The position numbers were made by a program, and so were the translations under genes. Below, piece after piece: positions 1 to 64,000 of a DNA stretch of 64,000 bases (position 1 is the first letter of the stretch; the number at the start of each line of letters is the position of its first letter). Below the pieces are notes generated by a model. The model was not told the origin of the DNA. It was given only the letters and a program-made list of their open reading frames with translations, and did no database searches. The DNA lies in assembly GCA_041489155.1 (NCBI GenBank), contig JBGPQP010000002.1, positions 32,001-96,000 of the forward strand, in the 5' to 3' direction. The stretch is from Candidatus Aenigmatarchaeota archaeon. GTDB taxonomy: Archaea; Aenigmatarchaeota; Aenigmatarchaeia; QMZP01; QMZT01.

Positions 1-1
1 T

Positions 2-547
2 AAAGACATCACCGAGCGCAAGCGGACGGAGGAGGCGTTGAGGAGGAGCGAAGCTCATCTTAAGGAAGCGCAGTCGCTGGGGCGAATTGGAAGTTGGGAA
101 TTTGATGTTGAAAAACAAACCATCGTCTGGTCCGAAGAGACCTATGGTTTGTACGAGCGTGACCCCAAGCTTGGTCCCCCTTCTCCAGAGGAAGAGGCAC
201 GTTATTATTCAGCTGAACAGGCAAAAACATTAAGGGATTATGCCGCCAGAGCTATAGAAACCGGAAAGAAATTTTCTTACGACCTCACGGCAAAATTGCC
301 CAGCGGGAGAACTGTTTACCTTGCTGCCACCATGCGGCCTGTAAAGGACGAGCGCGGACGGGTAGTTAAACTGTTTGGAACGGTGCAGGACATAACGAAC
401 CGGAAAATTAAAGAGGAGGAGCTCAGGAAGAGAACGGAAGAGTCAGAGAGGTTCAGCAAGCTTTCTGTTGGCAGGGAGCTGAAGATGGTGGAGCTGAAGA
501 AAAGGATAAGCGAACTGGAAAACCAAATAAAAGAGAAACCCAAATGA
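2..547 (+). CDS. PAS-domain sensor protein, 5'-truncated by the window edge; ends in a coiled coil with no output domain
   Basis: Frame is open from base 2 (KDITERKRTEEALRRSE). PAS/PAC signature GSWEFD...WSEETY...GTVQDITNRK. C-terminal GRELKMVELKKRISELE. Confidence 0.85.
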   Translation, partial: KDITERKRTEEALRRSEAHLKEAQSLGRIGSWEFDVEKQTIVWSEETYGLYERDPKLGPPSPEEEARYYSAEQAKTLRDYAARAIETGKKFSYDLTAKLPSGRTVYLAATMRPVKDERGRVVKLFGTVQDITNRKIKEEELRKRTEESERFSKLSVGRELKMVELKKRISELENQIKEKPK

Positions 548-620
548 AGCCCAAGCAATGTTTAAACAAAGGCTATAATTTATATACAAACAAAACAATC
601 CTATTAAGTAGGAGGCACTA

Positions 621-1184
621 ATGCCGGAGGGGAAAATGCCCAAAGAAAAAGCTGCAGAAAAGGATTCACCTTTTTCTATTAAGATTCTGATAGTTAGTTT
701 TATTTTTGGTGTAATAGCATTGGGCGTGGTTTTGGGTGGATTACTCCTCCCAATCCCGGGTACAAATGTGAAAACAGACCCGCGCGAGCTATTCACAACC
801 TACGGGGCTGCATTCTCTGGCCCGATTGGAGGGATAATCGTAGGCATTCTTGCTGGAATTGCAGAACCTAACGGAATTCCACTGGCAAGTCTGTTAGGCC
901 ACATAGCTGGATGTTTGTGGATGGGTTTTGCCTACAAAAAAATCATTTACAAAAGATTTGCATCGAGTTATCTTATCTTTCCTGCATGGTTTGCCGCCAT
1001 TTTAATTTATTACTACGTGTTTGTTATACCGGGGTTTATCATAGGCCTGGCATGGTTTTATAATCAGCCCCTCCTCATTATGGAAATGCTTTTGGGCGGA
1101 CTGCCAGAAGCTTTATTGACCAGCATAGTTACAACACTGGCTTTGTTTGCAATACCAAAGGCCTATCGAAAACCTTTATGGTAA
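621..1184 (+). CDS. Stand-alone multi-TM membrane protein, 5TM-LYT / ECF S-component-like sensor
   Basis: About 5 hydrophobic segments. DPRE...GAAFSGPIGGIIVGILAG motif. Lies directly upstream of a kinase gene. Confidence 0.55.
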   Translation: MPEGKMPKEKAAEKDSPFSIKILIVSFIFGVIALGVVLGGLLLPIPGTNVKTDPRELFTTYGAAFSGPIGGIIVGILAGIAEPNGIPLASLLGHIAGCLWMGFAYKKIIYKRFASSYLIFPAWFAAILIYYYVFVIPGFIIGLAWFYNQPLLIMEMLLGGLPEALLTSIVTTLALFAIPKAYRKPLW

Positions 1185-1212
1185 GTAGTATACTTTCGCT
1201 ATATGATACTAA

Positions 1213-2988
1213 ATGTCGCAAGTAAAAGGTAATGCAAAAAAATTTGTCTTTTTCCAGAGATTTAAAAACACAATAGCCACCAAATTAACCATATGGTTCC
1301 TTCTACTTTCGTTAGCCCCTCTTTTTATTTTGTTTGTTTTTGTCTGGAACAACGTTGATCAGCAATTTATTGAGATGACAACGCAAAATATGTATGAACA
1401 AACAAAATTATTGGGAACGGAAATTTCATTGCTGGACAATACGGATTCGATCAAAACTTTATTCATCCAAAACCACAGCAAAAAATTCGAGTCTTTCGTA
1501 GTAGGCACAAATGAAACTAATGTTGTTTATTTCGGCGAAAGGGGGAAATTTGATGAAATCTATAATAAAATTTCAACAGAAATTATACGTCAAATCTCAA
1601 TAAAAAGTGATGGGGTATTTGTCGATGCCGACAAAAAATGGGCCGCCGCTTTTTACAAAGTCCCCGGAAAGGAATTCATTGTAATATCATTCGTGGATAT
1701 ATCAGACGCCCTTTTGCCAGTTACTCAAATAGAGAACACCGGGCTTAGTCAAATTGGCGCGGCTCTTTTTGTTGCAGCAGTGGTTAGTGGTTTATTCATA
1801 TTTTTGACGCTGAAACCGATACAAGAGTTAGTCAAGTCAACTGAAAAGGTTAGGGCTGGAAATCTTGATATTCGCATTGATCCCTCAAGGTTTGAAGGTG
1901 AGATGGAAACCCTTGCAATTGGTTTCGAACAAATGATAAAGGATTTGAAAATATACCAGAACCAGATAAAAAAACACGGGGAGGAACTGGAACAGAAAGT
2001 TACAAAAAGGACGAAGGAATTGGACACGAAGATCAATGAGCTGACGGCCACGAAAACCGCGGTCCTTAACATGATGGAAGACACGGACGAAACCAACAAA
2101 AAGCTTGTAGAGACGCAGGAAGAACTTAAGAACAGCCTCGAGGAACTGAAGAGTCTGGACGTGAAAAAGGACGAGTTCATATCGATTGCGGCTCACGAAC
2201 TGAAAACGCCGTTAACCTCTATTCACGGATTTTCCCAGTTGTTGCAGAACAGGGATGTCGCGAAGAATCCTGAAAAAAGGGAGAAATACCTTAAAATCAT
2301 GGACAGCGAAACCAAAAGGCTCGCGAAACTCGTGACCGACATACTCGACCTCTCTAGGATAGATTTGGGGACCCTTAAGCTGAATTTCGAGGAAGTTGAG
2401 ATAAGCAGGTTAATGGAAGACGTGAGAAGGGAGATGAACGTTCAGATGAAGAAGAGGGGTTTGAAATCGGAGTACGACCTAGAGAAGGGATTGCCGGACA
2501 TCGTGACTGACAAGGAAAGACTTACGGAAATCCTTCTGAATCTCATAAACAACGCGATTAAATACACGCCAAAAGGAAAGATAACGGTTAAAGTTTCTAG
2601 GGAAAACGATTTCGTACATTTCACAGTGAAGGACACGGGGATAGGGATAGAGAAGGAGTATTATGACAAGCTTTTCCAGAGATTCTACCAGATCGATTCT
2701 TCTTATACGAGGAAAGCCGGTGGCACAGGTCTCGGTCTCGCCCTTTGCAGGGAATTCGTGACGCTTCTCGGCGGGAAAATATGGTTTGAGAGCGAGGAAG
2801 GGAAAGGGAGCGAGTTCCATTTCATCCTCCCCTTAAAAGGCGTCAAAAAAGAAGTGATGAGCGAGGAAGAAAGGAAAGCCAGAGAGGCATTAAATAAATC
2901 AGAAAGAGTAAGTAAAAAATTGGAAAAACCGGGATTAGGCCTTAGCTTTTTCTTTAAAGTTTTTCCTGATTCCTTTATCTTTGGTTAA
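1213..2988 (+). CDS. Membrane sensor histidine kinase (2 TM, extracellular domain, HAMP, HisKA, HATPase)
   Basis: H-box AAHELKTPLTSI, N-box NLINNAIKYT, G1 DTGIGI, F-box LFQRFYQ, G2 GGTGLGL. HAMP LKPIQEL...GNLDIRI...EMETLAIGFEQM. Confidence 0.95.
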   Translation: MSQVKGNAKKFVFFQRFKNTIATKLTIWFLLLSLAPLFILFVFVWNNVDQQFIEMTTQNMYEQTKLLGTEISLLDNTDSIKTLFIQNHSKKFESFVVGTNETNVVYFGERGKFDEIYNKISTEIIRQISIKSDGVFVDADKKWAAAFYKVPGKEFIVISFVDISDALLPVTQIENTGLSQIGAALFVAAVVSGLFIFLTLKPIQELVKSTEKVRAGNLDIRIDPSRFEGEMETLAIGFEQMIKDLKIYQNQIKKHGEELEQKVTKRTKELDTKINELTATKTAVLNMMEDTDETNKKLVETQEELKNSLEELKSLDVKKDEFISIAAHELKTPLTSIHGFSQLLQNRDVAKNPEKREKYLKIMDSETKRLAKLVTDILDLSRIDLGTLKLNFEEVEISRLMEDVRREMNVQMKKRGLKSEYDLEKGLPDIVTDKERLTEILLNLINNAIKYTPKGKITVKVSRENDFVHFTVKDTGIGIEKEYYDKLFQRFYQIDSSYTRKAGGTGLGLALCREFVTLLGGKIWFESEEGKGSEFHFILPLKGVKKEVMSEEERKAREALNKSERVSKKLEKPGLGLSFFFKVFPDSFIFG

Positions 2989-3014
2989 ACATAAATAGGT
3001 AACCTTATGTGTTA

Positions 3015-3050
3015 CAATTCATCTCCAGCTGAAGGCAGGGAGATTCTTGC
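3015..3050. mobile_element. Possible IS200/IS605-family terminal hairpin remnant
   Basis: CAATTC-ATCTCC-agctgaaggcag-GGAGAT-TCTTGC is an imperfect hairpin resembling IS605/IS1341-type ends. No tnpA/tnpB nearby. Confidence 0.35.
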
Positions 3051-3110
3051 TCCAAGTTATTTAAAATTCTTAAAAATCTATAAATTCTCGATGGTATTCT
3101 TTTAGGTTTG

Positions 3111-3482
3111 TTACCCAACAATTTTCTTTACCCTTCTTACGAGGTCTTCGTTGTCGAAAGGTTTGGTTATGTAATCAAGCACTTTCATTTTCTCAAGCAC
3201 ACCCTTGCCGGCTTCCGAGAATTTGGCGACCGTGAGAAACGCCACCTTCAGGTCCTTGGTCTTCGGGTCCTTCCTTATCCTTTCGCACACTTCCCTTCCG
3301 CTCATGTCAGGCATCATCATGTCGAGAAGTATGAGGTCAGGTTTAACGGTTTTCAGTTTTTCCAGACATTCCTTTCCGTCGGAAGCTGTTATCACTTCGT
3401 AGCCTTCGTTAGCGAGAATCGCCTCCACGAGCTGCAAAAGGCTATCTTCGTCGTCCACGACCATTATCCTTTTCTTGGTCAT
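3111..3482 (-). CDS. Single-domain response regulator (REC)
   Basis: IMVVDDE, DLILLDMMMP (phospho-Asp), FLT and YITKPF motifs. Confidence 0.95.
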   Translation of the reverse strand: MTKKRIMVVDDEDSLLQLVEAILANEGYEVITASDGKECLEKLKTVKPDLILLDMMMPDMSGREVCERIRKDPKTKDLKVAFLTVAKFSEAGKGVLEKMKVLDYITKPFDNEDLVRRVKKIVG

Positions 3483-3540
3483 AATTATCTTATTCGCTTT
3501 CCTTATTATATATTTTTCATGCTGTTCCTATTCTAGCCTT

Positions 3541-4092
3541 TCATCCCAAATCAAGCGTTTTGTCAGCAAACATTTCCAAGTCTTTCACCAGCTTCTGGTT
3601 CTCTTCCACGGGAATGGTATCGTGTTTTAGCACTATAAACAATTTCTTTATGTTCTCTTCTTTCTCGTCCGCCAGCAAATGATGCGTGAATTTGACCACA
3701 GAAGAAGTTTGCTGATAAATTAACATGGTCGAAATCGTATCGAAGAGTATCACGCTGCATTGCTTCTCCTCGATCGCTTTTCTTATCGCAACCCTTATCG
3801 CAGCTAAATTGTTGGGGGAGGTTATGAAGATACAGTTCTTGACAGGCTCCGGTTCCTTGTAATAAGACGTGAGAACATCAACGAAAAAGAAGTTTGATAT
3901 GTCAATTCCTTTATTCCCCAGCTCTTCCACGACATCGGTGTAAGGCTTGCTCAGGCAGACGTAGCATATTTTTGTCCTGGTTTTCTCTATGGATTTTATT
4001 ATCTCCTCAAGTTTCGAGAGACACTCCCTCTCCTCCATCAGAATTAGCAGGAATTTGTTGTTTTCAATCTCCTGAAGCAAGTTCACTGTCAT
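3541..4092 (-). CDS. Inactivated KaiC/RecA-superfamily ATPase-like protein (DUF835/DUF7504-like)
   Basis: RecA-type strand order (ICYVCLSKP, FFFVDV, VILFDTISTML, MFADKTLDL) with no Walker A. Start set to ATG at 4092. Confidence 0.65.
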   Translation of the reverse strand: MTVNLLQEIENNKFLLILMEERECLSKLEEIIKSIEKTRTKICYVCLSKPYTDVVEELGNKGIDISNFFFVDVLTSYYKEPEPVKNCIFITSPNNLAAIRVAIRKAIEEKQCSVILFDTISTMLIYQQTSSVVKFTHHLLADEKEENIKKLFIVLKHDTIPVEENQKLVKDLEMFADKTLDLG

Positions 4093-4193
4093 AATAAGAG
4101 TAATTGGTGCCAGCGATTTATAAATTTTAAGCATAAATGTTTAAACATTAATAGAAAATTTAAATACTATTTAACTATATATATAATAAAGGT

Positions 4194-5015
4194 ATGTACA
4201 AATTTAAACATAAAAATATCTTATTCTTTCTTTCAGAACTTAGGAGATTCGTCAGAGTCGAAACTGATATGGTGGTAGTATGCATGGCCCTTTCAGGTTA
4301 TCTGATCTTCAATGCCCCGGCCTCCGACATGCTTTTCCTTGCTTCGGCTTTGTTCTTCGCAAGCGGCGCAGGCTACGCATATAACCATTACACGGATAAA
4401 GAGGAGGACATAATAAACAACAGATACCTGAACTTTTTTGCGACCAGCAAAAAGGGCTATTATATAGTGCTGGCTTGCGTGATCATTGGCATCGCGTCGG
4501 CAGCGCAGCTATCTCCGCTATCCTTCGGGATATACCTTATTTCCATGGCTGCCGGCATCGCCTACTCCGCCTTCAGGGTCAAGAAATTTTTCCCTATGAA
4601 AAACGTGTACTCAGGATTTTTCATGTCCACGTCATTCCTTATAGGGGCAACCGCAGGCAACCAGATTCTTTACGGAGTGATTCCATATTTCCTCCTGGTG
4701 TTTCTGATAGGTCTGACAGGGAATCTTCTCGGGGACGTGAGGGGACATGAGGGCGATAAAATCGCTGGAGTCAATACCATCCCCGTAAAACTGGGAACAA
4801 AAACAGCGAAAAGGATAATACACTTTAATTTTGGACTTTTTTCGCTCACGAGCATAATGTCCGGCTATGTGCTGCTGACGCCGATAATACCATCCCTCGC
4901 AGCGACATCGTTCTTCCTGAACAGGAATGATCACAGGAGAGCGAGGTCAAGCATGATATCAACGTTTTTGGTGCTGGTTGTTTTTTTGGCCGCCGTCAAA
5001 ATTACTGGTATTTGA
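4194..5015 (+). CDS. UbiA-family prenyltransferase
   Basis: Multi-TM. Asp-rich motifs YNHYTDKEEDIIN and GDVRGHEGDKIAGVNTIP. Confidence 0.85.
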   Translation: MYKFKHKNILFFLSELRRFVRVETDMVVVCMALSGYLIFNAPASDMLFLASALFFASGAGYAYNHYTDKEEDIINNRYLNFFATSKKGYYIVLACVIIGIASAAQLSPLSFGIYLISMAAGIAYSAFRVKKFFPMKNVYSGFFMSTSFLIGATAGNQILYGVIPYFLLVFLIGLTGNLLGDVRGHEGDKIAGVNTIPVKLGTKTAKRIIHFNFGLFSLTSIMSGYVLLTPIIPSLAATSFFLNRNDHRRARSSMISTFLVLVVFLAAVKITGI

Positions 5016-5016
5016 A

Positions 5017-6069
5017 ATGTGTGTTGTGACATTCGACTGGGAGCATAATGATGCCATGGAGAAGGTCAGGAATTATGCTATCAACAAGTCAATGGTATGG
5101 GCCGTTGTCGAGGTGACCGATAGCTGCAACCTTAACTGCATCTGGTGCTATGCAAACTCCGGCTGCAAGAGCGCGCCAAGGCACATGAGCCTCGGGAATC
5201 TGAAAAGCTTAATCAAAATTCTTGCGGATTCCGGCATAAAGCAGATAACCTATTCTGGCGGCGAGCCGACACTTTACCCGCATATCAAGGAAGGGGTAAG
5301 GATAGCGAAGGATTGTGGCATGGTCGTGCATATGAACACAAACGGGTTTGTGCTGGTTAAAAGCTTTGCAAAGGAGCTCAAAAGGGCAGGCCTCTCACAG
5401 ATACAGACAAACATAGACAGCCTTGACCGGGAAAAACACGACTATATAAGGGGCAGAAAGGGCTCCTTCGACAGGGCCGTCAGGGCCCTGAAGAACGGAA
5501 GGGAAGCTGGCCTGACCTGCACCTCCCAGACTGTTCTGACAAAAAAGAATGAAAATGAAATAATCGACATATTCAGGTTTGCGAGAAGCCTGAGCCTGCA
5601 GAGGTGCAGGGTATGGGACATGATGCCGGCAGAAGGCTGCGGGCTGAAAAACTCTGACATGAGGCCGACAAACTACTTAAAAACCTTGTATGAGCTCACC
5701 CAATTCGCAGAGAGCACGGGAGGGAAACATATAGAATCAGGCGAGCCGTTTTTCCCGCTGAACCACAAAACAGGCATAAAGGTTTCGAATATTTCATGCG
5801 TGGCCATGCACGGCCTTTTGATCAACATTTCATACACCGGTGACGTTTATTACTGCGTCACGCAGAGAAAATCCATGCTTAATGTTTTCACGGAATCAGA
5901 AGGGGATCTGAAGGAGTCTTACAGGACGAAGCTGAAGGCCTTCCTGAATTCTATCAGGCTTCCGGAAAAATGCCTAAATTGCCAGCTGGTCGAGAAGTGT
6001 CGCGGAGGATGCTATACCAGGTGCATGCATACGGAAAACAAAGCGGATTACTGGTGCCCCGTGGCCTGA
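5017..6069 (+). CDS. Radical SAM enzyme with SPASM domain
   Basis: CNLNCIWC (CxxxCxxC), SGGEP, TNG. SPASM C...GDVYYC...CLNC-x5-CRGGC...DYWC. ATG is 1 nt after the ubiA stop. Confidence 0.9.
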   Translation: MCVVTFDWEHNDAMEKVRNYAINKSMVWAVVEVTDSCNLNCIWCYANSGCKSAPRHMSLGNLKSLIKILADSGIKQITYSGGEPTLYPHIKEGVRIAKDCGMVVHMNTNGFVLVKSFAKELKRAGLSQIQTNIDSLDREKHDYIRGRKGSFDRAVRALKNGREAGLTCTSQTVLTKKNENEIIDIFRFARSLSLQRCRVWDMMPAEGCGLKNSDMRPTNYLKTLYELTQFAESTGGKHIESGEPFFPLNHKTGIKVSNISCVAMHGLLINISYTGDVYYCVTQRKSMLNVFTESEGDLKESYRTKLKAFLNSIRLPEKCLNCQLVEKCRGGCYTRCMHTENKADYWCPVA

Positions 6070-7074
6070 TCATCTCCCGTATGTTACTCTGACGCACTTT
6101 CTCGATGCGGAAATTTTTCTGATTTTGAAATTCTTGTCTATCAGCCATAGATAGCCAAGGATTGAGTTTATCAGGAAATTCCAGTTGTCTTTCTCTTTCT
6201 GGATTCCGTACGGCGGATTCCTTATCTCGAAGAGTATGTTTTTCCTGACCATGATTTTTACGGATCCCCATCCCATCGCCTGTAGAAGCCCTTTCAGCAG
6301 GTTAAGTTTTCCTTTCGGCGAGGAATTTCTCTCAACGGTTTTTTTGAAGAAATTGTATGATATTTCCGGCACCTTGTCCATCAGGATGCCCGTGTTTCCC
6401 AGAAGATGAAACAGGGTGTTTTCAACTGGATATAGGGGTCTGTCCCTGAAATAAATCCTGTTTTTCCTAAGCTTGAATAAATTATGCCTTAGGGCGCTTA
6501 CGATGCTTGACCCTTCAAGCGAAGGGAGGGTGTTCAGCTGGTCATACACGTGTTTGGCTTTGTGTTCGATGCGGAAGGGTTTCGTTCCTCTGGTCCTGAA
6601 AACATACGTGTTTGAACTTCCGGACTGTAAGACGCTAATCACGTCTGCCTCCGAATTAAACAGAATGTTGCAAATCCCCGTGAAAAGCCCTACGGAAAAT
6701 TCGTTTTTCCCGACAACTTTTGTTATGGCCTCATTCCTGGTTTTAATCTCTATAAGGCCGTTTTTTTCTGATATGCTGAAGTCGTCCATCAGGCCGCCGT
6801 CGGCCCAGACATTCCTCATGACCCTGCCCAGGACAAAGAGGGGCAATTTTTTGATTGAGGCCGGGACGATTTCCATGAAGTAAAGCATCATCCATTTGCT
6901 GCCTGTCTCCTTCATCTCTTTGCCGTAGCCGGCATTCTCGCATGTCTTTATGTAGTCTGTGAATATGTCATTGAAAAACAGAGTATCTCTCCTTTTTCCT
7001 ATTCTGAGTTTGTTCAGCAAGCCTCCGTGGGATGATTCCAGAATCTTCCTCCTCAAGAGCTCGGACATTCTCAT
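6070..7074 (-). CDS. Protein with two V4R-like (4-vinyl reductase/HNOB-fold) repeats
   Basis: Second half LLQAMGWGSVKI...FEIRNPPY...FLINSILGY. First half WADGGLMDDF...FSVGLFTGICNILF. Confidence 0.5.
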   Translation of the reverse strand: MRMSELLRRKILESSHGGLLNKLRIGKRRDTLFFNDIFTDYIKTCENAGYGKEMKETGSKWMMLYFMEIVPASIKKLPLFVLGRVMRNVWADGGLMDDFSISEKNGLIEIKTRNEAITKVVGKNEFSVGLFTGICNILFNSEADVISVLQSGSSNTYVFRTRGTKPFRIEHKAKHVYDQLNTLPSLEGSSIVSALRHNLFKLRKNRIYFRDRPLYPVENTLFHLLGNTGILMDKVPEISYNFFKKTVERNSSPKGKLNLLKGLLQAMGWGSVKIMVRKNILFEIRNPPYGIQKEKDNWNFLINSILGYLWLIDKNFKIRKISASRKCVRVTYGR

Positions 7075-7119
7075 AGATATTTTTTGAATCCTGTATAAAA
7101 ATTGATGCGAAGCCGGGGA

Positions 7120-7785
7120 TCAGATGATCTTCGTCTCTGCCAGTTTCAAATCTTTCTCATCTATGACAAATTCGTACGGTATCTTGGGTTCGAAATTCGC
7201 ATAACGCATCTTGTGCACTGTCATCGTTCTCATCGGCTTTTCCTCCAGCTCGAGGAATGAAAGCGAAAGCACGCCGTCGCATTCGAACGACTCGCCGTTG
7301 CCCGTGTCCGTGTTCTCGCCCCTGGTCTCGCAGATAAGAAGCGTGCATCCCATGGATTTCAGGCTCCTGACGAGCTCGGAGAGATAGACCCTGTACGATC
7401 TGTCGTTCTCCGCGAATATGAGCAGCTTGTTGACGTTGTCTATCACGAGCCTGTCGATTTTCGGGTAAGAGGCGATTATGTCTATGAATTTCTTCATGGT
7501 TATGTTCTCGCCCAAGGGTATGTGCTCTATGGCAAAGTTCTTGCCCACGTATTTTTCGGCCTCGCTGAGTGCTTCTATACCCTTGCATGCGCGCAGGAGC
7601 TCTTCCTTGGTCTCATTCAAAGAGACGTAGCAGCACTTCTCCTTTTTCATAACGCCATCCATCAGGAACTTGAGCGCGAAAAGTGTCTTGCCTGAACCAG
7701 GACCGCCTGAAACGAGTACGGTCGTCCTTGCGGGGAAACCGCCTCCCAGAAGCTTGTCGAGTTTTTTGATGCCTGTGGTTATCAT
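7120..7785 (-). CDS. Single-domain KaiC/RAD55-like ATPase
   Basis: ITTGIKKLDKLLGGG, Walker A GGPGSGKT, Walker B LVIDN, HKMR. Confidence 0.9.
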   Translation of the reverse strand: MITTGIKKLDKLLGGGFPARTTVLVSGGPGSGKTLFALKFLMDGVMKKEKCCYVSLNETKEELLRACKGIEALSEAEKYVGKNFAIEHIPLGENITMKKFIDIIASYPKIDRLVIDNVNKLLIFAENDRSYRVYLSELVRSLKSMGCTLLICETRGENTDTGNGESFECDGVLSLSFLELEEKPMRTMTVHKMRYANFEPKIPYEFVIDEKDLKLAETKII

Positions 7786-7786
7786 A

Positions 7787-8128
7787 TCATCTCACCTCAT
7801 CCTCATCCTTGAATACGGGTATGCCGAACGTGGATTTTTTGAGCCTTATGATAAGGAAAACGTCATCGTGCAGTTTGAACGCCTTGGCCGGGACCTTTTT
7901 GTCCATGTTTTTTATTTCGAACTTTTCCAGTATCTTCTTGGGCATCATTATCCTGTTGCTGTTGCCAAGCTTCCCTGTCGTCAGGGAATTGACCATGAAG
8001 TTTGGCGCTGTCGGGATAAGAACGAGGTTTGTGGTCTGGTTGGTTATAAGGTCGTACTCGGCCTTCGAAACCTTCAGGTTTACTATTATTTCGTCTTTCT
8101 GGATGTCGACTGACTGCACATCGGCCAT
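7787..8128 (-). CDS. Small protein with an AbrB/MazE-like swapped-hairpin motif
   Basis: TTGKLGNSNRIMMPKKILEKFEI resembles the AbrB GNSxxIxIPK motif. Stop is 1 nt before the KaiC start. Confidence 0.55.
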   Translation of the reverse strand: MADVQSVDIQKDEIIVNLKVSKAEYDLITNQTTNLVLIPTAPNFMVNSLTTGKLGNSNRIMMPKKILEKFEIKNMDKKVPAKAFKLHDDVFLIIRLKKSTFGIPVFKDEDEVR

Positions 8129-8222
8129 AAGTTATATATTTTGTTCAAATATTTAAACTTTTGGACCGGTTTCTTATCGCAAACCGAGGAAAATTTATTA
8201 GCGCCCGATTCAATACTTCTAC

Positions 8223-9080
8223 ATGGCTTCTGGAAAGGGGAAAAAGACGGGCAAGAAGGAAGACAAAAAGACAGAGGAAATGGCAGAAAAAACAGAGGAA
8301 AGGGGGTTAAACAAAGAAAAGGCGAGGCCGGTGGAAAAGGAGGATTCCCGTTTCATAAAAACGGGGATCTCCGGTTTTGACAAGCTGCTTGAAAAAGGGA
8401 TACCAAAGGGGTCAGCGGTTCTGATAGCAGGCGGCGCAGGATCGGGCAAGACGATAATGTGCCTGCAGATCCTAGCTAATGCCGCGAAAAGCGGAAAGAA
8501 GTGCATGTACATGTCCTTCGAGGAATCCGAATCCCGCCTCCGCAAGCACATGGACGACTTCGGATGGAACCCCGCCAAACTCGAAAAAAACGGTAATCTT
8601 ATGATAAAGAGGATGAATTCTTATGAGATCGCAAGGTCGGTGGAGGCGATGCTGACGAAGGAGCGCGGCGAGCTGATGATAGACATAGAGCCCGTCCTCT
8701 TGCCCGAAGGTTTCAGGCCGGACATTATAGTCGTCGATTCCCTAAGTTCGATAGCTTCCTACTTCACCGGGAGAACCGAGCATTACAGGGGCTACATAGA
8801 GCAGATTTTCAGGCACTTCGAAAAGATGGGCATTACATCCTTCATGATAACCGAGACGAAGCAGATTCCCGAGACGTTCAGTCCGACGGGCGTCGAGGAG
8901 TTCCTGGCGGACGGCGTAGTCGTCCTGTACAACATACGCAAGGGCGACGTGCGCGAGAACGCCATCGAAATCCTCAAGCTCCGCGGGGCGAAACATCTGA
9001 AAAAGATAGTGGCCATGCAGATTGTCGACGGCGAAGGCATCGCAATCTATCCGGAGCAGGAAGTCTTCGGCGGCCTGTGA
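8223..9080 (+). CDS. Single-domain KaiC-like ATPase with Lys/Glu-rich N-terminal extension
   Basis: TGISGFDKLL, Walker A GGAGSGKT, SFEES, IIVVDS, GVEEFLADGVVVL, LKLRG. Confidence 0.92.
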   Translation: MASGKGKKTGKKEDKKTEEMAEKTEERGLNKEKARPVEKEDSRFIKTGISGFDKLLEKGIPKGSAVLIAGGAGSGKTIMCLQILANAAKSGKKCMYMSFEESESRLRKHMDDFGWNPAKLEKNGNLMIKRMNSYEIARSVEAMLTKERGELMIDIEPVLLPEGFRPDIIVVDSLSSIASYFTGRTEHYRGYIEQIFRHFEKMGITSFMITETKQIPETFSPTGVEEFLADGVVVLYNIRKGDVRENAIEILKLRGAKHLKKIVAMQIVDGEGIAIYPEQEVFGGL

Positions 9081-9114
9081 TTGCGGCGATTGCAGTCTTC
9101 TTATAATTCATGCC

Positions 9115-9273
9115 CTATGTCCAGAGCTCGTCCATTTCTTCCTGAGGCTCGAAGACCACGCCGAATTTCGAGAAAACGGTCGAACATTTGGGACAAATGA
9201 AAGCCTCAGGCTGCTTGTTCCACAGCTTCCCGTAAGTGCCGCAGGTGGGACAATTGTAATCGAACAGAAACAT
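9115..9273 (-). CDS. Small zinc-finger protein
   Basis: CPTC...CPKC. GGGAGG SD-like sequence upstream of ATG 9273. Follows rpl32e. Confidence 0.6.
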   Translation of the reverse strand: MFLFDYNCPTCGTYGKLWNKQPEAFICPKCSTVFSKFGVVFEPQEEMDELWT

Positions 9274-9324
9274 GCTTGTACCTTTCCCTCCCATCAACCG
9301 AACAAAAAGATTGCAAAAAAGCAA

Positions 9325-9720
9325 TCACTTTAATTTATTTTTGTTGCCAACTTTTATATTGTTTTTCTGTGCGTAATCAAGAATTGCGAGCCTTTTCTTC
9401 CTTCCGACAGTCGAGGCGATGATTGCGATTTCGTCTTTTTTGTTTATTTTTTCAATTTCCATGACATTCCTCACAACGATTTCCATGTAGCCTTCCCTGT
9501 TGAGGCCGCGGACTCCGACGGGAGAGCCGTAACCCGGTCTTGGAAGCGCGCCTCTCGCTTTCCTGTGCTCGCGGAGTTTCGAGTGGATGCCCCTGGGCTT
9601 TCTCCACTTGTCGCCGACGCGCTTCATCCTGAACCATTCCTGGCGCCTGAAAGAGGGTTTCTTCTTCTTTATCCTTTTTCTGATTTCAAGCAGCTCTTCT
9701 TTGCTTTTATTGTTTTTCAT
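9325..9720 (-). CDS. rpl32e: 50S ribosomal protein L32e
   Basis: KKPSFRRQEW, WRKPRGIHSK, PGYGSP...VRGL. Confidence 0.95.
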   Translation of the reverse strand: MKNNKSKEELLEIRKRIKKKKPSFRRQEWFRMKRVGDKWRKPRGIHSKLREHRKARGALPRPGYGSPVGVRGLNREGYMEIVVRNVMEIEKINKKDEIAIIASTVGRKKRLAILDYAQKNNIKVGNKNKLK

Positions 9721-10255
9721 CCTCTCCCTCCACGTAAGGCGACCTGGTTATGTAAATGCCGTCCTGAAAAACACGCTTGTCGTAGCCCCTGATCTTGGTG
9801 GTCTGCTCTATTCTGCCGCAGACCTGCCCGACCCTTTCCTTATCCATGCCTGAAACATAAACCGCGTTCTTGTCTATTTCGACTTTCATGTCCGCCGGGA
9901 CCGGAACGGTTCTAGGGCTCTTCTCACCAAGGAAGTTGTCTATGTAAAGCTTGCCGCCCTCGATTTTCAGCTTCACCGGGAAATGGGTGTAAACCAGCTT
10001 GAGTTCGCCCTTCCATCCCTTGGTGACGCCGATGAACATGTTCCTTATCAGAACCTGCCAAGTTCCTATTATGGCCTTTACCTTTTTCCTGTCAATGCCG
10101 GAAACGAGGGTGATTTTCCTTCCCTCCAGCTTCAGGCTGACCTGCGGGTTCTGGAGCATCTTGCTGACGCTGCCTTTACTGCCCTTAACGTTAAGGGTGT
10201 TATTTTCCAGCGTCGCCTCGATTCCTTCCGGAATTTCTATTTCAGTTTTCAGCAT
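9707..10255 (-). CDS. rpl6: 50S ribosomal protein L6
   Basis: IEIPEGI, VYTHFPV, NFLGEK, DKRVFQDGIYI. Confidence 0.95.
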   Translation of the reverse strand: MLKTEIEIPEGIEATLENNTLNVKGSKGSVSKMLQNPQVSLKLEGRKITLVSGIDRKKVKAIIGTWQVLIRNMFIGVTKGWKGELKLVYTHFPVKLKIEGGKLYIDNFLGEKSPRTVPVPADMKVEIDKNAVYVSGMDKERVGQVCGRIEQTTKIRGYDKRVFQDGIYITRSPYVEGEDEKQ

Positions 10256-10306
10256 ACCATGACCTCTTGAAATATGAATATCTTTAGAAGGTAATATATT
10301 TAAGCC

Positions 10307-11563
10307 TTATTTCTTTTTCCTGGAGGCTTTCTTCTCCTTGGTTTTCTTGGCTGCGGGAGGCCTTTCTCTTTTCTTCTCTTCCTTTGCCTTCTTTGCTGTT
10401 TCTTCCTTGGCCGCCTCTTTTTCTTGTTCGGGTTCCGCCTCTTCCTTCTTTATCTCAGGCATGCGGCCGATCAGCGTGAAGGCGCCCGTTCCCATGGGTA
10501 TCACCTGGTTCATTATTATGTTTTCCACGTGGCCCTTCAGAGGGTCCTTCAAGCCTTCTATTGCGGCGGCTATAATATGTTTCTTGGTTTCCTCAAAGGC
10601 CATCCTGGCGAGGACCGAGTCCTTGTTGCCGGCTATGCCATAACGCCCTATGCCCATTATCCTTCCGTTCGACGTCATAAGGTCGGCAAGTATCGAGACA
10701 TAGCGGATGTCGACGCCGAGGCCCTGCTCGCTTATGGTCTCGACCGCTTCCTTTATGATCGCGTTCCTCGCGGCCTCGACGCCAAGCACGTCGTATACCT
10801 CAAAGGGGTTGTTGCATGTCGTTCTCGTAGCATCGACGCCTTCGATTGAAAGCACCTTGCGCAGGTTCGAACCGAGCGTTGAAATCACCCATTCGCCGCT
10901 GTCCTCCTTGCTCACGATCACGTGGGAGATGTTCTTGACCCCCTTTATGTGGGTTTCCAGGAGCTTGTACTTGAGCTTGTGGAGGTTGATGCTCTCGGCC
11001 TTTTTGGAAGTGACTATGAGTTCCCTGCCCTTTGAATCGACATCGACGTTCTTCAGCTTTACGTGCTTCGTCAGCTCCTTCGGGTCAAGGTCGAATTTCT
11101 TCAGCTTTTCTATGTCCAGATGGCACGAAACGGTCAGGTTTATCAGGTCTATGACATCGCTGAGCACGAAGTCCTTGAGCTTGACTTCCTTTATCTTCTT
11201 GGCGATTTCTATCGCCTTGTCTTCCGTGTTGTGCTCATGCATGAGGTATATGGTCATGCTCGGCGTCTCGGGCTCCTTCTTGGCGTCGAATATCTCGGCG
11301 AGCCTCGGAAGGCCCAGCGTGACCTGGATGCCCGCAGTACCTGCGAAATGGTACGTACGCATGGTCATCTGCGTCGCAGGCTCTGAAAGCGACTGCGCTG
11401 TGACGACGCCGATCGCTTCTTCAGGGTCGTACATTGACATCTTGTAGAAGTGCCTGACCTTTTCCAGTATCTCCTTTCTTTTATCCTCGTCCAGCCCCTT
11501 CCTCTTGCAGTAATCCTCGACTTCATCTCTTATCTTTAAAGGCAGTCTGTCCATGTTAACCAT
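10307..11563 (-). CDS. rpoA2: DNA-directed RNA polymerase subunit A''
   Basis: AQSLSEPATQMTMRTYHFAG, TLGLPRL, LARMAFE, IPMGTG. Confidence 0.97.
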   Translation of the reverse strand: MVNMDRLPLKIRDEVEDYCKRKGLDEDKRKEILEKVRHFYKMSMYDPEEAIGVVTAQSLSEPATQMTMRTYHFAGTAGIQVTLGLPRLAEIFDAKKEPETPSMTIYLMHEHNTEDKAIEIAKKIKEVKLKDFVLSDVIDLINLTVSCHLDIEKLKKFDLDPKELTKHVKLKNVDVDSKGRELIVTSKKAESINLHKLKYKLLETHIKGVKNISHVIVSKEDSGEWVISTLGSNLRKVLSIEGVDATRTTCNNPFEVYDVLGVEAARNAIIKEAVETISEQGLGVDIRYVSILADLMTSNGRIMGIGRYGIAGNKDSVLARMAFEETKKHIIAAAIEGLKDPLKGHVENIIMNQVIPMGTGAFTLIGRMPEIKKEEAEPEQEKEAAKEETAKKAKEEKKRERPPAAKKTKEKKASRKKK

Positions 11564-14069
11564 GCTCCACGTAATCCACCCAGTTTAGCTTGCCCCAGTC
11601 GGATTTGGTCGGGTCAATGCCGTCGTCTCCGGCATAGAACTGGATAACGTTGCCATTCGAATCTCGTACGCTCATGTCGTCCCAGACCTTCAGATCCTGC
11701 AGGGAGTTCATGAGGCGGCGCTGCATGTAGCCCGATTTCCTCGTGCGCAGCGACTTGTCCATGAGGCCCTCGCGGCCGTTCATCACGTTCCAGAAAAATT
11801 CGAAGGGCGTCAGCCCCTGTTTGAAGCCGCGCGCTACGAAGCCCCTTGTCTCGGCAGAAAGGTCGCCGACTCTGAAATGCGTCGTGGTCCTTCCCATGTA
11901 GCCTCTCTGTATCCTCTTTCCGAGAATGGTTTCCGAACCTACGCAGGCAGACATCTGGGTCGTGTTTATGTTCGAACCCTTCGCGCCTGAGCCGGACATC
12001 ACGAGGATGTCGCTCGGCTTGATATTCTTTATCATGATATCGCTTACCTTGTTCAGGCCTTCGGCAAGGGTGGAAAGTATCTGGGTTTCAAGCGATTCCT
12101 CCGGCGTCATGCCGGGGAGGATTTTGAGCTTCCCCTCGCCGAACTTGTCGACCAGCTTGTCCGAATCTTTCATGGCCTTCTTTATCTCGTCCTCAATCAC
12201 ATGCTCGACCCTTGCCGGCACGTCGAGATCAGAAATGCCGATGGAAAACCCTCTCATCATGAGGTATGACGCACCGACCCTTCCGAGGCGGTCTATGAAG
12301 TTCTTTAGCTCGTCGTCGCTGACGAGGCGCCTTACCTTGTTGAGCATTTTCCCCTTGAAAGCGCCGACCGCCCTCGTGTCTATCACTCCACTTTTCAGCT
12401 CGCCGTTCTTTATGCAGACCCAGCAGTCGTGCTTGCATTCCTCCTTGGAGCACCTGTCGCACTCCTTGCAGGCATTCGCCTTGAAATTCATGTTGAGCTT
12501 CTTGGGCAACAGAAGGCTTACTATTTCCTTGCCGGTGAACTCCTTCTTGTCGGGAAGCTCAAGGTCTATCGCCGCGCGCGATAAAAGCTCTGCCGCCGCC
12601 TTCCTCGAAAGGACAGTCTCACTCTTGGTAAGGAGGTACATGCCCGATACTTGATCGAGGTCCAGGCCCACCAGCGGGCCGCCGAACCTCGGGGAAATTA
12701 TGTTATTCTTGACCTCCATGAGCATGGATGCTTCGACCTGCGCTTCCTCGGACTGGAGGGCATGGATGTTCATCTCGTCGCCGTCGAAGTCTGCGTTGTA
12801 AGGCGCGCAAACGCTCGGGTTCATCCTGAACGTGCGGTAAGGCATTACCTTTACCCTGTGAACCATTATGGAAACCCTGTGAAGCGAAGGCTGCCTGTTG
12901 AACAGGACGACGTCGCCGTCCTTAAGCTGCCTGTCAACGCTCCAGCCCGCTGCAAGGTTTGTAGTTATGTCCTTCCTGTTCTCTTCCGTGACCTTTATCT
13001 TCCTGCCGTCAGGCCTCGTTATGTAGTTCACCTTGCCGTCCTTTATCATGTCCTTTATGTTCTTGATGTTGAGCTGTGTGATGGTCTCCGGGATTGTCAG
13101 CTCTTTCGCGACCTCCTCAGCGGGAATGCCGACCTCGTTTATGGAAAGCGTCGGGTCGGGCGAGATGACCGTGCGTGACGAATAGTTAACCCTCTTGCCG
13201 AGCAGGTTCCCTCGTATGCGCCCTTCCTTTGCCTTCAATCTCTGGATTATGCCCTTTAACGGGCGTCCGGATCTGTGCCTCGCCTGGGGGATGCCGGTCA
13301 GCTCGTTGTCGAAATAAGTCGCGACATGATATTGCAGCAGCTCCCACAGATCGTTGAGTATGAATTCGGGCGCGCCGATGTCTATGTTCTCCTTGAGCGA
13401 CTGGTTTATCCTGACTATGTCGACTAGCTTGTGGGTGAGGTCGTCCTCCGAGCGCTCGCCCGTCTCCAGCGTAATCGACGGCCTCATGGTGACCGGCGGT
13501 ATGGGGAAAAGCGTCAGTGCCAGCCATTCGGGCCGTCCGCCGCGGAAGCCGATCTTCTGAAGATCCTCGTCAGGCACGCGCTCGCACCATTCCCTTATCT
13601 GCATCGGGTTCAGCTCTTCCTTGCCGTAATAATAAGTATAAGGCTTGACGAATGTGACCTTGCTTCCCTGCTTTTCGCAGTGAGGGCATTTCCTTAGCGG
13701 CGCCTTGGAAACCTGATCCAGCGAGCGGGGCGCCTTGTGCAGGAGCCTGCCACATTTGGAGCACGTCGCTTTCAGCAGCTGGTATACCTGCTTGGTGTAG
13801 AGAACATGAACAACCGGCCTTGCCAGCTCGACGTAGCCGAAATGGCCCGGGCAGTCTCCTATCGCGCCGCCGCATGTCCTGCAACGAAGGCCTGGATCAA
13901 CGACTCCCATTCTCGGATCCATCGCCCCTCCGTCGACCGGGTAGCCGTCGGCGTCGTAAAGGTCGGACGTGACAATCCTTACCGTCGCCAGGGATTTCAT
14001 TATGACCGGCGAAAGCAAGCCGAAATCAATTGAACTTATCTTCGATGAACTTATCTTCGAGAGATCCAT
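11556..14069 (-). CDS. rpoA1: DNA-directed RNA polymerase subunit A'
   Basis: Catalytic YNADFDGDEMN, CPGHFG, LFNRQPSLH, SGYMQRRL. Start set to ATG 14069. Confidence 0.97.
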   Translation of the reverse strand: MDLSKISSSKISSIDFGLLSPVIMKSLATVRIVTSDLYDADGYPVDGGAMDPRMGVVDPGLRCRTCGGAIGDCPGHFGYVELARPVVHVLYTKQVYQLLKATCSKCGRLLHKAPRSLDQVSKAPLRKCPHCEKQGSKVTFVKPYTYYYGKEELNPMQIREWCERVPDEDLQKIGFRGGRPEWLALTLFPIPPVTMRPSITLETGERSEDDLTHKLVDIVRINQSLKENIDIGAPEFILNDLWELLQYHVATYFDNELTGIPQARHRSGRPLKGIIQRLKAKEGRIRGNLLGKRVNYSSRTVISPDPTLSINEVGIPAEEVAKELTIPETITQLNIKNIKDMIKDGKVNYITRPDGRKIKVTEENRKDITTNLAAGWSVDRQLKDGDVVLFNRQPSLHRVSIMVHRVKVMPYRTFRMNPSVCAPYNADFDGDEMNIHALQSEEAQVEASMLMEVKNNIISPRFGGPLVGLDLDQVSGMYLLTKSETVLSRKAAAELLSRAAIDLELPDKKEFTGKEIVSLLLPKKLNMNFKANACKECDRCSKEECKHDCWVCIKNGELKSGVIDTRAVGAFKGKMLNKVRRLVSDDELKNFIDRLGRVGASYLMMRGFSIGISDLDVPARVEHVIEDEIKKAMKDSDKLVDKFGEGKLKILPGMTPEESLETQILSTLAEGLNKVSDIMIKNIKPSDILVMSGSGAKGSNINTTQMSACVGSETILGKRIQRGYMGRTTTHFRVGDLSAETRGFVARGFKQGLTPFEFFWNVMNGREGLMDKSLRTRKSGYMQRRLMNSLQDLKVWDDMSVRDSNGNVIQFYAGDDGIDPTKSDWGKLNWVDYVEHG

Positions 14070-14079
14070 ACATCCACCA

Positions 14080-15882
14080 TCAGATTTCAATCACGTTGAG
14101 TTTCGGGTATACGCCAAGCGATTTAAGCTCATCCATGGTCAGCTTGAAAGCGTACGACGTCGAAACCCAGAGTATCTTTGAGTCCTTGCATATCGGGCAG
14201 TACGTCTTGTTCTTCGTCTTGTCGTGTATCGCGATGAGGCCGCATGACTGGCATATGGGCAGCGACGTTTCGTCGGAACTGAACCTTTCCTTAAGTGTCA
14301 GCGCCGCGCCATGTCCTACAAGGCATTGCTGCTCCATCTCGCCGAGGCGAAGGCCGCCGCGCTTTGAGCGCCCTTCTGTCGGCTGCCTCGTGAGCAGGGT
14401 GACCGGTCCTTTCGACCTGGCATGAATCTTGTCAGCTACCATGTGGTCCAGTTTCATGTAATACACGACCCCCGTGAAAATCATGACCTCGAATTTCCTT
14501 CCAGTCCTTCCATCGTAAAGCGTTTCCTTGCCGTCGTCCCTGAAGCCAAGTCTCTTCATTTCCTTGCGGATGAAGTCCTCCTTCATGCCGGAGAAGGCTG
14601 ACGCATCGATCCTGCTGCCTGCTATGGAGCCGTACTTTCCGGCAAGAAGCTCAAGCAGCTGGCTCACCGTCATCCTAGAAGGGATGCCGTGCGGATTGAA
14701 GACGATGTCAGGAACGATGCCTTCTTTTGTGAAGGGCATGTCTTCCTGCGAGACCAGCAGCGCAGTCACGCCTTTTTGGCCGTGCCTGGTTGCGAACTTG
14801 TCTCCTAGCTCAGGAATGCGCTCGTCCCTTGTCCTCACCTTGAACAGCTGCTCGCCGCTCGAGGTCTCGCTTATCAGTATCCTGTCGACTATGCCCCTCT
14901 CGCCGTATCTTATCGTGACAGATGATTCGCGCTTGTTCTCGATGTCAGTCGTGAAGTCGCCTCCTGTCAGGAAGCGGAGCGGCGAGGTCTTGCCTATGAG
15001 GACGGAATCGGATTCCACCGGCGTTTCCGGGTTTATGATGCCGTCTTCAGGGATTTCCTTGTAGGCTTCCTCTCCCCTGTAGCCCTTTATGCCCGGCTCG
15101 GGGATGCTTATTATGTCCTCCTGGCCACCCCAGTAACGCTTGCGGATGGTTTCATACGTCCTGAAGTAGAATGACCTGAACATGCCCCTGTCGACGGACG
15201 CCTTGTTAAGCACGACGGCGTCGTTCATGTTGAAGCCGTCCCAGCACATGACTGCGACGACGATGTTCTGGCCGTAGGGATGCTGGCACAAAATCTTGTC
15301 CGTCGCGGTGTCGACAAGCGGCATCTGCGCATACGTGAGTATGTTGAACTTGGTGTCGGTCCTCACATGGAAATTGTCGATCGGTGCGCCTATCGCCTGG
15401 CCCACCATTTTCGCGCCGTAGTTGACGCGGTCGCCGCGGTTGTATTCCGGGTAAGGCGTAAGGCTTGCGGAAATGCCAAGGATTATGATGGGGTTGAGCT
15501 CGACATGCGTGTGCTCTTTCGTTATCTTGCTCTCGTCTATCGCTATAAGCGTGTTCTCCTCTTCCTCGGCATCGATGTATTCCACGATGCCGTGCTTCAC
15601 CAGGAAGCTCCACGTTATCTTGCTCTTGCCGAGCTTGTCTACGTGGTCCTTCGTCAGCTTGGATTTCCCGTCCTCGACCACGACAAGCGGCCGCCTCGCG
15701 CGGCCGGAATCAGTGTTTATCCTTATCTCGTTGAACATGGGATGGAAGGAAACGTTCAGCTGGTCCGGGAGCAGGCCGTGCCTTCTCTTCTTTCTTAGTT
15801 CCACTGTCAGCTCCTCGGGCTTGTTGGTTGTGCCTATGAAGTTGCCATTGAAGTAAATATCGCTCTCGTTCTTTCCCTTCAT
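14080..15882 (-). CDS. rpoB1: DNA-directed RNA polymerase subunit B'
   Basis: GDKFATRHGQKG, NPHGIPSRMT, RQPTEGR..GGLRLGEME, C-terminal Zn finger. Confidence 0.97.
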   Translation of the reverse strand: MKGKNESDIYFNGNFIGTTNKPEELTVELRKKRRHGLLPDQLNVSFHPMFNEIRINTDSGRARRPLVVVEDGKSKLTKDHVDKLGKSKITWSFLVKHGIVEYIDAEEEENTLIAIDESKITKEHTHVELNPIIILGISASLTPYPEYNRGDRVNYGAKMVGQAIGAPIDNFHVRTDTKFNILTYAQMPLVDTATDKILCQHPYGQNIVVAVMCWDGFNMNDAVVLNKASVDRGMFRSFYFRTYETIRKRYWGGQEDIISIPEPGIKGYRGEEAYKEIPEDGIINPETPVESDSVLIGKTSPLRFLTGGDFTTDIENKRESSVTIRYGERGIVDRILISETSSGEQLFKVRTRDERIPELGDKFATRHGQKGVTALLVSQEDMPFTKEGIVPDIVFNPHGIPSRMTVSQLLELLAGKYGSIAGSRIDASAFSGMKEDFIRKEMKRLGFRDDGKETLYDGRTGRKFEVMIFTGVVYYMKLDHMVADKIHARSKGPVTLLTRQPTEGRSKRGGLRLGEMEQQCLVGHGAALTLKERFSSDETSLPICQSCGLIAIHDKTKNKTYCPICKDSKILWVSTSYAFKLTMDELKSLGVYPKLNVIEI

Positions 15883-17342
15883 TTTGCTTCACCCTTCAAA
15901 AGGCTGATTATAGCGTCTTCTTCCTCTTTCGAAATGCCCGGCGTTATTTCAGTGAGCAGCGCCAAGTGCTTCCTTAAACCGATGGAGCTTCCTTCTGGCG
16001 TTTCAGCCGGGCATAGCCTTCCCCACTCGGTCGGATGTATCTGCCTTGCCTTGAAATGCTCCTGCGTCGGCGTAAGCGGCGAGAGGACCGAGCGCAGGTG
16101 CGAAACCGTCTTTATGTAGGAGCTCCTGTCCAGCCGCTGTGACACGCCCGTTCGCCCGCCAATCCAGGTCCCTGTCGCCAGCGACGAAAGAATCTGTTTC
16201 GTCACCGTGTTCGCCTCGATTATCGATTGCACGGACGGGAACTTGCCGCGCTTTACGAGTTTCTGGTAGTTGTACGTCATCTTCGCTATCAGGCCCCATC
16301 TTCCAAGGAGAATCGATCTGAAAAGCTGCTCGAAAAGCTCGCCTGACATGAGCAGGCGCTTGTTCGAATAATGGTCTATGTCGTCTTCCGGCGAGATGTC
16401 GAGTTTTACGGAAATGCATTTCCTTATGATCCTCGCCAGGTACTTGCTCTTCCTCAGCCTGTCGCCGACCTCTTGGCCCAGATGCGGCAGGAGGTAGCGG
16501 TCAAGTATCTGGTTAACCCGCTCTTCTATGTAATCCTTTGTGACCTTCAGCTTCTTGCCTATGAAATCGACCGCTTCCTCGGTCGTGATGACGTCGGTTT
16601 CGTAAAGGTTCGTATAAAATTCATTCAGTATCCTGTCGTCTCTCGAGACCAGGTCGCACAGCTCCTTGTCGTTCTCAAGGCTCAGCGCTTTCAGCAGAAC
16701 AACAATGGGGAGTTTCTTGATATTGGCAAAAGAAATCGTTATTTCACCGTCGGGTTTCATCTCGACGAGGTGCCTCTGCTTGAAGCCCGAGCGCTCGGAG
16801 TTTATCCTCACCGAGACGCCGTCTTCCTCAGTCTTTTCGAAAATCGGCTTGTTTGATGAGATTTCCTCTATAAGAACAAGTACTCTTTCGGTCCCGTTGA
16901 CAACAAAGTATCCGCCCGGATCAGTTGGGTCCTCGCCGGCCGCGATGAGCTCCTCGTCGCTTATGCCGTTGAGGTTGCATATCTTTGATTTTACCATGAC
17001 AGGCAAATCGCCGACGTGGACATTCTCCGATTTCTCCTGCACGCCGTTGAATATGGGTGTTATCTTGACGAATATGGGAGCCATGTAGTTGAGGTTGCGT
17101 ACTCTCGCCTCGTTGGGGAAAATCGCGCGGCTCGAGCCGTCGGCTTCGTGCACGACCGGCTTGCCGAGCGTGACCTCGCCGAACTTGATTTTGAGGTCTT
17201 CCTTGTCCTGCGCGACTCGTATCGTCCCGACCTCGTTGATTATCTTCTGCAGGCCGAAGTCGATGAAGTTGTTGAAGGACTCTATCTGATACTTGACCCA
17301 CTCCCTCTCCTTCCCGAAACCGCCAACGATAGCTACAATCAT
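15879..17342 (-). CDS. rpoB2: DNA-directed RNA polymerase subunit B''
   Basis: QIESFNNF, DPGGYFVVNGTERV, GRLCPAETPEG. Confidence 0.97.
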   Translation of the reverse strand: MIVAIVGGFGKEREWVKYQIESFNNFIDFGLQKIINEVGTIRVAQDKEDLKIKFGEVTLGKPVVHEADGSSRAIFPNEARVRNLNYMAPIFVKITPIFNGVQEKSENVHVGDLPVMVKSKICNLNGISDEELIAAGEDPTDPGGYFVVNGTERVLVLIEEISSNKPIFEKTEEDGVSVRINSERSGFKQRHLVEMKPDGEITISFANIKKLPIVVLLKALSLENDKELCDLVSRDDRILNEFYTNLYETDVITTEEAVDFIGKKLKVTKDYIEERVNQILDRYLLPHLGQEVGDRLRKSKYLARIIRKCISVKLDISPEDDIDHYSNKRLLMSGELFEQLFRSILLGRWGLIAKMTYNYQKLVKRGKFPSVQSIIEANTVTKQILSSLATGTWIGGRTGVSQRLDRSSYIKTVSHLRSVLSPLTPTQEHFKARQIHPTEWGRLCPAETPEGSSIGLRKHLALLTEITPGISKEEEDAIISLLKGEAK

Positions 17343-17358
17343 GTTTCAACGCATCCGT

Positions 17359-17592
17359 TTAAACAACGATTCTGTAATACACGTATTCTCCGGCAACTTC
17401 CGACATCCGCTTTATCTCGAGAAGATCGCCCTTCTTCGCGCCTATTTTCTCAATAATCGGGTCCAGACCAAGAATCTTAGGCAGCTTGTCGGGTGTGGTC
17501 CTGAATTTCTCAAGGATTGTCTTTTTTTCCTCTTCAGAAAGAACTCTGAATTTTGGCACTAGCACATGATCCAAAATGTTAAATGTGACCAC
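17359..17592 (-). CDS. rpoH: DNA-directed RNA polymerase subunit H
   Basis: HVLVPK, LPKI...DP, YYRIVV. First gene of the rpo operon. Confidence 0.95.
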   Translation of the reverse strand: MVTFNILDHVLVPKFRVLSEEEKKTILEKFRTTPDKLPKILGLDPIIEKIGAKKGDLLEIKRMSEVAGEYVYYRIVV

Positions 17593-17751
17593 CCTTTAAC
17601 TCTCGAGGCTCAGCAGCCGGGACCGGAGTTAACAGATATACTGTACAGTACGTTGGTTATTAAGTTAATTAAATGGCACAAGCATTTAAATACTTTTCGG
17701 ATTTATGATTTCTGGGCTTTGCACACGCTTTCAATGACAAAAAAGATGAAA

Positions 17752-17921
17752 TGGGCCCGGCGGGAATCGAACCCGCGACCCCCAGATATCTTTCCGCACC
17801 GTATTCTGTCATCAACAAAAACGCAGACCTACACAGGTGAAACCTGTGTCATGCGCTTGTTTCAGCATACTTTTATCCAACAGATAAAAGTCTGGTGCTC
17901 TACCGATTGAGCTACGAGCCC
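17752..17921 (-). tRNA. tRNA-Lys(UUU) with a 97-nt intron at 37/38 (intron 17788-17884)
   Basis: Exons GGGCTCGTAGCTCAATCGGTAGAGCACCAGACTTTTA | ATCTGGGGGTCGCGGGTTCGATTCCCGCCGGGCCCA give a 73-nt cloverleaf. BHB with CUUU/AAAG helix and two 3-nt bulges. CCA not encoded. Confidence 0.93.
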
Positions 17922-17962
17922 ACGAAGCGAAAGGCACAGGCTTCGCCTATATGCCAATCACA

Positions 17963-18035
17963 CGCCCTGGCCGGGATTTGAACCCGGGTCCTCGGAGTGA
18001 CAGTCCGAGATGATAGACCACTACACTACCAGGGC
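17963..18035 (-). tRNA. tRNA-Asp(GUC)
   Basis: GCCCTGG/CCAGGGC acceptor stem, TCGGA-CTGTCAC-TCCGA anticodon arm, GGTTCAAATCC T-arm, 73 nt. Confidence 0.97.
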
Positions 18036-18154
18036 ACCGTATTTAGCTTGTGCTTGTTTGCCAGTGTTATATGTATTATTTCTAATCGAGTCCGATATTT
18101 ATAAGTTTAACAAACACAGAAAGCCAAAAAGCAAAAAGGATAAAATTAACAGTA

Positions 18155-18267
18155 GTGAGCAGCTATCTGGATTTCCCCCTTTTCAGGAGTACTTTCCAGA
18201 CCGCCGGGGAGTTTAACTTCCGTGTTCGAAATGGGAACGGGTGAACCTCCCCACTTTGGCCGCTCGT
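18155..18267 (-). rRNA. rrf: 5S rRNA, unlinked from 16S/23S
   Basis: Minus strand has the conserved CCCGTTCCCATTTCGAACACGGAAGTTAA. Terminal helix GAGCGGC/GCTGCTC. Ends are approximate. Confidence 0.9.
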
Positions 18268-18287
18268 AATTTTATTGCTTGTCACTC

Positions 18288-18306
18288 TTTATAAGCTTTG
18301 CGCCTT
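18288..18306 (-). promoter_or_regulatory. BRE/TATA promoter for the 5S rRNA
   Basis: Minus strand AAGGCGCAAAGC-TTATAAAG, about 25 nt upstream of the 5S 5' end. Confidence 0.6.
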
Positions 18307-18377
18307 TCGCTGGATATTCCCAGTATATTCTCCTGTGTGTCGTTGCTTTCTAGACCGGAGAAAAAGTTTGGTCCGGC

Positions 18378-18467
18378 CTAGACCTTGAGCATGATTATGA
18401 GGACAATGGCCAAGGCTATGCCAGCCATGTACAGCCTTCTCTCAAGCCTTGCCATGTTTATGCTCAT
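18378..18467 (-). CDS. Putative 29-aa single-TM microprotein (not in the ORF track)
   Basis: MSINMARLERRLYMAGIALAIVLIIMLKV. GTGAT SD-like sequence upstream. Fills the gap between tRNA-Tyr and 5S. Confidence 0.45.
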   Translation of the reverse strand: MSINMARLERRLYMAGIALAIVLIIMLKV

Positions 18468-18560
18468 GAAATCACGAAGTTGAAGTATATTATGAAGGTT
18501 AACCTTTTTATACATGACCCCTTTGTCTCGTTCGCTTTTTAGGTTTTGTATTATGAGAGG

Positions 18561-18572
18561 AAGAAAAAGAAA
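18561..18572 (-). terminator. Oligo-T terminator after tRNA-Tyr
   Basis: TTTCTTTTTCTT immediately 3' of the discriminator base. Confidence 0.55.
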
Positions 18573-18776
18573 TCCCCCGGGTGAGATTTGTTCCGCAGCT
18601 TATCTTTTGCTCCACAGCTTTTGCGCAAGCGGGAGCTGCCGGAAAAGCTGAGCTTGAACTCACAGCCTATCGGTTTCTGAGCGACTGCGAACGACCAACG
18701 CACTCGTTAAACCGAGTTTTCAGTCACCGCGCGAAAGTCTACAGCCGATCGCTCTACCAGGTTGAGCTACCGAGGG
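18573..18776 (-). tRNA. tRNA-Tyr(GUA) with two introns: 37/38 (18675-18738, 64 nt) and 58/59 (18588-18653, 66 nt)
   Basis: Removing both introns gives a 74-nt tRNA with C1-G72 and A73 (archaeal Tyr identity), ATCGG-CTGTAGA-CCGAT and GTGAG-TTCAAAT-CTCAC. The T-loop intron has a GUUC/GAAC helix with AAG and AAA bulges. Confidence 0.88.
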
Positions 18777-18854
18777 ATTCGATAACTACGCGGATTGCGC
18801 GTAATACTATATAAACTGAAGCAGAATTTAAATTTAACAATTGCTCTTTTGCCG

Positions 18855-20198
18855 CTACTCAAGAACTACTTCCCTGGAGAAAACCCTGATTTTCGTTTCC
18901 TCGTCCGTCCTGTAGCTCAGGGTCGCCCTAGGCATTTTGAGCTGCGCCTCAATAAGGGGTTGTATCCTGTAGGAAAGGTATATCTCGCTCCTTGGCCTTA
19001 AATCGCCCAAGCTCCATATCAGTTCTGTCCCGGTCTCGCTCTCTCTCACGACAGGCTTCGGGCCGCCGAATTCAGGTATAACTCTGCCCAGCGGGGAAAC
19101 CCAGTCCTTGACTATGACGCCTTTTATGCCGCTTGCCACAGGGCCCTTTATCTGCAGGACGATGGTGTGCTCGTTCCTCTTCCTGACGTGCCTTTTCTTT
19201 ATGTTCGGCGTCCTGACCTTGACAACTCCCATGCCCAGCAGCGCGACCAGGCAGAAAACCATGATGAAAGCGCCTACAAGCATCGGAAGCCTGTTTATGT
19301 TGTATCTTACCGTTACGCTCTTGCCGACCGCGAGGCCTTCAAGCTTCCAGTTGTAATTAACGTTACTGCCCTCAACATACGCGTTGGTGGGGTTGTTGCC
19401 AAAATCGACATACTGATTCGTCTGCACGGTGTCCTTTACATTGTAGTCCTCGATTGTGTTGCCCTCATTCGTTACGGTTATGACGACCTCTTGGCCGAAG
19501 GGCGTTGAGACTGTCTCCCTCTTCGTCAAGACGTTGTGTACGGGTTGTATGTAAAAGCTCGTCTCGCTTTTGACATCGAACTGGGGTATGACCGTTCTGA
19601 CATAATAATTGCCGGCAAGCAGATCGCCGACTGGAACAGTTTTCTTTATTTCTTTTGTTCCCTCTATCACTTCCGTCATCTCCGAGTACTGTACCCTGTT
19701 TTCATTGCTGTCCAAGATCTCAAGCGGTATGGTTATTGTCCTTTTCTCCTTGGCCGTGATTTTCATGCTTATCTGGAGATCGCTGCCCACCTTCTGGCTG
19801 GTAAACTCGACAATTTTCAGCTCTTTCTCAGGAGCGACTTTAAGCGTTATGATTTTCGAAGCCCTTTCATTTTCGTTGTTTCTCGAATAAACGAGGACCT
19901 CGAAGTCGTAGGAGTTTTCAAGGCTGGGGTAAAAGTAAACCTTGACGTTGCGTGTTTCGGAGGGCTGTACCGTCACGTAATAACTCTCGAGATTCAGCCA
20001 CTCCAGATGCGGACCCAGAACGGTGATGACATATCCGTCAGTGTAGTAATTGTCGTTGCTTACATGTATCGTGTACCAAGCCTGCTCGTTGACCGAAGTT
20101 TCGCCAACGGAAGGCGATACGTCAAGCGTCACTGCTTGGGCGGAATTCAAGAAAAACAAGAGTGATATAAAGGAGGCTAAAAATAATATTTTCTTCAT
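18855..20198 (-). CDS. Secreted/membrane-anchored beta-rich (Ig-like, S-layer-associated) protein
   Basis: N-terminal signal peptide (AQA), beta-rich repeats (VTNEGN), TM near residue 310, cytoplasmic C-terminal domain. Confidence 0.6.
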   Translation of the reverse strand: MKKILFLASFISLLFFLNSAQAVTLDVSPSVGETSVNEQAWYTIHVSNDNYYTDGYVITVLGPHLEWLNLESYYVTVQPSETRNVKVYFYPSLENSYDFEVLVYSRNNENERASKIITLKVAPEKELKIVEFTSQKVGSDLQISMKITAKEKRTITIPLEILDSNENRVQYSEMTEVIEGTKEIKKTVPVGDLLAGNYYVRTVIPQFDVKSETSFYIQPVHNVLTKRETVSTPFGQEVVITVTNEGNTIEDYNVKDTVQTNQYVDFGNNPTNAYVEGSNVNYNWKLEGLAVGKSVTVRYNINRLPMLVGAFIMVFCLVALLGMGVVKVRTPNIKKRHVRKRNEHTIVLQIKGPVASGIKGVIVKDWVSPLGRVIPEFGGPKPVVRESETGTELIWSLGDLRPRSEIYLSYRIQPLIEAQLKMPRATLSYRTDEETKIRVFSREVVLE

Positions 20199-20346
20199 GT
20201 GTATTTTATCGCGCGCAGCTTTAAATTATTTTACTGTATACTGTTTTACCTATAACTATCTATAATTTTGCACCAGCCGCAAAAAAGCTCACCCGGGAAG
20301 ACAAAATACAGGGAAAATTTTTAAAAGCAGGCTTACAATTAAGATT

Positions 20347-21030
20347 ATGAAACCTGCGAAACCCGTATTGCTGATTAACCTTAAGACCTACGAAGAAGGT
20401 ACAGGCAAGAACGCGCTGTCACTCGCGCGAACAGCCGCCTCGCTGGCCAACGAAGATGTGGAAATAATACTGGCAGCGCAGCCGATGGACATACGCGCTG
20501 TCACGGAAAGCGTGAGCATCCCCGTCTTCGCGCAGCACATCGACCCCGTGACCTACGGCTCGCGCACGGGCTGGATATTGCCCGAAGCGGTCAAGGCGGC
20601 AGGGGCGAAGGGCACGCTGCTCAACCATTCTGAAAGGCGCATCGACATTGAGACTATAAAAAAATCCCTCGCGCGTTGCAGGGAGGCCGGGCTAACGACG
20701 GTGGTGTGCGCCGAAACGCCGGAGAAGGCAAAGGAAATCGCTGCACTGCATCCTGATTATATTGCGATAGAGCCTCCGGAACTCATCGGAGGCGACATCT
20801 CGGTCTCAAAGGCGAGGCCGGAAGTAATAACAGAATCCGTCGAGAAAGTCAATTCCGTCGCCCGCATTCCCGTGCTGTGCGGAGCCGGCGTAAAAGACGC
20901 GGAAGACGTGAGGAAAGCGATCGAGCTTGGCGCAAAAGGCATACTGGTCGCTTCCGGTGTGATAAAAACGAAAAACCAGAAGGAAGCGATAATCGATCTT
21001 CTGAAGGGCTTCGGAAGGAGCAGGGAGTGA
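20347..21030 (+). CDS. tpiA: Triosephosphate isomerase (archaeal type)
   Basis: INLKTY, LLNHSERR, AIEPPELIG, LCGAGV, LVASG. Confidence 0.96.
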   Translation: MKPAKPVLLINLKTYEEGTGKNALSLARTAASLANEDVEIILAAQPMDIRAVTESVSIPVFAQHIDPVTYGSRTGWILPEAVKAAGAKGTLLNHSERRIDIETIKKSLARCREAGLTTVVCAETPEKAKEIAALHPDYIAIEPPELIGGDISVSKARPEVITESVEKVNSVARIPVLCGAGVKDAEDVRKAIELGAKGILVASGVIKTKNQKEAIIDLLKGFGRSRE

Positions 21031-21034
21031 AAAA

Positions 21035-21538
21035 ATGTACGAGCACTACATCTTCTCTCCGTGCAGGATGAACTGGATAAAAGGCAGCAAGAAAAAAAAC
21101 AAAAACGCTGGCTGCGTCTTCTGCAAAATCGCGAAAGGCAACAAACAAATACCGCAGAAGGTCCTGTACAAATCGCGGACTTTGATGGTACTCATGAACG
21201 TCTTTCCTTACAACACCGGCCACCTGCAGGTGATGCCTGCAAGGCACGCAGAGAAGCTTGAAGACCTGAGCGACGATGAAATCTCTTCGCTTTTTATAAT
21301 GGTCAAGAAATGTGTCAGGCTCCTGAAAAAGATCGTCAAGCCCGACGGCTTCAACATCGGCATCAACTTGGGAGGCGATGCCGGCGGCGCGAGCGTACAT
21401 CATCTGCACATTCACATTGTCCCGCGCTTCCGCAGGGATCTGGGCTTCATGGAATCAATTGCCGACACGAAGGTTCTCCCATCTACGCTTGACCAGACCT
21501 ACAAAGAACTGAAAAAAGCAGTAAAGATGCTGGAATGA
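21035..21538 (+). CDS. HIT-family nucleotide hydrolase (Ap4A phosphorylase-like)
   Basis: CVFC, PYNTGHL, GFNIGIN, HLHIHIVPR. Confidence 0.9.
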   Translation: MYEHYIFSPCRMNWIKGSKKKNKNAGCVFCKIAKGNKQIPQKVLYKSRTLMVLMNVFPYNTGHLQVMPARHAEKLEDLSDDEISSLFIMVKKCVRLLKKIVKPDGFNIGINLGGDAGGASVHHLHIHIVPRFRRDLGFMESIADTKVLPSTLDQTYKELKKAVKMLE

Positions 21539-21560
21539 GCAGGCTATTTCTTTTTGCTTC

Positions 21561-22670
21561 TTACTTGTTTTCCCCGCGGACTATGAATTTATTGTCAAGT
21601 TCCTTCATGATCTCGACTATGCCGCCGTATTCCAGCTCGCTGTAGGGCAGCATCGCCGGGCCGGAGAAGCCCTGGCGCCTAATCTCGTGCGCCTTCCTGG
21701 CGACTCTTCTCCTGACATAGTCCCAGTATGGGTGGTCAAAAGCGTCAGCCGCTTCCGTCAGCTTGCCGTCGTGTATGCAGAAGGCAGCGCAGCTCACGAT
21801 AGGCGGGCCGTCGAAGAAGGATATCGACGAGTTGAGCTTCACGGGCATCAGAGGTCCGATATGCGAGCCTCGCATGAAGCCAGCTACATAATGGCCTATA
21901 GTGAATGGCGAAAGCACCTCGCCTGTCGCCGGGAAATCTTTCTGCACGCGCACCAGCATTATCGGATCGTCCTTGCCTGTGTATTTGCCCGCGATGTTGT
22001 GCAGCCTCGTTGTGCTGACTGATACTGCAATGTCTTTGGTGTTTCTGGATTGTATCGATTCGACCACGAACCTGTTGTTGTCGCGCAAAAGCGCGGCGAT
22101 CTTGTACGCGTCTTCCGGCGTGTTGAGCTCTATTACCCTGTCGCCTTTCGTGTGCTCGACGTCCATGATGGTGAAGCGGAAGCCTTTTCCCATGCCGCTG
22201 CTGAGCAGCAGGCCCGCGCAGTGCATAGGGTCGGAGAAGGCGAGATACAACGGAAGATTGTACGCGCCGGGCTCGGTCTTGTCGGCAGCGAAGAAAAGGA
22301 ACGGTTCGTTGGGGCGCTCCTCAAACTCCATTTCAGCGACGGCCGGACCCATGCCCTTCACGTTGCCTGAAAACGAGTCCTTCAGCAGGTCCTGACCGGC
22401 GCCGTAAAGACCCTGGTTCTTCGCAACCAGCGTGCCTGCCTTGAACGCTTCCCACGCCAGCTTGTGTATCTTCTCGTTGCCCTTCCCGAGCGTGTGCGTC
22501 ATCAGAATCGCGATGTCGTCGCCCGTGTAGCTGATGTAATAATCCTTGAGCAGGCCCTTGCCGTATTCCCTTATATAATCGAGAACCGTCTCCATGAGCA
22601 GCCTGCTCGGCTTTATGTGGCCGCCTATGCTGCCCACATCGGCTTTTATGGCAGAAACAGTGATCTTCAT
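21561..22670 (-). CDS. fbp: Bifunctional fructose-1,6-bisphosphate aldolase/phosphatase
   Basis: IKADVG, LYGAGQDLL, FSGNVKGMGP, DKTEPGAYN, GKYTGKDDP, GFMRGSH. Confidence 0.95.
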   Translation of the reverse strand: MKITVSAIKADVGSIGGHIKPSRLLMETVLDYIREYGKGLLKDYYISYTGDDIAILMTHTLGKGNEKIHKLAWEAFKAGTLVAKNQGLYGAGQDLLKDSFSGNVKGMGPAVAEMEFEERPNEPFLFFAADKTEPGAYNLPLYLAFSDPMHCAGLLLSSGMGKGFRFTIMDVEHTKGDRVIELNTPEDAYKIAALLRDNNRFVVESIQSRNTKDIAVSVSTTRLHNIAGKYTGKDDPIMLVRVQKDFPATGEVLSPFTIGHYVAGFMRGSHIGPLMPVKLNSSISFFDGPPIVSCAAFCIHDGKLTEAADAFDHPYWDYVRRRVARKAHEIRRQGFSGPAMLPYSELEYGGIVEIMKELDNKFIVRGENK

Positions 22671-22791
22671 AACCAACACCTCCGCTCGCTTCTGAACGCA
22701 TGCGTCAGAGCCTGTTAGTTAAATCTGCGCAGTACGCAATAAAAAGTTTTCGGGAAGCTGGAAAACAGTCTTCCGCTGCTTTTAGAAGCCG

Positions 22792-23028
22792 CTAGTCCTC
22801 TGTGTCGGTTTTCGAGGCAGTGAAGCTGGCGTAGCCGCATTTGCCGCAATACAAGCGATTTTTCTGCTTGGAAAGCCATACGCCACCTCCGCATCTGGGG
22901 CAGAAGTTGTTCTTTCTCGCGACGGTTTCGCCCTTGATTTCGTATTTCTTCCATATCTTCACTGATTCGTGCTTTCTTCCCTTTCTTACGCGCTTGCCTT
23001 TTTTCCTTGTTTTCTTTTCCTTCGCCAT
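22792..23028 (-). CDS. rps27ae: 30S ribosomal protein S27ae
   Basis: CPRCGGGVWL...RLYCGKCGY. Confidence 0.92.
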   Translation of the reverse strand: MAKEKKTRKKGKRVRKGRKHESVKIWKKYEIKGETVARKNNFCPRCGGGVWLSKQKNRLYCGKCGYASFTASKTDTED

Positions 23029-23067
23029 TTGTTCACCTTATAATCATCTTAATTAATTGAGCCGGCT

Positions 23068-23352
23068 TCATGTGAGCTCGAATTTCTTGACCCTGAAGCC
23101 TTTCTTCGTATGCATCTTGCCGCACTGTTTGCATATCAGGCGCAGGTCAACCTTCTTGGTCGGCTTGCCCTCGCCGCTCGGCTTTGGCCTGGGGAAAGAT
23201 CCGTAGCCCTCCATCTTCCGCTTGAACCTTCTCTGCGACTGGGACAAGGGATGAGCTGACGAACGGCCTTTTCTCTTCGCCACCTTCACCGTATGCTCCG
23301 TGTGCTTCCTGCACGTCGGGCAGTAGGTGTTGATCATCTTCGGGAATTTCAT
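23068..23352 (-). CDS. rpl44e: 50S ribosomal protein L44e
   Basis: [29 protein letters not shown]. Confidence 0.95.
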
Positions 23353-23492
23353 GTCCGCACCTGTTTCGTTTTTCGCTTAAGCCTTTTCCTAAAGGCTTAT
23401 AACAAGTTTATTACGTCAAACAATTTATAAGCTTTTTAAGCAAACGCAACAGCACAATATGGGTTTAAATTTTTTATAATTAACTACTAACT

Positions 23493-23921
23493 ATGCTTTC
23501 ATTGCACTGGTTCAGGCACTGGGACAAGATATTCTGGACATTTTTCGCACTCATTGGTTTGACTGTTGCGATAGGCGGTTTCGCAGGCCTGATGCCGGCC
23601 GAGTTCCTGATGCTTCTAGGGGCTTTCATAATCATAATAGGCGCCGGCAAGCTCGCCGAAGAGATAACGAAGCGCAAGCTCATGGGCTACCAGGACGACA
23701 TCTACAGGAAGATGCACCAGATCTCACAGCATCTCGAAAAAACGTTCGACATCGCCAGCATGAACAAGGACAAGACAGAGTTCCGAATTCAAAAGCTCGA
23801 CCAGAAAAGGGGCGAGATGGAGAAGCAGATGAACAAGAACTACCGCGAGCTTGCCAGGAAGATAATAGAGCTTGAGAACAGGATGAACAAGCTGACCAAA
23901 GCGATGGAGAAGAGAAAATAA
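23493..23921 (+). CDS. Hypothetical 2-TM protein with C-terminal coiled coil
   Basis: Two hydrophobic helices followed by a heptad-rich tail. Confidence 0.7.
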   Translation: MLSLHWFRHWDKIFWTFFALIGLTVAIGGFAGLMPAEFLMLLGAFIIIIGAGKLAEEITKRKLMGYQDDIYRKMHQISQHLEKTFDIASMNKDKTEFRIQKLDQKRGEMEKQMNKNYRELARKIIELENRMNKLTKAMEKRK

Positions 23922-23941
23922 TCTTATTATTCAATTTTAAT

Positions 23942-25243
23942 TCATTTCTCCCCGCCGATGAGCGATTTTTCCTTTATTATTATCGGCGAGCCGCCTGCGT
24001 GCCACGAGAAGCGCGGCCTGACCTGGATCTGGTAGATGCGCTCGGAGTTGTCGTCCAGCAGGATGGCAGAGCCTTTTGTTTTGGGAAGGTCGTTGAGGTA
24101 GTCTTGTATATCCTCAAGCATGTAGGTCTGCATTATCGAGCGCAGCGCCTCGATGTCCGCTTTCGAGGTCAGGCGGTGGGAGATTATGATGTCAGCCTGG
24201 GACAGCGCGTCTTCGTGGAGCTTGTTGGGCCGCTGCGTTATCAGCAGGACCGAGATGCCCGGCTCCCTGCCCTCCTTGATGAGCGTGAGCAGCGGGCCTG
24301 TCGCCGCTGTCGTCTCGCCGTTGGGGACGAACTGGTGCGCCTCGTCCATCATCACCCAGACCATGGGCAGCGTCTTTTTGATCTGCCCCGTTATCTGGCC
24401 GTACTCTTCGGCCTTTCTGGACATCAGGCGCTGTTCGAAAATTTTCCTGGAGATAAGGCCGACTACCATGGATCTTATCGACCACGACTCGGAAACGCGC
24501 ATGTAATGGGAGACGTCGAGGATCGATATGACTCCGGGCTTCAGGAAGTCGTCTATCCTCGTGCCCTGCTCCTCGAAAAGGCCCCAGCTCTCGGCTGCGA
24601 TGAACCTGTTCGCCAGGGCGTCTTTCACCTTCTTCTCAGTCGTCTTGTCCTTGTCTATCGCATCGATGATGTCCTGCAGCGAGAATTTGTCTCCAAACTT
24701 TTCGACGAGGTCCTCCATGATCTTTTCCAGCAGTATGCCGTGCTCGTCTATCATCGAGAAGCCGAACGTGACGGCCCAGTCCTCCGCTGTCAGCTCGCTG
24801 ACCGAGATGGTGAAAGGCGCGTCCACCGCTATGCCTGTCTCCTTGTACTCGGCCATGTAGCCCTTCGGCACGAAGAGCTTCACATTCATGCCTTCAGGCT
24901 TTATGTTCCATTCCTTCAGCATATCAATTTCCTTCTCGTTGGGCAGCTTCATGGACCAGTAGATGCCCATCGTGTCTATGAGGATGACAGCGAGATTCCT
25001 GCGCAGCTCGTCGGGCAGCTTGTATATCTCCTCGGCGATGACGCCTGCGGAATAGCTCTTACCCGTGCCGCGCTTGCCGCAGATCAGCACGATGTGCGGC
25101 CTTGTGATGTCCATGAGAATGGGATTCGTGAGATGAGACTCATCGCCCTTGCCGACTATGTGCCTGCCGATAAACGCCGTCCCCTTCTCGCCGAACTTTT
25201 TCAGGTCCTTCCAGTCCTTCCCTATGATTATCTTTTCGACCAT
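23942..25243 (-). CDS. HerA/VirB4-like (DUF87) P-loop ATPase
   Basis: Walker A GKRGTGKS, Walker B VMMDEAHQF, KEGREPG, ITQRP. Confidence 0.88.
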   Translation of the reverse strand: MVEKIIIGKDWKDLKKFGEKGTAFIGRHIVGKGDESHLTNPILMDITRPHIVLICGKRGTGKSYSAGVIAEEIYKLPDELRRNLAVILIDTMGIYWSMKLPNEKEIDMLKEWNIKPEGMNVKLFVPKGYMAEYKETGIAVDAPFTISVSELTAEDWAVTFGFSMIDEHGILLEKIMEDLVEKFGDKFSLQDIIDAIDKDKTTEKKVKDALANRFIAAESWGLFEEQGTRIDDFLKPGVISILDVSHYMRVSESWSIRSMVVGLISRKIFEQRLMSRKAEEYGQITGQIKKTLPMVWVMMDEAHQFVPNGETTAATGPLLTLIKEGREPGISVLLITQRPNKLHEDALSQADIIISHRLTSKADIEALRSIMQTYMLEDIQDYLNDLPKTKGSAILLDDNSERIYQIQVRPRFSWHAGGSPIIIKEKSLIGGEK

Positions 25244-25317
25244 ATTATAGATTTGGCCAGCCTGTATAAAAAAGATGAAACAAAAAACAGAAAAACATAT
25301 TGATGCGAAGCAGAGCT

Positions 25318-25354
25318 AAAAATAAAAAAAGCAAAAAAGAGATGAAAAAAGAAA
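25318..25354 (-). terminator. Oligo-T terminator downstream of the pilin gene
   Basis: Several T5-T7 runs on the minus strand right after the stop codon. Confidence 0.5.
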
Positions 25355-25360
25355 GTCTCT

Positions 25361-25819
25361 TTAGCTAACAACGCCAGTCACAGTCCCCGTGTCCGTGTGG
25401 TTGAGTCCGCCCGCGTTGTAAACTATTGCCAATTTGACAGAATAGCTCGAGCCTGTTGTTAGTAGTGGAAGTGTTGGGAATGTTATGCTTCCGGATGCTC
25501 CCGGGCCAAGTACCAAACTAGTCGGGTTGTAAGTACTAGCCGTTCCACTTATCGTAGCGGTTATATTGAGTATAGTCACTGCTGTTGCCATTTTGTTGTT
25601 GGCAAGGTTCAGTGTAAGGTTACCTGCGGTCGTTAAATCCCAGTCTGTCGGCGCTCCCAACACCTGGAATCCCGTCGCTGTCCTTCCTGTAAATGTCGCT
25701 GGGTTGAATACGCCTAACGCGTATAACGCCGCTGCCACTATTATGACGATCAGTATAGCCCAACCGTACGTCATCAGGTACTCCATCGCGGACTGTCCCT
25801 TTTTATTCGCAAATTTCAT
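25361..25819 (-). CDS. Type IV pilin-like protein (class III signal peptide), probable major pilin
   Basis: KKG|QSAMEYLMTYGWAILIVII. Thr/Ser-rich beta domain with NLT, NIT and NHT sequons. Confidence 0.88.
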   Translation of the reverse strand: MKFANKKGQSAMEYLMTYGWAILIVIIVAAALYALGVFNPATFTGRTATGFQVLGAPTDWDLTTAGNLTLNLANNKMATAVTILNITATISGTASTYNPTSLVLGPGASGSITFPTLPLLTTGSSYSVKLAIVYNAGGLNHTDTGTVTGVVS

Positions 25820-25897
25820 AAATGATCAATTTATAATTGGTTTAAACTGGTATATATAAGTTCTTCCATGCTTCGTTTTGTTTCCCGTCTGTTTGTT

Positions 25898-26851
25898 CTA
25901 ATGCGGCATGAAACTGGAGAACATGCTGTTTATGACGAAATTCGCCCCGAAGAACACAATAAGGGCGATTATCATGAAGATGGGCACGTATTTTATCCCG
26001 CCCTTCTCCTTGCCCGTTTCTATCAGGCCGATTATCAGGCCGGAGAAGAAAGTGGTTATGATGATCGAGACGACCGAGAAGGCCATCAGGAAATCGGGCG
26101 AAATTGATATGCCGCCCTTGAACATCGGGACGCCCTTCGACATGACCTCGCTGCTCACCACGCTGGAGCCGGTGAGGGAGGTAAGCGTGGTTATGAGATA
26201 AAGCGACAGCGCATAGAGGACGGGCGCGCCCATCACGCCGGAGAAGACAATGAATATCCCGTACATTATGATGTTGGCCTTTATCTCCTTCTTTATCGCC
26301 TGCTTCCTGCGGATGTCGACTGCGTTCTCATCCAGCAGAGAAACGAGCTGGCCGCCGAACTTCGAGCCCTCGTTTATCAGGTTTATCGCGCGCTGGAGGA
26401 TGTCCGATTTTATGTAGCGCGGGATTTCGTTCAGGCCCTCGGCAAGCGATTTGCCTGTCAGGATTTCCTTGCCCGACTTCTTTATCGCCTCCGCGAGCGG
26501 GCCGAACTCGCTGCGTGCGCTCAGTAACAAAGCCTTGCTGGGTATGTAGCCTGCGCGCATGTTGGCTGCCATAAGCTCTAGCGCATCCGGCAGGACATTC
26601 TCGACGAAAGTCTTTCTCTTCTCGACGGCAAGCGTGAGGTAGGCGTTGAACATCAGGAAAGCGCCCATGAAAACGCCTATGAAGATGTAAATGGCGTATG
26701 TTCTTACAACCACCGCCAGAACCGCTGCGAGTATGAGGCTTATAATGAACGATTTGTTTATGTAGGACTCGCTGGTGGTGGTCATGCCGGCGAGCAGCAA
26801 TTTCTCTCTTATGTGCTCCCGGTAATTCTGGGGGAAAAACCTGTATATCAT
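25898..26851 (-). CDS. Type IV pilus platform membrane protein (TadC/T2SSF-like)
   Basis: LPDALELMAANMRAG, EFGPLA, multiple TMs. Confidence 0.88.
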   Translation of the reverse strand: MIYRFFPQNYREHIREKLLLAGMTTTSESYINKSFIISLILAAVLAVVVRTYAIYIFIGVFMGAFLMFNAYLTLAVEKRKTFVENVLPDALELMAANMRAGYIPSKALLLSARSEFGPLAEAIKKSGKEILTGKSLAEGLNEIPRYIKSDILQRAINLINEGSKFGGQLVSLLDENAVDIRRKQAIKKEIKANIIMYGIFIVFSGVMGAPVLYALSLYLITTLTSLTGSSVVSSEVMSKGVPMFKGGISISPDFLMAFSVVSIIITTFFSGLIIGLIETGKEKGGIKYVPIFMIIALIVFFGANFVINSMFSSFMPH

Positions 26852-26861
26852 ATCAATCCCT

Positions 26862-27755
26862 TTAATCGATGCCTACCGGCCTCCTTGATTTTATAAGGCC
26901 TATGAACATGAACTGGAAAAGGACGAGGACGCCTAGTAGCCCGGCCAGCACGATTTGAAGGTTGAACTTCAGGCCGGTGAAGGATGCGAGGACGAGGAGG
27001 AAGGTGATGCCCAGCGTCGGGAATATCACGGCGAAAAGCATGTACATGAGGGCGAGAGGGTTCAGCTGCGCGCCGTATTTTTTGATAGCGACTCTCTGCT
27101 CGACCGCCAGGTTTTCTACTATCTCTTTCATCGTGTGTCCGATGTCGGCGCCGGATTTGAGCGCGTTTATGATCTGCCACATGACGCGGCGGAAGAAGAA
27201 CGAAGGCGTCTCTCTCGTTATTTTTTCCAGCGCTTCCGCCTCGGACTTGCCCGTGTTTATCTCGTTTACCACGCGCCTCATCTCCTTTGAAAGCGTCCCG
27301 TAGTCGCCCCTCGCTATCGAGACGAGCGTGTCGTAAAGCGGCACGCCTGACCTTACCTGGACGAGGATGTGATGCAGAACGTACGGGAGATTCTTCTCTA
27401 TGTCGCCTACCTTCTTCTGCGCGGAAAGCTTCGGGTAGAAGGAAAGGAACATGAACGTCCCCGTCCCTATCGCCAGGCCGGCGAACGTCGCCACCGTCAG
27501 CGCCCTCTGCATCTCTATCCTGGCAACGAGCGTTATCAGGAACACGAGGCCGAACAGCAGCAGGAAGTAGAACATGAACGCGAACAGGGCGATGGACATC
27601 CAGCGGCGCGGCGAGATTTCGAAGCCTGACTGCTCGAGGTCAAATTCAAGGGAAGGGAACATTTTTGACAGGTTCTCCCCCAAGCCCAGAAAGTGCTCTG
27701 TTATCCCCCTTACTTTTTCATATGGCAGGGGCAAGAATGGAATTTTGTTTTTCAC
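26862..27755 (-). CDS. Type IV pilus platform membrane protein (TadB/T2SSF-like)
   Basis: IEKNLPYVL...RSGVPL, YGTLSKE, ALKSGAD. Confidence 0.88.
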   Translation of the reverse strand: MKNKIPFLPLPYEKVRGITEHFLGLGENLSKMFPSLEFDLEQSGFEISPRRWMSIALFAFMFYFLLLFGLVFLITLVARIEMQRALTVATFAGLAIGTGTFMFLSFYPKLSAQKKVGDIEKNLPYVLHHILVQVRSGVPLYDTLVSIARGDYGTLSKEMRRVVNEINTGKSEAEALEKITRETPSFFFRRVMWQIINALKSGADIGHTMKEIVENLAVEQRVAIKKYGAQLNPLALMYMLFAVIFPTLGITFLLVLASFTGLKFNLQIVLAGLLGVLVLFQFMFIGLIKSRRPVGID

Positions 27756-27785
27756 ATAAAATTATTGGAGAACTGAGTATATATT

Positions 27786-28445
27786 TCATGCGAGTTCTAT
27801 TGTCAGCACGCCGTTCTTGAATGTCTGGTTGAAGATGCTGGTTTCAGGAGGCTTTGTGAGAATCTTGAAATACGCCTTTTCGCCTGCTATGGCTTTGACT
27901 TCGATGGAGTTCTCAAGCTTCTTCACCTCAATGTCATTCGCGTTCCTGACGCCGGGCAGTTTTATCTCAACAAGTGTTTTGCTGCCTACCTTCTTCATGC
28001 AGGTCACAGGCTCTTCGGTGTGCTTTGCACTGTCAAAGCATATGCCCTGCGCTCCACTGCTTTCAGTTTTTTCAGGCCTTATTGCCTTGGATATGCGGTC
28101 TCCGAAGCCCATCTTGTCCGCTTCCTTCTCTATCGCCTTCTTCGGGACGTCGCCGAAGGTCTGTATCGAAACCTTTGGCTTGTGGCCGGTGCCCTGCGTT
28201 ATCTTTATGGAGAAGCCGCTGCCCCTCATGGGCTTGGTGTTTTTGGGGAACATTGGTATAAGGTCTGCGAACTCGAAATTCTTTTCCAGGGCCTTGTTCA
28301 TCTCGCTCATTTCGCGTTCCATGCGCTCGAACACATCGCCGAATAAAGCGCGTTCTTTAATCTCCAGCTCCGCGCCGCAGCTGGGGCAGAACTTCCATCT
28401 CGCGTCCGTTTCTCTGCCGCAGTTGGCGCATCTCATATGTATCAT
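27786..28445 (-). CDS. Zinc-ribbon protein with C-terminal Hsp20/alpha-crystallin-like domain
   Basis: CANCG...FCPSCG. EIKLPGV...IEVK...FKNGVLTIEL. Confidence 0.75.
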   Translation of the reverse strand: MIHMRCANCGRETDARWKFCPSCGAELEIKERALFGDVFERMEREMSEMNKALEKNFEFADLIPMFPKNTKPMRGSGFSIKITQGTGHKPKVSIQTFGDVPKKAIEKEADKMGFGDRISKAIRPEKTESSGAQGICFDSAKHTEEPVTCMKKVGSKTLVEIKLPGVRNANDIEVKKLENSIEVKAIAGEKAYFKILTKPPETSIFNQTFKNGVLTIELA

Positions 28446-28458
28446 GTTTTATTTGAAA

Positions 28459-30801
28459 TTATAAAAGTTTTCTGGCCATAGTCACGAGCCTCGGCTTTTT
28501 CATCAGGATCAGGGCGAGCCTCTTGAAGCCAGACGCTCTCGCGAAGCCGACGAGTTCGTCGCCATTAAGGTATTCGGCCAGCCAGTTGAGTTCGTCATCC
28601 TTCAGGTTTTCGACGACGTGCCTCAGCTTCAGGATTCTCTTCAACCTTTCCCCGCGTTCCTTCCACCATCTTCTCTCGTATTCGGCGAGCTTCGCCTTTG
28701 AATAATCATTCGCTTTTATCGCCTTTGCAATCGTTTCGCTTGCCATGCGACCTGCGACATACGCTTCAGCTATGCCGCCTCCGTGAATCGGGTTGACCTG
28801 ATGCGCTGCATCGCCGACGACGACGAAATTGTCAGCCACCATGCTTCTGAGGAAGCCGCCGACAGGCACGCCGCCCGAGTTGGCTTCTATGGTCGATCCC
28901 TTGCGCAGGGCTTCGCGCTCCCTTATGAAATCCCTGAGGTATGATATCGCCGACCTTTTTGAGAAGGGCTTTCTCACGCCTATGCCGACATTCGCGCTGT
29001 CCTTCCCTTTCGGGAATATCCAACAATTATGCACAATAAAACCAGGGCAGAATGAACCGTTAGATTGGATATCATATACCTTTCCTGTATATTTTTCACG
29101 TCTTAGGCTTCTTACACCCATAAACAAAAATCCTTCTTTTACAAACGACCTGCTGTTTTTCAATTCTCCATATTTGCATTCACCGAATATTGTATCTAGC
29201 TTTTTCAATTGTTTGCCATAAATTCGTAAACGATATGCATTTTTCTTTTTTATTCTTCCAACTGAACCAGCTATATTTATTGTTGATAAAAACATCCACA
29301 AGTCGTATAACATTCGTTTTGACGTTGTGGTAAGGTTTAAATGTTCATCTTCACGTTTTGATTTTTTCTCTTTGTTCCCGTCACCTCTGAAAAGACCTTT
29401 TAAAAACGCTATCTTTAGCTCATCATCCAGACCAAAGAAAAAATGCGGTATATGTTTATTATGGCAACCTCTTCCGAATAAAGACTCGAATAATTGTTTT
29501 AAAATTTTGGAAGCAAAATGCACTTGCACGCATGTTTTTTCTCCTGATGTTTTTTTATTTTTCCATAGGCTGGCCTCAAATCCGAATGTCTCCTCTCCTA
29601 TTTCTTCCACTCTATTTATTATGTTTTTATCTGTATTGCTTATAATAATGCCATTGGAGTTTGTGTTACCCTCTGACACATAATAACCAAAAAACTCCAT
29701 CAATTTTTCTGTTATTTCTAGATTATTTTTTATGCCATGTTTATATGCAAATTCAGCCCCAAATTGATTTCTGCCTATAGGATATGTTTTACCATCTTTT
29801 ACTATACCTTTCACGTAATCCTGAATTTTAATGTGTGTAATTCGTTTCTCTTTTGGGATGGGTAATATTAGGTAATCGCCATCTCTGTGATTACCCCTCC
29901 TTCCCTTTATTATTTCCTTTGCCTTTTTCCATGCAAATCCATCTTTTTTGTTCCATATATAGACTAGATGGCCCGGGGTTAGTCTAACTTCATTATTGAA
30001 CATAAAGGGAGTTATGGTGATGATTTCTCCATCGTATTCCCTTATAGAGATAGCGGAAGCAGGGACCCATCCTTTCATCGTGAATACTTCTTCACCGATT
30101 TTAACATCAGAAATTGGTTTGAGCGTATTTTTAGTGATAATTTCTGTATCAGGTGTCAGACAATATCCGCCAGGCGCGATAGCGTTGCCGAAGTAGAGCT
30201 CGATCCTGTCGGGATCTATGCTCACGTTCGTCATCTCGAACTGCGCGCAGGACGCAATCTCGGAAAGCGGGAGCGTGGTGTCTATGCCCATCATTCTCGG
30301 GAGCCTTGACTCGATGCCGTCGCAAGCGACAAGAATCTTGCACCCGATTTCAAGGGTTTCGTTGCCAGACCTCAGTTTTACAGCGAGCCTGTTCCCGTTC
30401 CTTCTCGCTCCTATGACCTCGGTTTTGGTCAGGACCCTGGCGCCCGCCTGAACGGCGAGTTTCGCCAGGTACTTGTCAAGCATCTTCCTCTCGATTATCC
30501 ATCCCTCAGGCCCGTCGAAATCGGCGGTTATCTTCTTGCCGTTGGGCGCGTAAATGCTCGCACCCTTTACGACTTTAGAAATCCACGAATTATCGACCTT
30601 TATTTCCATCCTTTCCGCGGCGGACCTCGAAAGGCCCTCGCCGCAGCGCTTCGGGCTGCCTATCTCCTGCCGCTTCTCGACTGCTAGGGTTTTCAGGCCT
30701 TTTTCAGCGCAGTGTCTCGCGACTGAAGAGCCAGCGGGCCCGACGCCGACAACCAGCACATCATACTCCCTGTCAATATACTCGAACATAATATCACCCA
30801 A
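28459..30801 (-). CDS. (Di)geranylgeranyl reductase-family flavoprotein interrupted by an intein (401-aa mature protein)
   Basis: VVGVGPAGS, PKRCGEGL, ACDG, PGGY|CWIFPK, VGDAAHQVNPIHGGGI. Confidence 0.92.
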   Translation of the reverse strand: MGDIMFEYIDREYDVLVVGVGPAGSSVARHCAEKGLKTLAVEKRQEIGSPKRCGEGLSRSAAERMEIKVDNSWISKVVKGASIYAPNGKKITADFDGPEGWIIERKMLDKYLAKLAVQAGARVLTKTEVIGARRNGNRLAVKLRSGNETLEIGCKILVACDGIESRLPRMMGIDTTLPLSEIASCAQFEMTNVSIDPDRIELYFGNAIAPGGYCLTPDTEIITKNTLKPISDVKIGEEVFTMKGWVPASAISIREYDGEIITITPFMFNNEVRLTPGHLVYIWNKKDGFAWKKAKEIIKGRRGNHRDGDYLILPIPKEKRITHIKIQDYVKGIVKDGKTYPIGRNQFGAEFAYKHGIKNNLEITEKLMEFFGYYVSEGNTNSNGIIISNTDKNIINRVEEIGEETFGFEASLWKNKKTSGEKTCVQVHFASKILKQLFESLFGRGCHNKHIPHFFFGLDDELKIAFLKGLFRGDGNKEKKSKREDEHLNLTTTSKRMLYDLWMFLSTINIAGSVGRIKKKNAYRLRIYGKQLKKLDTIFGECKYGELKNSRSFVKEGFLFMGVRSLRREKYTGKVYDIQSNGSFCPGFIVHNCWIFPKGKDSANVGIGVRKPFSKRSAISYLRDFIREREALRKGSTIEANSGGVPVGGFLRSMVADNFVVVGDAAHQVNPIHGGGIAEAYVAGRMASETIAKAIKANDYSKAKLAEYERRWWKERGERLKRILKLRHVVENLKDDELNWLAEYLNGDELVGFARASGFKRLALILMKKPRLVTMARKLL
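29026..30162 (-). mobile_element. 379-aa intein with LAGLIDADG homing endonuclease
   Basis: Block A CLTPDTEI, block B LTPGHLV, endonuclease motifs FFGYYVSEG and FLKGLFRGDG, blocks F/G VYDI...IVHN with +1 Cys. Visibly more AT-rich than the exteins. Confidence 0.93.
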
Positions 30802-30859
30802 TAAATCTTTTTAATAGCCTATTTATTTATAAAATAAGATATAAAAAGTTCGTTAAGAG

Positions 30860-31336
30860 TTGGTGGTGTTTGTGTCGTTTTTCGGTAAGAAGAGGGAAGG
30901 CATCAAGAGGAATGTTGCTCTGTTTGTGGACGGACCGAATATAATAAGAAGGGAATTCAGCATTGATCTGGACGAGCTTAGGAAGAACATAGAGAAGTAC
31001 GGCAGAATCGTGACCGGAAAAGTCTTCCTTAACCAGCATGCCCCCGACAAGCTGATCGAAGCCGTCGCCAATCAGGGCTTTGAGCCTAAAGTCGTGCTGG
31101 CCGGCGAGGCCGAAGCGGACGTTGACGTCAGCGTCGCGGTCGAAATAGTCAAGGCCGCTTACAACGATAAAATCGACGTGATCGCCCTCGCTTCTAGAGA
31201 CGCTGATTATCTGCCTGCGATACAGCTTGCCAAGGAGAAGGACAAAATCATCGTGATAATCGGCATAAACCCCGGCTTTTCCAGGGCCCTGCAGAACGTC
31301 GCGGACAGCGTTGAAATTCTGACCAAAAGGGTTTGA
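30860..31336 (+). CDS. NYN-domain (PIN-like) protein
   Basis: LFVDGPN, DVDV, LASRDADY, IG...FSRAL...AD. Confidence 0.88.
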   Translation: MVVFVSFFGKKREGIKRNVALFVDGPNIIRREFSIDLDELRKNIEKYGRIVTGKVFLNQHAPDKLIEAVANQGFEPKVVLAGEAEADVDVSVAVEIVKAAYNDKIDVIALASRDADYLPAIQLAKEKDKIIVIIGINPGFSRALQNVADSVEILTKRV

Positions 31337-32002
31337 ATGAGAGTGAAAGAAAACCTATCGGCGGTTAGAAAGCAGATCGAACAGGCAGCGAAAAAATCGG
31401 GGAGATGTGCCGAAGACATAGTTCTCGTCGGCATTTCCAAGACCGCCAGCGTCGAGCTAGTGAAAGAAGCCGTAGGCTGCGGTCTTGCCGACATCGGGGA
31501 GAACCGCGTGCAGGAAGCCGAAAAGAAATTCCCCCTGCTTTCCGGCGTCAGGAAGCATTTCGTCGGTCACCTGCAGTCCAACAAGGTAAAAAAAGCGGTT
31601 GAAATATTTGATGTCATCCAGTCTGTCGATTCAATCGAGATCGCCAGGAAAATCGATGAGCAAGCGCTTCGGATGGGCAAGACCATGCCTGTCCTCATCC
31701 AGGTGCGCACGGATGAAATGAAGGAGTTCGGGATAAGGCCTGTCGAAACCGAAAAATTTCTCAGGAAAGCGGCAAAGCTTGAAGGCACACGTATTCTGGG
31801 TTTAATGACAATCGGGCCGGCATTTGAAAATCCCGAAGATTCGCGTCACGTATTCAGGGAAACGAAAAAGCTTTTCGACTCGCTAGCGCGAATACCGCAC
31901 GTGGAAATGCGCTATCTCTCTATGGGCATGAGTTTCGATTTCAGAATAGCGATAGAAGAAGGCGCAAACATGGTGAGAGTGGGAAGGGCAATTTTTGACT
32001 AG
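31337..32002 (+). CDS. yggS: YggS-family PLP homeostasis protein
   Basis: GISK, GENRVQE, HFVGHLQSNK, LSMGMS, VRVGRAIF. Confidence 0.93.
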   Translation: MRVKENLSAVRKQIEQAAKKSGRCAEDIVLVGISKTASVELVKEAVGCGLADIGENRVQEAEKKFPLLSGVRKHFVGHLQSNKVKKAVEIFDVIQSVDSIEIARKIDEQALRMGKTMPVLIQVRTDEMKEFGIRPVETEKFLRKAAKLEGTRILGLMTIGPAFENPEDSRHVFRETKKLFDSLARIPHVEMRYLSMGMSFDFRIAIEEGANMVRVGRAIFD

Positions 32003-32259
32003 AATGCGGGCCCGTTTTTTGAAAATTGCAGATAAAAATAAAAATCACAAAATCAAAATATTATATGCATGTTTTGAAGAAATATCAACTGTTTTTTCCG
32101 CATGCAAAACATCCTTGTTACCAGCCGGCGCCTGTATATTATTCTAATACATATTTTTCACGAAGTAACCCAAGGGATAAGGCGATAGAAACCTATTTCA
32201 GAAGAGGACAAATCCACCACAAATACCACAATTCAGGAAAACATTAAGCCACAAAAAGT

Positions 32260-33231
32260 TCACGCACCGGTCCTGAGCTCGCTTTTTATGCTGCTGACGA
32301 AATACGCTCCTATCAGGATGAGGACGCTACCTAAAAGCTGGATTACCGGCAGCGGTTCGCCGAAAAACATGATGCCGATCAATAGCGACACGACAGGCGC
32401 GAGCAGCAGCAACGCGGAGGCCTTCGAGACGTTTATGTAGCGTATGCTCCTGTACCAGAAGTAAACGTAGGCGAAGAGGAATATCACGGAAACGAATATG
32501 TTGTTCCACTGCTCCACGGTCAGGTAGAAAAGCATGTCGAGCCTGTTAACGAACGCAGCGACGCCGAAAAGTATCACGCCTCCGAAGAACATCCTGGCGA
32601 ACGAGACTACGAGGTGATTGCCTCCTTCAGTCATTACTTTTCTGGCAGCCACGTTTTCGACGGCCCACATTATTGCAGCGCCTATGATCAGCATATCACC
32701 CATCTGCGGGTTGCTCCACCATTCGGTTGGCTCGATCTGAGAGGCAAAAATGAAGAACGTCCCGGCCAGCATCAGGCCAAGCGCATAAACCTGTTTCCTG
32801 GGTATCCTTTCCTTAAGGAATATGAAGGCGAAGACAGCGATGTACAGGGGGAGGGTTTTTTGGAGGAACGCGGCCCTGCCTGCAGTCGTCAGGCTAAGGC
32901 CGGTGAAGAACATGAGGAAGGCGAAGGCTCCTCCTATTACCGCTATCAGTGCCAGGTATTTCCAGTGCTTTTTAAGCTCGTTCCTGTGGAGGCTGTGCGT
33001 CCCGAAGGAAAGCAGAAGGAATACGAAGCCTATTATTATCGCCCTGACCGCGGTGAAAATTGTGGGATCGATGTCAACCACGAAAATCTTGTTGAGGGGG
33101 ATGGAAATACCGCTTATGACCGCGGCGAACAGGGCGAAAACCGTCCCTATGATTTCCCTGCTCCTGCCTGTCTTTTTCAAGGGTTTTGCAGGTTCTTTTT
33201 TCTTCTCTTTTGCGGTTCTGCCCTTTCTCAT
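32260..33231 (-). CDS. DMT/EamA-family transporter
   Basis: About 10 TMs in two EamA repeats (FLKER, FFGEPL). Confidence 0.88.
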   Translation of the reverse strand: MRKGRTAKEKKKEPAKPLKKTGRSREIIGTVFALFAAVISGISIPLNKIFVVDIDPTIFTAVRAIIIGFVFLLLSFGTHSLHRNELKKHWKYLALIAVIGGAFAFLMFFTGLSLTTAGRAAFLQKTLPLYIAVFAFIFLKERIPRKQVYALGLMLAGTFFIFASQIEPTEWWSNPQMGDMLIIGAAIMWAVENVAARKVMTEGGNHLVVSFARMFFGGVILFGVAAFVNRLDMLFYLTVEQWNNIFVSVIFLFAYVYFWYRSIRYINVSKASALLLLAPVVSLLIGIMFFGEPLPVIQLLGSVLILIGAYFVSSIKSELRTGA

Positions 33232-33743
33232 CTCTTCGACCCCTTCATCCTCCCCGCATAAACAGGATTTATCTTCTCAGAAATATAATCGTAATGCACG
33301 CTTACCCAGTCCTTCGCTGCCAGCCCGTGGGCGAAATCGTTCCTGAAAAGCCTGTCGCCGAGAGGCGTCCTCACGAGGATGTTGCCTTCGTTTATTTTCA
33401 GAACCCTGCCGGGGTGAACTAGGCAATCCTCAAGCTTCAGCTCGGGCCGCACCTGCTGCCTCCATTTTATCGCGTTTTCATGCTCTACGAGGAAATATCT
33501 TCTGATTACCTCGGCGTCTATCTCATGCTTGCCCATCTGCTTTGCGATTATCGTGCACATGCGTGCGGCGACATTGAAGACTTTTTCTATCGGTATTGCC
33601 GTTCCGCTTCCGTTCCTCACCGCTTCGTTGAGGCTGTCCAGCACTTCGCCTTTCAGCTCGCCCCTTTTCACCAGGAATTCCCCGCACGGGATCGCATAGC
33701 GTAAAAACAATTCCCTGTCCTTTATCGGCAGCACCTTGAACAT
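33228..33743 (-). CDS. Hypothetical protein, DUF6390-like, with a HypC-like C-terminal barrel
   Basis: FLRYAIPC N-terminus. CLVHPGRV...DWVSVHYDYISEKI C-terminus. Stop overlaps the DMT start (ATGA). Confidence 0.5.
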   Translation of the reverse strand: MFKVLPIKDRELFLRYAIPCGEFLVKRGELKGEVLDSLNEAVRNGSGTAIPIEKVFNVAARMCTIIAKQMGKHEIDAEVIRRYFLVEHENAIKWRQQVRPELKLEDCLVHPGRVLKINEGNILVRTPLGDRLFRNDFAHGLAAKDWVSVHYDYISEKINPVYAGRMKGSKR

Positions 33744-33768
33744 AATGATCAATTAATCTCTCAATCTC

Positions 33769-33927
33769 TCAAAGCTTTTCTATCACGAAATCGTTGAACA
33801 CGAGCACTTTGTCTCCCCTTCTCACCTTTATGAACTCGGCATTCGCCTTCCTTCGCACGCCGTCGAAGTCGACAAGCGCCTGTCCGCCCTCAACACCAAC
33901 GACTTTCCCGGTCAACGCCAAACACAT
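33769..33927 (-). CDS. hypC: HypC/HybG/HupF-like chaperone, 52 aa (not in the ORF track)
   Basis: MCLALTGKVVGVEGGQALVDFDGVRRKANAEFIKVRRGDKVLVFNDFVIEKL matches the HypC pattern MCLxxPxKV...AxVDFxGVxR...GDxVLV. Confidence 0.8.
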   Translation of the reverse strand: MCLALTGKVVGVEGGQALVDFDGVRRKANAEFIKVRRGDKVLVFNDFVIEKL

Positions 33928-33975
33928 GTTACCTTTTCTTAATATGGATTACGGCTAAATAAAAGTTTCAATTTG

Positions 33976-34887
33976 TCATATGCCCTTCAGCAGGTAAAGC
34001 ATTATCGCTTTCTGTGCGTGAAGCCTGTTCTCGGCCTGGTCGAAAACAACAGATTGCGGGCCGTCTATGACGTCATCGGTTATTTCATGTCCCCTGTGGG
34101 CAGGCAGGCAGTGCATAACTATTGCGTCATGTTTAGCATGCTGGAGGAGTTTTGCGTTGAGCTGGTAAGGCTTCAGGTCGGCGATTCTCTGGTCGGCGTT
34201 TTCCTGGCCCATCGACACCCACGCATCCGTGTGCACGACGTCAGCGTCCTTTATGCCTTTCACCGGGTCGTGCTCTATCTTTATGCTGCCCTTCGCGTGC
34301 TTCTTCGCGCGTTCCACGAGCGAAGGGTCGGGCATGTATTCCTTCTTCGGCGGGCAGACGCCGACGACGTTGGACCACATCTTGGAGAAGCCTATCATGG
34401 TCGAGTTGAACATGTTGAAGCCGCAGTCGCCGAGGAAGACGACCTTGAGATCCTCGAGCTTCCCTTTCTTTTCCATTACCGTCAGCATGTCGGCCATGGT
34501 CTGGCACGGGTGGAATTTTTCGCTCAGACCGTTTATAACAGGGATTTTCGAGACAGCGGCCATTTTTTCCAAATCGCTGTGCTTGTTGACCCTCGCCATT
34601 ATGATGTCGCAGTATCTTTCAAGCGTCTTGGTGGTGTCTTCTATTGTCTCGCCGCGGCCAAGCTGCGTCGTTCGCATGTCTATGAAAATCGCATGGCCGG
34701 CGAGCTGGGTCATCCCTGTTTCGAACGACACGCGCGTCCTGGTCGAAGGCTTTTCGAATAGCATGGCAAGCGTCTTGCCGTCAAGCTTCTCGTTAAGTTC
34801 GCCTGCTTTTATTTTGAGGGCGAGATCAAGCATGTGTTTTATCTCCTTTTCAGAAAAATCCAGCAGAGTCAGGAAATGTCTTGCCAT
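33976..34887 (-). CDS. argF: Ornithine carbamoyltransferase
   Basis: FEKPSTRT, HPCQ, WVSMG, MHCLP, QAENR. Confidence 0.95.
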   Translation of the reverse strand: MARHFLTLLDFSEKEIKHMLDLALKIKAGELNEKLDGKTLAMLFEKPSTRTRVSFETGMTQLAGHAIFIDMRTTQLGRGETIEDTTKTLERYCDIIMARVNKHSDLEKMAAVSKIPVINGLSEKFHPCQTMADMLTVMEKKGKLEDLKVVFLGDCGFNMFNSTMIGFSKMWSNVVGVCPPKKEYMPDPSLVERAKKHAKGSIKIEHDPVKGIKDADVVHTDAWVSMGQENADQRIADLKPYQLNAKLLQHAKHDAIVMHCLPAHRGHEITDDVIDGPQSVVFDQAENRLHAQKAIMLYLLKGI

Positions 34888-34935
34888 ACAACCACCTCAA
34901 GCCAAAATCGTTTTTTATAAATAACGCAACAGTCT

Positions 34936-36225
34936 TTAAAACCGTTTTCCATAATCCTTTGCCTTTTTCAGAACGAAAACCGCGTCTTCAACCGCGCTGT
35001 AGATGGGAAAGGTGTCGCCCAGGAAGAACTTCACTTTCTTATAATCCTCATCCCCCGGGGCGCAATCGACCACTATTTTTCCTGTCTTCAGCCGTTTCAG
35101 CAGTTCGAGCTCCTCGGGTTTGAGCAGGCAGGATTTCAGCTGATTTATGATGAGGATGGCATCGACATTCCTGTCCTTCGCGACGATGTCCAGAACGAAC
35201 TTGTATCTCTTTCCATCCGCATCAGCGGCCATGTCAATCGGATTCAGCACTTTTATCCTTGGATATTTCTGCGCTATTTTTCTTCTGGTATCTTCCGATA
35301 ACTGAGCCAGCTCCAGGCCCAACTTGTGGCAGAAATCCGATGCTACTATTGATGAGCCCCCGGTGTTTGAAACTATTGCGATCCTGTTCATCGTCCTCCT
35401 CTCGTATCTTTCGAAGAGCTGGCCGCAGTTGAAAAGCTCGCGCACGCTTTCGACCTCCATCGCGCCCGTCTGCCTGAAGGCGGCTGAGTATATTTCAGCA
35501 TCTGTTGAAAGCGAATCCGTATGCGTTAGCGCGCGCTCTTTTGATGCCTCCGATATCCCCGCTTTCAGGATTATGACTGGCTTGACCGAACGCCTGGCGA
35601 CGGCCATGAATCTCCTCGGGTCCCTTATTGATTCGAGATACATGAGTATGACCTTAGTCTGCCTGTCCGCTGCCAGATATTCGAGCAGGTCGCATTCATT
35701 TACGTCGACAGCATCGCCTATCCATGCGAATTTCGAAATCCCGGCGGAATTCGATATCATGTAATCAAGCATCGTCACGCCTATCCCGCCTGATTGCGAA
35801 ACGACCGATATCCTGCCGGGCCTCATTTTCATTTCTCCCTCGAACGTCGTGTTAAGCGAGTTCTGGGTATTCAAAAGGCCGCAAACCGAGTTTGGACCCA
35901 GTATGCGATACCTAGAAGCGAAGGCTTTCAGTTTCTTTCGCTGCTCGCTATTGAAACCGCCGGAAAGGATGAGCAGGCATCTGGTCTTGAGCTTCGGCAG
36001 GATTTCGAGGATTTTATCGGGCGGCAGCGTAACTACGGCAAGGTCGCAGGGAGGGAATTCGCCTTTTTCCCCGGTGTCGCAGACAAACAGCTTTCCGGAA
36101 AAGCCCCGCAGATTGATTCCGACCCTCCTGAATATTTCAGGCGTTACCATCATGCCGGTTTCCTTCGCTTTCGATGAGCCTACCAAGAGAATGGACCTCG
36201 GGTTGAAAAAAGAAGCGATGTTCAT
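34936..36225 (-). CDS. acdA: Acetate/acyl-CoA ligase (ADP-forming) alpha subunit
   Basis: FFNPRSI, LGPNSV, SQSGG, MYLE, THTDSL (phospho-His), SNTGG, NPIDM. Confidence 0.85.
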   Translation of the reverse strand: MNIASFFNPRSILLVGSSKAKETGMMVTPEIFRRVGINLRGFSGKLFVCDTGEKGEFPPCDLAVVTLPPDKILEILPKLKTRCLLILSGGFNSEQRKKLKAFASRYRILGPNSVCGLLNTQNSLNTTFEGEMKMRPGRISVVSQSGGIGVTMLDYMISNSAGISKFAWIGDAVDVNECDLLEYLAADRQTKVILMYLESIRDPRRFMAVARRSVKPVIILKAGISEASKERALTHTDSLSTDAEIYSAAFRQTGAMEVESVRELFNCGQLFERYERRTMNRIAIVSNTGGSSIVASDFCHKLGLELAQLSEDTRRKIAQKYPRIKVLNPIDMAADADGKRYKFVLDIVAKDRNVDAILIINQLKSCLLKPEELELLKRLKTGKIVVDCAPGDEDYKKVKFFLGDTFPIYSAVEDAVFVLKKAKDYGKRF

Positions 36226-36257
36226 ATATTAAATATGAATTGGGTAAAATAATAATT

Positions 36258-36938
36258 ATGAAAAACAATGCAGGCAGCCAGGCAGAAAAAAGACTGACCG
36301 AATTCGAGGCCAAAAATTTTCTCGCGAAGCATGGAATTCCCATAACAAAGGAATTTCTTGCGAAGACGCTACAAGAAGCAAAGAGGTTCGCGAACAGGAT
36401 AGGCTATCCCGTGGCAATGAAAATACAATCGCCAGACATACTGCACAAAACAGATGCAGGCGGGGTTGAGCTGAACCTGAAAAACGGCGATGATGTTGCA
36501 AAGGCGTTCGACAGGATAATCAAGAATGCGAAAGACTACAACAAAAACGCCAAAATCCTCGGAGTCCTAGTGCAGGAAATGCTCACCGAAGGGCACCAGT
36601 GCATAATAGGCTCCAACAAGGACCCGCAGTTCGGGCCTGTGATCATGTTCGGCCTGGGCGGCATATTCGTCGAGGTGATGAAAGACGTTTCCTTCAGGAT
36701 AATACCCATAAACAGGAAAGACGCAAAGGCGCTTATTTCTGAAATAAGGGCGTACGGCGTCCTTAAAGGCGTCCGCGGTTACAAGGCTGTAAATTTCAAG
36801 GCGCTTGAAGACACGCTTCTGAAAGTATCGAACATGATCTGGAAGGAAAGGAAAATAAAGGAACTGGACATAAACCCGCTGTTCGTCAGCCCGAAGGGCG
36901 TCAAGGCAGCGGATGCGAGGATCGTCCTGGAGATGTGA
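36258..36938 (+). CDS. acdB: Acetate/acyl-CoA ligase (ADP-forming) beta subunit (ATP-grasp)
   Basis: GYPVAMKI, HKTDAGGV, DPQFGPVIMFGLGG, ELDINP. Confidence 0.9.
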   Translation: MKNNAGSQAEKRLTEFEAKNFLAKHGIPITKEFLAKTLQEAKRFANRIGYPVAMKIQSPDILHKTDAGGVELNLKNGDDVAKAFDRIIKNAKDYNKNAKILGVLVQEMLTEGHQCIIGSNKDPQFGPVIMFGLGGIFVEVMKDVSFRIIPINRKDAKALISEIRAYGVLKGVRGYKAVNFKALEDTLLKVSNMIWKERKIKELDINPLFVSPKGVKAADARIVLEM

Positions 36939-36939
36939 G

Positions 36940-37548
36940 ATGAAATTCTTGATCGAGGGGGAAAGGTTAATCAAGAGATTTAGCCAGTCTAGGATGGTTC
37001 AATACAAACTTTATTTTGGTGCCGTCATTCTTTTTCTGGTGCCGGTATTTTACAATTATTACAAGGTACAGCTCCCGGTACCGGATTTATACGTAATGAT
37101 CGCGCCTGCCGCAATCGGCATCATACTGATCCTGATGGCGGAGCTGAAAACAAGGCTTGGCAACTATTACATAACCAACTACAGAATCGTAAGCTCAAGG
37201 GGCGCCCTGAAAAAAACAATAGATTCATGCACATACGACAAGATAGTCAATGTCAAGGTTATGCAGAGTTTCGTGCAGAGGATTTTTGGAATGGGAACAA
37301 TAGACATAACCACTTATCAAAGGACTGAAATACTCCTCAGCTCGATTTCGAACCCCAGCGAGATAGAACGTTTGATATACGGCGCTATGGAAAAACTGGC
37401 CGGCCAGCAGCCGTCAAAACCGGAAAGACAAGGAACACAGCAGCCTTCGCAGCAACAAAGCCCTCCTCAGCAGCCGCCATCGCCGCCGCCTTACCAGCCA
37501 CCGCCTGGGGAGCAGCCTTCCGAAAAATCGCGGTTCAGATCTTTTTGA
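36940..37548 (+). CDS. Membrane protein with bacterial PH-like domain and Pro/Gln-rich tail
   Basis: 2 TMs, YYITNYRI, QSFVQRIFGMGTI, low-complexity QP tail. Confidence 0.75.
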   Translation: MKFLIEGERLIKRFSQSRMVQYKLYFGAVILFLVPVFYNYYKVQLPVPDLYVMIAPAAIGIILILMAELKTRLGNYYITNYRIVSSRGALKKTIDSCTYDKIVNVKVMQSFVQRIFGMGTIDITTYQRTEILLSSISNPSEIERLIYGAMEKLAGQQPSKPERQGTQQPSQQQSPPQQPPSPPPYQPPPGEQPSEKSRFRSF

Positions 37549-37561
37549 GCGAGGTTCTGAT

Positions 37562-38020
37562 ATGGACTGGAAATCCCACATGCTAGTTCCGCTTCTGCTG
37601 TACATCGCAATAATATTGATTTTCCAGTTCCAGTTTTTGTATTCTGTCCAGGCGCTTTTCCTCGTAATATTTTCAGCCTTCCTTCCGGAGCTTGACCACC
37701 CGCGCTCAGTTGCCAGGAGAATATTTTTCGTGATTTTGTTTTACGCGATGGTGTTCGCGATAACCATTGAAGTGTCGATGGAAATGTGGCTCAAGTTCGT
37801 TGTGATAACCATGCTGCTGGTGCTGGCGAGATACGCTTACAAAAAGCTTCCGATAAGGCACAGGGGCAAGCATTCGCTGCATCTGTGGCGCTACTGCCTC
37901 GTAATCCCGACTTTTTTCGTGTTTGTTTTCATGCTCGCAAACATAAATATCTCGCTGGCTTCATTTATAATTGTGGGATACGGCTCGCATCTTGCGCTAG
38001 ACAAGATAAATAAATTTTAA
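37562..38020 (+). CDS. Membrane metal-dependent hydrolase (YdjM-like)
   Basis: MxxKSH, LPELDHP, HRG..H, GYGSHLALD. Confidence 0.8.
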   Translation: MDWKSHMLVPLLLYIAIILIFQFQFLYSVQALFLVIFSAFLPELDHPRSVARRIFFVILFYAMVFAITIEVSMEMWLKFVVITMLLVLARYAYKKLPIRHRGKHSLHLWRYCLVIPTFFVFVFMLANINISLASFIIVGYGSHLALDKINKF

Positions 38021-38025
38021 GGGGG

Positions 38026-38337
38026 ATGGGAATGGAAAAGCAGGAAACGCTAATCGCACGATATCAGGTGCTGGTCTCCGAGTGGAACACGGTTTCGATC
38101 GTCTGCGCGATCCTGTTCGCCTCGACGCTTGTTGGCCTTGTCTTCGGCCTCATTTACTTCAACATGTCAGTGGTTTTCATAACGCTTGTGCTGATGTTCT
38201 CCTTCGCCACATTTGAATACCGCTCGAGAACGATATACGTGGATGCAAAGCGGGAGCTTGAAGAAGAGATTTTCAAGTACAGCGGCCTCAAAAAGGCGAA
38301 AAGGAAAGACCTGGTAAACAAAGGCCTGATCTGGTAA
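38026..38337 (+). CDS. Hypothetical 2-TM protein
   Basis: Two hydrophobic helices; co-oriented in the operon. Confidence 0.6.
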   Translation: MGMEKQETLIARYQVLVSEWNTVSIVCAILFASTLVGLVFGLIYFNMSVVFITLVLMFSFATFEYRSRTIYVDAKRELEEEIFKYSGLKKAKRKDLVNKGLIW

Positions 38338-38399
38338 GAAGTTTGATAGGAACTGTGTGTGCTATCTTTCTTCTATTATATTTTATAAAACAGGCTAGA

Positions 38400-38849
38400 T
38401 TATACCTCGATCCTGAAATCCTCCTTCATGACATTGAGGGCAACGTGGGTATTGGTTCTCTCCACGTATCTCATGGCTAACAGCGATTTTATGAACGCGC
38501 TCATCTCACTTCTTTTCCTGAACCTTGCCAGTATCAGTGCATCCGTCGAACCTGTTATATCATAAACAGCGAAGACGTTTTGCATTGCAGCTATCTCTTT
38601 TTCGACTTCCAGCAGCTTGCCTTTGGAAACAACTATTTCTATCACCGCAGTGAGGTCGTATCCAACCATTTCAGGATCCACTATTGCGGCGTACCCTTTC
38701 AGCAGGCCGGATTTCTCCATGGCAGAGATCCTGGTGGAAAGTGTTGTTATAGAGATTCCAAGCCTTCTGGACATCTTGCGCAGCGAGCGTCTCGCATCAT
38801 GTGAGAGTTCCTTTATTATGCGCCTGTCAAGCTCATCCAAGGTTTTCAT
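38400..38849 (-). CDS. Lrp/AsnC-family transcriptional regulator
   Basis: LDELDRRII..L..DAR, YDITGSTD. GGTGA SD before ATG 38849. Divergent from glnA. Confidence 0.92.
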   Translation of the reverse strand: MKTLDELDRRIIKELSHDARRSLRKMSRRLGISITTLSTRISAMEKSGLLKGYAAIVDPEMVGYDLTAVIEIVVSKGKLLEVEKEIAAMQNVFAVYDITGSTDALILARFRKRSEMSAFIKSLLAMRYVERTNTHVALNVMKEDFRIEV

Positions 38850-38941
38850 ATGATCACCAATTCCTAATTTTTGTGCATTTTTATAGATATTTGTCAATCA
38901 TATTTAAAAATATTGTTTCATTCGTCCAATAAAATGTGTAA

Positions 38942-40312
38942 ATGATTTATATTTTTAGGATGAACAAAAATATTATGTCAACTGCGGACAAAAAAATCAT
39001 CGTTGCGGCAGGGAAAAACGGCGTGAAATTCATAAATCTGCAGTTCACTGACATAATAGGCAACGTAAAAAACGTGACCATACCTGTGAAGCACCTGCCA
39101 AACGCCCTGGAGAAGGGAGTGTGGTTTGACGGCTCATCAGTCGAGGGCTTCGCCAGGATACACGAAAGTGACATGTTTCTGAAGCCGGATATTGCAACAT
39201 ACAGAGTGATACCATGGTACAAGGGCGAGGAAAAAACTGCAAGACTGATATGTGATGTGTATACCCCTGACGGAAAGCCGTTCGAGAGCGATCCCCGATA
39301 CGTTCTGAAAAAGACCCTGGAAGAAGCGAGAAAGATGGGCTTTGTGTTCAATACCGGGCCGGAACTGGAATTTTTCCTTTTCAAGAAGGACAACGGCGAC
39401 ATAAAACCACTTCCGCATGACAAGGGAGGGTATTTTGATTTGTCAATGGACCTCGCTTTCGAGGTAAGGAAGGATATGGTGCTTGCCCTTGAAAAAATGG
39501 GGATAGACGCAGAAGCATCGCATCACGAATGTTCTCACGCGCAACATGAAATAGATTTCCGTTATGACAATGCCTTGGCTACCGCAGATAATGCCATAAC
39601 ATTCAAGGCGACACTGAAGGCAATAGCCCAAAAACACGAACTGCACGCGACCTTCATGCCAAAGCCCATATTCGGCATAAACGGTTCGGGTATGCATGTA
39701 CACCAGAGCCTTTTCGATACGAAAGGCGGGAGGAATCATTTCTACGACCCGACAGACAAATACAAACTGTCGAAAACAGCATATCATTACGTCGCAGGTC
39801 AGCTCGAGCATGTGAAAGGTATGGCGGCGATATTGGCGCCGCTCGTCAATTCATACAAAAGGCTCGTGCCTGGTTACGAGGCACCTGTCTACATATGCTG
39901 GGCCCAGATAAACCGTTCAGCCCTCATACGCATACCTAGGGTTTCAGAGGGCAGTGAAAAATCGGTGAGATGCGAACTCCGCTGTCCTGACCCAAGCTGC
40001 AACCCTTACCTCGCGTTTGCAGTCATGCTCAAGGCAGGCCTTGACGGCATAAGAAGGAAGCTTGTTGCGCCTCCGCCGGTGGAGGAAAACGTTTACGATT
40101 TTGACGATTCAAAACTGAAGCGTCTTAACATCGATGTCCTGCCTCACTCTTTGTGGGAAGCCATAAGAGAGATGAAAAAGAGCAGAATAGTGCAGGAAGC
40201 GCTTGGCAGGAGGCTTTTCGAGAAATATATCGAGGCCAAAACCTCAGAGTGGGACGATTTCAGAACACATGTCACAGAATGGGAGATTAAAAGATATCTG
40301 GAAAACACATAA
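38942..40312 (+). CDS. glnA: Glutamine synthetase type I (start may be 38960 or 38975)
   Basis: FDGSS, GPELEFF, HHE..QHEI, TFMPKP..NGSGMH, NSYKRLVPGYEAP, ELRCPDPSCNPY. Confidence 0.96.
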   Translation: MIYIFRMNKNIMSTADKKIIVAAGKNGVKFINLQFTDIIGNVKNVTIPVKHLPNALEKGVWFDGSSVEGFARIHESDMFLKPDIATYRVIPWYKGEEKTARLICDVYTPDGKPFESDPRYVLKKTLEEARKMGFVFNTGPELEFFLFKKDNGDIKPLPHDKGGYFDLSMDLAFEVRKDMVLALEKMGIDAEASHHECSHAQHEIDFRYDNALATADNAITFKATLKAIAQKHELHATFMPKPIFGINGSGMHVHQSLFDTKGGRNHFYDPTDKYKLSKTAYHYVAGQLEHVKGMAAILAPLVNSYKRLVPGYEAPVYICWAQINRSALIRIPRVSEGSEKSVRCELRCPDPSCNPYLAFAVMLKAGLDGIRRKLVAPPPVEENVYDFDDSKLKRLNIDVLPHSLWEAIREMKKSRIVQEALGRRLFEKYIEAKTSEWDDFRTHVTEWEIKRYLENT

Positions 40313-40332
40313 TTTTCCGGCCAGGCCGTTCA

Positions 40333-41280
40333 TCATTCAAACTCTATTGTGCCTGGCGGCTTGTTGGTTATATCGTAAACCACGCGGTTCACTTTCTTTC
40401 CCAGGGAATTGGTTATTCTTACCGAAATTTTGTCCAGAATTTCGTGGGGAATTTTCGAATAGGATGCGCTCATGCCGTCGATGCTCTCGACAGAGCGCAA
40501 GGCAATCATGTAACCATAGTTCCTGACATCGCCGTGGACGCCTACGCTTTTCACCGGCAGCAGGACTGCGAAATACTGCCACGGTTTCGAAACCTTGTTC
40601 TCCGCGAACGCCTTCTGCATCTCCTCCTCCATTATCGCATTAGCTTCTCTCGCTATTTCGACATTCTCCCTAGTGAGCTTGCCTACGACCCTCACAGCAA
40701 GGCCGGGCCCAGGGAACGGCTGGCGTTCATGGACTTCGATATTTAGGTATTTGGCAATCTTCCTGACCTCGTCCTTGTAGATATCGCGCAGCGGTTCTAC
40801 GATTTCAAGCTCCATCTCTTCCGGTAGCCCGCCGACGTTGTGATGCGACTTTATCCTGTCCCTCGCTCCGCCTCCGGACTCTATCCAGTCCGGCGCTATA
40901 GTGCCCTGAATGAGATACTTGGCCTTTTCGCTTTCCGCTATGCGTTCGAAGATGCGTATGAACTTCTCGCCGATTATCTTGCGCTTCGTTTCAGGTTCGG
41001 TCACGTCTTTTAGCGCGGCAAAGAACTCATCCTCGGCTTTCACGAAATGCAAGTTCAGGCCGATTTTCTCCAGCATGCGCTTCACGCTCTCCGTCTCGCC
41101 CTTGCGCATGAAGCCTGTGTCGACGAAGACCGCAACAAGGTTTTTTCCTATCGCCTCTTTAGCAAGCGCGGCCGCGACCGTCGAATCCACTCCGCCCGAG
41201 CAGGCGATTATAGCTTTCCCGTGCAAGCATTTCCTAAGGCGGTCTGTTTCCCTTTTCACGAACTTCGCTGCATCGAACAT
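40333..41280 (-). CDS. guaAB: GMP synthase, ATPPase subunit B
   Basis: SGGVDS, IKSHHNVGGLP, PFPGPGL, YDITNKPPGTIEFE. Confidence 0.95.
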   Translation of the reverse strand: MFDAAKFVKRETDRLRKCLHGKAIIACSGGVDSTVAAALAKEAIGKNLVAVFVDTGFMRKGETESVKRMLEKIGLNLHFVKAEDEFFAALKDVTEPETKRKIIGEKFIRIFERIAESEKAKYLIQGTIAPDWIESGGGARDRIKSHHNVGGLPEEMELEIVEPLRDIYKDEVRKIAKYLNIEVHERQPFPGPGLAVRVVGKLTRENVEIAREANAIMEEEMQKAFAENKVSKPWQYFAVLLPVKSVGVHGDVRNYGYMIALRSVESIDGMSASYSKIPHEILDKISVRITNSLGKKVNRVVYDITNKPPGTIEFE

Positions 41281-41289
41281 GACATCACA

Positions 41290-41874
41290 TTACTTTTTGG
41301 CTTTTTTAAACTCCCTGCATATCTCGACAAAATTACTGAATATCTCGGTTCCGAACTGCGTATCCTCCACTTCAGGATGGAACTGGAGGCCGAATAAAGG
41401 CTTTTTCTTGTGCTGAATCGCCTGCGTGCTGCAGCTCGGCGACGAAGCCACTATCTCGAACTGCTCCGGAAGGTTTTTTATCTCGTCGTTGTGGGATTCC
41501 CAAACTATGAATTTTTTCGGCAGGCCGCTGAAAAGCGGCGAATTCCTGCGGATCTCAATCTGCATCTTGCCGAATTCAGGCGTTTCCGCAGGCCCGGCCG
41601 AGCCGCCGTAATGCATGGCCATGAACTGGTGGGCGAGGCACATGCCGAGTATGGGGAACTTCGCCTTGTCAAGATACTCACCCACGTTGCCGAGCTTGCT
41701 CGATTCCCACGCTATTCGCGCCGCGCCTCCTGAAAGGACGAGTCCGTCGAGATCCTTTATTTCCTCGAAGGGTGTGTCGTTCGGTATTATCTTCGTTTCC
41801 ACGCCAATATCCCTAAGCACGCGCCACTCCCTGTGCGTCCACTGGCCGCCGTTGTCCACAACGTAAATCTTCAT
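41290..41874 (-). CDS. guaAA: GMP synthase, glutamine amidotransferase subunit A
   Basis: DNGGQW, LSGG, LGMCL, SHND, QFHPE. Confidence 0.93.
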   Translation of the reverse strand: MKIYVVDNGGQWTHREWRVLRDIGVETKIIPNDTPFEEIKDLDGLVLSGGAARIAWESSKLGNVGEYLDKAKFPILGMCLAHQFMAMHYGGSAGPAETPEFGKMQIEIRRNSPLFSGLPKKFIVWESHNDEIKNLPEQFEIVASSPSCSTQAIQHKKKPLFGLQFHPEVEDTQFGTEIFSNFVEICREFKKAKK

Positions 41875-41954
41875 GTTTCAAATTCGCTTTTGTTAAATAA
41901 ATGTTTTAGCGCATTTCTGGTAAAGTTTTTAAATCTCTGCCTTGAAAGATTATT

Positions 41955-43559
41955 ATGCCGAAGAAAACCCAGTACATCGTTGTAACCGGCGGAGTGATAT
42001 CCGGTCTTGGCAAGGGGATATTCACTGCTTCTCTAGGAAAACTGCTCCAGTCAAGGGGTTTCAAGGTCGTTCCCATCAAGATCGATCCTTACATGAACGT
42101 CGATGCAGGAACGATGAACCCGATAGAACACGGAGAGGTCTTCGTCCTCGATGACGGCAGCGAGGTCGACATGGATCTGGGAACATATGAACGCTTCCTC
42201 GACATCAACCTGAAAAGCGAAAACAACATAACGACCGGAAAAATCTACCAGAAAGTCATCGAAAAGGAAAGGGAAGGCAAATACCTCGGCAAGACTGTCC
42301 AGATAATACCGCACATAACAGACGAGATACAGAACTGGTTCAAAAAAGTCGCTGAGGATTACAAAGCAGAAATAATCATGATAGAAATAGGCGGAACGGT
42401 AGGAGACATAGAGAACCTAGTCTTCCTCGAGGCATGCAGGCAGTTATCTTTGAAAGAGGATGTGATATTCGTACACTGCACCCTTGTTCCGGTGATGAGC
42501 GTGGTGGGCGAGCAGAAAACGAAACCCACACAACAAAGCGTGCAGAAGCTCAGGGAGATAGGCATAATGCCTCACTTCCTTTTCTGCAGAGCCCATGAAC
42601 AGATAAAACCAAAAATAAAGGAAAAACTTTCTCTCTTCTGCGGCCTGCCGGAGGAAAACGTCATATCAGGCCCTGACCTGGACAGCATATACAAGCTGCC
42701 ACTAATCCTCGAGAAGCAGGGTGTGACAAAAAAGGTTCTTGAAAAACTGGGCCTTGTCCCCAAGAAAAAGGACATGAAAGATTGGGAGCAGGCAGTAAGG
42801 AACATGGTGAATGCAAAGAAGATCGTAAACATTGCCATCACTGGCAAATACACGGAGTTGCACGATTCTTACGTCTCTATAATGGAGTCGCTTAAAGCTT
42901 CATGCGGAAAGCTTGGAGTGAAAATAAAGATAAAATGGATAGAAACGACTGACATTGAAAACAAAAAAGTAAAGGTTGCTGATGCCCTGAAGAACATAGA
43001 CGGTATAATAGTGCCTGGCGGTTTTGGCCCAAGAGGAACTGAAGGCAAGATAGAATGCATACGCTATGCCAGAGAGAGGAAAATACCCTTCCTCGGCTTG
43101 TGTTATGGTTTCCAGCTGGCGACCATCGAGTTCTCAAGGAACGTGTGCGGCCTCAAAAACGCGAACTCTACGGAAATCGACCCGAATAGCCCCCATCCGG
43201 TAATTGATCTGCTGCCAGAGCAGAGAAAAATTTACAAAAAAGGCGGAACTATGCGCCTTGGAGGCCACGACGTGATAATCAGGAAGGGCACGCTGGCCAG
43301 CAGGGTTTACGGCTCGCTGAGCACGAGAGAAAGATTCCGCCACCGCTGGGAGTTCGTCCCAAAATACAGGGAAAAGGTTGAATGTAAGGGTTTTGTCTTT
43401 TCCGGCCATGACAAATCCGGCAATATAATGCAGATACTGGAACTAAACGGGCATCCTTTCTTCATGGCGTCGCAGTTCCATCCGGAATTCACAACGCGAG
43501 TTCTCAAACCGAATCCGCTGTTCCTGAACTTCATCAGGGCAGCATCCAAGAACGCTTAA
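41955..43559 (+). CDS. pyrG: CTP synthase
   Basis: [37 protein letters not shown]. Confidence 0.97.
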
Positions 43560-43604
43560 AATCATCGCATACAATATGAGGATATCTATCAAAAAGGTGG
43601 GATT

Positions 43605-45059
43605 TTGAAAAAAGACTGGTCCAAGAAGGAAGCTTGTGGTGTTTTTGGTATACGTGCCCTTGACGGCCGGGACGTATCGAAAATGATATTCAATGGCCTC
43701 ATCACCCTCCAGCACAGAGGCCAGGAAGCAAGCGGCATATCGACTTTGAACGAGAACCATATACACCTCAGGAAATCCCTTGGCCTAGTAAACGCTTCTT
43801 ATTCAGAAAAAACTTTAGGCAATCTGAAAGGTTCGATGGGCATAGGCCACGTGAGGTATTCGACGGTCGGCTCTTCAACCATCACCGACGCCCAGCCCTT
43901 CAAAAGGGATTACCCGCGCAAAGGCCTGGTTGTGGCTCACAACGGAAACCTAGTCAATTATATCGACATGAGGAACATTCTCATGAAGGAAGGAAGGAAC
44001 TTCGAATCAACGTGCGACGCTGAAATAATAGCCAATAAGTTAGCCGACGAACTCGTGAAGACGAAGGACATCGAGAAATCGATTTACAATTACATGGAAG
44101 CAGCAGAGGGTTCGTATTCGGCTGGCATGTTCACCGGGGAAAGGGAGCTGATCGCCTTCCGCGATCCGAACGGCATAAGACCGTTCAGCTTCGGCGTCAA
44201 CGACAAACTGGCGATATTCGCTTCTGAAAGCGTAGCGCTGAACATAAACGGCATTGACGAGACGCATGACGTAAAGCCGGGGGAGATGGTATTGTTCGGC
44301 GAGGATGGGAAAATTGAAAGGAAAGTACTGATGAAAGGCGAGAGGAAACACTGTATGTTCGAGTACGTTTACTTTTCGAGGCCTGACAGCGTGATAGAGG
44401 GGAAATGGGTCTACGACGTCAGGATAGAGCTCGGCAGAAGCCTCGCAAAAACCTATTCATCCGAAGCCGACGTTATAGTTCCCATACCGGACACGTCGAG
44501 ATCCGCCGCCGAAGGAATAGCAAGGGAGACAGGGATACATGTCGCCGAGGGGTTGATGAAGAACCGTTACATATACAGGACATTCATTATGCCAGAGCAG
44601 CGCACCAGAGCGCTTTCGGTGGACATGAAGCTCAACCCGGTGAAATCGGTTCTGAAGGACAAGCACGTACTTCTTGTTGACGATTCTATCGTGAGAGGCA
44701 CGACCACGAGAAAAATAGCCGAAATGGTAAGGAAAGCCGGAGCGAAGAAGATAGACCTGTGGATAACATGCCCGCCCGTGGTTTCTCCATGCTTTTACGG
44801 CATTGACATAGCAACCCACAACGAGCTGATAGCCTTCAAACACAAGGTGGAGGAAATACAGAAGATTACCAATGTTGACAGGCTCTGTTACCAGACCATC
44901 GACGGCCTTGTTAAATCAATCGGCCTTGGAGAAAACATATGCAAGGCCTGCCTCACCGGCGAATATCCGACCTGCATGGCACAGAAGATCGCCGACAGGA
45001 TGAAGACGCAGAAAAATCTAGAACAGAAAAGATACTACGAGATAGCGCACAAATGCTGA
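43605..45059 (+). CDS. purF: Amidophosphoribosyltransferase (propeptide, 4Fe-4S type)
   Basis: EA|CGVFG, LQHRGQE, GHVRYST, HNGNL, VDDSIVRGTT, Cys ligands HCMFE, PCFYG and CKAC. Confidence 0.95.
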   Translation: MKKDWSKKEACGVFGIRALDGRDVSKMIFNGLITLQHRGQEASGISTLNENHIHLRKSLGLVNASYSEKTLGNLKGSMGIGHVRYSTVGSSTITDAQPFKRDYPRKGLVVAHNGNLVNYIDMRNILMKEGRNFESTCDAEIIANKLADELVKTKDIEKSIYNYMEAAEGSYSAGMFTGERELIAFRDPNGIRPFSFGVNDKLAIFASESVALNINGIDETHDVKPGEMVLFGEDGKIERKVLMKGERKHCMFEYVYFSRPDSVIEGKWVYDVRIELGRSLAKTYSSEADVIVPIPDTSRSAAEGIARETGIHVAEGLMKNRYIYRTFIMPEQRTRALSVDMKLNPVKSVLKDKHVLLVDDSIVRGTTTRKIAEMVRKAGAKKIDLWITCPPVVSPCFYGIDIATHNELIAFKHKVEEIQKITNVDRLCYQTIDGLVKSIGLGENICKACLTGEYPTCMAQKIADRMKTQKNLEQKRYYEIAHKC

Positions 45060-45060
45060 T

Positions 45061-45738
45061 CTACTTGTTTGCTTCTTTTTCATACTCCTGGTTAAGCAAA
45101 TCCCATATCTTCTTTGCCTTTATCTTGCCTATGCCGTCGACCTTCATTAATCTCTCAGGCTTCGCTGAGAAAACGCTTTTTGGCGTCCTGAATTTCTTGA
45201 GCAGATTTTTGCTGAGTTTCGTGTTTATGTCCGGCAATCCCGCTATCAGGAATTCCTGCTGGCCGCGGACGCTTTTCTTTTTGGCGGGGCAGCGGATGGC
45301 GACGCTTCTCTTGCCTCCGATTTGCTCCCTGTAAGCGATCCAGTAAAGCTGTTGCGCCGTCTCTTTCGCGCTCCTCGTCCAGATTATGGGGATGCGGTAA
45401 TCTATCGCGATCGACGCGAGTGCCCCGCGGATCGCGTTGGGATGGACGTTCCTCTCCATAAACAGCAGGTCAGGGTCCCCCTCTATGATCAGCACAGGCC
45501 TCTCGAAGCATTCCTGCATTTTGGAAACCTGCTCGAAAATCCTGCGGTCCAGCAGCGACTGGACGAAATCGGCGACGGTCTTCCTCTCGACAGCGACCCT
45601 GTCCGAACAGATGTAGTCGCCAGTCTTCAGCTGCTCGCGCACGAGTTCGGAATCCGTGTCCTTGAGGTGCATGAAAACGTGGTTCTTCGCTTCCCTGTGG
45701 TCCACAACTATTTTAACTTTTGCCTGCATTTCTGCCAT
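45061..45738 (-). CDS. Short XPF/ERCC4 structure-specific nuclease (nuclease + HhH, no helicase)
   Basis: VDHRE, GDY, VERKT..DF..S, VDGIG HhH. Confidence 0.9.
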   Translation of the reverse strand: MAEMQAKVKIVVDHREAKNHVFMHLKDTDSELVREQLKTGDYICSDRVAVERKTVADFVQSLLDRRIFEQVSKMQECFERPVLIIEGDPDLLFMERNVHPNAIRGALASIAIDYRIPIIWTRSAKETAQQLYWIAYREQIGGKRSVAIRCPAKKKSVRGQQEFLIAGLPDINTKLSKNLLKKFRTPKSVFSAKPERLMKVDGIGKIKAKKIWDLLNQEYEKEANK

Positions 45739-45844
45739 AGAGAATTATTGTGACGCGAATGTTTTTATTTTAAAAGGTCACCGGAAGCGAACTGACCGCA
45801 ACATTTGCTCAACTTTTTATACGGGCGGACCGGAATTATATAAT

Positions 45845-46453
45845 ATGAACGCGAAGAAAGCGGAAACAGGGAAGAAGGGTGCAATAGAACTGAGCCTTGG
45901 GTTCATAGTGATGATCGTTTTCGCGGTCGTGCTTCTCAGCCTTGCAATAGTATGGCTCAGGGGCATGATGGAAAACATTACAGGACTGACAGATACCCAG
46001 ATATCCAGCGCCAATGCAGAACTTGACGAGGTCTTCCAGAGGCAGCTTACGTTTTTCGCCCTTTCGAAGAATCTTATAAACAATCCTCCGGCGCAGAGGA
46101 GCAAAGCCTACCCGATAAGTGTTGGCTTCAAAAACAATCTCGACACCAGCAAGCTCGATGCAGATGGCTATGCCTATTTCGCGGTTGACGTCGAAGCCGT
46201 CGGAGGCCCTGACGACACCAAGCTTAGCGTCTACCAGGAATGGATAAAGTGCAGCCCCAAAAGCATATGGGTCCAGAAAGGCGATACGATAGGCAGGATA
46301 ATGTGCTCCTTTGTTGCAGATGCATCAGCAGATGCCGGAACTTACTCATATCTCTTCTCCGGCTGCACGGCAACCACTGAAATAACCGACGGCTGCACTG
46401 GCAAGGAGAAATTCGGCGGTACGCAGCTGACCTTGCAGGTTGTCGTAAAGTAG
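45845..46453 (+). CDS. Pilin-like protein (class III signal peptide)
   Basis: KKG|AIELSLGFIVMIVFAVVLL. Confidence 0.75.
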   Translation: MNAKKAETGKKGAIELSLGFIVMIVFAVVLLSLAIVWLRGMMENITGLTDTQISSANAELDEVFQRQLTFFALSKNLINNPPAQRSKAYPISVGFKNNLDTSKLDADGYAYFAVDVEAVGGPDDTKLSVYQEWIKCSPKSIWVQKGDTIGRIMCSFVADASADAGTYSYLFSGCTATTEITDGCTGKEKFGGTQLTLQVVVK

Positions 46454-46561
46454 GATGCCTGAAGCGTCAAGAAACCCCTTTTATTTTTAGTATTTTCTAT
46501 ACTAATGTTTTTTCAATCTTTATTTGATTGCTTTTTATTTGAGCCATGACATGATTTTAAT

Positions 46562-47026
46562 ATGGATGTCGGCTTGATTTTCGGGATAATATTTGCGTCC
46601 ATTTTAATAGGCTTTCTGATGTTTTTTGGCATTAAATATATCGGAGAGATGCAGGATATGAGCTGCCGCTCGCAGCTGGGGCAGCAGATAGATAGCCTGA
46701 AAACCAGCACGAAGTACGTACTCAGCCTTTCTATGGGGTCTTCGCAGAGCTTTACTTTCATGGTCCCTGGCTGCGCAAAAAAAGTGTGCTTCGTCAACGC
46801 AGATTCTCCGGAGGAGAACAAGGAACTCGACTGGGACCCGCAAACCGTCGAGAGGATGCTGGTGGTAAACGAGAAGTACAATGTTCTCATTTATAATCCC
46901 GACGGTTCCATCAGTGGTCACAAATTGGATAAGCTGAGGCCACTGGTTAATTTCTGCATCAGAAAGACCGAGGACATCAGGCTGAAAAATATCGGAACCC
47001 TAGTTGAACTGTCGCCGCCGGCTTAG
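46562..47026 (+). CDS. Pilin-like membrane-anchored protein
   Basis: N-terminal TM, four Cys in the soluble domain, first of a coupled gene run. Confidence 0.6.
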   Translation: MDVGLIFGIIFASILIGFLMFFGIKYIGEMQDMSCRSQLGQQIDSLKTSTKYVLSLSMGSSQSFTFMVPGCAKKVCFVNADSPEENKELDWDPQTVERMLVVNEKYNVLIYNPDGSISGHKLDKLRPLVNFCIRKTEDIRLKNIGTLVELSPPA

Positions 47027-48116
47027 CTGCAAAGGTACGAGTATGTTAAACGTATTCGATATTTTCAAGATAATTCTCGGGATAATAATTTCCATCTTCG
47101 TCCTCTTCATACTGCTGAGATTTGCGGGTTCTTACATGCAGATAGGCGAATCCAGCAGGCAGGTCTCGATAATGGTCAATTTCAAAAAAACCCTGGAAAA
47201 CGTATACACGACAGGAGTATCGGACGATTTCGAGTTCGCGGGCACCGAAGTGATAACGAATTACGCGCCGCCATTCCTGATGACAACCTTTTCATCGTCA
47301 GTCGACATGGAGCCAATACCGCTTTTGCTCGTGCTAGGCAAAAAGCTTTCCGTATACAGGAACGAGTATGATGTAGGCTGGTGGAAGTTCTATTTCATAG
47401 AAGCTCTGCCCGACACGAAAATTCTATTTGTCCCGAAAGGCGATGCGGACAAGACCATACCAGTCATCAGAAGCGTAGCGCTTATGCTGCCTTCAACCGA
47501 AAATACTGCAACAAAGACGAATTTTTACGTAGGATGCGATGACGATGCGACAGGCCACTATGACATGAGGGAAAGGTACAAGTTTCTGGAAGAAAAGATT
47601 TACCTGTTAATGACCAAAATGGAATCCGGTTACGAGCCAGCCCTGTGCGATGAGGAATATTTCAAGGAAAAAAACTACAGCGTAATAACGATATCAGAAA
47701 AGATGGAGGAAGTCGACTTTCTTGTAAAGCCTGTTGAAAACGGGATGGGCTACGTTTACATAAAGAGCAAGGATGGATACGAGGAATATGTTTACAAAAA
47801 CGGGTTTGACGTTGTCGCCCTGCTTCTTGGAGGGAAGGGCATGTATGAATACGCGAATGAGAAGTTTTTCAGGGAGATGGACGTCGCTATCAGCCTTTCA
47901 ATAAACGAAGCAGGGATACTGATGTCGAATCCTAGTACGAACAAAAGATGCGGAAACCAGCTTAACGAATTCATATCCGTACTGAGTTCGATAAAGGAAA
48001 ACACGCCGAAAATAAGAAGCCAGAACCCGAAACAGGAAGACGTGGCTGAGTTCATTTCGCTGATGGACCAGTCGGCAGAAAAATACAGGGAACTGGACAG
48101 TTTGGGGTGCGGATGA
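47004..48116 (+). CDS. Pilin-like/secreted hypothetical protein
   Basis: KG|TSMLNVFD followed by a TM. Overlaps both neighbours. Start may be ATG 47043. Confidence 0.55.
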   Translation: MNCRRRLSCKGTSMLNVFDIFKIILGIIISIFVLFILLRFAGSYMQIGESSRQVSIMVNFKKTLENVYTTGVSDDFEFAGTEVITNYAPPFLMTTFSSSVDMEPIPLLLVLGKKLSVYRNEYDVGWWKFYFIEALPDTKILFVPKGDADKTIPVIRSVALMLPSTENTATKTNFYVGCDDDATGHYDMRERYKFLEEKIYLLMTKMESGYEPALCDEEYFKEKNYSVITISEKMEEVDFLVKPVENGMGYVYIKSKDGYEEYVYKNGFDVVALLLGGKGMYEYANEKFFREMDVAISLSINEAGILMSNPSTNKRCGNQLNEFISVLSSIKENTPKIRSQNPKQEDVAEFISLMDQSAEKYRELDSLGCG

Positions 48117-48607
48117 TGAAAGGGCAGGCTCACTTGATGGAATACGTGCTGCTAAGCTTTTTCGTACTCCTTGTAATAGTCATGTTCACATTTTTGCTTA
48201 CAGGATGGCAGATGAGCACGATAGGCTCCGAAAGGGAAAGGTTGAAATATTCAAAGGCCGAGTTTCTGTTCCGTGCCTTCACCAACTCGCCGTACATAAA
48301 CAAGAACACATACAAAGAGGGTTCAATGTTTGAGGATTCCAAACTGACGGCCATAACTTGCGAGGAACTACAGCAGCTTTACGGAACCGGATGGTATGCT
48401 GAAGTCGAGTGGATAGAGCCGGTGGACACGTATCTGGAATTCAAGGACATCACCTGTACACTGGACACGTATCCAGAATGCGGCAAATGGAGCTATTGCA
48501 AAACAGAAGGCGATGCGAGGATTTACGAACTCCCGATAAACATACACAGGAAGACAACAGGGAAGATAGGCATGGGCATGCTAAGGGTGGGCCTTTACGA
48601 AAGCTGA
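48107..48607 (+). CDS. Pilin-like protein (class III signal peptide)
   Basis: KG|QAHLMEYVLLSFFVLLV. Confidence 0.72.
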   Translation: MRMMKGQAHLMEYVLLSFFVLLVIVMFTFLLTGWQMSTIGSERERLKYSKAEFLFRAFTNSPYINKNTYKEGSMFEDSKLTAITCEELQQLYGTGWYAEVEWIEPVDTYLEFKDITCTLDTYPECGKWSYCKTEGDARIYELPINIHRKTTGKIGMGMLRVGLYES

Positions 48608-48614
48608 GAGGCGT

Positions 48615-49106
48615 ATGATGGGAAAGAAAATCTCCGGTCAGACGAGCATGATACTCATAGTACTGGTAATAGTGATATTCATAGCGCTGAGCATATTTTT
48701 GCTGATATCCTCCCTCAAACCAGTCCACGACGATTATTACAACCTTTATGCCCATAACCTTCTGCTGTCGGTCCTCAGGTGGGACACTGGTTTGGGCGGA
48801 GACTGCGATACCATATCCTCGACGATATCCTGCGCCTACATGACGCCTTACACAAGATGCGGCATAACTGACTGCAGGACCCTTGCTCAGGAAGTTGTGC
48901 CTCAGGTTGTAGCCAGCATTGTAAAAACGACTTTCGATTACTGCATTATAGTCGAACCGGAAAACAAGACCTCGTATGAAGAGACGATGATCTACGGTCC
49001 GAGGTGTGATGTGGCGCAGTCGAAATCAACGAGATGGACGGCGAACGAGAAAATCCTGCAGTACGAGGCGAACATCGACATAAAGATGATAATAGCAGAG
49101 AGCTAA
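48615..49106 (+). CDS. Pilin-like protein (class III signal peptide)
   Basis: KKISG|QTSMILIVLV, six Cys. Confidence 0.7.
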   Translation: MMGKKISGQTSMILIVLVIVIFIALSIFLLISSLKPVHDDYYNLYAHNLLLSVLRWDTGLGGDCDTISSTISCAYMTPYTRCGITDCRTLAQEVVPQVVASIVKTTFDYCIIVEPENKTSYEETMIYGPRCDVAQSKSTRWTANEKILQYEANIDIKMIIAES

Positions 49107-49168
49107 AATAATGCTTATTGGGCTCAATGCACGGATAAAAAACTTCTGAATAATCTTTATTTGTTAAC

Positions 49169-50077
49169 ATGAAAAAATATGTACCGGACCTGGTTACACG
49201 CTCTGATGCAGCTAAATATTTAGATATCTCAGGGGAGCAGGTAGACAAATATCTAAGGCCGGTAATGCGGGATGGAAAGCCCCATAAGAAGGGAAGAGAG
49301 TTCGCATATTTTAGAGTCGATTTGATACAAGCAAAAATTGAAAAGGACAAAGCCGAAAAAAGAGCTAGAATGACGACACTTGGGCCGGAAAATCTTGATC
49401 CATCTGAGAAAGAGAAACTGGATGGAAGCTCATTAATTTATGAGGCATGGTGTGCCTTGGGCGACAGAATAGGTGAACTTTCCGAACCTCAGAGAAAGAT
49501 AATAGAAGGGATATTGGGTAAAAATGAGACATACACTGGGGATAAAATTATAAAAAGCATTTCTTATGGCTGGTCAACGAAGATCAAGCTCAAACCTAGC
49601 ATCATATCAAAATACGTCGACCCTTCGGTGCTTGAAAGAGAAGGTGTGATAGAAACCGGTTATAATGAGAAAGTATGGATGGAGGGTGGGCGGGAAATCA
49701 TCAGAGATCAGCTGTATGCCGTGCTCCAGAAATTTGAAAAAATATGCAAAAGAGGGAAAGTGGATGTTACTACAATGAACCAAAAGGCTTTCAATGGATT
49801 TGTAACTGATTTTTCAAAAAAATATGGCGTTGAAATACCTCCAAGCATTTTGAAGAGAATGCTGACTGATTATAAAAACCAGAATCTAACAGACGACAAA
49901 CTAGGAAATTACGCAAGAAATCTTTTCACAAGAACCGTATCTAAAAAACTTAAAACCAGAAATCTTAGGATAACCATGGCTGACAAGCAGCTCATAGAGC
50001 AGATAGCTCGAGGTAGGGCAGAAAAATTGGATTTCCCAGAGTTACAGCACGTTTTAAACTTGCTGCTTGGCGAGTGA
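49169..50077 (+). CDS. Hypothetical protein with N-terminal HTH-like segment
   Basis: LVTRSDAAKYLDISGEQVDKYL resembles an excisionase/MerR-like HTH. AT-rich codon usage. Confidence 0.55.
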   Translation: MKKYVPDLVTRSDAAKYLDISGEQVDKYLRPVMRDGKPHKKGREFAYFRVDLIQAKIEKDKAEKRARMTTLGPENLDPSEKEKLDGSSLIYEAWCALGDRIGELSEPQRKIIEGILGKNETYTGDKIIKSISYGWSTKIKLKPSIISKYVDPSVLEREGVIETGYNEKVWMEGGREIIRDQLYAVLQKFEKICKRGKVDVTTMNQKAFNGFVTDFSKKYGVEIPPSILKRMLTDYKNQNLTDDKLGNYARNLFTRTVSKKLKTRNLRITMADKQLIEQIARGRAEKLDFPELQHVLNLLLGE

Positions 50078-50106
50078 TTTTTAAACCAAAGCCGTTATTT
50101 CTCATT

Positions 50107-51357
50107 ATGAAACGCGTTTACATGGAGACATACGGCTGTTCTGCAAATCAGGCGCATGCCGAGACAATGCAAGGCGTCCTGGCAGACAACGGCTTCAGCA
50201 TCGTGAAAAATTCAGAAAAGGCGGACGTGCTTCTCATAAACACATGCATCGTCAAAAGCCAGACGGAAAACAAGATAAGACACAGGCTCATGTATCTGGC
50301 GGAAAAATATCCCCGAAAGAAAATGCTCATAGCCGGCTGCGCTGCTGACGTTGGTTTGTTCAGGAACATCGCCAAGAATGCAGCCTTCCTGTCCTCGCTT
50401 AAGCCTGAAGATGCGGCTAGGTTGCTGAAAAACCAGACAAAAGAAAGCAAGAGGAAGGCCAGAAGAAACCCGCTCGTGGGCATAACCGAGATTGCAAGCG
50501 GCTGCCTAGGCAACTGCGCTTACTGCATAGTCAGGCTGGCGAAAGGCGACCTGAAATCAAGAAGCCCGGAGGCAATTGTGCAAGAAGTTGAAAACGCGAT
50601 AAAAGAAGGCTGTGAAGAGATATGGGTAACATCGCAGGACTGCGGCTGTTACGGCCTTGACAAAAAAACCGATCTTGCAGAACTTCTGGAAAAAATCGTT
50701 GGAATAAAGGGAAATTTCAGAATACGCATTGGCATGATGAACCCGGTACACATAGAACCAATTACTGATGCTCTGATTGACATTTACAAGAACCCGAAGA
50801 TATACAAATTTGTCCACATTCCGGTGCAGTCCGGCTCTGACAGAATTCTGAGACTTATGAAAAGAGGATACGGGGCCGGTGATTTTGAGAAAATTGTTGA
50901 ACGTTTCAGGGGAGCAGTAGGGAACATGACCCTGTCAACGGACATAATAGTCGGCTTCCCTGGAGAAACAGAACAAGATTTCTGCAAAACGCTTGAGATG
51001 ATAAAAAGAGTTAAACCTGACATAGTCAATTTATCTAAATTCGGCCCGAGGCCAGGAACTGAAGCAGCCAAAATGAAGCAGGTTGAAAACAGAATAATAA
51101 AGGAGAGATCATCAAAAATTGCGAGGCTTCTGAAGGAAATCGAAACGGGGAAAAATATGGAATGGATCGGGAAGGAATGCGAGATAGTTATAACCGAAAG
51201 AGGAAAGAAGGCTAATCAGTTCATGGGAAGGAACGAAAGCTACAAGCCTGTTGTTGTTGAAAGTAAAAAGAACTTGATGGGCAAAGTCTTGAGGGTAAGG
51301 ATTTCGGATGCCGACCAGACATATCTTAGCGCCGAAATCATTCAAAAGTCGGCATGA
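50107..51357 (+). CDS. mtaB: tRNA t6A37 methylthiotransferase (archaeal MtaB/CDKAL1 type)
   Basis: ETYGCSAN, NTC, AGC, GCLGNCAYC, RIGMMNP, PVQSGSD, DIIVGFPGET, TRAM tail. Confidence 0.88.
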   Translation: MKRVYMETYGCSANQAHAETMQGVLADNGFSIVKNSEKADVLLINTCIVKSQTENKIRHRLMYLAEKYPRKKMLIAGCAADVGLFRNIAKNAAFLSSLKPEDAARLLKNQTKESKRKARRNPLVGITEIASGCLGNCAYCIVRLAKGDLKSRSPEAIVQEVENAIKEGCEEIWVTSQDCGCYGLDKKTDLAELLEKIVGIKGNFRIRIGMMNPVHIEPITDALIDIYKNPKIYKFVHIPVQSGSDRILRLMKRGYGAGDFEKIVERFRGAVGNMTLSTDIIVGFPGETEQDFCKTLEMIKRVKPDIVNLSKFGPRPGTEAAKMKQVENRIIKERSSKIARLLKEIETGKNMEWIGKECEIVITERGKKANQFMGRNESYKPVVVESKKNLMGKVLRVRISDADQTYLSAEIIQKSA

Positions 51358-51766
51358 AACCGCTTGCCATCCCGATAAGCATGGGCACAAGGAAGATACT
51401 CAATGCGAAACCTATTATGCCTGTAATTATCGCGTGCGAGAACTTCATTTCCTTGAAGAACATTTTTATCAGTATTACCCATATCAGAATCGGCAAGACC
51501 CATGTTATCATCGGTATGAACGAGACATAAGGCGATATGAGTGCCACTACGCCAAGAAGGTTGATGATGTTTATTATGAGAACCACTAGAAACGCGTTCA
51601 CCGGGTGAATCTTTTCCTTGAATTTCTTGCCGAATATTTCCACGATTACGAGAAGCACGATGCCTCCTATAAGCGTGGACAATATCAGGTTCATTGCCAG
51701 CGTTATCGGGTGCGCGAAATCGACGCCGAGATTTGTGACCAGATTGGTCAATGCGTCTCCTGCCAT
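51338..51766 (-). CDS. Hypothetical 4-TM membrane protein
   Basis: Four hydrophobic helices; downstream of glmS. Confidence 0.7.
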   Translation of the reverse strand: MAGDALTNLVTNLGVDFAHPITLAMNLILSTLIGGIVLLVIVEIFGKKFKEKIHPVNAFLVVLIINIINLLGVVALISPYVSFIPMITWVLPILIWVILIKMFFKEMKFSHAIITGIIGFALSIFLVPMLIGMASGFMPTFE

Positions 51767-51797
51767 ATTAATAATTTGTCTGCTGCCGCTTTTAAAT

Positions 51798-53555
51798 CTA
51801 CTTTACTGTTACCGATTTTGCCAGATTCCTCGGTGTATCTATTTCACATCCTCTCTGCAGGCCGAGGTGATAGGCCAGCAGCTGGATCGGGATTATGTTC
51901 ACAAGCGGCGAAGCGAGACCGACATCCGGCGTCTTTATCCAGAAATCGAAAACGTCATATTTCTTCGGCCCGACTCCGATTATGTAACCGCCCCGCGCCT
52001 TGATTTCCATGGCGTTGCTTATCGTGTCATGGTCAGCGCCGCCTCCGGTCAGAACTATGCAGGGCGTGTTTTTTTCTATAAGCGCGATAGGCCCGTGCTT
52101 CAGCTCGCCTCCGGCGAAACCATGGGCGTGTATGTAGCTGACCTCCATTATCTTAAGGGCGGATTCCAAGGCGACCGGATAGTTGAGGGACCGTCCTATC
52201 ACATAGATGTTCCTTTTCCTGCATATCTGCTTAGCCAAGTTCTTTATCCTTTCATCGTATCTGGGATTAAGCATGTCATTTATTTTACCGGCGGCGTCAA
52301 GCAGAAGCCATTTGCCTTCATCCATCTTGCCTTTGCATGCATATGCAATAAGATATATTATTGCAAGCTGTGCGGTCGTGGCTTTCGTAGAAGCTACTGC
52401 TTTTTCCGGGCCTGCATTTATGAAAAAGGTGAAATCTGACATGCGGTCTAGTGATGAACCTTTAACGTTTATCAGCGATATTACCTTTACGCCTTTTGTC
52501 TTGGCCGCCTTCACGGCTTCCAAGACATCCGCAGTCTCCCCGCTCTGGGAAACGGTTATCAGCAGGGTTTTCTTTGTGAGAAAATCCGTGTAATTCGGGA
52601 ATTCGGAAGAAACTATGTAATTGACATGCTTGTTGGCAATGGCAGAAAATATGTACTCGCCGGTATGGCATACGTTTCCGGCAGTTCCGCATCCTGTAAG
52701 GAAAACGCCGTAAGCCTTGTTTATCTCTTTTGCTACCTTCTCTATTTCCCTGTCGTTCTGGTTTATCGCCCTGATGATGGTTTCCTTCTGCTCCATTATT
52801 TCTTTTATCATGAAATGTTCGTAGTCGCCTTTCTCTGCCTGCCTCGCATCCCAGTCTATCCTTATTATCCTTTTTTCGATGTTCTTGCCGCTTTCTATGC
52901 TCAGGAATACTGGTTTTTTGTATCTTTCAAGAACGACCATTTCCCCGTCATCAAGATACATGACATTGTTTGTTCTCTTCAGAAACGCGGGAACGTCCGA
53001 TGCAATGAAGTATTCATTGCTGCCTACCCCGAGAATAAGAGGCGAGCCGTTCCTTGCGGCAACGATGCCGTCAAAATCATCTTTTATGGCCAGAACAGCA
53101 GACCTGCCCTTCAATAATCTCATGGTCCTTCTCAAAGCTTCCGGCAGGCCGAGCTCGATGTTGTCTTCTATGAGATGCGCTACAATCTCGCTGTCGGTTT
53201 CTGATCTGAACACGTGCCCTTTCTTTGCCAGACTCTTCCTGATTGCCTCGAAGTTCTCTATTATACCGTTATGGATTATTGCTATGCGCTTTTCGCAGTC
53301 AAGATGTGGGTGCGCATTCGCCTTGGAAGCCTTGCCATGCGTTGCCCATCTGGTATGCGCAATCCCAAGGGAACCAGGAAGTTTTTCGAAGCCTGCCTCG
53401 CTTACCTTTCCCTTGCTCTTTCTTACCCATATCTTTCCGTTTTCAAGCGTTGCGAAGCCATAGGAATCATAACCACGGTATTCGAGCTTCCGCAGACCAT
53501 CAAAAAGCAGGGGTGTCGCGTCGCTTTTTCCTATGTAGCCTATTATGCCGCACAT
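51798..53555 (-). CDS. glmS: Glutamine-fructose-6-phosphate transaminase
   Basis: MCGIIG, LEYRGYDS, HTRWATHG, SQSGETAD, ELKHGP, PRNLAKSVTV. Confidence 0.97.
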   Translation of the reverse strand: MCGIIGYIGKSDATPLLFDGLRKLEYRGYDSYGFATLENGKIWVRKSKGKVSEAGFEKLPGSLGIAHTRWATHGKASKANAHPHLDCEKRIAIIHNGIIENFEAIRKSLAKKGHVFRSETDSEIVAHLIEDNIELGLPEALRRTMRLLKGRSAVLAIKDDFDGIVAARNGSPLILGVGSNEYFIASDVPAFLKRTNNVMYLDDGEMVVLERYKKPVFLSIESGKNIEKRIIRIDWDARQAEKGDYEHFMIKEIMEQKETIIRAINQNDREIEKVAKEINKAYGVFLTGCGTAGNVCHTGEYIFSAIANKHVNYIVSSEFPNYTDFLTKKTLLITVSQSGETADVLEAVKAAKTKGVKVISLINVKGSSLDRMSDFTFFINAGPEKAVASTKATTAQLAIIYLIAYACKGKMDEGKWLLLDAAGKINDMLNPRYDERIKNLAKQICRKRNIYVIGRSLNYPVALESALKIMEVSYIHAHGFAGGELKHGPIALIEKNTPCIVLTGGGADHDTISNAMEIKARGGYIIGVGPKKYDVFDFWIKTPDVGLASPLVNIIPIQLLAYHLGLQRGCEIDTPRNLAKSVTVK

Positions 53556-53591
53556 GAGAATTCATTCTCCTTCGTTATATAAACGCTTTAT

Positions 53592-53688
53592 TGAAAAATT
53601 TTTCATAATATTACGCTTCCTTGAGCAGCATGTTTATATAACTTTGTTATGATAAAGTTTTAAATATTATAAAAAAATTTATAATATT
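53592..53688. promoter_or_regulatory. Candidate operator palindromes between glmS and its divergent regulator
   Basis: TGAAAAATTTTTCA perfect palindrome (53592-53605). AATATTATAAA-N4-TTTATAATATT perfect 11-bp inverted repeat (53663-53688). Confidence 0.45.
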
Positions 53689-54615
53689 ATGAAAGAGAAA
53701 TACTACATCCTAAGAACCGGGAAAGCAAACGAAATCTCGAATGCGAAGGTTTTTGAAAGACCCGAGGTCATGAAATCCATGACCAGCCCTCTAGGCATCA
53801 GAATACTGCAAGCGCTTTCTTCGCCGAAATGCCCGATGGATATAGCCAGAAAACTCGGCGAGCATGAGCAGAAAATCTATTATTATATAAACAAGTTCAG
53901 GAAACACGGCCTTATAGAAGAAATCAGAACGGAAAAAAGGAAAGGGACGCTGGCTAAATTCTACCAGATAACCAGCAACGCATTCATAGTCAGAATAGGC
54001 GAAACCAGATGGGAAAAATTTGACTCTTCCTCGCCACACCAGAAAAAATCGCTCGAACCTTTCATAAAGAATGGGAAAATTGATTTTACCATAATTATCG
54101 GCTCCCCTGATCCTCACGGCCCATGGAAGGAGCGCGCGCTGGATTCGCCGGCAGCGATTGACCTCGCCCTTTTCCTGGGATCTTTTGCAAAGGAAAAGAT
54201 TTCGCCCAATTACAAATTGGATATAGAGATTCGCGAAAAGGATCTGAAAAACAATCTGATACTGATAGGAGGGCCCGTCGTCAACATGGTAACCAAAAGG
54301 CTGAACAAATCAATGCCCGTGAACTTCGATTTCAAGGGCAGGGACATAATGTCCGGCATTTCAAAAAACGTCTACAAGGACGACCAGTTCGGCATCATAA
54401 ACCTGATCGAAAACCCATGGAACCGCTCGAAAAAGATTCTGGTTTTCGCTGGCAAGCGCTTTCCAGGGACGAGAGCGGCGATACTTGCCTTCATGAGCGA
54501 TCCAGAGCGTATACTCAGAGGCAACCGCTTCGACCATTCGAAAATATCGAAGGTCGTCAGAGGATATGACATGGACGGCGACGGCATCATAGACAAGGCG
54601 GAGATACTGGAATAA
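53689..54615 (+). CDS. ArsR-like wHTH regulator fused to an S-layer-C-terminal-like alpha/beta domain
   Basis: RILQAL..PKCPMDIARKLGEHEQKIYYYI. C-terminal IIGSPDPHG, NLILIGGPVVN, VFAG..GTRAA. Confidence 0.75.
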   Translation: MKEKYYILRTGKANEISNAKVFERPEVMKSMTSPLGIRILQALSSPKCPMDIARKLGEHEQKIYYYINKFRKHGLIEEIRTEKRKGTLAKFYQITSNAFIVRIGETRWEKFDSSSPHQKKSLEPFIKNGKIDFTIIIGSPDPHGPWKERALDSPAAIDLALFLGSFAKEKISPNYKLDIEIREKDLKNNLILIGGPVVNMVTKRLNKSMPVNFDFKGRDIMSGISKNVYKDDQFGIINLIENPWNRSKKILVFAGKRFPGTRAAILAFMSDPERILRGNRFDHSKISKVVRGYDMDGDGIIDKAEILE

Positions 54616-54626
54616 AAAGTCCTGTT

Positions 54627-55700
54627 TTATTTTAATTTAACAGTCCAATATGACGGATCTGGTTTAGCTCCCATTTCCCTCTTAAAATCATCCAGACTTT
54701 TGAGTTCGGACCCTCCAAGGAGAACTTCTTCAATACCATTTGATTTCAAATCTTCAAACAGTGTGAGATAAGCTCCTATTGGCATCGCGGTTAAACCTCT
54801 TTTCCTTTCTGGTTCATTTCCGAGAATTTCATCGACATTCCTTATCGTAAATGGTGTATATAACGCGACTCTTCTGTCAGAAACCTTTTCGCCAACAAAC
54901 AATGAGACGGGCACGCAGTCATCCAAAAAACCGAGATATGAAAATACCGAATTCAATTTTGTCAAGTTCGGATCTATGGAGTTATAATGGTCTTCTGGAA
55001 CCGAACTGATTTGTCTACCCATTTTCCTGAGCATCTCAAAATGTTTTCTTATAATTAGTTTTGCAGTATCATGATCTTCTTTTCCGTGATAACGCCTAAG
55101 ATTATACTCCAAACCATTTCTTTTCAAGAAATTATCGAACCTGTTGGATGCCAGCCTTAATTTTCTATTGGTAATATCGTTTAGAGTTATCAAAGAATGT
55201 GAAAAGGTCTCGTCTTCTCTGGGAGCAGACTGATGCCATGGATTATTGGATTCATCGACGGATACGAAACCCTCATAAAGCAATTCATCTTGTTGCTTTC
55301 TTGCCAAAAAGCGCACATAAACTCCTTTGCAGAGTATTTTGCAATCACTTATTGCAACATCAGTAAATTTCATGATTTTCTTTGTCGCGTTTTTACCTCT
55401 TGGTGCAACCACAAAAAGATAACCATCAGACTCTTCTGGTTCCAACTCTTTCCTATAATAGCCGATGGAAAATAAGGTTTCCCCATCTTCAAAAACCATC
55501 CCGTAGGGATACCTTGAACTTCTTCCCCTAGGATTAAGGCCGTTTGAATAAAGAGCGAAAGCTAAATTACTTAGTCCATAGCTACCGTCTTTATACTTTT
55601 CGATTATTCCACTTTCTTTTGGAGTATAGGGTCTGACTACCCCCTTAAACTTGTTTAACAAAATGCTTTCTGCGATATCTCTCCTGGTACCTATAGTCAT
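54627..55700 (-). CDS. Hypothetical protein, possible GNAT-fold (DUF2156/FemAB-like) transferase
   Basis: C-terminal EEVLLGGSELKSLDDFKREMGAKP. AT-rich. Confidence 0.45.
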   Translation of the reverse strand: MTIGTRRDIAESILLNKFKGVVRPYTPKESGIIEKYKDGSYGLSNLAFALYSNGLNPRGRSSRYPYGMVFEDGETLFSIGYYRKELEPEESDGYLFVVAPRGKNATKKIMKFTDVAISDCKILCKGVYVRFLARKQQDELLYEGFVSVDESNNPWHQSAPREDETFSHSLITLNDITNRKLRLASNRFDNFLKRNGLEYNLRRYHGKEDHDTAKLIIRKHFEMLRKMGRQISSVPEDHYNSIDPNLTKLNSVFSYLGFLDDCVPVSLFVGEKVSDRRVALYTPFTIRNVDEILGNEPERKRGLTAMPIGAYLTLFEDLKSNGIEEVLLGGSELKSLDDFKREMGAKPDPSYWTVKLK

Positions 55701-55794
55701 TTTATCACTAAATGATAGTTATTACTAGACTATATTAAATATTGTAGTAAAAACTTTTACGAAAATATTTAAATATGGAAGGCAATCTAATTTT

Positions 55795-56520
55795 ATGAAA
55801 GAAGTGCTGAAAGAGCTTGGCCTCACGAACAACGAGATTGAGGTGTATCTAACGCTCCTGAGAAAGGGGTCGATATCGGTCAATGAGATTGCGCAGCGAT
55901 CAGGCCTTCACAGGCAGGCCGTTTACGACGCGCTGGAGCGGCTTCTCGAGAAAGGGTTCGTCAGCTTCGTCATAAAAAACGGCAAGAAATATTTCCAAGG
56001 AATTGCTCCCGGAAAAATACTGGGCTACCTCAAGGAAAGGGAAGATAGATTCAGGTCGATATTGCCTGAACTGATAGGTATGACCAAACTCCCGATGGAA
56101 GACACGACGGTCGAGGTTTTCAAGGGCAGAAGAATCGTAAAAACAATCTACAGGGACATAATAAATGAATTCCAGAAAAAACCCGGGGAAATCTTTATTT
56201 CAGGGGTCGATGAGAGGAGATTTGTGGATGAGGATAAAATCGCCCTGTACCAGCACTTGAAGAGGCTTCAAAAATTAGATTGCTCCGAGAGGATACTGGT
56301 AAAGGAAGGTGATACTTATTTTGTCAAAGGTACCCAGACTGAATACAGATGGATTCCTAAGGAATCGTTTAACCCGACTCCGATTTATGTATATGGCAAC
56401 AAGCTCACAATAGTTATCTGGGGCAGTCCAAATTACGCGATAATAATCGAGAATAGAAATCTAGCCGATTCGTACAGGAAGCAGTTCAATCTGCTTTGGA
56501 AGATTTCCAAAAGGGTGTGA
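55795..56520 (+). CDS. TrmB-family transcriptional regulator
   Basis: LKELGLTNNEIEVYLTLL, YDALERLLEKGFV, PLD-like C-terminal domain (YVYGNK...A..Y...F..LW). Confidence 0.88.
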   Translation: MKEVLKELGLTNNEIEVYLTLLRKGSISVNEIAQRSGLHRQAVYDALERLLEKGFVSFVIKNGKKYFQGIAPGKILGYLKEREDRFRSILPELIGMTKLPMEDTTVEVFKGRRIVKTIYRDIINEFQKKPGEIFISGVDERRFVDEDKIALYQHLKRLQKLDCSERILVKEGDTYFVKGTQTEYRWIPKESFNPTPIYVYGNKLTIVIWGSPNYAIIIENRNLADSYRKQFNLLWKISKRV

Positions 56521-56561
56521 TGACACATCCTTTATTTAAAATTTTAAGGGAAATAATCAAC

Positions 56562-56789
56562 ATGAAAACTGGAGAAAAAGGCAAGGACCGGGATTTGCCG
56601 GTCATACTTTACGGCTTTATTATAGTAATCATAGCAGTGCTTGGAATACTGGCCTTGAATTTAGGTGCGAGCCGCATAACGGGAGGTATCGCTTCCCTTT
56701 CCCAGTCACCTGAAATAATGCTTGCCATGGTGTTTTTTGCAGTGGTTCTAATCGGCGGGTTTTATCTGTTCAAGAACAAGGAAGTATGA
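56562..56789 (+). CDS. Small 2-TM protein
   Basis: Two TMs flanking ITGG. Confidence 0.6.
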   Translation: MKTGEKGKDRDLPVILYGFIIVIIAVLGILALNLGASRITGGIASLSQSPEIMLAMVFFAVVLIGGFYLFKNKEV

Positions 56790-56799
56790 TCAAAAAACA

Positions 56800-57993
56800 T
56801 TATTCGAAAATCATTGCTCTCGGCTGTTTCGAGCGCTCTGTCTCCCGCTCCTCGAACATTCCGATTGCCTGATCTATATCGGTTTTCATCTTCTCAAAGC
56901 GCTGCTCGTAGTTATTGACGAAGTCGTTTATGAACTGCGTCATGTGGGCGCGGAATACCTTTATCTCCTCTGACTTCTTGGCGAGGTCCGACGAGGTTTT
57001 CGCCTCGCCCAGCGAGAGACGTGCAATTATTTTGTCGCTTGCCTCGTTAAGCTTTGCGACGAGATTCTCCTTGAAGATCTTGTTTTCCTCGGCGAATTTC
57101 GCGAAATTCTCCTCGCTGATTTTCTTAAGGTTTTCAAGGCCGAGTTCTACGTTCTTCAGCCTGTGGTCGAAATAGGAATCCTTTTCCTTCATGGAATCCA
57201 AGCGCCCTGCAACGTTCTTGAACTCGTTCATGAGCGAGCCGAAGTCCCTCTTGAGATTCTCCTTTTTCACGCTGAACATGTCGAGCTTGCCTGCAACGCT
57301 CATTTCGAACTCCTCTATTTTTGCTTTCTGCTCGTCAGCGAATTTCTCGAAGTCCTTTACGTCCTTCGTCAGCCTAGCTTCAAGGGCTTTTGCCTTCGCG
57401 ACCTCTGACATCAGCTCTTTTTCGACTAAATTCATCCTCTCGTTTATTCCGCTTTTCAATGCATCCTGCCTTCCCGAGAGCTCTGAAATGGATTTGTTCA
57501 GTAAATTCACATCATTACAAAGCTTAGCGATGTTTTTGGCGTATTCCTCGTTTCTTTCGATGGTTTTTCGTATGCTTTCCTTCAAAGCCTGTGTATCTTT
57601 GAGGTTTTTGTCCATCGTGTCCTTTAACTGAGAAGAAAGGGTGGCGCTTATCGCTTTCGACCTTTCAGTAAGCTGTGCATTTATCTCCCTTCCTATGAGC
57701 TTTATGTCCTCCTCTGACTTATTTTTCAGGGCAATCTGCTTGCTCTCGACAGAAGCGATTGCCTTTTCAAGCGAGCTCATGAAAGAGCGGATATTCGTAA
57801 GCGTGTCGTCTTTTCTCTCGAGCTTTTCCTGCGCGATTTGCAGTTCGCCCTTGAGAAGCCCGATTTCCTGCGAGTTTTTGTCGCCCGTTTTTTTCACCTG
57901 TTCAATTATGTAGTCGTGTTTCTGGCGAAGCTCTTCTTTCTCTTTCTTTATCTCGTTTATTCTTTCCTTTATCCTGTCAATTTTTTCGCTCAT
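56800..57993 (-). CDS. Long coiled-coil protein (397 aa)
   Basis: Heptad-rich, nearly Pro-free, K/E-rich. ATGA overlap with the upstream gene. Confidence 0.85.
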   Translation of the reverse strand: MSEKIDRIKERINEIKKEKEELRQKHDYIIEQVKKTGDKNSQEIGLLKGELQIAQEKLERKDDTLTNIRSFMSSLEKAIASVESKQIALKNKSEEDIKLIGREINAQLTERSKAISATLSSQLKDTMDKNLKDTQALKESIRKTIERNEEYAKNIAKLCNDVNLLNKSISELSGRQDALKSGINERMNLVEKELMSEVAKAKALEARLTKDVKDFEKFADEQKAKIEEFEMSVAGKLDMFSVKKENLKRDFGSLMNEFKNVAGRLDSMKEKDSYFDHRLKNVELGLENLKKISEENFAKFAEENKIFKENLVAKLNEASDKIIARLSLGEAKTSSDLAKKSEEIKVFRAHMTQFINDFVNNYEQRFEKMKTDIDQAIGMFEERETERSKQPRAMIFE

Positions 57994-60900
57994 GATTCCA
58001 CGTGCCTGAGAAGTTCTTCAAGCTCCTCTTCCTTCTCCTTTTTGGTTTTCGTGATGCTCTCAGCAACAGAATCGATTTTCTTTTCCGTTTCTCCAATTCT
58101 GATATTAAGCACGGACTCCTGTGTTTTCATGCGCTTTTCAAGATCCTTCATGAAGTCCCTCAGCTTAAGGTCAACATTGTCTTCTACTGCCCTGTTTATC
58201 GATTTAACATTCTCTATGACTAGGGTTCTCGCCTTTTTGACGGTGTAAACATCATCCCTTACGGCTTCGATCTTGCCGCCAAGCCTTTCAATCTTCTCGC
58301 TCAACTTTTCAAGAACCATTTGCAGCTCTACCACCTCGGTCCTCAATGATTTTTTGGTTTCAGAGATGTCGCCTTTTTTGTCCTTTGAGAACGCCAGAAG
58401 TTTGTTGTCGATAAGCGAGGTGCTTTCCTTCATAACTTCGTTCTTTATGGAATCCTTTATATCGTAAAACTTCTTGGTCTCCCCATCCAGGTCATTGAGC
58501 CTCCTGCCGATCTCGCCCTTGACTGCCATGAGTTCCTTGAGGGATTTGTTGGTTTCGATCCATCTCTCTCTTTCGCCTGCTTGGAATTTGACCTTGAGGC
58601 TTTCGATGAGCGCATCGGTGTCTTTCTTTGCCTTTTCTGTTTTTTCGAGTCTTCTTGCCTCGCTCGTGTCGAAGTCCTTCTTGATGGACGAGAGTCTCTT
58701 TTCAAACTCTGCCTTCGCGAAGGAAAGGTCCGACTTTATCATGTCAAGATTATCCGAGATGTCTGAGATGGTCGCCTTGACCCTTTGTTCAACGTCAGCC
58801 TTCAGCTTTTCAACGACCTTGTCCACCTCTCCGGTCTTTTTGCCGGTGGCCTTGTCCACGTCGCTCGTAAGCTTCCCGATCGTTTTCCCGAGCTCAACCT
58901 TGAATTGTGAGAGGTTCGCTTCGACCTCCCTTACTCTCATGTCAACGGTTTTCATAAGCTCGTTTATCTTGGTGTCGGTGTCGTCCCTTGCGTTTTCGAA
59001 TCTCTCCCCTATTCCTTCCACGATGTCCTTTACTCTTTCATTCACGCCCGAAAGGCTTTCCTTGTAAATCTCCTTCTTAAGCTCTTTCCTCATTTCGGAT
59101 AATTCGGCTATTTTTATGTCGATTTGCTTCAGCTTCTCGTCTATCTTGCCTTTCTCCGCAATGAATTCCTTGAGGGTCTTGTCGACCTCTGTGCGCTTCT
59201 GGACTTCTGTTTTCTGTATCTCCTTTTTGAAGTCGCTTATGGCAATATTTATTTCCCTTTCTTTTGCCTTGGCGTCGGCTGACACAGCGCTGACCATCGT
59301 TTCGAAGTCCCTGGATTTCTCCTTTATTATAGAGTCGAATTTCTGGCTCAGATTAACAGTGAAACTGTCAACCTCCTTTCTAAGGGAAGTGGTTTCGGCT
59401 GCAATCTGCTTTATCTGTGTGCTGGTGTTGGCTGCAAGTGCGGAAAATCTGCCATCGATGTCTTTTTGGAGAGTTTTTGAAAGCAGGTCTGCATTCTTGT
59501 CCATAGCTAGGTCGCGCTTTTCGAACTCCTTCCTAAGGGTTTCCATTTTCTTTTCGATATCTGCCTTTATGGAGGCGGTAATGCCCTGGAAGCTTGCGTT
59601 GAGATCGTCAACGTCGCTTTCCATGGCAGAAATCTTGTCAACCATGCTGTCCTCGACGACTTCGAACTTCTTCTCCAGTTCGTCGATTATCATCTTAAGC
59701 TTTTCCTGCACTCCGGCCAGGCTTTCCTTGGTTATCTGCTTGCGCAGGGTTTCGGAAGCATGAGAGAACTTTTCCAGTTCTGCTGAAACCTCGTTTATCT
59801 TCTCGTCGACCTGGCCTTTCACGGCCATGAATTCCTTTATTATCCCGCTGATCTCCGCCTTCCTCTTGGTTTCGCCTGTTTCGGCGGATCTGTTAAGCAT
59901 ATCGATTGATTTCGCAAGGTTCGCTTTCAGGCCATCGATGTCCTCGTTTATGCCCGTTATCTGTTCGTAAAGCTTTTCAGCCTCTGCTTCAAGCCTCTTG
60001 CCGAGGGATGCGTTTATGCGGGTAAGGGACGCATCAAGCTTCTTCTCTCTTCTTTCCTCCCCTGCCTCGACCTTCCTGTTTATGGTCGCTACCAGTTTTT
60101 CGACTTCTTCCTTGGTGGTTATGAGGTCGGTTCTCAGCGAGCCGAGGTTCTTGTCCCAGACATTAGCTGAATCAAGGACCTGCTTGTCTACCTTGTCCTT
60201 CATGCCGGCAAGGACAGCGTCAAATTCCTTTGATTTCGAAACCATGAAATCGCGCGTGTCCACCTTTGCTTTGCCCAGCGTTTTCTCAAGTTCGACCCTG
60301 AATCTGGTCAGCTCGCTTTCCGCGTCCATTATCTTCTTGCCAAGGTTCGCCTTGAGCTCTTCGACATCGCCGCTTACCTCGGCAACATGAGCATATATGT
60401 CGTCAGTCGTGTTTTCCAGCTTCTTGTTCAGCGCGCTGTTTAGCCTCGCCATTTCACTGTCTATTCTTTTCTCCCTTCTTTCCTCGCCTATCTCGACCTT
60501 CCTGTTTATGGTCGCTATCAGCTTTTCGACATCGCTTTTAAGGGCAACGATTTCGGTTCTGAGGGAGCCGAGCTTCTTGTCCCACTCGCTCGCTGACGCC
60601 TGAAGCTGGGCATTCATTTTCTCTTTCAGTTCAGCCAGAAGGGTGTCGAATTCCTTGGACTTGGTTGCGACAAAGTCGCGCGTGTCCACTTTGGCCTTGC
60701 TTAGCGTTTTCTCAAGCTCGACCCTGAACCTGTTAAGATGCTCCTCGGCCACAATAACCTTTTTGTCGACGTCCGCGGCAAGGCTGCTGAACTTGTCTTC
60801 CAGATTGGCAGAAAGCGTTTCAAGCGCCTGGTTCATCTCCTTCGTTTTCTTTACGTCAAGCCTCTCGACGATTCCTTCCATAGATGCGATGGCTTTTGAG

Positions 60901-61595
60901 AAATCGACCTTGGTTTTGTCGAGCTCCTCTGTCACGTGCGCCAGAGCCTCGCCCAGCTCCTTCGCTTTCTTTATGTCCACCTTTTCCATTTCGTTGCGCA
61001 AGGCGTTCGCTTGGCGCTCAAATTCCTTCTTGAAGTTGTCTATCGAATTCCCTACGCCTATTTTCAGGACGCTGAACTGGTCCTCAATCTTCCTGACGTC
61101 CTCGCCGAATTTCGCCTTTATCTCCTCTACCTTCTCGGCGAGCTCTTCGGAGCCGAACGTCTGGACGGTGGAGATGCGCTTTGCCATGTCTGCGACGGCC
61201 TTCTTGAATTCGCCCATGGTCGCCATCATGGCTGCCTGCTTCTCGCTGTTCTTGACCATCTCGTTCTTGAAATTACCGACTATGACGTTGAAATCATCAA
61301 CTTTTTTGAGGGCGGAATTTATTGAAACGTCGTATTCCTTTATCTTATGCAACCTCACCTCGAACTCGTCGAGCTTCGCCCTTACAGGCTTTATGTTCTG
61401 GTCGACGAAGTCAATAAGACGCCTCCCTGACTCCTCGTAAAGGATGCCTGCCTGCTTGAGCTTCTCGATGAGGTACCTGTTCCTCTCTTCAAGATAATTC
61501 TTCTCGTTCTCGAGTTCCGTAAGAAGGCGCTTCTTCTCTTGGTTATCCTTCTTGAGATTCCTCAGGCCTTCCTCGAGTTCCTTGAGTTCGGTCAT
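57990..61595 (-). CDS. Giant coiled-coil protein (1201 aa) with internal repeats
   Basis: All-helical composition, a single Pro, no Walker motifs. TAATG overlap with the upstream gene. Confidence 0.88.
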   Translation of the reverse strand: MTELKELEEGLRNLKKDNQEKKRLLTELENEKNYLEERNRYLIEKLKQAGILYEESGRRLIDFVDQNIKPVRAKLDEFEVRLHKIKEYDVSINSALKKVDDFNVIVGNFKNEMVKNSEKQAAMMATMGEFKKAVADMAKRISTVQTFGSEELAEKVEEIKAKFGEDVRKIEDQFSVLKIGVGNSIDNFKKEFERQANALRNEMEKVDIKKAKELGEALAHVTEELDKTKVDFSKAIASMEGIVERLDVKKTKEMNQALETLSANLEDKFSSLAADVDKKVIVAEEHLNRFRVELEKTLSKAKVDTRDFVATKSKEFDTLLAELKEKMNAQLQASASEWDKKLGSLRTEIVALKSDVEKLIATINRKVEIGEERREKRIDSEMARLNSALNKKLENTTDDIYAHVAEVSGDVEELKANLGKKIMDAESELTRFRVELEKTLGKAKVDTRDFMVSKSKEFDAVLAGMKDKVDKQVLDSANVWDKNLGSLRTDLITTKEEVEKLVATINRKVEAGEERREKKLDASLTRINASLGKRLEAEAEKLYEQITGINEDIDGLKANLAKSIDMLNRSAETGETKRKAEISGIIKEFMAVKGQVDEKINEVSAELEKFSHASETLRKQITKESLAGVQEKLKMIIDELEKKFEVVEDSMVDKISAMESDVDDLNASFQGITASIKADIEKKMETLRKEFEKRDLAMDKNADLLSKTLQKDIDGRFSALAANTSTQIKQIAAETTSLRKEVDSFTVNLSQKFDSIIKEKSRDFETMVSAVSADAKAKEREINIAISDFKKEIQKTEVQKRTEVDKTLKEFIAEKGKIDEKLKQIDIKIAELSEMRKELKKEIYKESLSGVNERVKDIVEGIGERFENARDDTDTKINELMKTVDMRVREVEANLSQFKVELGKTIGKLTSDVDKATGKKTGEVDKVVEKLKADVEQRVKATISDISDNLDMIKSDLSFAKAEFEKRLSSIKKDFDTSEARRLEKTEKAKKDTDALIESLKVKFQAGERERWIETNKSLKELMAVKGEIGRRLNDLDGETKKFYDIKDSIKNEVMKESTSLIDNKLLAFSKDKKGDISETKKSLRTEVVELQMVLEKLSEKIERLGGKIEAVRDDVYTVKKARTLVIENVKSINRAVEDNVDLKLRDFMKDLEKRMKTQESVLNIRIGETEKKIDSVAESITKTKKEKEEELEELLRHVES
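59886..60737 (-). repeat. Tandem 426-nt (142-aa) intragenic duplication
   Basis: LNRFRVELEKTLSKAKVDTRDF...GSLRT...ATINRKVEIGEERREK vs LTRFRVELEKTLGKAKVDTRDF...GSLRT...ATINRKVEAGEERREK. Confidence 0.9.
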
Positions 61596-63505
61596 TAACT
61601 CTTCAACTCTTTAAGAAGTATATTTATTTTGTCCCTCTGCCTGTGGGACTCTTCCTCGAATTTCCTTTTGTCAGCAAGTGTCTGTTTTACAATAGTGTCA
61701 AATTCCTTTGACACCTCGTTCAGCCTGCTCTCCAACACCAGGAACCTCTTTTCGCTCTCCTTGTTTCTCAGCTCGTTGGCCTTGACCCATTCCCACACGG
61801 AAGCGATAGATTTCTCGACTTCGGCGATTTCCTTCAGCGATTCCCTCATCTGGGTCTGGCCTTCCTTGAGCTTCTCGGTTCTCGTGTCAAGCTTGGATAT
61901 GTCGTTTTTCAGAAGATTGAGCGTCGGGTTGACGACGTTCTGGAACTGGACGAATTCGGCTTCGGAATCCTCCAGCCTGCCGCTGACGTCTTTAGTGAAC
62001 TTCGCGACATCGGCCCTTATGTTCTTAAGGTCCGGACCGGCGATGTCTGTGAAAAGGCCTTTCGCCTTCTCCTCGAGCTCGTTCTGGAATTCGGCCTGGT
62101 TAACCTTGATTTTCTCTGTTCTAGTGCCCATCTTCTCAAGCTCTTCTTTTATCATGGAAAGCGTCGGGTTGACGACGTTCTGGAACTGGACGAACTTGGA
62201 AACCATGTCGTTGACCTTCGCCCTTGCCACGGCGAGGTTCTTCTCCGTCCTGTCCTCCAGCTCGAGGAACTTCGACTCTGTCATGTCGTCGAAGAACTCC
62301 TTTGTTTTGGTCTCTATCTTGCCGGTGAAGGCCTTGTCGAACTTCAGTATCTGGTCGTTAAGCAGATCGGTCCTCTTCTTGAGAAGCGCCTCGAGCCTGT
62401 TGGCCATTGCGATGAGATTCGCTTCCTTCTCCTTTATCCTGTCGTATATCTTGTCCTTCTCCGTCTGCAGGTCGGAGATGTAATCCCCCATCTTGTAAAG
62501 CGTCTTTATCTCGCCCTTGAAGTAGTTCACCTCGTTGAAAAGCGTTTTTATGTTTTCGCTCAGTTTCTCCACGTCGCTTCTGACGCCTTTTATGTCGTTG
62601 AAGACGGGCGTCATCTCCTTGCCCATCTTCTTCTCTATTTCGTTGGGTATTATCTCGCCGGTTATCTCGTCGGCTGAAAATATGAACTTCTTGAGCTTCT
62701 CGACGTTGCCCGGGCTCATGCGCTCTATGAGGCCTTCAAGCTTTTCCTCGAAAGTCGGGAAGCGTTCAAGAATTTTTATCTGCTCCTTTATCCTCGTGAT
62801 TCTAGTGTCCATTTCATCCTTTAGCTCGCGGATGCTCTTCTCCTGGTCCTTCAGCGAGCTCTTTATCTCGAGCATGTCGTTTTTAATGTCCACCCGGCCG
62901 CCGAAGACGGCTAGGCCTTTCGAAACCTCCTCCTCCTTCCTCGGCTGCTCCATGCGCTCGACCATCTTCCTTATCTCTTCCTGCAGGTCGGCAATCTTCT
63001 TCGAGGTGTCCGCCTGGACCTGGTCCACCATGTCACGCAGCTTGCTACTCGCCTTTTCCGGCTTCTCGGCTTTGGCGACCTCCTCTATCTTGGTGCTCAT
63101 GGCTGTGAGCGCTGCCTGGACATTCTTCATCTGCGATTGCATCTGTTCGCCCATCTTGCTCTCCGCGGCCCTGACCCTGGAATCAACATCAACAGAACGT
63201 GCTTCCTTCTCCTGTTCGTTCGCTTCGCTTTCATCGCCAGAAGTGGATACCTTCTCTATTATTTCGGCGAGGCTCTTGGATTTTTCCCGTTCCCTCTCCA
63301 GCTCATCCTTGAGGGATTCGACGTCCCCTTCAGAAGCCTTGGCCTTTTTCTTTGCCTTCCCTTCTTCGCCCTTTTCCTTTTCTTCCGGTTTCGTGGCATC
63401 AAAATTCTCTATGTCTTTTATCATGTCTTCGGTCGACTCCTCAGCTTCGTCGACGCCCTTGCCGAGATCGCCCATTTTCTCAAATTCGCCTTTTTTCTTC
63501 GCCAT
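61595..63505 (-). CDS. Long coiled-coil protein (about 636 aa) with charged, probably disordered N-terminus
   Basis: K/E-rich head, heptad-rich body, duplicated FVQFQNVVNPTL. Confidence 0.85.
   Translation of the reverse strand: MAKKKGEFEKMGDLGKGVDEAEESTEDMIKDIENFDATKPEEKEKGEEGKAKKKAKASEGDVESLKDELEREREKSKSLAEIIEKVSTSGDESEANEQEKEARSVDVDSRVRAAESKMGEQMQSQMKNVQAALTAMSTKIEEVAKAEKPEKASSKLRDMVDQVQADTSKKIADLQEEIRKMVERMEQPRKEEEVSKGLAVFGGRVDIKNDMLEIKSSLKDQEKSIRELKDEMDTRITRIKEQIKILERFPTFEEKLEGLIERMSPGNVEKLKKFIFSADEITGEIIPNEIEKKMGKEMTPVFNDIKGVRSDVEKLSENIKTLFNEVNYFKGEIKTLYKMGDYISDLQTEKDKIYDRIKEKEANLIAMANRLEALLKKRTDLLNDQILKFDKAFTGKIETKTKEFFDDMTESKFLELEDRTEKNLAVARAKVNDMVSKFVQFQNVVNPTLSMIKEELEKMGTRTEKIKVNQAEFQNELEEKAKGLFTDIAGPDLKNIRADVAKFTKDVSGRLEDSEAEFVQFQNVVNPTLNLLKNDISKLDTRTEKLKEGQTQMRESLKEIAEVEKSIASVWEWVKANELRNKESEKRFLVLESRLNEVSKEFDTIVKQTLADKRKFEEESHRQRDKINILLKELKS
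61920..62194. repeat. 35-nt identical direct repeat, 240 nt apart (80-aa unit)
   Basis: AGCGTCGGGTTGACGACGTTCTGGAACTGGACGAA at 61920-61954 and 62160-62194. Confidence 0.92.
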
Positions 63506-63520
63506 CAAGACACCCCAACC

Positions 63521-63787
63521 CTAACCAAGTTCTTCAATAAGCTTTTCAACGACTTTCTCATTCCTTTCTATCCGCTTTTCCAAGTCTGAAATTCTGCCGC
63601 CAATGTCCCTGAACCTCATCACGGTTTCTTTGCCTTTGTCCTCATCGAGATCCATCAAATCCATCTTAAGATTCCGAGGTATAAAATCGCTTTTACCCTT
63701 GCCCTCTGTATATTTTAATCTATATAACTTGTATAATAAAAAGCAAATCACCGCAAGCAGCGCTATTATCGCCAACTCGTACATCAT
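63521..63787 (-). CDS. Small single-TM protein with C-terminal coiled coil
   Basis: N-terminal TM, then RISDLEKRIERNEKVVEKLIEEL. Confidence 0.8.
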   Translation of the reverse strand: MMYELAIIALLAVICFLLYKLYRLKYTEGKGKSDFIPRNLKMDLMDLDEDKGKETVMRFRDIGGRISDLEKRIERNEKVVEKLIEELG

Positions 63788-63815
63788 ATAAATAATTTTG
63801 GCAGGACCCTATAAA

Positions 63816-64000
63816 TTACTTCTTAATCCCTAATAGTTTCATAAAGTTGGAAAGCAGGCTTTCGGGCTTCTTTTCCTCCTCGCCCAGAATCTTGGCAGCG
63901 AGCCTCAGGAACTCCCTGCTGGAGGGGGAATTCGGGGAGAAAAGCACGACAGGCATCTTGAGCGCAAGGCTGCGCAAAACGTTCTTGTCCATGGGTATGC
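63816..64000 (-). CDS. minD: C-terminus of a MinD/ParA-family ATPase, truncated by the window edge (not in the ORF track)
   Basis: IPMDKNVLRSLALKMPVVLFSPNSPSSREFLRLAAKILG...LLSNFMKLLGIKK matches the MinD IPxD...PVV..PxS...F..LA motif plus an amphipathic membrane-targeting helix. Confidence 0.8.
   Translation of the reverse strand, partial: IPMDKNVLRSLALKMPVVLFSPNSPSSREFLRLAAKILGEEEKKPESLLSNFMKLLGIKK

Follow-up and report, generated by a model that had tools for sequence, protein, structure and literature searches.

The intron of a tRNA-Lys(UUU) gene from an Aenigmatarchaeota archaeon is, on comparative sequence evidence, a real, conserved and self-directed single-guide RNA. It probably recruits L7Ae, Nop5 and fibrillarin to 2'-O-methylate its own unspliced precursor, and the wobble base U34 is the likely target. 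An earlier note on this DNA had described an intron-encoded, self-directed guide of the box C/D type. That claim is supported by an alignment of orthologous introns, in which the boxes and the complementarity are conserved and the guide covaries with its target, and by the presence of fibrillarin, Nop5 and L7Ae genes in the genome. The same note placed the target at C32 and assigned the boxes differently, and on these points the comparisons lead elsewhere.

The intron and its antisense guide

The tRNA-Lys(UUU) gene occupies 17921-17752 on the minus strand of the window, which is the whole 64,000-nucleotide stretch of DNA analyzed here, and belongs to an assembly of 1.13 Mb with a completeness of 89.65%. 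The order on the minus strand is 5S rRNA (18154..18267), an intronless tRNA-Asp(GUC) (17963..18035) and tRNA-Lys(UUU). In the latter, the 5' exon (17885..17921, minus strand, positions 1-37) is followed by a 97-nt intron at site 37/38 (17788..17884, read as 17884-17788, minus strand) and by the 3' exon, which starts with A38 (17752..17787, minus strand). The splice sites form an archaeal BHB, with two 3-nt bulges around a 4-bp helix. The BHB 3' strand (17787..17797, minus strand) comprises an outer helix strand (17797-17794), the central helix strand AAAG (17793-17790, minus strand), which pairs with C32-U35, and a bulge (17789-17787). A splicing endonuclease is encoded, in a frame of 404 aa (G000:C7:39150-39626) with two catalytic-domain matches; it may be of the three-unit type known from ultrasmall archaea. 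The intron has no match to a curated sRNA family in Rfam, only tRNA and 5S being detected at the gathering threshold. Extra introns are frequent in orthologous tRNA-Lys genes, at 30/31 and in the D-loop, variable loop and T-loop (L016, L018, L060, L068 and L072 are examples); these come and go among close relatives, in contrast to the constant guide intron at 37/38.

The target strand extends from A31 to the third intron base (17882..17891, minus strand), with C32 at 17890 and U34, whose ribose is predicted to be methylated, at 17888. The antisense guide lies within the intron (17869..17878, minus strand) and takes positions 2-11 when counted from the extended stem described below, so that 17872 is opposite U34 and 17870 opposite C32. 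Counted in this way, the guide of the window forms nine Watson-Crick pairs and one G-U pair, a length within the range of about 9-11 bp upstream of D'. Guide position 1 (17868..17868, minus strand) is an unpaired A, and its counterpart in relatives is never Watson-Crick with position 30. The positions previously given for CUGA (17865-17862) and UGAUGA (17814-17809) on the minus strand were found again, as were 12 of 13 pairs between the bases upstream of CUGA and the precursor from C28 to the third intron base, with one G-U pair and one mismatch (A x G30); C32 does lie opposite 17870, the fifth base upstream of CUGA. A second pairing proposed for the guide 3' end, with CAGAAUAC, forms in the free intron of the window, but only the UG/CA-type contact is conserved, and in a different register.

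A 7-nt Watson-Crick complement of positions 31-37 arises by chance in 1062 of 100,000 dinucleotide shuffles of the intron, and in 53 of 100,000 if it must be followed by the layout of A, stem and NRUG. Its conservation in 105 distinct orthologous genes is far stronger evidence than this shuffle test. A DNA search of 60 relatives recovered the same guide and boxes in congeners, and among 371 genomes of the phylum 62 were matched in a pattern search, a number of them by chance. A covariance model, R1, matched 53 of 151 genomes and a further model, R2, matched 39 of 80 more, these raw matches including a few Leu or Arg introns or antisense echoes. A pattern scan of GTDB (29 of 64 parts) returned 120 loci, 93 of which were chance matches; the 27 in a tRNA context were labeled by record as Aenigmatarchaeota (12), uncultured archaeon (14) and Nanoarchaeota archaeon (1). 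ARAGORN with a relaxed threshold gave mostly false calls. After curation, 105 distinct tRNA-Lys(UUU) genes across the class carry the element, the named records being mostly Aenigmatarchaeota.

Among the orthologues, the guide pairs with position 31 in all 104 genes scored (G-C in 95, A-U in 9) and with the first intron base in 103 (A-U 61, U-A 31, G-C 7, U-G 4), while the second, third and fourth intron bases are paired in 94, 55 and 45 of the 104. The guide thus covaries at position 31 and at the first two intron bases, and the guide base opposite the first intron nucleotide would fit the mature A38 in only 61 of 104 genes. Together these observations point to the unspliced precursor as the substrate. 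In alignment A1, 97.5% of cells are paired and none of 500 shuffles reached this value, a result that overstates significance because kin are not independent. Among the 23 genome matches listed for the 9-nt guide core, the tRNA-Lys gene itself is the only one recognized as an RNA gene.

Within four families of the order, R1 matched 11 of 12, 2 of 2, 7 of 7 and 13 of 14 genomes, that is, 33 of 35 non-self genomes, two of them through Leu or Arg introns only. In some other families of the class it matched none (0/16 in f27, 0/10 in f18 and 0/8 in f40). Such gaps, together with the variable sequence of D', would suit a decaying relic that no longer has a function. We find this barely credible given how consistently the four families retain the element, and the covariation largely refutes it, with compensatory changes in three helices while the loops vary freely.

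An extended C'/D' motif and the choice between U34 and C32

The conserved unit consists of the guide, a spacer ending in A, a Watson-Crick stem of unrestricted length, a bulge of 3 nt with U as its last base, and GA; its NRUG core was required by the parser. The window has the corresponding internal D'/C' motif in the form of CUGA, a stem, a GAU bulge and GA. The first stem pair of the motif is formed in 100 of 104 genes, and C' has four of seven consensus bases. The six-base extended D' element, UG-CUGA (17862..17867, minus strand), is followed by a closing stem with a variable inner hairpin between D' and C' (17814..17861, minus strand), which measures 48 nt here and as little as 6-8 nt in relatives. 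Beyond it lie the GAU bulge, GA-CA-G and an AA overhang (17804..17813, minus strand), and the UG of D' pairs with the CA at 17808-17807. The earlier note had taken UGAUGA as box C', a form found in no more than 11 of 104 genes; AUGACAG behind the stem (17812-17806) is the register borne out by the comparison.

A bipartite sRNA with degenerate terminal boxes had also been proposed. The boxes in question are strands of the splice-site helices and are not conserved, CGGA (17796-17793) being part of the BHB. No canonical terminal kink-turn of C (RUGAUGA) and D (CUGA) was found in the intron, the candidates overlapping the BHB helices, and terminal C/D boxes with a second guide were rejected for lack of conservation in the curated orthologue set. 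Nor do the orthologues have a conserved second guide or D box that would make up a Trp-type pair of guides for 34 and 39. The distance from A37 to the guide is at most 14 nt in 94 of 104 orthologues, and that from the C' tail to A38 at most 4 nt in 53 of 102. To judge from these alignments, the Lys(UUU) intron element is a one-guide, one-motif RNA.

The orthologues fall into two forms by how far the A before the stem lies from the partner of position 31. This distance is 7 in the long form (92 genes, including that of the window), 5 in the short form (12 genes) and 4 in L131, whose 4-nt spacer fits neither register; a script had split the genes into 93 and 11, and L301 was moved to the short form by eye. 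Long and short forms occur side by side within families f5, f7 and f11. The short orthologues do not have the two extra bases, so that the N+5 rule leads directly to U34, and none of the 12 has CA after GA. In the long forms, by comparison, the base at -1 pairs with C' base 5 in 92 of 92 genes (G-C 87, A-U 5) and the base at -2 with C' base 6, again in 92 of 92 (U-A 86, C-G 5, U-G 1).

UG and CA were built into the pattern that supplied the first 41 genes, and model R2 gave credit for the pair; only the variants retrieved by R1, which left the UG/CA columns unpaired, therefore form an unbiased test. All six Lys variants that R1 retrieved are double changes, A-U in G050, G029, G028, G103 and G008 (four families) and C-G in G087; a further four C-G cases and one U-G came from R2. 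About five or six independent events account for the compensatory changes. In alignment A2, whose 37 genes were picked to include variants, the two UG/CA pairs are 100% paired, with 0 of 500 shuffles as high, as against 43% for the unshifted pairing.

These comparisons suggest how the target may be chosen. The guide pairs with positions 31-37 and the first two or three intron bases, and the two bases before the four-base D' box pair with the CA of box C' and thereby lengthen stem II. If Nop5 registers on the proximal end of this lengthened stem, as the available portions of published structures suggest, guide position 1 would be an unpaired purine, positions 2-11 would pair with the stretch from 31 through the third intron base, and U34 would lie opposite position 5. 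Counted accordingly from its extended stem, the guide of the window has an unpaired A as its first base and its overhang is GAA; positions 2-11 again pair with that stretch, which would put U34 opposite position 5.

The reading first put forward, in which D' is CUGA, the strict N+5 rule applies and C32 alone is methylated in substitution for TrmJ, draws on the perfect CUGA and GAUGA of the window and on the 12 of 13 pairs. In the window itself this reading would be possible, since CUGA is perfect and positions 29 and 28 are able to pair. It is nonetheless very improbable when the relatives are considered. Only one base pair would lie between C32 and the end of the duplex. The base at -3, opposite position 30, is Watson-Crick in 0 of 91 genes and is mismatched as position 3 in the window, contrary to the four-base-box rule, which puts the target opposite the fifth base and has pairing from position 2. 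The base at -2 is Watson-Crick with position 29 in 44 of 92 genes scored and does not track it, and the UG/CA covariation, with pairing in 92 of 92, is left unexplained. The short orthologues and all sister introns indicate 34, and strict N+5 applies only when counted from the extended stem, or to the 12 short forms.

Alternatively, both registers could be used, the four-base D' directing methylation to C32 and the six-base D' to U34, much as normal and extended D' boxes give two sites in yeast U18, snR13 and snR48 (PMC5389607, in the parts available). Of the 92 long forms, 41 retain YUGA; in every long form scored, the G of AUG is a possible partner for the first D' base (as C-G or U-G), and -1 is able to pair with 28 in 83 of 92. 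Against this, position 3 of the shorter register is Watson-Crick in 0 of 91 genes, and the A-U variants break the -1 pair with C28 (C x A in 5 of 5) yet keep the stem pair. The short orthologues cannot reach C32 and give no sign of compensation. We hold double methylation to be distinctly unlikely.

Both readings that involve C32 would gain from the absence of another enzyme for that base, and no TrmJ was found in 91 genomes of the order, nor any SpoU-family gene in this genome; SpoU-family matches above cut-off occurred in two of the 91, both RlmB-like. With no TrmJ found in any of the 91, the enzyme is uninformative as a discriminator, and its apparent absence would fit the C32 idea and fit equally a lack of Cm32. 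The RlmB-like SPOUT methyltransferase (L255 and L256, in G029 and G050) is confined to one genus among the 91 genomes.

A canonical kink-turn is composed of a stem, a 3-nt bulge ending in U and tandem G-A/A-G pairs, and this pattern can be read in the window and, as NNGA, in 11 of the 12 short forms. In the long forms the second sheared pair is variable, and a four-pair helix, UGYN/GRYR, is an alternative to the kink-turn. Of the 92 long forms, 46 have G as the third D' base and nine have G as the second purine of C', which then reads GG; in all nine the first box base pairs with it. The predicted kink-turn is therefore degenerate in many long forms, which may form a kink-turn by looping out two bases or else adopt the four-pair helix.

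Protein machinery and competing folds

The genes of the C/D RNP, whose presence the earlier note had wished to see confirmed, are all encoded: fibrillarin, in a gene split over two contig ends, L7Ae, and Nop5, which retains Q296, K316, K336 and R339 of the Sulfolobus protein. A search of the genome for a stand-alone enzyme of the FtsJ type gave weak matches only, the best at 26.1 bits, and no Elp3 was found above cut-off in this 89.65% complete assembly (best match 43.5 bits, against a cut-off of 350).

Structure prediction gives the guide hairpin as the ground state of the precursor, at -64.1 kcal/mol compared with -57.7 kcal/mol for the BHB fold, and assigns U34 a pair probability of 0.987 in this hairpin. 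An alternative fold that competes with the BHB had been anticipated, and since the predicted ground state competes in this manner, the two folds should be mutually exclusive. The guide could act in cis, with a hairpin taking the place of the terminal C/D motif, and the precursor would afterwards refold into the BHB and be spliced; alternatively, another precursor or the excised intron could act in trans.

The same prediction would also suit a function that involves no methylation, in which the hairpin and its kink-turn-like motif regulate splicing, through L7Ae or a folding switch against the BHB, or stabilize the excised circle. The degenerate boxes of the long forms are in keeping with such a role. 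It is less easily reconciled with the spacing from the partner of position 31 to the box, which is only ever 5 or 7 (104 of 105 genes), both values giving C/D geometry for 34. In addition, the layout is seen again at known methylation targets (Trp, Met, and Leu C34/U34), and no such self-guide match was found in the Thr, Tyr, Ile(GAU), Ser and Gln(CUG) introns of the same genome. We therefore consider a purely structural or regulatory role unlikely, and methylation of U34 remains our preferred reading.

Known guides and related introns

The closest known system is the box C/D RNA in the intron of pre-tRNA-Trp (Haloferax volcanii; Pyrococcus sR50), which guides Cm34 and Um39 (PMC7994747, PMC4090602, as far as the accessible text goes). 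The Lys intron resembles it in being a 37/38 intron with a guide against its own precursor, a wobble target (predicted in Lys) and the same protein machinery. The Trp-intron RNA, however, is bipartite, with two guides, and is shown to act in trans, whereas the Lys intron has one guide and one motif, leaves no room for a second guide, has a six-base D' and sits in tRNA-Lys. In Nanoarchaeum equitans, the 66-nt intron of elongator tRNA-Met yields a stable C/D-like RNA proposed to be a guide (PMC3491384). It too is a one-motif guide candidate in a DPANN tRNA intron, with one D box, an altered C box and a GC-rich hairpin. The description, in the portion of PMC3491384 available, concerns Met, not Lys, and gives neither a target nor an extended stem II.

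Structural work places the target 5 nt from the proximal end of the stem, with spacer bases 2-11 paired and base 1 unpaired, and a G-G mismatch at position 3 strongly lowers activity; single-motif guides are active and specific, and a 3-base 3' overhang anchors Nop5 (PMC9670817, in part). Halfmers work in vitro, and their presence in cells is posed as a question (PMC7229835, in part). The Lys intron shares with the engineered MMG4/MMG5 and BMG1-3 a single box motif and a single guide, with register set by the stem end and a 3-nt 3' overhang, GAA here. Those RNAs are engineered and act in trans, whereas the Lys intron is a natural candidate that probably acts in cis (PMC9670817 and PMC7229835, same portions). 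Like yeast U18, snR13 and snR48, the Lys element is predicted to shift the methylated site by an extended D'; the yeast snoRNAs are eukaryotic, have rRNA targets and use both registers, whereas the long Lys register appears fixed by Watson-Crick covariation (PMC5389607, excerpts). Free archaeal sRNAs directed at position 34, those for Leu and Met in Pyrococcus and sR26, sR27, sR45, sR46 and sR51 in Pyrobaculum, likewise have wobble targets and one useful guide each; they are separate genes with both motifs, and none of those listed in the accessible text has a Lys target (PMC6009581).

The element thus appears to behave as a box C/D guide, yet fails the canonical family on the terminal motif and on strict N+5. 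No published Lys-intron guide or six-base D' of the UG-CUGA kind was found in a literature covered by main texts rather than supplements and thinly for subscription journals, and the combination is new relative to the literature found. Um34 is known in tRNA-Gln and tRNA-Leu of S. acidocaldarius (PMC7668247, in part). No report of it in tRNA-Lys was found in the accessible archaeal tRNA literature, where Table 2 and the supplements of PMC7668247 may bear on Lys.

Introns of other tRNAs share the arrangement. The Trp(CCA), Gln(UUG) and Leu(UAA) introns of the same genome have the short layout with N+5 at 34 (the strict script missed Trp and Leu, which were examined separately), and the same layout and target occur in Met(CAU), Arg(UCU) and also Trp introns of relatives. 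Five genomes have Leu(UAA) in the long form; both extra pairs are formed in four of them, and the remaining case, L306, has a C x A mismatch at the -2 pair. A short Leu form, L122, has UG before the box, which suggests that substrate pairing helps to choose the register. All of the self-guide-bearing tRNAs seen here are tRNAs of split codon boxes. With no Elp3 above cut-off in this genome, ribose methylation may be a main wobble modification in these reduced cells.

A wider view, which we put forward tentatively and regard as somewhat less probable than its opposite, is that Aenigmatarchaeota tRNA introns are natural one-motif cis guides for the wobble base of split-box tRNAs. The six-base D' of Lys and Leu would set the register by an ordinary Watson-Crick helix instead of CUGA, a natural move in the direction of the C/D-free guides that have so far been made only by engineering, and methylation would be a checkpoint that has to be released before splicing. 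If this is true, it would account for the retention of DPANN tRNA introns by giving them a function, add Lys to the tRNAs with intron-encoded guides, now Trp and the proposed Met case, and provide natural examples of halfmer guides, whose cellular existence the structural papers, in the parts available, leave open. The short and long forms offer a natural test of whether the stem end or the CUGA box fixes the methylated base; should it be the stem end, strict N+5 prediction would misassign such guides by two bases.

Several other introns have guide-like features. The tRNA-Lys(CUU) intron L009 (G025:C76:38-192) contains, by eye, a K-loop-like AUGA...GAUGA and a 7-nt guide complementary to the 3' splice junction, with position 5 opposite C39; L012 has a similar layout and a mismatch at the target. 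The tRNA L265 (G000:C1:82600-82729) reads as Ile with a UAU anticodon, which is rare in archaea, and is called Ser by ARAGORN; its intron has a remnant of the UUGA stem and no self-guide. In the tRNA-Leu(CAA) gene L262 (G000:C6:10386-10228), an intron at 31/32 has CUGA, a short loop, AUGAUGU and a guide to 33-40, with N+5 at C34; the mismatch at position 3 makes this a weaker case. The tRNA-Ser(UGA) intron L263 (G000:C9:8170-8421) has a D'/C' motif and an upstream guide that is complementary at 10 of 10 positions to the 16S rRNA of the same genome (G000:C5, around 81497), the 10-mer having four matches at other sites genome-wide. It is a candidate for an rRNA-directed guide nested in a tRNA intron, and the A opposite its guide position 5 is presumably A1408 of the decoding site in E. 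coli numbering.
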